Assembly (NCBI GenBank): GCA_044892505.1
Contig: CM097882.1
Span: 538,780,001 to 538,844,000 of the forward strand
Source of the DNA: Schmidtea nova
Lineage: Eukaryota
DNA: 64,000 nucleotides
Direction: 5' to 3'
Below the pieces are notes generated by a model. That model was not told the origin of the DNA. It worked only from the letters and a program-made list of their open reading frames with translations, and did not search any database. Made by a program: the position numbers and the translations under genes. This document shows, in pieces, positions 1 to 64,000 of this stretch. How positions within the stretch are numbered: the stretch's first letter is position 1; every line of letters begins with the position of its first letter.

Positions 1-186
1 AGACGTGATCGCTATAGATAGCAAACTATTGATGCCCAGGTCCTATTGACCTTACTTTGGGGGAGGCATCGACGACCCTTGTGGACGCGATAACTTGCCC
101 AGCGTGTCTTTTAGGCACAGGCATTTAATCACCGCTCTTTAGGACTGGCAATATTAAGCACTTGTTCTTCATCTTATCTTCTCTTT

Positions 187-771
187 CCTTGATATATATT
201 AATAATAATAAATTTTTAAGTAAATAATAATAATTAAAATAATAAAGTTATAATAATTATTATTTTGTTTTCTATTTTATTTTTCATATATGAGCTAAAT
301 TATTTAAATTAAATAAAATATTTTCATGTATAAAGTATTTAATTTGACTTTAAATATTTTCATATATGACATACTTTATTTAAATTAAATAAAAATCTTT
401 TCATATATGACCTACTTAATATATAAAGTACTTAATTTGACTTTACTTAATTTACATTAAATAAAAATATTTTTCATATATTAAGTACTTAATTTTGCAT
501 TTTTAACACCACTTGAAAAACAAAATGGCCGATAATTTTTTGATTTTTAACAATTCTTGAAAAACAAACTAGCCGATTCAAAATGGCCGACAATATTTTG
601 ATTTTTAACGCCACGATTACCTTAAAATTCAAAATGGCGTAAAAATTGACCTTAAAATTCAAAATGGCATAAAAATTTGAACTTAAGTTTCAAAAAGTTT
701 AAAAATTCTTTTAAAAAATCGTGGGGGTAGGGGGAGGGGGTATTGGTTGTGTAGATAGCCCATAAGGTACT
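187..771 (-). mobile_element. Terminal fragment of a Polinton-like large element with subterminal TGACCT/AAAATGGC repeats
   Basis: Read on minus from 771 it starts AGTACCTTATGGGCTATCTACAC, followed by a C-rich tract (G5 runs at 722-740 on plus), four AAAATGGC(C/G/A) copies (~522, 580, 631, 661) and degenerate ATATGACCTACTT monomers like the 19.5-22.6 kb array. It abuts Gypsy RNase H sequence at 772. Confidence 0.5.
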
Positions 772-2247
772 TCTAGCAACTTTTGACATTAAGTTCGTTC
801 ACATCTCCAGCAAAGACAACGTAGTCACCGACTACCTTTCTAGAAATATTTCAGCATCTATTACATATACTCTAGTCTTTAGTCAAGATACTCTCCGTTC
901 AAATTTACCAACCTCAGAAGACCTCGTTCGCTTCAAAGACTCGCTTGAGATAATAGACGGTATACATTACGATACAATGTAAAAAAACACTCTCCGACCA
1001 ATTCTACACCCATTGCTCAGAAATGAAACATTCTTTTCGATTAATAATCTACACCACCCAATAATTAAGTCCACGTACCATATTATACGACAGAAAGTCA
1101 CCTGGTTCTAATTATTCAAACACATAAAACAGTTGTTGTCGGAATGTACAGGCTGCCAACTACACAAAGTGAACAGAAATACTAAACCACCAATCATCCC
1201 ATTCCCAACGATTTCAAGATTCGACATACTCCACATCAATCTAGTAGGCAAACTCTCCGCAGACGACGGATTCTGTTACATACTGACAATGATTGATCGG
1301 AAAACACGCTGGTTCAAGGCAGTTCCAATTTCTGGTATCGCCGCAAGTTGCACACATTTTAACATCCACCTGGTTTTTACTTTATGGAATCCCAACCGCT
1401 ATAAACACAGACCAAGGCACACAATTCGAATCAGACCTTTTCGATCATATTACAAACAGTTTCGGCATAAAACATTTATGCACAAACTCCTATCAACTGC
1501 AAACAAATGGTCTTGTTGAACGCGCTCATCGGACCTTGAAATCGTCCCTCAAAATTCTCTCAACGTCAATCTCATAGGTTAAAACTTTACCATTTGTTTT
1601 ATTGGGATGGAAAAACACACCAAATCGCTCAAGTGGCATGTCACCTTCACAACTTTTGTTTGGATCCAACACCTTCATACCTAATGAACTCATCAACCTC
1701 TATAACGATTCACTACTAGACGAAATCAATCTCACGCGCAAACATATTTTTAGTCTCCACACAAATCCGTCATTCACACACTCCACATCATACAAACCGT
1801 ATATACCACAATTGCTTTCTTCTGCAACCCACGCATGGCTGAAAACAATCGACTCATCAAACCTCAAACCTAGTCACAAAGGTCCATTCCGCATCATCGA
1901 ACTGTACAAAAACACAGCAAAACTTGAAATTGACAACAACCACGTAATGGTCAACCTCTCAAGAATAAAACTATTTTTTATACTCTCGAGGATGATGAAG
2001 CGCCAAATAACCACATCACAAAAGAGGATGTCATTGACGAAGACATTCTTGAAGACAAGGAACAACTGACGACCCTTATAAACTCGCCTAATATCCAAGG
2101 TTTTCAAGGCAATCTTCCATTCCTTTCTAGAAGAGCCTGTAAAATCCCTCAATATCTTTCCGATTATGACCTTAAGTAACTCTTTCAACGGCTAACACCC
2201 TTTTTTCCAGTGCATAGAGACGCTCCACGTACTTCGGTGGGGGCTAT
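772..2247 (+). mobile_element. Degraded Gypsy pol 3' part: RNase H end, HHCC zinc finger, integrase core, PPT
   Basis: KDNVVTDYLSR (RNase H end) at ~810-843; CTGC; HINLVG (catalytic D mutated to N), TDQGTQFES, GLVERAHR spread over frameshifted ORFs 1133-2069; purine tract CGGTGGGGGCTAT directly before TGTAGT at 2248. Confidence 0.9.
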
Positions 2248-2460
2248 TGTAGTTCCTCGGATTTTATTATGACATTAATTTAATAATTAAATTATTAATT
2301 TAGTATGATATTAAATAAACATTTAATTTATCTATTTTATCATAAAATTTAATATTCTTATTTACATAAATAAAATTAAAATAATTGGCATTAGATTTAA
2401 TTTTATAAATAATGTTTATTTTAACATTATCATTTTTTTAAGTTATGTTTTTTTAGAACA
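2248..2460 (+). repeat. Start of the 3' LTR of the Gypsy fragment (right end uncertain)
   Basis: TGTAGT(T/G)CCT start after the PPT, same junction as the element at 24165-27290. Confidence 0.55.
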
Positions 2461-2982
2461 TCTTGATTATTTAAGTTGTTATTTTTATAGTAACTTGAAT
2501 TTTCGATGTTCATAGTATTATCTTTTGAGTTGTCAATTGTTTGATAACTCAATTGAACGTTACTTATATTTATTAGATTATTTTTATTTAATTCGTTATC
2601 TTGTTATTGTTATTATTATTATTAATTTTTGACTTTTATATTACTAATGTTATTTATATGATTTAATGATTAACGTTTTGAAAATAATATCGAAAATTTT
2701 ATTATTATTAGTACTATTATTATTAATAAAAATATCTTAACAAATTCTTACACTTGTTTATTCTTTCTACATTAGTCGTGGATCGATCATTTATTCTTCC
2801 GCCATGTGTGATATCTTATTTACACACATGGTATGTTTATAGTCATACACACAGAATATACATTCATATATAGTGCTTTTATGTTATTTTTGTGTTTTTA
2901 ACGTGTTTACTTGACGAGACTTTGTTCATTTTAATTCTTAGATGTGTTTTATTTAATTTTTAATGTGTTTTGTTATTATTTT

Positions 2983-3611
2983 GTTGAGATTACCTCAACA
3001 ATAAAATTAAATAATATCATAAATATATAAAATAATTGGTGGGAGGAATTGACTGGGTAAACACAAAGATGTTTTGAAACTGAGAAAAGGAGAAGGAAGA
3101 ACTAAAATTGAGAAATGAGAAAGTATTAGAAAAATAAAAGAAATCGAACAATAAAGCAAGAAAATGTCATTGATATTTAATCAATGCAAAGGGAAAAGGT
3201 GAATTCCAAAATTGGAAAACTAAAACAAGAAAAAAATTCATATCTTGACAGATTATCGGAGATATTATAAGTGCGGAGGAAAAAGTAAAAAAGAAAAAGG
3301 ATGACATGTCTCGACAGCTGTCATAAAAGGTAAGGCTGTAAGGCCACGAAAAAAGTATGAAGTATGCTGTAGGCAAAGAAATGGGAAAACAAGAATAATT
3401 TCAAGTACTAGAGAATGACGAGCTATAAAACTGAGAAATAACAGTAGATGAATTAGAACTCATATTGGAGAATTTAGATTATAGAAATTGGAGAAATCGA
3501 AATTGTAGTAGAGGAAATTGAAAAGAAACCTATTTAGCCAATTAGAATTATATTATCGGAAAACGTGAATTTATTGGGTTTAGAACTTATTGGGTTTAGT
3601 TTTTGCCAAAC
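2983..3611 (+). repeat. Diverged partial copy of the ~1-kb solo-LTR family A
   Basis: Begins TGTTGAG and aligns by eye with the reverse complement of 57300-57903 (AATAAAATTAAATAATATCAT, GAGAAATGAGAAAGTATTAG, TTCATATCTTGACAG). Confidence 0.75.
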
Positions 3612-4208
3612 AATAATATGGGTATTTAAGATATGCAAATCAGTGAGATATTTGAGACGAGGAAGTTTGGTTATCAAATTTAGTTAAGAAATACAAGATA
3701 AAAATATGTTTAGCCTATAATATTTTGAGCTTCTTTCGAAAACTATTTACTGATACTTTACACTTAATCGTCGTGTTATGGAAAATTCCGTGGATAACGG
3801 AATTCTCCGTTTTTTAAAACCCATGCGTTAAATGCGGAAATATTATTATTTCATGTTTTACAATTAATATTTGAGAGTGTCACACATTTTTATATCTGGC
3901 CGTCATAATGTTATAAAATATAGAGCCTTCTGGAAGTCGCATGCACAAAGATATACATATGATTTAATAAATAAAATTTTTACTTTTGAATAAATAATTT
4001 TAAGATGATAATTGCAAATTAATGAAAACCGCTATCTTTTTAAATGACCTTTATAAAAATGTTAAATCAACTAGTTTGTTCACCATAAAAATGGTTCGTA
4101 ACATTGTGATGTCAACGCTGTTCAATTATATCAATTACGTATTGAGAAGAAAGTAGACTGTTAATATCAAGCATCATTTATTTTTTTACAAGAATTCTAA
4201 ATTTTATT

Positions 4209-7200
4209 ATGTGTTCTATAAATTTATCTAAAAATCATTTGTTTGAAAGAACCGATCCTATAAATGACTGGGGAACTGGAAAACCACCTAGGAAATCTAT
4301 TGAATGCTTTGGAGATATTAGTAAACCACCAGCTTTTTATTTGTAGTAAGTGTTTTGTTTGAATATTCATAATTTCAATGTTTATATTTGTTTTATTATA
4401 CGTATATACAGATTCAATCAGAAGGGGACAGGGAGAGCGGTTGTCGGGGATTTTACAATGTTAGGGATTCAATTTATAATTCGATATTTTAGAAAAAAAT
4501 ATGTTTAATATTTATATAATCAATTAATGCAATGATGCAACAGTTGGGAGAAATATTTTTTGTTTTAAAAAGAATTAGATATTTTCTACGATCGATAATA
4601 CTGTTCAACACTATTTTTATTGTCGCTGACCTTAGAGTGATTTTAATACGCTGATTCCAATTTTAGCTGTTGATTTTGTTTGATTGGTTCTAATCTTTGA
4701 TAAAATTATGTCTTTATCCATAAGATCTCGAAAAAAGAGGAAATTTGTGAAATCGGTTCGTTAATCTTACTACATCTTGAAAAGATTCCTAATTTTATTA
4801 GTCTTGAGGATACTTATATAATAAATAATATTATAAAGAATTTGAATAACTTGGTAGAAAATCGATAGGTGAATGAGCTAGCATTCTGGGACTTGGAGAA
4901 GAAAACGGAAAAGCAAAAAAATTGAAAAATGAGGAAAGATTAAAATAATAAAAGAAATTAAACAATAAAACAGAGAAAGGTCACTTATAAATAATAAGTG
5001 CAAGAAAATAACATGGAATTCCTGAATTCGGAAAACAAAAACAAAACCGGTATCTTGATAGATGTCAAAGATAACACGGGAATTGGGAAAAACATTGGGA
5101 AATACCAGTGACAAAAAGAAAAAAGTAAATCTTTTAGAGTGCCGAACGGCTATGTGAACCATTGGAGCTAAAGAGGAAGATTGGAAATGCCAGCGGCAGG
5201 AATGGGAGAAAAAACAAATCATCAGAGGTGTCGGAAAATGTCAAACTATAAAAAGGGAGAGACACCAGCTTTAGACAGAGGTTTTGTGTGGAACGAATTT
5301 GTAACGGAGGTTTGTGGAGAAGTTTGTGGCACGAATTATAACTGAAGTTTGCGGAGAAGTATTGCGGTGAGAATTTGCAACAAAAGTTTTAAGATAAGAA
5401 ATTATTAAGAAGTTAATCGAGGAAAGTTTTTGGAAATTGATTATTGAGAAATTTATATATAAAGTTTGTAAGCCGTATTTCAAGTCAAAACAAAGAAAAC
5501 AATTAGTTTGTTATCCATTTTTAAATCTAAATCAGTAGTTGGTGATTGTTAGACAGAAATTATATACTAGTGCTTTTCCTCACATAAGTTTTGTAATAAG
5601 CACTGCATGATTGCCTCAGGTTATTGATTGAGTGTACCAGTGTAATTGTGAAATCAGTTGTGATATCAATAAAAATTACGGCTTTAATTGTTATTCCATT
5701 GATAAATAAAGCATGCATTCGGAGTCAGAAATTTGATTGGTAATTTTTAAACTTCACCAACAACCCAATAACCCAACAATAGTATTTACGCAAGTTTCCA
5801 TGGAACAATATGAATGTACCATGAAAACGCAGGAATGAACTAAGAAAATATATATTATGTACAGCAAAGGAGTTTCTTTGATTTTCTGTTATGTGCTGTA
5901 ACAGGAGATTAGTGTTGGAGAGTCCAGCAGTAAGTGTATCTTTGTGTCTATATTGAATCCAAGACTTTTAAAGTAAGAGAGCATGTTTATCACAAATTCG
6001 TTATAATTGTCAGCTCGATATTTTCCCCATAATTTCTTCTCTACTGCTACGTAACTGTGCCTAGCAGAAGTCTAGTCAGTATTCATTGAAATTATATTTA
6101 AGCAATAATTATCAGATAGCACGTATTTTAGATTTTTCTAAAATAGTAACTAAATTTACTTATTCTAAAACTCTCAAAGCTTCTGTAAAATAAAAAACTC
6201 TTAATTTTTTATCCACGTTTTTATTTTAAAGGTCCTCAAAAATATTAGTTCCCATTAAAATTGTTGAGTTATTATTTAAATAGTCGGTTAATATATGATT
6301 CCTCGTGTCCTTTCTTTGTGAATCGAATAATAGAAACCCTACACAGAACAAATTTATTGACTCTCCAAAACAAATTATTAATGGTCACTGTATTTGCACT
6401 CCCCTTTGGGAACTAGGTTTTTTGACTAAAAGCAGGTTACCCAATGAGAAGTCTCCTTTTCTGGAAGTCAATATAGTAAATATTTTCCACACGAATTTAT
6501 TTCTCTTTTAATTTTACCAACGTCCAGCTTGTTGTAGCTTAATAGTTGAATCTCAGTCTTTATCACCAGTGTTTTGCTTTTTTTGTCTTTTAACAGTTCC
6601 TTTTTTTCTAAGTCGCTGCCAAAATATTTTACTCGCTGTTTGACAAACATTTCCGTAATTCTGGAGTAATTGCATTCGAAACAAGCAATTTGTTTTGGTC
6701 AAATCTCGGAGTAATTTACCCTAGTAAAATTAATAATTTTATTGATTACCCGGAATTTTATCTTAGCTCAGCTTTCTGCACGTCTTGAGCTTCCCATTAG
6801 TTCTGGTTTCTGATTGGCTTGGCTTTTCCATTAGGGGATTAATTAATTTTAATTAATTTTCTTTCTTTTTATTACTTTCTCTAGGGATCCTTCGATAAAC
6901 TTTTGTTATTTTGGGCTTGTCTCTAGACGTTGTATTCAAATATACTTGTTTCGCCTTGAAAATATTAATTTTTCTAAAGTTTTTCTAAAGATTTTATAAA
7001 TTTTTTACTTTAATTATTTTTGATCTTTTTAATGTTGGACTGGTAGAGGTGAAATAAAATTTATGTTTTAATGCATCGAAAAATAAATACACACAAAAAA
7101 GAGGCATATTCATAGCTCACATAACACATAAGAGCATTAAGCACAAAAATAACACAAAAGTAAATAAAATAGTAAAGCACAAATAAGCACAAATAGTAGG

Positions 7201-10200
7201 CATACGTACCACATTTCACAAATCGGTTGAGTTAAGGATAAATAGATAAAAATGTGGCATCTCAAAACCGAGCATATAATTTGAGTCAAGCTCAAATTAC
7301 TTATAAAGCCCTCACGAGAATTGAATGGGAAAGATCATTGCTAGAATATTAGTTACGAAAAAGTATGATCGAAGATAAATTTTATATCAAAATAAATAGA
7401 ATAATTCATTAAAATTATAGTAGCAATCCTGATCTAAATATCCTTAAAATAACTGAAATAAGGAACTAGTAAATCAAAAAAAAAATTCTTTTTTCAAATC
7501 CATGTTTTATGCGAGCAGAACTCCACTTGGCTGAGAAATTTTTTTTTGCAATTTATATTACATTTACACACAAAATTTCTCTGAAGACACTAACACATTT
7601 ACCTCTCGTCCATTGTTAAATGTATGGGGAAATTCAAATTGTTATTTAGTTAACTTAATTAACTTTCTTTGGTCAAATTTATCAATTTCCATGTATTGTC
7701 ACCGGAAGTGAGCAAGTGTGCAAAATTTGAAGTGAATCGGTTGAGAGAAAAGCACTAAAAAATTGATTTGTAATTTTGTGGCACACACATATATATAGAA
7801 AGCAACCTTATATAAAGCATGGAAAAATAGGAATTTAAAAATTTATTTAATCAATTAATGTGCACAAAATGACGCCATAAATTGTAATATTAATTTTACT
7901 AAAAAGCAAAGAAATAATTCATTTATTCAAATAAATAATTTAAACATTCAAATAAATATACAAATTAAATTGAAAATATTTCTATTTAAGGAATAGAATG
8001 CATAGGCGTAACTCAAAAATATTATAAATAGACGCTAAAATTTCATAACTTTAATTTTGCTAACAAACGTGTGTAATTCTTTTCTACCAGCCAGCATCAG
8101 CGTTCATTCAATTTAGTCATTCTAACAGAATATTTTTGTAAATTGCGAGCAGGAACCAACAAGTATGTTTATGTTTTATGTAATGGTAACTGTCATGCGT
8201 TTTATTTGTAATTGGAAATAAATATTTGAAGTAAAAAATGGCTTGATCTCTTGCTCTGTTTCATATGATTTTCCCGATTAAACTGAAACTGACCTCTGTT
8301 GGCCCATCAGCGAAAAGTTCCCTATGTTTTAGAGAATCCAAACCGAAGTGTCGGAATGGGTTCTCAAACCATCGTCTTAATAAATTATATAGATCTGTTA
8401 GTGTTAAAGGGAATTAGTGGGTGTAAATGAAAATTGAACTAGCAATTATAAGTGGGATACTGTTCAGAATCGTCATGGAATAAATATGTGTATATGGTAG
8501 ACGACATAAAGTGAGGTTATAGAAAGTCACTAATTGATAAGTTAAGAAGACCTTTAAAGTATAAAGTAATTATACGCATAAGTACTTCTATCGGCAGCAA
8601 GAACCCGAAAGATAGAATACAATGAGAAATAGATTTGTCACTTGCTCATTGAACTCTCGCATCACTATGTACATTATCAACATAGATTACCAGAGAGTAA
8701 CTATTGGTACACAAGTGAGGGAGATTTAACATTTTCTTGATGGTGTATAGTGTTACCGTAAACCCTAGTGACAACAATTTTTAACAACCGAAACACCAAC
8801 ATTATTGATGTTTTTGGTTTTCCGCGCTTTTATTTCCATCATTTTATATCAACTCCAGCAATATTTAATATTGTTAGTTTTTAGTAATTGATTGTTGATT
8901 ATAAAGAATTAGACAAGCAATCTTTCATACCGAAAAATTAATAAACCCAACAACATAATGATGTTTATTTATTTAATTTTCATTTTATTTTATCAAATTC
9001 TTTGAAAATGATTTTTATTTCAGTAAGTGTTCAACGAAACAACCGTATGAAATTACTCAACTGAATCTCAGTAAAAACAGAGCTCACGATTCATTAGTTC
9101 CCAGTCCAAATCACTTTAATGCGTTGTAAAAAATGTCATGCAAATAAAATTAATAATATGTGATATTAAGCAAATCAGAAATAAATTGCGAAATCCCGGT
9201 TTACCATCCATATTCATCCCATATTCCGTATTTCGAAACAATTCCAAAATACGAAAATCGTAAGGGTACAGAAGGTTATTTATTATCAAAAGAAAATTCA
9301 CCTAAGTGGATAATAAATTCAAAAATAAGAGGTAATTTTGTATTATTATTAATTAGCTAGTCTGTCATCCTGGATTCTCATCGAGTTAACAAAAGCAAAC
9401 AATTTTATTTTTTTAAATGTTTTTACTCTCACGGGGGCCTCAAATTAAATTTTGCTTGTATGTCAAAAAAGGTTGTAGTTACTTCATTGTAAAAATTTCA
9501 CTTGTATGCTGTAAACTTTATATTTGCTAAATACTGCTGACTCTCGGGTATATTACACCGTCTTTTTTAATTCGTCTATCAACGTTGTATTTTCTGGAAT
9601 GCAATCACACCTTCCATTGCGTCGGGTTTTTTCCAACTCCTTGCCGGTCATTGTAGTTACATGTATAAAATGTTTTTACTGATCTTTATAATTTTAAGAA
9701 ACTTTGACATTCTTTAATGACTTTCAATATATTTTCTTTGTATTAAAATTTGTTTTAAGATTTTTGAAGACTACCAAATTTTCTTTACCAAACAACGAGG
9801 CTTTACTTTTTGCGCACATTCGTTTAATTAAACATTAAAAAAAATTTTAAATTAGAAAAAACTAGAAAGTAATACTGAAGGAAAATCTATATTTGACGTA
9901 TTAGAACATTATTTTAAAGAAAAATGTTTTTTCTCTTAGTAATATCGTATCCGTTGCTACTGATGGTACTCCGGCAACGGTTGGACGATACCGTGGGTTG
10001 ATTTCATATTTGAAAAATGAGGTACCAAATTTAATCGCTGTGCATTGTGTGATTGACAGACAGCATTTGGTTGCAAAAACCCTGAGTACTCGCCTTCATT
10101 GCTCGCTCTAGTATTTAATAATCAGAAGTTAACAAGATCAGGAGCAATGCTCTCAATGATAAACTGTTTCGAAAGCTTTGTGGCGAAAATGATGAAGGCG

Positions 10201-13106
10201 TCAATAGTTTACTATTACACACTAAAGTTCACATACTATCATGGTACCTGTTCAAAAAGATTTTATGAACTCTGACTCAGTTATAACGTTTTTTGAAAAT
10301 AAAAATGATTTGTTAAGAGAGAATTTATTGAAATTATAAATGATATAGCTTTTTCAACTGATTTATATAATATGAATTTAATCAAAGCAAAGCAAAGGCA
10401 ACTATTTCTGCTTTCGTGTCAAAACTTGCCTAGTATAAACAAAATTTGAGTCCAAGGCTGTTTTATCAGTTTCAAAATTTTTCCTTTGTCGAAACAAATT
10501 ATGACGACATTTTGGCTTATCGCCAGCATTTAGAAGGACTAAAGAAGATTTTACAAATATATTTCAGGTTGTTCTCACTTTTATTATTCCAGATTGGGCC
10601 CTAGAACTTTCCTCAAACATAAAAACAGCAGAATTATCAATACAGGAATAGTTGATAGAACTTTCAACAAACAAAGAGTTAAAATTGAAATTTAAAAAAT
10701 GATATTAAGAATTTTGGTTTCAAAGGCAAATTTCAGTATTATATCCGGCCGTATGGTCTACAGTCTGGATGTTTTTTACTGCACTCCCGTCTTCATATTT
10801 AGCCGAAAGAGGATTTAGCATAGTTTTCAATTTATTAACAAAAAAAAGAAACAGATTGTGAATAGTGGAACGCAGCGATTTAAGATTGTTGATGACAGAA
10901 ATGGCACCAAATATCAAAAAATCAGTGTCATTACACCAAGCTCAGCCTTCTCACTAATAATATAATATTCATTTATTTAGTTAACAATATATATTTCTTA
11001 ATCAAATTTTGAGCAATACACCAAATTTTTTAATATCTTCTAATAAAATAATTTTTAAAAGCTTATTTGTTTTTCACCCAAGACCCGGTGCTATCGAAGC
11101 ATTCTTTTAAAAAGTAGGCTATGACTCAATAAAGTCGGGAACTTACGGATTACAATTTTATTATTGATTTCAAGAAAGGGAATTGGTAAGTTTCTTTTTT
11201 TCTGAAAAAGGTAGCGGTGAGTATTTTCTTTTCGAAAAAGGGGCAATAGACCAAATAAAGGTTGAGAATCTAGGTAATAAATGATTATATTCAGAATTTA
11301 TGTCTATAAATATTATAAATTTATTCCATTATAAATATTTTGTTTTCATTTATTAGCCTTGTGTTTAGTGGTGCTGAGTTTTTTAAGAGAAATTTATTAC
11401 GAATTGATAATTTTTTAAACCTTGAATAATTGAATATTGTTTTAAGGTATCATTAACATGCATTTTCAATAATGTCTTCAGTTAAACTGTTAAACCTTTA
11501 TTTTTTGTATTTTTATTAAATGAAGTCTTTCTAAATATCTAAATTTTTTAAGAGAAATTTATTACGAATTGATAATTTTTTAAACCTTGAATAATTGAAT
11601 ATTGTTTTAAGGTATCATTAACATGCATTTTCAATAATGTCTTCAGTTAAACTGTTAAACCTTTATTTTTTGTATTTTTATTAAATGAAGTCTTTCTAAA
11701 TATCTAAATTTTTTAATATTCTGTCACAATTTTAAACCCTAACATAAAAAGAAACAATCCTAGAAAATTACAAGAGTTAAAAAATGCTTTCAGGATTTAT
11801 ATTTTATTATAAAAATAACAATATATAATGTTACTGGATTGAAAAAGTCATATTAGGAAATCCTTATAGAGAAGAAACGTTTACTAATAAGGAAGGCAAT
11901 CGGGATCATGCCTATAAACAATGGGAACCGTTCATGATGGTTTGTTAAAGTTTTCTAAATCCTAATTTGAATTATCTTAATCGATAGAGTTCAAAATCAG
12001 AAAAACATAGAAATAATAATTATTACCCATCACCAAAAAAGCTTATCAGACCGATAGATGAATGTATTTTTATTCTACCTGATGAAGAAAAAAGAAATAA
12101 ATGTATTTTGGAGTTATCGAAATCGAATTTTACTTCAACATATCAATCTGATTTTAGCCAAATTGATTCCAAGGCACAATGCAGATTAGATCCCATTCCG
12201 AAAACAAATCGAATTCATTCGAGTAAAGTACGAACATTTTGTTTTGTTTTATTATGAAACAAATGTATCAGTCACTTCAATAGTAAGATTTGTCCCCATC
12301 AAATAAGTGCCGCATAGTGTTACATAATATTTGACGCATGCTGTATAATAGATGATGCAATAGTTACACAATTCTAAACAGTGAGTGACATCAATTTAAT
12401 CAACCCAGATTATTAAATCAATCATTTGATTTATGTAAAATAACCCCAAATCGTCAGAATAATTATATTAATTCGATTCCGTAATAAATCTTTCATAAAA
12501 ACGAAAGTAAAAAATTATTCCAACTTGGAAGTTGAACCTGAGCCTCACACATATAATTTTTTCAAACATTGCATTCCAGTGTCTCAACCACTAAGCTACA
12601 TCTGACAATTTTTATAAATAAAATTTTAATATCTATTTGATTTTTGTAATCTTTACATAGGTTTAATAATAATAATAATAATAATACTGCCCTCCTTATC
12701 AAATAGACCGTAACTGCAAAAATACACTTAGGAGATAAATAACAAAACGTGTTTTCAATTCTGCCAACCAGTTAACCTAAACCAATCATCCATTTATATT
12801 TGTTTGCATCTAGGCCTAGTGATGCAGATACGGTCTTATCGCTAAGCAGAATGAAGGTTAATTGCAACTGCATACAGTTGACGCCTCTAACTCGATTTTT
12901 GTAGTTTTGTCAGTTACGGTCTATGTACATTATTATACTTGACACTAATAAAAATAATACATATAATAAATTAAAAAAGACAAATTTTTTAAAAACTTGA
13001 TTTACAAAATTTTACATAATTTTCAATCATACCAGATTCGGTAAAGAAATGTTTTAAGCAAATCATTTTGTGTTGATTAATTGAGAACTAGTTAAAGATT
13101 ATTCAA

Positions 13107-13188
<82 letters not shown>

Positions 13189-16039
13189 ATAAGTCAAGGG
13201 AGGTGTTAATATTTGATGTTAAGAAATTTGTTTAGCCCAACCGAGTCACCAGTAAAAGTGTATCGGAACAGCTCGGGTGTTTGTTCTATTTTATTCATGT
13301 ATGTGGGTGTGTGCTGCTTGTGCACTGCTTGTATATGTTGTGAATGCGTATTAACAACAAATGAACTAAAAACAACAATTGTAGAATCACTTTTAATTTT
13401 TAATAACAATGGCAATAAAACTTGTACTCGCGTAATTCTTTAAATTTCTCCAATCGTTCTTTTGAATTTTAAACCAAAGTTTTTTGTAAATTTACTTGAA
13501 ATTTCTTTGTTAGTCTTTATTTTGAATCCTTAACTAGAGTTTTCTAAAGTTTCCGGATTTTCCAATTTGATGAATTTTTCTAATTTCAGTAGTTAATTTT
13601 TTCTTTCATCAAAATCTAGTTGTCTTTTTATATCCAAATTTTTATTATTAGTTTTTTCCAATTGTCATAGGTAATTCTATAGAAATTTTATTTCAATTGT
13701 CATTTGATCATTGACCTTTTATTTGTATTTTAATTTTTAATTAATACGTGGTGCGCCCAATAAGTCGTGAGACTAATATAGAAATAATAATAGTAAAAAA
13801 CTTGATACAGACATATTTAAACTTCAACATATATAGGTAAAGAAAATGTATTTTGTTTAATTAATCCATTATTGTTTAAGTATATTTTTGCGAACATTCG
13901 AAAAATGCCTCTGGAAAATATTCAATACCGTAGGGTTATTCGCTTTCTCTTTCTGAAATGAAAAAATAGAGAAGAGGTTCTTTCTGAACGGAAAGCTGCT
14001 TACCAACAAGAGTGCCCATCCACAGCAACAATTTATCGTTGGTTCAATTACTTTCAGAGTGGTAGAACGTACGTGATGGAAGAAGAAAGATCTGGAAGAC
14101 CCTCAGAAATTGATGAAAAAAATAACGCAAAAGCTGCAGACAATCGTGCAAAACGAGAGAAAAATAACGACGAGAGAGCTCACAACCCGTCTAAATGTGA
14201 GCAAAGGCACTGTGCATACCCTCCTCACTGAAAGTGGTTTTCGAAAACTATGTTCCCGTTTGGTTCCACGCTTCTTATCGGTGGAAATGTGACAACGACG
14301 CTTGGAATGCTGCTTGGAGAATTTACAGATCATGACCAATGTTGGAGACCGTTTCATTGATAATGTCATCACTGTGTACGAGACACCGTTGTCCCTTTAT
14401 GTCCCAGAATCTAAAAGAGAGTCTCAAGAATGGAAACTGCCAGGAGAAAGTAGCTCACTGAAAATGTGGTCTTCAACTTGCTACCGAAAGGCTCTCATAC
14501 TGACGGTGTTTTGGGACGCCAATGGCATTATTCTAACTGACTTTGCTGAATCTGGCGTGAAGATCAATAGTTCTTACTACTCCAATATCGTGCAGCAAGC
14601 AAGGAAGGCACGACGCAAGACCAGAGTGTGTGATCTCTGTTTTTTACACGATAATGCTCCCATCCACACCAACAGCGTTTCAGTGGCCAAAATTGAGCGT
14701 TGCTGGCTCAATTTGCTTCCCCATCCACCATACAGCCCCGATTTGGCTCCCTCCGATTTTTTCCTTTTTAACCATCTTAAGAAGCATCTGTGGGGCCAGG
14801 TGTTTGCCAACAAACATGATTTGAGAGCAGCCGTGGAGAGAGATTTCTGGGATAAAAGCCTATAGAATTCTTCAAAAACGCCTTCGAAAACCTCGTTATT
14901 CACTGGGAAAATTGTATCAGTGCAGAAGGAAATTATTTTGAGAAATGATGTCTATTTACCATTTTTATTCTAAATACAAAGTTTTGTGTTGATATCTTAA
15001 GTCTCTCTATTTTAGTCTCACGACTTATTGGGCGGACTACGTATTTTCAAGCATAATTACCCAACATTACCAAATAATAAAAAGGAGCGTCATCCTGTGT
15101 TTGCAAGGACGACCTTATTAATAAAAGCGACGACAATATTAATAATGATAATAAAAATAATCACAATGTTGATATAACCTTTACACACACACATATATAT
15201 AATAAAGCACTTATTAGCATTGTAATTAACAAAATTTGAAGTTAAAGAAAAAAATAAATACGAATTAGTTGAGTTAAATCAAACTCGGTTCTAAGAGACT
15301 GCAATTCTTTCATAGATTTATTTCAATTAAAATTTTATAAAAAGTGCCAAATAATCAATTATTAAAACACCAGTTAATTTAAATATCTAACTAGTTGATT
15401 TATCAAAAGAATTTTATGAATTAATTAACAAAAACCTTTATATACTTTACTGAAAGAAAAAATATTGACCATTTTTTTGAAAATGTGTGGATTTTTAAAT
15501 TGTAGCTTATATAAAATTTTAATTGTTAGTTATTGAAAACAATTTTTATAGGTTTAAAACTGATCTAAAATTAAAATAATATATTTGATTGATCATTGTA
15601 CAAATTTTAATAAGAATTCTTAGTAAGTACTTTAGCAATTGAATTGTTTTTTTATTTAAATTTGTCAATTGAATTGTTAAGTTAGACAAAAAATTAATAG
15701 AAATTTCTGTATGTTATTTTAAAAATTTTTAATATATGATTTTCAAATAACTTGGCTATTAAAGTATTTATTTTGAACCAAAACTAGTAATAAGAGTACT
15801 AAATTTAACTTTATTATATAATATAAAATGAAAAACAATTCAATTTACTCATTATCAACCAGTTTCTAATTATTGATAAATTCGATAAGAAACTAATGTA
15901 CGTTAAAAGTAATTTAAATAGATCTTTTTTAAATTAATTTTATTAAATTTCAAATTTCTTAGAATAAATTTTAAAATATTTTTAATAAAAAATAAGTTCA
16001 ATATACGCGATTGATTGGAAACCATTGACAACAAACTAA
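4209..16039 (+). CDS. 7-exon gene, 265 aa, resembling C7orf31/SPMIP4 (DUF4555-like ciliary/sperm microtubule inner protein)
   Basis: Exons 4209-4345, 9024-9122, 9171-9331, 11857-11939, 11988-12227, 15863-15897, 15997-16039. All introns are GT-AG with matching phases; total 798 nt, ATG to TAA with no internal stop. QPYEITQLNLSKNRAHDSLVPSP...IPVYHPYSSHIPYF resembles my recollection of the C7orf31 N-terminal motif; TSTYQSDF and SIYAIDWKP resemble microtubule-inner-protein repeats. The structure is solid; the product name is less certain. Confidence 0.75.
4802..5778 (+). repeat. Solo-LTR family A copy (~977 bp) in intron 1 of the plus-strand gene
   Basis: Ends TTCACCAACAACCCAATAACCCAACA, the reverse complement of the TGTTGGGTTATTGGGTTGTTGGTGAA start at 56910; colinear similarity throughout. 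Confidence 0.8.
5800..6080 (-). mobile_element. Degraded Chapaev-3/CMC-like transposase C-terminal fragment
   Basis: Minus translation LWGKYRADNYNEFVINMLSYFKSLGFNIDTKIHLL matches the LGNxKAxNYxELVxxMLxxYxxLGCNMSLKIHFL pattern. Confidence 0.45.
7080..7330 (+). repeat. Unclassified dispersed repeat; second copy at ~59240-59480
   Basis: Shared blocks AAATAGTAG(G)GCAT(A/T)CG...CATTTCA...GCATCTCAAAA in both places. Confidence 0.5.
9780..11270 (+). mobile_element. Degraded hAT (Buster/SCAND3-ZBED type) transposon
   Basis: IVSVATDGTPATVGRYRGLISYLKNEVPNLIAVHCVIDRQHLVAK (TDGAxAM and CxxH motifs) at ~9940-10080; many stops; GGTTGAGAA right-end-like sequence near 11260. Confidence 0.8.
11381..11715. 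repeat. Near-perfect tandem duplication, 165-bp period, 2 copies
   Basis: AAGAGAAATTTATTACG at 11385 and 11550 with identical downstream sequence. Confidence 0.9.
12703..12924. mobile_element. MITE, 222 bp
   Basis: Perfect 14-bp TIRs ATAGACCGTAACTG (12703-12716) / CAGTTACGGTCTAT (12911-12924); no clear TSD. Confidence 0.7.
13110..13185. repeat. (TA)n microsatellite
   Basis: Direct reading. Confidence 0.98.
13186..15193 (+). mobile_element. Solo-LTR-like family B copy inserted in (TA)n, interrupted by a mariner
   Basis: Starts GTAATAAGTCAAGGGAGG right after (TA)n and ends TTTACACACACACA before TATATA; homologous ends to the copy at 38842-39957. Confidence 0.65.
13747..15041 (+). mobile_element. 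Full-length mariner (DD34D) transposon, 1295 bp, transposase disrupted
   Basis: 29-bp TIRs CGT(G/A)GT(G/C)CGCCCAATAAGTCGTGAGACTA, TA TSD (13745-46, 15042-43); ORFs 14110-14292 and 14302-14865 with HTH, LVPR, LHDNAPIH and YSPDLAPSDF; first catalytic D altered (ITVYET); internal stops. Confidence 0.95.
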
Positions 16040-16169
16040 TTTGTATAAGCAGATACTTTGTCATTGTATTTAGTATCACTAGGTTGTAAAACCATTAGAG
16101 TATACAGTTTTCATATATTGTTTGAAGAAAATATGTAATAAAAACTAAAATTTAACCAATTAAATTATT

Positions 16170-18591
16170 CAAATTCGGTCTACATATAGTAGGTTCATAT
16201 CGATAAGAGGCTTGAATTCTAGTACTACACATTGTTCCAAAATCAGTAAATTCTGTATTAATCTGTTAAAACTCAATTAGAGTTCCCTTTTTAAATTATT
16301 AACGGTATCCGCAGTAAAACTATAAAATGATCAATTTAACCCTGATTATGTTGTCATACATATTGTTCGAGGTCAATTCGGTTTTCTTTTTGAATACAAG
16401 ATTGGGTTTGAATTTTTTCCATCATTTCCGCGGCCTCTTTGATTTTAAATGAACATAATATATATGAATCATGGATTTCGGTTTTGCCATTTTTATTTAA
16501 TTGTTTAATAAGTATAAGGTTTATAAAATGAAAGAGCGTAAATGCTCGGAGTTGTTAATTTTATTATAAGGTGATCATTCTAGTAGTTTTGGCTTTAGTC
16601 ATAACTATTAAGAAAAACATCTTTTCCAGATATAGCTAATTGAAGAACAACAGTTACGTTTAAAGTTCTATCAAGTGACTTTGGAATTTCAAATTTAATA
16701 GACATTATATTAATAGACATTTAAAAGATATTGTAATTTATTTTACTATTTTAGATATTAGATTTTGAGATCAATTCAACAAAAGAAAATCAAATCACAA
16801 TTCAAAATATTCCCATAAATTGTGCTTTATTTGCTCATTTTATGAATTAAAACTTTTGATGTGTTAGCTTTTATAATATGTTAGTTAGTTGTGTTTTGGA
16901 AATTTTTAATGTTCATTTAAAATGCTTTCGATTTTTAAAGTTTAAAACTATCTCGTGTGATTTTAGTTGTTTCTATATTGAGAATTTTCTCTAATTTGAA
17001 TAAATTGAATTTTTAATTTAGTTATTATAAATGACCTTATTAGCGCGTTTTATTAGTTAGTATTCAGTAAATAAAAAATATTTGTTGATTGAAAACTTAT
17101 TAAAAACACAGTGAAGCAAAGTAAGACGAAATTCATTAAAAAACACATTAAAATTTCAAATTGTATTTTTAAAAATAATTTTTAAAAATACAATTTGAAA
17201 TTTAAATGTAGAGCCTTATCTTCAAATTTCGTCTTACTTTGCTTCATTGTATTTTCAATAAGTTTTTGATCATAAGAGGTTTGGATTTATCTATTATATC
17301 AGAAAATAAGATAAAAAGGACAATCCTTTCTACGTAACGGTGTCAAGTTAGTCAAATAAACATCTGCAATGGCACATCTACTTCGTTCGTTAATAGTGTT
17401 AATAAATTTATGACTTCTCTCTACAATACTGTAATGAGATAGGCAATTAATTGTTTTACGGGTTAACTAAAGTTTCGCTATTTACGGATAAAAAATATAA
17501 AATCATTATTATTTGAAAAAACATTTATCGGATGACTTTTTGTTTTTAATAAGTAAAGCTTTGTGATACCCATTGTAAATCCACAATAGCAGAATAGTTT
17601 CGAGCTTTTGGCTCTCATCCGTGCTATGCGGGAGACATGAAAATTTCTCTCCGTGCCAGGTAAGAAACAACTTTGTTAAATACCATACCTGGTACACTGA
17701 ATATCACATCACTTGAATATGCAAGGTCTTACAGATAATCTGTAACTAGCAAACATGGCGTATAAATTTCATATTTCCTTCTGCGCACTAGAAGTGTTCA
17801 ACAGAAACTGTTTGCAAGCGCACCCGACCGCCTTAGCTTTATCCTAAAACTTTTAATAAACACATTTAAAAAGAAATACAAATAATACTCTCACATAAAA
17901 ACCAAAAAAATAAACAAAGTTATCTGTATTTTTATACACAAATTTAAATTGCCCTATTTTCATAGGGCAATTAAAAAAACTTTTCTAAAGTCAAAAGGTA
18001 AAAAATTCTGTAATTAAATTTAAATATATTCAGTTCAAGTTAAATAGGTTGACAATAAAGCATTGTGATTTTTCAAAGACAAAAGAATGACATAATTTTT
18101 TTAAAAATTAATGAAAAAGGTAAACTGAGGCAAACTGAGAGTTTTAATGACATCATATTTAGTCATTTTAAATGAACTATAAACAAAACAGTTTAATGAC
18201 AATATCAAAAATAAGTACTAAAATTTTAGGAGATCTATGAGTGGACAATATTTAATATTTAAATTATTTTAAAGTAAAATTAATTATGAAATAAATTTTC
18301 AACTAAATCTTTCAAAATACAATGTTCATAGTTATAAAATATATTTTTTAACCACTTCATTTCAGACTCAAATAACGAGTAAAACACGCTTTTGAATGCA
18401 TGTTTCTTGCTTGTAGCCGATTTTTGGTTCAAAATCCATGAATAATCGATGGGATTAAAATGATATATTTTCTCGGCATCGGACACTAGGATTTGTAAAC
18501 TTGATATGATTTCATCATCTTTTTCTATAGACAAGAGACCATCAATCAAATTTATAATAAATATTTCTTGTTCCATTTTATAAATAATCAT
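16170..18591 (-). CDS. Possible multi-exon gene of unknown product, convergent with the plus-strand gene
   Basis: Exon-like open segments: ORF 18280-18591 (MEQEIFIINLIDGLL...), ~17340-17430 (IVERSHKFINTINERSRC...), ~16340-16495 followed by a GT-AG intron into INTEFTDFGTMCSTRIQASYRYEPTICRPNLNNLIG*. A complete in-phase model could not be built. Confidence 0.3.
17091..17267. repeat. Fold-back (palindromic) element
   Basis: Perfect 25-bp arms 17151-17175/17179-17203 with a 3-nt loop, nested in 21-bp perfect arms 17113-17133/17225-17245 and imperfect outer arms. Confidence 0.9.
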
Positions 18592-19174
18592 AAATTTTCA
18601 AGTATTTATACAAATTTGTCCAAGATGTGTGTGTATTACTCATTTGATTGAACAAGTATTGCAATTTGACTGTATTTGTATTGTAAGTGTCGTGCACTTG
18701 TATTTTAAGTCATTCGCTTAAGATATCAAATGCATTTCAATACATATCATTCAACTGAAGGTCATACAACTACATACCATAATTTATATGTGTCAGTAAT
18801 TATTTATACATATAAACCGTATTGATTTACTCTGACTAGTAAGTTTTGGATAACTGGTACTCAAATAAACACTGATCATGTTTTTACTAGAGTCATCATA
18901 AAAATACTAAATATGAGTCTTTTCATCAAAATATATGTTAAATCATTACATGAAATAGTATTTACGATTCGCCCACTGATTATTCACAATAAAACTACGA
19001 TTTTCATGTTTAATCATTGTCTTTGCTTACCGGATTCTGTTTAAATAATCCGATCAAATTAATCCAAATAAGTTTCTACATGAGAAACTTGTTATATATG
19101 AGTGTTTTGTGCAAAATAAGCACTTTGTGCAGCATAAGCACTTTGTGCCACATTAAAACCTAGTTTGATAGGAT

Positions 19175-19357
19175 NNNNNNNNNNNNNNNNNNNNNNNNNN
19201 NNNNNNNNNNNNNNNNNNNNNNNNNNNNNNNNNNNNNNNNNNNNNNNNNNNNNNNNNNNNNNNNNNNNNNNNNNNNNNNNNNNNNNNNNNNNNNNNNNNN
19301 NNNNNNNNNNNNNNNNNNNNNNNNNNNNNNNNNNNNNNNNNNNNNNNNNNNNNNNNN
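19175..19357. other. Assembly gap (183 N)
   Basis: Run of N. Confidence 1.
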
Positions 19358-19559
19358 ATCAATAATAGTTATTGATAGATTTGTCTAAGAAAATATATGA
19401 TGGGGACACTTTTATTATTATTTGACTGGGGAAAGCCGGAGAGGAAAATGAAAAAACTTTAATATTTTATTTTATATTTTAGTAAATGAGGGTTGGGGGA
19501 TTTGTTATCCCTTATTTTATTTTTAAAATGAATCATGCTAGTCATTGTGGTGGATGACC

Positions 19560-22500
19560 GTACTTTATTTAAATTAAATAAATATATTTCATATATGACC
19601 TACTTAAATTAAATAATTTTACATATAAAGTATTTAATAAGCCTTTAATAAAAATTAATTTTTCATATAAAAAGTACATAATTTTACTTGAAATAAAAAT
19701 ATTTTTCATATATATTAAGTACTTAATTTTGCCGTAAATAAAAATATTTTCATATATGACCTACTTAATTTGATAATAAATATTTAATTTCTTATATATG
19801 ACCTACTTTATTTGACCTTAAATTGTCCCTTAATATATGACCTACTTTATTTTAAATTAAATAATACGATTTTCATGTATGACCTACTTTATTTTGTCTT
19901 AAATAAAAATATTTCATATATGACCTACTTTATTTTGTCTTAAATAAAAATATTTCATATATGACCTACTTAATTTTAAATTAAATAATAATGTCTTTAT
20001 ATATGACCTACTTAATTTAAATTAAATAAAATTATTTTCATATGACCTACTTAATTTGACTTTAATAATATTTAATTTTCATATAAAAAGTACCAAATTT
20101 GACTTTAAATTAAGTATATAAATATATGACCTACTTAATTTAAAAATATTTTCATATATGACTTACTAAAATTAAATAATTTTTCATATAAAGTACTTCA
20201 TTTGGTTTTAATTAAATCTACTTTTTCATAAATAAAATACCTAATTTGACTTAAAATAAAAATATTTTTAATATATTAAGTACTTAATTTTGTCTTAAAT
20301 AAAAATATTTTCATATATGACCTACTTAATTTGATAATAAATATTTAATTTCTTATATATGACCTACTTTATTTGAACTTAAATTGTCCTTAAATTATAA
20401 TTTTTTATATATGACGTACTTAATTTTAAATTAAATAAAAATATTTCATATATGACCTACTTAATATGATAAAAAATATTTAATTTCTCATATATGACCT
20501 ACTTAATTTAACTTTAATAATATCTAATTTTCGTATGAAAGTACCTAATTTTACTTTAAATTAAATATATGACCTACATAATTTAAAAATATTTCATATA
20601 TGACCTACTTAATTTAATTTAAATAATATCTAATTTTCATACAAAAGTACCTAATTTTACTTTAAATTAAATATTTAAATATATGACCTACTTAATTTAA
20701 AAATATTTCATATATGACCTACTTCATTTAACTCGAATAATATATATTTTTCATACAAAAAGTACCTAATTTTAGTTTAAATTAAATATTTAAATATATG
20801 ACCTACTTTATTTGACCTTAAATTGTCCCTAAATATATGACCTACTTTATTTTAAATTAAATAATACGATTTTCATATATGACCTACTTTATTTTGTCTT
20901 AAATAAAAATATTTCATATATGACCTACTTAATTTTAAATTAAATAATAATGTCTTTATATATGACTTACTTAATTTAAATTAAATAAAATTATTTTCAT
21001 ATGACCTACTTAATTTGACTTTAATAATATTTAATTTTCATATAAAAAGTACCAAATTTGACTTTAAATTAAGTATATAAATATATGACCTACTTAATTT
21101 AAAAATATTTTCATATATGACTTACTAAAATTAAATAATTTTTCATATAAAGTACTTCATTTGGTTTTAATTAAATCTACTTTTTCATAAATAAAATACC
21201 TAATTTGACTTAAAATAAAAATATTTTTAATATATTAAGTACTTAATTTTGTCTTAAATAAAAATATTTTCATATATGACCTACTTAATTTGATAATAAA
21301 TATTTAATTTCTTATATATGACCTACTTTATTTGAACTTAAATTGTCCTTAAATTATAATTTTTTATATATGACGTACTTAATTTTAAATTAAATAAAAA
21401 TATTTCATATATGACCTACTTAATATGATAAAAAATATTTAATTTCTCATATATGACCTACTTAATTTAACTTTAATAATATCTAATTTTCGTATGAAAG
21501 TACCTAATTTTACTTTAAATTAAATATATGACCTACATAATTTAAAAATATTTCATATATGACCTACTTAATTTAATTTAAATAATATCTAATTTTCATA
21601 CAAAAGTACCTAATTTTACTTTAAATTAAATATTTAAATATATGACCTACTTAATTTAAAAATATTTCATATATGACCTACTTCATTTAACTCGAATAAT
21701 ATATATTTTTCATACAAAAAGTACCTAATTTTAGTTTAAATTAAATATTTAAATATATGACCTACTTTATTTGACCTTAAATTGTCCCTAAATATATGAC
21801 CTACTTTATTTTAAATTAAATAATACGATTTTCATATATGACCTACTTTATTTTGTCTTAAATAAAAATATTTCATATATGACCTACTTAATTTTAAATT
21901 AAATAATAATGTCTTTATATATGACTTACTTAATTTAAATTAAATAAAATTATTTTCATATGACCTACTTAATTTGACTTTAATAATATTTAATTTTCAT
22001 TTAAAAAGTACCAAATTTGACTTTAAATTAAGTATATAAATATATGACCTACTTAATTTAAAAATATTTTCATGTATGACTTACTAAAATTAAATAACTT
22101 TTCATATAAAGTACTTCATTTGGTTTTAATAAAATCTACTTTTTCATAAATAAAGTACCTAATTTGACTTTAAATAAAAATATTTTTCATATATTAAGTA
22201 CTTAATTTTGTCTTAAATAAAAATATTTTCATATATGACCTACTTAATTTAAATATATTTCATATGACCTACTTAATTTAATTTAAAGAATATCTAATTT
22301 GCATACAAAAAGTACCTAATTTTACTTTAAATTAAATATTTAAATATATGACCTACTTAATTTAAATATATTTCATATATGACCTACTTAATTTAAATAT
22401 ATTTCATATATGACCTACTTAATTTAATTTAAAGAATATCTAATTTTCATACAAAAAGTACCTAATTTTAGTTTAAATTCAATATTTAAATATATGACCT

Positions 22501-22800
22501 ACTTAATTTAACTTTAATAATATCTAATTTTCATACAAAAAGTACCTAATTTTACTTTAAATTAAATATTTAAATATATGACCTACTTTATTTGACCTTA
22601 AATTGTCCTTAAATATATGACCTACTATATTTGACCTTAAATTCCCCTTAAAAAATGAACCTAAAGTGTCCTTAAATCGACCAAGATCTACTTTTTTGTT
22701 CTTAATGTGTCCTAAAACAAAAAATTTGACCTTAAATTCCTCTTAAGCGAAAAATTTGACCTTAAAATGACCTTAAATTGACCTACATAAAAAATTATTT
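19560..22800. repeat. AT-rich satellite of ATATGACCTACTT-core monomers with a 959-bp higher-order repeat
   Basis: About 43 TGACCTACTT copies counted by eye, alternating with AAAGTAC(C/T)TAAT variants. An identical block starts at 19921, 20880 and 21839 (period 959). TGACCTTAAA variants at the right edge. Confidence 0.95.
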
Positions 22801-22830
22801 TTGACCTATATATGACGGGGACACATCCTA

Positions 22831-23400
22831 CTACTGATGAGCTGGGCTATTAAAGCTTATTGCGAGCACCAGTGATATATTCGCACCTCTCCTGGTAGGA
22901 ATTTGTGCAAAGAGTCTCTTACCTTTTCTGTTTCGTCTGGGAGTTTTGCTTGTCCATGTATTGAAGCCACATTCATCGATGTAGACACATTTATCATCTG
23001 TCCATCCTTCTTCGAGAAGTTTTCGAACGTAATCTGATCTTGTTTGTAAAACTCTTTCCGAGTTTCGATCTACAATACATGTACAGACCTTCTTGAAACT
23101 TATCAGCTTATCTTTTAAAAATCTGGATATTGTTCTTGTGGATACATTGCAGCTAATAGTATTCAGGAAGTTTTTCATTTCTTCCAAAGTAGCCCAATAA
23201 TTGTGGTGCACAAAATCTATTAATTGTGTTCCATTTTCTTCAGTTATTAGGCTGACATGTTTTCTGCCTCTTTTACCTGCTGTAAGAAGGCCAGTTTTTC
23301 CAACGCGACCCTATGTTTTTAATAGTTTTAGGTTCAAAACCCATTTCTCAGCCAAATTCTTCATATTTTTCACCCTATTTCATTATTTCTATTAATAATG
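22831..23400 (-). mobile_element. IS630/Tc1-like (DDE_3-type) transposase fragment, truncated after the first catalytic Asp region
   Basis: HTH region (KRGRK...ATLEEMKNFL...VSTRTISRFLK), SFKK, VYIDECGFNTW, RGANISLVLAIS; frameshift upstream; ends at the satellite junction. Confidence 0.8.
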
Positions 23401-24164
23401 TTTTTTCAAGTTCAGAATATCTATAAAGATTTAAGTTAATAATTAAAAATTCAAATTTGTTTTACTTTTTCCGATATTTTCTTTCTACAGTTTCGGCCGT
23501 TTGAGTCATTGTAGCTTCATTTTCTGCATTTCTAAAAATATTTTTTATTAAATTTTGTAATTTAATTGTAAATTTACATTTCTACTTGATCTTCTCCAAT
23601 AAATTACAGGGCTGATTCAGAAGAAGCTTCTGAAATATTTTCATAAATCATTATTTTTTAAAATTTGAAAATCCCTTAATTAAAGACTGTCACTTAAATT
23701 ATGTCCATGTGTTTGTATTTTTTATTATAGGTTTTTTGTGTGTTGTGTAAGTGTGTTTTTTTGACCTAATTTATTTTTCTTATTTTCTATAGTGTAGGCT
23801 GTAATTTATGACTATGCTTTTTTTCTTTGTCCTAATCTGCAGTAGGTATGTATATTTTTTCTATATATAAAATAATTTGTTATTATAGATACTTTAAATA
23901 TTACCTATCTGGCCCTTAATTTATGCGCTTTGGTGTAGATAGCTTATTATCTATCTAAGTGAGTGTCTTTTTTGACTTCGCGACTGTGTGCGTGCCTTAT
24001 AGTTATTTGTTTTTTAACTAATTAGGAAATTAGTGGATTTAATTGTTGTTTTGTCAAATTAATTGATTTTGATTTGTTTGACAAAAAATTAAAGGTTTAA
24101 AATGGGACTTTGTTTAAATATAATTTTAAAATTGAAATTTGTTATGAATTGACTTGATTATTTC

Positions 24165-24411
24165 TATCGGGGTTGCGACTTTCGTTACCGATACCCCTAA
24201 AACAAAAGTCATTACCATAAAATACAACATTTATTTAAAATATATCTTTTTGTGCTTCATTTAAAACTGCTTCTAAAGTGTTTATATTCAAATTCCAAAT
24301 TCTGCTTCTAAAGTGCTTTATTTCTCTTCAAATTCTCTTCTGCGTTATAAATTTAAATTCTGCCATGCGTTATCTTATTAAAACAACTATTTTTTTATAT
24401 ATGTCCATATT

Positions 24412-24446
<35 letters not shown>

Positions 24447-27186
24447 GATATAATATATTACAATTATTAAAAATATATTTAAATATATATATATATGACA
24501 GAGGCACTACAATAGCCCCCGCCGAAGATCGCGGAGCGTATGGGACAATTGAAAACGGTATTCAAGGGTCAGTGTAAAAAAACTTGGAAGGCGAAACTTA
24601 ATTGTTCTTGTACCGGAGAGCAGTTTGTGTGTACCTTTCGCGACTAGGATGGATGAGGAGCAAGATGTGTCTGTGATGAAGGTGGTAGGTAGTATTGAAT
24701 AAGACGAGTCTGTGTCCATCTTGACGATAAGTGTTGGTGAGAGCGATGACGGAGATGCGGTTTGTGGAGGCTGTGGTAGAATGTGTGTGTAGTCTGTGCG
24801 GGTTTCGTTGTCGGAAAAGGTTAGCGGTGCTTGTGGTATTGTTAGTGGTGTTTTTTATGGTATTGAGGATACTGCAGCTGGTAGTGATGCGATGGCGCTG
24901 TGTGCGGTGTGCTGGGAGATGTTTTTGTTGGTGCTGTTGCAAGTGTTGTGCGAGGTGAGCTGGTTGGTTCTTGTTCTGGTGTTGGTGCTTGTATTGGTAT
25001 TGGTGGTGGTGTTGTGTGAGAAAATAGTACTGTGGAGAGAGTAGCGGTTGTTTCTGAGATGGTGCTAGCTGACGGAGTTAATCGTGTGTGCGTTGGACAT
25101 GGATGGCTGTGAGAAAGGGAATTCACTGGCGGGTAGTCATCGGAGCGTCCAAAAATATCCGATGACTTGATTAATTCGTTCTTGTAGAGGTGATGGTGAA
25201 TACACACTGGGATGATTGGATTTTAATGTGTACGGAATTCGGACGTGCAACCGATGCAGCAATTCTGTGCATGTTGTCTAAATCTGCTGTGGTAAAGGCA
25301 GATTAGTGTCGCGCTCTTATTTGGTTGCATGTTTTGTGCGCGTGTTGTTGGTAGGTGATTGGGATGCTGTGCATCATGTGATGGAGAGGTGTCGTTGAGA
25401 TATCTTTCAACTGTCCGAGGGAAAGGGTGGTGAGGTGTATGCGCTGTGTTAACGGTGGGGGAAGTGGATGTGCTGCGTAAATATCTGCGCAGGATTTATG
25501 TAGTTGCAGTGCGTGAATGCGGTCAGCGATCTTCGCGAGATGATATGGATCTTCAGAGTTAACTAATGCCAGTGAAGTTTGTAGATGGTAGGCGAGTGCA
25601 GAAAGGAATTAGTGGGTCAAAAGAGTTGCGTTTTTAGAATGACCGGGTACTGCCGCATTGTTTGAAGGAACTATTTCTCCCAAAAAGAAACTAGGTTGTT
25701 GGCCTGAGTAAATCTGTGGCGCCAAGAGTTTTTTTAGAGCTTGGATCTGTGAAGAAGTATATTTGGCCGTAATTAGATTTTTTAGGCTTTCGTTTTGATT
25801 TCCTGCGTCAAGAGCATCAGCAATTTTTGGGCTAGTTCGGCTATCAATTCGGCAGGTAAACTGTCGAGGAGGTAATCTGCACGTGACCCTGGAGAGAAAG
25901 ACGTACGCACTTCAAGGATCCGAAACCACGAAAAAGGTGTACCGTCCGGGTCCAGAAAAGACAGAATTGAGCGGAATTCGGATGAGGAATATGGCTCTGT
26001 TGTGATTCTATCGCCTCCTAGGATGCAACAGTTGATGTCCAATATTGAATTAGACTGCAACTGGGTAGAAGAGGAGACTAAAGAACCATTGCACCACACA
26101 TAGAATGAGGTCTTGTCAATGCGAAGCGAAGTGGAAATGTCTGTGTGTAAATCGGAAGTAACGGCGATTTCCCGTATTCTATTATTTAAACGCGTGAGGA
26201 TATAGGCTGGTAGTATCGGTGTGGTTTTATTGAAGGAATCGTTATCGTGTGTTGGATCTAGGTTAAGATTATGGGTGCTGTTTGTAGTTAAAGAGTGGAA
26301 GAGAGGCAGGATAGAAAATTCGGGAAGGGTAATTTTAAATAATATAATATTTATTAAACAATATTTATTAAATAATATATATATATATAATTATCATAAA
26401 TATGAATAAAATTTTATTTATAGAAATATAATTAATAATACTTATTGTCATATGAAATATTTGATATTGTTGTTGGAATGAGTGCATAATTTCGGCATTT
26501 GTTGGAGAGGCTGATAGCAATGAGCACGGAGAAGCAGCAGAGAATATCGACATTCCTACGGGAGGTTGTCGACTAATTGTGTATTGTTGGTTCGGATTGT
26601 GATTGGGATGTGTCACGGAAACTGGGTTTATGATATTGGCTGAAGTGTTACTTCTGCCAACGTGAAATGGAGCCGATAATACTTGAGAATGATTCTGATT
26701 GTCCGATGAAATGAGAGTAAATTGTGGTTGAATAGAATTATGTTGAGGCAAGGACACTACTATTATGAATAATGCTGCTGTTAACGACTTGTTGCGATTA
26801 TGGATGAATCTGATTGAGCATATTATGTTTGTGAGCTACTGAATGTTGCTGGGATGTAGAATATGAAATGGATCCAGGAGGCAACAAAACTGTGAATTGA
26901 GCAAATCTTAAGGGTAAATTATTCCCTATCGCAATTGTCTGTGAAGGCATAACATTGTCGTTTCTGACACCAATTATCGGGGATGCGACTTTCGTTGCCT
27001 ATACCCCGAAAACAAAAGTCATTACCATAAAATACAACATTTATTTAAAAGATATTTTTTTGTGCTTCTTTTAAAACTGATTCTAAAGTGCTTTATTTCT
27101 CTTCAAATTCTCTTCTGCGTTATAAATTTAAATTCTGTCATGCGTTATCTTATTAAAACAACTACTTTTTTATATATGTCCATATC

Positions 27187-27260
<74 letters not shown>

Positions 27261-27290
27261 AATAAATATATGTATGACAGAGGCACTACA
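24165..27290 (-). mobile_element. Non-autonomous Gypsy LTR element (gag + protease only), 3126 bp
   Basis: LTRs 26975-27290 and 24165-24511 (TGTAGT...CCGATA on minus); 5-bp TSD ATTTC (24160-64, 27291-95); PBS TGGTGTCAGAA (tRNA-Leu CAA type); PPT GGCGGGGGCTAT; gag remnants (DPDGTPFSWFRILE..., CLYHSRFRQHAQNC) and protease (MDTDSSYSILP); no RT, RNase H or integrase. Confidence 0.92.
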
Positions 27291-27309
27291 ATTTCAAAAT
27301 ATTAATAAT

Positions 27310-27485
27310 ATGAGCTATCGGAATCTTGAAAGAGTTTAAAGTCACAGGCAGAACATTGTTTACAGAAAAGCAACGAAACAAACGCCTTATCAGATGAGAA
27401 TCTTTGCACCTGACTTTGTTAATGTCAAAGGTCGTTATTGGTATTTTATTCGTCAATTGCAACAAGTGAGGAAAGGAAACGAATC
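27310..27485 (+). pseudogene. RPL18A: 60S ribosomal protein L18a (eL20) 5' pseudogene fragment, intronless
   Basis: GILKEFKVTGRTLFTEKQ / PYQMRIFAPDFVNVKGRYWYFIRQLQQVRK vs the RPL18A pattern GTLREYKVVGR...[31 protein letters not shown]; two frameshifts; truncated. Confidence 0.88.
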
Positions 27486-28498
27486 ACCTACTAATAACCA
27501 TTTAAAAAAATAAAACGGTGTAAAATTGTTCAATATGACTACTTGGCGCCAATCTTTCACAAAATGTGTTATTTAAAATTTCTGTAATTTAAAATTTTAA
27601 TTCTATATAACTCTAAACATTATTTTAGACAACAAAAATAAAATCTACTAATAACTATCAAACTTGCAAAAACTACAGAAAATTACTTTGTGATAATCAT
27701 ATACAATTTAATAATATAAGTTTGCCGGTCTATTTGAACGCTTTAAATTGTAAAAGGTTTCAAAATGCATATATTATTATATTATAATTCTAAAGTACAA
27801 AAGAAGTGTAGTTTTTAAGGAATTTTCAGCATGTGATATTTTGGTTATTTTATCTGTCTAATCCTATAATATATCCAAATGAATAATTTTGTTGCATAAA
27901 CTTATGCTATAAATAGGAATTATCAACAGGAATTTTGATCTCCTTGTCTTTAAATGAATTTAATTTAAAAGTTCAGGATTTTGAGTGACTTTTCTTAGGA
28001 TATCGTGACAAAGGAAAAACTAACTATTAAAATGAACCCAAAAGTGAAATTGGAAAATTTTATGCTTATAATAAACTCAAGGTTTATTGAAAAATGATTC
28101 AATAATAATTGCAGTTCCAATAATAAAAGTGATACGCCAAAATTATATATATTTGAATTTGATCAAGAATTCCTTAAAGCTAAAACAAGTATTAGCAAAT
28201 TACAAATGAAAAACTAATATAGATAGATATCTCTCCAATCAAATTTTACCAAAGATAAAAAGATTGTAAAGTAAAAAAAATAATTTCACAATAAAGCTTT
28301 CGGTACAAAAATGTGAATATTGAAAAATGAAATCCAAAATATATGTTAGATAAATACTAAAATAAAAGATTTTAATGCTATAAGAAAGATTACAACTAAA
28401 TGTTCATTAAAAACGAAATGATAATTGGATTGATAAGATTAAAAAACAATTTTATAATAAATCCGAAATTATTAATTATTTCACAAAATAATAAATTA

Positions 28499-58744
<30,246 letters not shown>

Positions 58745-60340
58745 TTAAAATTCATCAATTTTTTTGGTTTCAAAGTCTTAAATAATTAAAGAAAAATGAT
58801 TCAAATTTCTACAAAAATAATAGGTATATAACTTTTATAATTTTTAATTTTGAATAATATGAGTTGAAATTGTTAGCAATCTTATTAATAAGTTTAAACA
58901 AACTCTGAATATGACCTAAATTCATCGAAATAAAATTTAAGTTTCATTTATTACACTATGATTGAATTACAAATTTTCTTCTATTCTTTTAAGTTGTTTT
59001 ATTTATTCAATATTTTAATAAAGAATATTTAAAGAAAATTAACAATTACATTTTAACTCAGATTTTAATTTTTCAGAAGTTACCTAATGTTAGATTTTCA
59101 TCATTGCAAAGGGACATTTTTTACAAAACAAAAAAATAAAAATTATTTTATTTACTAGCAAAATTGGACTGTGGTAAAGTCAATGGCACAATTAAATAAT
59201 AATGTTGTGTAAGTAATAGTGAAATTTTTATTTAAAGCAAAAAAAATACAAATATAATAGAGGCGAATTCAAAATTCACGATAACACATAATAACATGAA
59301 GCAGCAACATATAATAAAAAGAACATAGAATATTAAAACAATAACAAGCCCAAAATAGTAGGCATTCGAGCCGCATTTCATAAGTATCTCGATGTACTGA
59401 TAAAACGATAGAAAGACGCATCTCAAAAGAGAGGATGCTTGAATTAATAAACAAAAGACCGCATGAAAATTCAATGGAGAATAATCATGGATGTTCTAAA
59501 AAATGAAAAGCATGATCAATGTATGAAAATATTATTAAAATAAAACGAATAATTTATTAAGAATTATGATAGAAATCCCCATTAAAATATTGTTAAAAAC
59601 AGAGATTGGAAAAAAATAAGAAATTTTTATTATTTAATCAATTGAAGCTTGCAAAATGACGTCATGGTGAACACACTTGTTTTATTAGACTTAATAATAA
59701 ATAATAATAAAAATTTGAAATAAACTGCAAAACTAATTTTAATGAGAAATAAATAAATAATTCATTTATTAGAATTAAATTATAATAATTTAATAATAAA
59801 TTATAATAATTACAAATTAAATTATATATCGCCATACATTTTTTCAAATAAAATTTAATTTAATTATTATTACAAAAAATTTTAAAAATTAATTAATAAA
59901 CAAAAATAAAATTTAGTTAAAATTCAACATACAATTTACAAATTTTTTTAAAAAAATGAAAATGTTCACAAAAACATAAAAAATTGTCAGTCGTCAGGAT
60001 GGAGGCCTTTTAGACTTAATCTAATTAAGTTGGGAATTCGAGTAAATACCAAAATTAAGAGTATCGATCTTGTAAAGAAACACATGTAGAACCTAGTTAA
60101 TTTTTTTTGGAACAGGCAAATAAGATAGGAAAATTTGAATTGATTTATAAACTAACCGTGAAATGTTATTCAAGTTACTGGAGTATAAAAGGGTGAAGAC
60201 GTTAAATGACATTATTGGATAGTACAGAAAACTAAGAGTTAATAAGCTTATCGAACCTTTGACAAAGTAAGTAATCATGCGCCTCAGACCTTCTATCGGC
60301 AGCAGGGACCTGAAAAATAAAATGCAACGAGGATCAGTTT

Positions 60341-60506
60341 TGTCGAGGATACGTAAATAATAAAATTAAATAATATCATAAATAAATAAAATGACTGGGA
60401 AAAATTTAGAAGGTAAACTATATGTTGTTATGGAATTTGGTGAAGAAGAAAGAATAGCAAAAAAGTAAGAAATGAGAAAGTAATAGATATATTAAGAAAA
60501 TATAAC
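60341..60506 (+). repeat. Family A LTR fragment cut by the Polinton insertion
   Basis: Starts TGTCGAGGATACG TAAATAATAAAATTAAATAATATCAT as in the other copies and stops at AGTAGT (60507). Confidence 0.7.
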
Positions 60507-60588
60507 AGTAGTTAGATAATGGCCCTTGAACTCACTTCAAATTCTACCCACCCCCCCACCCCCCTAGAAATTTTTTTTTCTGAGTTTA

Positions 60589-60867
60589 CGGGTCACTATG
60601 TTTTTTCTGGCCATTTTTGTATTGGAAATTTATTGTCAGTCTTTTGTACAGATGCGTTAGCGGGCCATTATGTTTTTGGGTCAATCTTTTTTATTGGAAA
60701 ATTTTTGTCGGTCTCTTGTACAGGTGCGTTGACGGGCCACTATGTTTTTCTGGTCATTATTGTATTGGAAATTTATTGTCGGTCTTTTGTACAGGTGCGT
60801 TTGCGGGCCATTATGTTTTTGGATCGATCTTTGTATTGGAAAACTTTTCTCGGTCTTTTGTACAGGG
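60589..60867. repeat. Four ~72-bp subterminal tandem repeats alternating A/B
   Basis: CGGG(T/C)CA(C/T)TATG unit starts at 60589, 60661, 60733, 60804; units 1/3 and 2/4 are most alike. Confidence 0.9.
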
Positions 60868-61147
60868 ATTTTTAGCTCCGAGATTTTTCTCGGGCAAAAA
60901 GGGACTCTAGTAATGTGAGAGTTGAAATGACACAATATTTAAAATTTAATAAAAAAAAAGGGTAAAATTAATTTTTTGGAGAAATCAGAGTTGGTAAATT
61001 TTTAAATATAAAATGAAATTCTTTTTTCACAAAATTCTTTTTTAAACCAATAAAAGTCTTAACTAATAAAAAGAAAAATTTTTAACTAATAAAAAGAAAC
61101 ATTTTTAACTAATAACAATTCAAATAAATAAAAAAAAACATTTTTAA

Positions 61148-64000
61148 CTAAATTTTATTAAAATAAATACAAATTTTATTAAAATAAATCTTCTTCATCG
61201 TCTTCTTCTGTAACTTGATTGAATTCTCTGTCATTAGTGTCTTTATAATGCCCGTATGCACAACTTTCATTTTTACCCAAACCCTTTTATCATCATTATT
61301 AGTTAGTGCAATTTTTGAATTTTTAAAGCTATATAACTGATGATTTTTTGTACCTATTCTAAATTGTGGTACACTAATCTCTGAGTTATTTAAATAACAT
61401 TTTACATATGAATCGTGGTCTATTTTAGTATCCTTTAATGTTGCTCCCTTAGCTTTTGTAGTATTAGTTTTACCCAACAAGCTGTAACATTTCGGTCTAA
61501 GGAAAATCCACTCATCATATCCTTCACCCTTACTTTCATCTTTGAATTTCCCAATAACAGAATCCAATTTCTTGCTGTATAGTGGGCGATCAGTTCGATA
61601 ATTTGATGTATCTAACAAGTTATCATTTTTCATTTCATTTAATAATATTTCTAATTTTAGATTTTTAATTTCTAGAAAAAACGAATCTGTATCGCCTGCT
61701 ACGATATTTATCTGACAACTATATTTGTCGCGATATTTTTGTAAATCTTTGTATTGTAATTCGTACATTCGAAGTTTTGATAAATCAAGCACCGATTGTC
61801 CAATATAACTCGGTCTATCTAAACAAATCGAATCTGGATTTAATAAAGCAGCAACTAAATTATCGTCGATTTTAATAGATTTTTTGAAAGAAGGTTTGGA
61901 TGTACATATAACTAGTTTTTTCTCTGTTGAACATAATCTTAAATTCATTCTCCTTTTAAGATTTTCCACGGTTTTGCCATACAGACTATTATTGAGTAAT
62001 TTGAAAAAGTTTTTATCTAAAGTATTAGTACTTTTCGCCCGCAATTCAGTGTTGGTGTCTATATATTTATTGAAAATTGGAGATTGCTTAAATTTAACTG
62101 CTCTATTTATCTTTGTGACTTTAACACCAAGTTCTAAATATAATTGAAGTAATCGCCAATGAATTATATAATTCTTTTTAGGGTAATGAGTCAATAGTAA
62201 TTTTTCTACTTTTGAACCTCGTGGTTTCATTTTTTCTGCAGCTACCGGGAAATCATCCAAGAAATCATGAATTTCAGCAGGTATTTCCAAATTTACCTCT
62301 AAAGTGTAACCGTAAGATATAGATTCAAGATTTAGATTAATACAGTCATGCAAAATATTATCTAAATTATCAGTCACCCAACTAAATTCTCCACAAGGTA
62401 AAGGTTGACTTAAAGCCCATCCGTAAAGATTATTTATATCGATGTACAATAATTCTGTATTTTCATCGGTTTTAACGAAGTGTTTATTTACAAAAGTCAG
62501 ACCTCCTCGAATTCCCCCTTCATAAAAGCTAAACATTTCATTTTCTGTTATTAATTCTATTGGTTCATCTAAAGTCATTAAAGAAGATGACCAAGACATG
62601 CCAGGAATACCAAAGTAATTCAATGGCTCTAACCTATTGTGAGCTATAGATTTGGTTCGAAATTGCTGAATGAAATCAGCCAAAAGAAAGCAATCAAGTT
62701 TCAAGTAAGTCATCATATAATCTAAAAGAGTAACACAGTTTGTTTCTGTCCAAATCAGTTGTGCCTTTTCATATTCTTCTTTTGAAACACCTTTCCAGAT
62801 TGGTGGTAACTCATAAGTATTTTCAAGTACTTCTAAACTTGTAGCAAAGCTATACGGAAAAATACCCTTTTCAGAAACTATAGTTCCATTAAAAACCGAA
62901 TTTGTCAAAGGTAAAGATTTCAACGTTTTCACTGCCTTTGCCAAAGAATCATTCACAAACTGGTATGAGTCTATAAATCTTAAACTAATCTTGCCAACAT
63001 GAGCTATCAATGAAATAAATTTTTCAGTTGTAATAGGTATACAACCCAATGACCAATTCTTGAACTTATTTAATCCGTGTTTAAGGATATGATGCATATC
63101 ATATCCTTTCAAGTTATGAAAAACTATTGGTAAAGACTTGTTGATTTTTCTATTAATGTTACACGTTTGACATGCTGCACCTAAATATTTCCCAGTGAAA
63201 TGGTCGTGGTCTCTTACAGGATCTACGATATTTTTCATGCAAAGGTAACAAGTGGTACCATTTTTAAATTGATCCTCTTCAATTTCAGTCAATCTATTCA
63301 TTGGTTTGTTTCCATTTTTATTGTAATATGGAAGAACTTTTAATAAAGCAATATCTTCAATCGCTTTTAAAAATTCATCTACACAATTTAGTCCAATAAA
63401 TTGTTGGTAAGACTTTGTCCCCTCAAAGTTATTTATTAACAAAAGACCCGCAGAAATAGGCAAGTGTTTCTGATAATATACATCATCCTTTGGTAAAATA
63501 GCTTCAAAGTCTGCATAAATAACGAATGGTGGGGTAACAGTTTTTGACCAATCTGTAAATTTTAGCATTTTATTTTCCGGGAAAGTGTATAATGTTGTTC
63601 CTAGTTGATTTTTTCTGCATAAAATCTCATGTTTTTCAAACGATAATTTATTTGGGAAACCATTTAAACATCTACTGCACCATTCGCTTCTTATCCTAGT
63701 AGTACAATAAATGCTTTGGTGACAATTCATTAAACGTTTTAAATTTATAATAGGTACATAATGATATTTTTCCCCTTCATTTAATAACAATAAATTTATA
63801 GTTTTTCCTTCTATTACCTTTGACCGATGAATAATATCCAAATGAGGATGCTTTAAAATATAATCATCTTGCTCTTCATTAATTTCATTATTATAACATA
63901 GTACATTTATGATCAATCCTGGATTCTTTGCCTCGAATTTTCTGATACTATTTAATTTCATGGGCATGTCTGATATATCATATTTGAGCTCTGACAAAAA
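61148..64000 (-). CDS. pPolB: Protein-primed family B DNA polymerase with inserted endonuclease VII/HNH-like Zn domain; 5' end outside the window
   Basis: Exo I YADFE, Exo II FHNLKGYD, Exo III YLKLD; Pol YIDINNLYG, KLLNNSLYGK, GDTDS, RPKCY; CYLC...DHDHFTGKYLGAACQTCN insertion. The track's 'M' at 63997 is a TTG, so the frame runs off the window. Likely 1-nt frameshift at 61270-61274 (true stop 61179-61181). Confidence 0.97.
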   Translation of the reverse strand, partial: FLSELKYDISDMPMKLNSIRKFEAKNPGLIINVLCYNNEINEEQDDYILKHPHLDIIHRSKVIEGKTINLLLLNEGEKYHYVPIINLKRLMNCHQSIYCTTRIRSEWCSRCLNGFPNKLSFEKHEILCRKNQLGTTLYTFPENKMLKFTDWSKTVTPPFVIYADFEAILPKDDVYYQKHLPISAGLLLINNFEGTKSYQQFIGLNCVDEFLKAIEDIALLKVLPYYNKNGNKPMNRLTEIEEDQFKNGTTCYLCMKNIVDPVRDHDHFTGKYLGAACQTCNINRKINKSLPIVFHNLKGYDMHHILKHGLNKFKNWSLGCIPITTEKFISLIAHVGKISLRFIDSYQFVNDSLAKAVKTLKSLPLTNSVFNGTIVSEKGIFPYSFATSLEVLENTYELPPIWKGVSKEEYEKAQLIWTETNCVTLLDYMMTYLKLDCFLLADFIQQFRTKSIAHNRLEPLNYFGIPGMSWSSSLMTLDEPIELITENEMFSFYEGGIRGGLTFVNKHFVKTDENTELLYIDINNLYGWALSQPLPCGEFSWVTDNLDNILHDCINLNLESISYGYTLEVNLEIPAEIHDFLDDFPVAAEKMKPRGSKVEKLLLTHYPKKNYIIHWRLLQLYLELGVKVTKINRAVKFKQSPIFNKYIDTNTELRAKSTNTLDKNFFKLLNNSLYGKTVENLKRRMNLRLCSTEKKLVICTSKPSFKKSIKIDDNLVAALLNPDSICLDRPSYIGQSVLDLSKLRMYELQYKDLQKYRDKYSCQINIVAGDTDSFFLEIKNLKLEILLNEMKNDNLLDTSNYRTDRPLYSKKLDSVIGKFKDESKGEGYDEWIFLRPKCYSLLGKTNTTKAKGATLKDTKIDHDSYVKCYLNNSEISVPQFRIGTKNHQLYSFKNSKIALTNNDDKRVWVKMKVVHTGIIKTLMTENSIKLQKKTMKKIYFNKICIYFNKI

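Follow-up and report, generated by a model that had tools for sequence, protein, structure and literature searches.

A satellite-like array of nuclear-receptor-type motifs running into a Polinton-like terminus in Schmidtea nova

The locus and the anatomy of the array

The window, by which we mean the whole stretch of 64,000 nucleotides analysed here from Schmidtea nova (GenBank assembly GCA_044892505.1, contig CM097882.1, positions 538,780,001 to 538,844,000 of the forward strand), holds a tandem array of 3 kb and, around it, a host gene and mobile-element sequences of several kinds. The host gene, which is lysophospholipid acyltransferase-like and has introns of about 45–52 nt, lies on the minus strand at 49131–49773, the introns having been read by eye. 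Its exon gave no hits among 183 candidates in one search and 423 relatives in another, with 41–61 % identity among the 150 listed. An EF-hand-like exon, likewise recognised by eye, lies near 28800; the gene possibly extends to about 28500, and it is this exon that suggests a gene span of about 21 kb with transposon-filled introns. The mobile-element sequences include a retroelement integrase remnant (780–2190), a mariner copy with terminal inverted repeats (13743–15045), a second mariner fragment (46913–47170), an open integrase frame with rve and zinc-binding domains (37028–37900) and a decayed LTR-like element at 24165–27292, the direct repeats of which (24165–24513 and 26975–27292) are 83 % identical. 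Together with the short introns of the acyltransferase-like gene, the transposons point to an A/T-rich animal as the host. Two intronless frames encoding 198 and 159 amino acids from ATG are found on the minus strand in an island of 40 % GC (51101–51709 and 51883–52425); neither matched Pfam or PHROGs, and both may belong to a mobile element as accessory genes. PHROGs returned no family for eight frames other than the polymerase frame described below. An exact tandem duplication of 165 bp at 11379–11716 is possibly an assembly artefact.

The array itself (19555–22640) is a 3 kb run of a repeat of about 42 bases, composed of 77 monomers of 29–52 bp, mostly 39–44 bp, to which one extra degenerate unit at 19555 has to be added. 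Two classes of monomers can be distinguished, namely 53 units of type A (TGAC.TAC) and 24 units of type B (AA(G/A)TAC). On the minus strand, 43 type A units match the consensus of a response element for the nuclear receptor ROR and the remaining ten carry a broken site, while type B units are devoid of AGGTCA and show an A-rich or palindromic stretch in the place of the half-site. The sequence that types A and B share is TAC..AATTT rather than AGGTCA.

Superimposed on the monomers is a higher-order repeat of 959 bp, comprising 24 monomers and present in about 2.4 copies (19912–20870, 20871–21829 and 21830–22250). Compared at a lag of 959, the copies show eight mismatches in 1380 bp (99.4 % identity), one of them in a core and seven in spacers, and the first and second copies differ at a single base in about 1130. 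The 43 sites are distributed over the left flank (5), the three block copies (14, 13 and 5) and the right flank (6). As the second and third block copies hold 18 of these sites, the spacers of those 18 were duplicated along with the sites themselves; further local duplications are common to the 25 sites outside the duplicated copies.

On its inner side the array is separated by 200 bp from an assembly gap of 183 N (19175–19357), so that these 200 bp are the only assembled interior between gap and array. This inner flank (19358–19554) carries at 19393, in direct orientation and with one mismatch, a 17 nt copy of a piece of the terminal box described below, located there at 22808. Rfam gave no matches in 19358–23400, and inverted repeats inside the array, which are A/T-rich with 70–76 % matches, were rejected as a terminal repeat. 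A short related array of six units, with both monomer types and 67–78 % identity to the main array in blastn, lies at 281–497. One of its six units matches the ROR consensus (at 408), repeats of 30 bp come next, and then a candidate end near 774, which reads AGAAGT inward and is situated about 280 bp outside this short array.

Counting of the motif WAWNTRGGTCA in 19560–22640 gave 43 occurrences on the minus strand and none on the plus strand, just as a preliminary description of this DNA had put it (about 43 ROR-type sites in a single orientation), whereas 300 dinucleotide shuffles of the array contained 0.17 on average and two at most. On the plus strand the 43 sites are spelled 28 times as TGACCTACTTAA, 13 times as TGACCTACTTTA and twice as TGACCTACATAA; the exact string given in that description, TGACCTACTT(A/T)A, occurs 41 times. 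Its naming of the motif as ROR-type is borne out as well, with 45 array matches to DDMWBTRGGTCA, the ROR consensus given in the accessible part of PMC7310410. The array sites resemble the ROR response element described in that part of the source in matching its consensus; they differ from it in being amplified inside a repeat and in being known here from sequence alone. Distances between neighbouring sites range from 29 to 191 bp with a median of 42 bp, and thus the spacing of about 30–120 bp that had been described holds for most of the array, but not for four of the 42 gaps, which exceed 120 bp.

Outside the array, the rest of the window contains three matches to WAWNTRGGTCA versus 1.8 expected. 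AGGTCA alone occurs 25 times outside the main array versus 15.7 expected, part of this excess stemming from a cluster at 33775–33866, another short array of TGACCTT units within a different repeat. Dimeric receptor arrangements of the DR1, DR2, DR4, IR1 or IR3 type were searched for and none was found. A single 41-mer of array composition would hold a ROR site with a probability of about 4.5e-4. What the shuffle test on the 43 sites demonstrates is tandem repetition and not selection of the motif, which is one of many that might have caught the eye.

The terminus at 22835 and related ends

The array leads up to an abrupt terminus at 22835, from which the minus strand reads AGTAGTAG inward. Array monomers grade continuously into the terminal 200 bp by way of a subterminal segment of looser repeats on the minus strand (22640–22801), and the last 300 nt, read inward, contain nine AGGTCA half-sites, five of them in the form TAAGGTCA. 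The outermost 34 nt (22802–22835, minus strand), which start with AGTAGTAG, constitute a terminal box that we regard as a candidate Polinton/Maverick end on the grounds of its (AGT)2 motif and its recurrence. A second copy of this box lies at 31818–31851 (minus strand, 28 of 33 matches) with no array behind it; a third, at 56252–56285 (minus strand, 27 of 34 matches), has one AGGTCA 122 nt inward and no array either. The best score obtained in 100 locally shuffled windows was 23. The identity among the three loci starts exactly at the AGTAGTAG motif, the bases outside of it being different, and the terminal (AGT)2 motif is present at 22835, 31851 and 56285 in the same form. By itself, AGTAGT is not enriched in the window (24 seen versus 39.7 expected).

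In vertebrate Mavericks the commonest end is 5'-(AGT)2//(ACT)2-3', target-site duplications measure 6 bp and terminal repeats 46–1447 bp (PMC8097293), a length exceeded by the 3.3 kb of repetitive end found here. No inverted partner was detected in the window, which has the N gap at 19175–19357, for any of five candidate ends. For the array terminus, the best match on the plus strand, at 12279, was rejected as partner end, as it shows 24 of 34 matches, a different outer 6-mer and no array behind it; with 24 matches against a null maximum of 23 it is perhaps a decayed fourth end. Nor did the window contain, for any of these five ends, a partner whose outer 6-mer was identical, as a 6 bp target-site duplication would require; such a partner may have been lost or may be hidden in the gap. 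A tblastn search with 120 polymerase homologues found no match left of 61000, and hence no polymerase gene linked to the array.

Such a gene is, however, encoded at the right edge of the window, where an element starting with AGTAGT extends from 60507 to 64000. Its end is followed by four tandem repeats of 71 bp (60584–60866) and then by the frame of a family-B DNA polymerase on the minus strand (61148–64000, 950 amino acids, open at the window edge). Homologues of this polymerase made up 2098 of 8000 scored candidates at E<=0.001, the best with 62 % identity and many carrying PF03175, while PDB gave no matches at E<=1. The frame includes an endonuclease VII-like insert, and endonuclease VII is the only assignment that PHROGs made for it. 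The end at 60507 does not share the 34 nt box and thus belongs to a family different from that of the array's end. It nevertheless shows that this genome combines an AGTAGT end and subterminal repeats with a Polinton-type gene.

Directly beyond the array terminus, the remnant of a Tc1/IS630-like transposase is found on the minus strand at 22836–23310. Its Pfam match to DDE_3 (E=0.0021) is below the curated cut-off and covers positions 2–45 of the 146 profile positions only. Translation across the junction revealed that the transposase frame stops at the first bases of the element, as an insertion target would, and a search of the remaining window for a C-terminal motif of the Tc1 type was negative. 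A database comparison of the Tc1-like frame gave no hits among 330 candidates. An older Tc1/IS630-like transposon appears to have been the insertion site of the element.

Conservation of the site and origin of the array

The preliminary description had contrasted an invariant core with variable spacers and had argued from it for selection for protein binding. Pairwise comparison of the 28 distinct type A monomers gave identities of 0.917 for the 11 nt site, of which seven positions are fixed by the type A definition itself, 0.924 for the nine flanking bases and 0.861 for the distal spacer, for which random pairs reach 0.73 with the same aligner. The site is accordingly not conserved above its immediate flanks, although the distal spacer of type A units varies a little more than their core, and the conserved block of about 20 bp is wider than the receptor site. 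When all 43 distinct monomers are compared (45 if the units are cut one base differently), the values are 0.739 for the site, 0.843 for the flanking bases and 0.836 for the distal spacer. At the four site positions that are not anchored, the consensus is broken by four of six variant alleles versus ten of twelve possible ones (P=0.26). Type A units are uniform at the seven anchor positions (TGAC and TAC), but the nominal P=0.009 for this is circular since the anchors define the type. The only common core variant in type A is an A/T position that the consensus tolerates (13 of 53 units); variants that break the site are present in one to three units each. The core makes up 19 % of the bases in the stretch compared at lag 959 and received one of the eight copy differences, so that no protection is detectable, although power is low. 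The contrast drawn between core and spacers is not confirmed, considering that 34 of the 77 monomers lack an intact site and 18 sites have copied spacers. The argument for selection built on it is mostly unsupported for the same 34 units, the equal conservation of the flanks, the TAC..AATTT shared by both types and the single site among the six units at 281–497.

The best explanation, to which we give a probability of roughly 60 %, is that a Polinton/Maverick-type element has its right end at 22835 and that the array represents its subterminal repeats, which slippage and unequal exchange have expanded, with the receptor-type sites as a by-product. The earlier suspicion that a virus-like element owns the array gains support from the (AGT)2 terminus of the Polinton type that the array abuts, a terminus that had been missed in the preliminary description; as annotation, the link of a satellite-like array to such an end is a modest gain. 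Membership in the Polintons is unproven, as no partner end, target-site duplication or genes were found, and the element is best called Polinton-like by its motif and context. It shares with Polinton/Maverick ends (PMC8097293) the (AGT)2 terminal motif, and the window holds a polymerase-B element with such an end and subterminal repeats; it deviates from them in that one end only was seen at the array locus, with neither a duplication nor a core gene linked to it, and in a repeat region of over 3 kb in place of the 46–1447 bp of vertebrate terminal repeats. The missing enrichment of AGTAGT and the absence of the 34 nt box from the polymerase-bearing end also speak against this reading. A further parallel is offered by the eri-6/7 repeats of C. 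elegans, which, according to the accessible part of 10.1101/2024.01.15.575659, derive from Polinton terminal repeats and likewise are host-genome remains of a Polinton end in which transcription-factor sites are predicted. In C. elegans they form direct repeats co-opted at a host gene, whereas the array has no evident host role.

Slippage and unequal exchange are established behaviour of tandem repeats. A founder end would have held a handful of units of about 42 bp, as still seen at 281–497, probably within the cis-acting end on which replication or integration proteins as well as host factors would load. In the present copy these units were then most likely amplified by slippage and unequal exchange, as the nested periods suggest, with monomers and A-B pairs multiplied before the 959 bp block. 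The ROR consensus would have arisen by chance in one founder unit, and its 43 copies would be owed to amplification and not to selection for each site. A host receptor might well bind the array sites, the copy number of which is most likely a by-product.

An unlikely origin in our estimation is a non-autonomous Helitron or Helentron with central tandem repeats, the 34 nt box being its conserved 3' end. The Helitron/Helentron arrays of the Pacific oyster, as far as the accessible part of PMC8268682 describes them, are similar to the array in that they lie inside a mobile element with a short terminal box (42–53 bp, often one-sided) common to otherwise different elements and families. On the plus strand all three boxes found here end in CTAC followed by T, which is close in sequence to the 3' end of Helitrons, the end at 774 even reads CTAG, and the failure to find a target-site duplication would fit as well. 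The canonical 3' end, however, consists of CTRR and a stem-loop according to the accessible part of PMC4344730, whereas the boxes have CTAC, and at 774 the base after CTAG is C instead of T. Eight folds of the five ends gave no fold better than shuffles (z from -1.53 to +0.14), and, unlike in the oyster elements, neither a hairpin above chance nor a CTRR end at the array was seen, nor a (CTGT)n-type microsatellite beside it. An (AGT)n repeat, moreover, takes up the eight terminal bases, more than a Helitron end requires. Least likely of all the readings weighed here is that the array is a free-standing satellite located near a transposon end by chance, with the 959 bp triplication possibly inflated by mis-assembly. 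The proximity of the assembly gap, the near-identity of block copies 1 and 2 and the two end-box copies without an array would be in line with it, but there is a gradual transition from the monomer to the terminal 200 bp, and the only other occurrence of the monomer in the window is likewise close to a candidate end, about 280 bp inward of it.

Slightly lower odds than to a Helitron have to be given to the idea that selection has shaped the array as a cluster of monomeric receptor sites and that the ends recruit a host receptor of the NR1, NR3 or NR5 type as enhancer or origin factor. It would tie the activity of the element to the state of the host and is compatible with a Polinton origin; the ends of adenoviruses, which recruit host factors, provide an analogy. 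Apart from the 43 consensus matches in a single orientation, it draws on inward RGGTCA, which lies within 300 nt of four of five candidate ends and is missing from the opposite strand at all five, compared to 24 of 380 background tiles and none of 20 other AGTAGT sites. The nominal P of 8e-5 for this is overstated, because the five ends were chosen post hoc and similarity to the array's end had guided the choice of three of the other four, leaving 60507 as the only independent one. The tolerated A/T as the only common core variant, the rarity of site-breaking variants and the lower identity of the distal spacer within type A also speak for selection. Against it stand the 24 units without AGGTCA and the ten more with a broken site, the equally conserved flanks that are not part of the site, the one core change among eight block-copy differences, low as its power is, and the absence of dimeric arrangements. 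Many half-sites near the terminus take the form TNAAGGTCA, which is of the ERR/SF-1 type and occurs eight times in 19560–22836, so that the receptor, if there is any, need not be ROR. For flatworms, and this would also count against the idea, orthologues of ROR and E75/Rev-erb are reported as missing in the accessible part of PMC8363021, whereas E78 and a divergent NR1b exist. Taken further, the doubtful extension of this idea would be that in this animal the ends of Polinton-type elements rely on monomeric nuclear receptors of the host, several end families carrying inward RGGTCA and the 43-site cluster acting as a receptor-controlled enhancer, origin or sink. A search of the open-access literature, by listings alone, brought up no publication that deals with sites for nuclear receptors at the ends of Polintons, and the accessible parts of PMC6431247 and PMC12694884 have nothing to add on the matter.

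Implications for transposon ends and Polinton activation

Should receptors act at these ends after all, they would provide a testable trigger for the activation of Polintons, which is treated as environmentally triggered and unresolved in the accessible part of 10.1101/2022.07.12.499685. Under the preferred reading as an amplified subterminal repeat, the array exemplifies how a transposon end may grow a higher-order repeat of kilobase scale. It also calls for caution, as a perfect motif within a tandem unit can give rise to dozens of perfect sites without selection.
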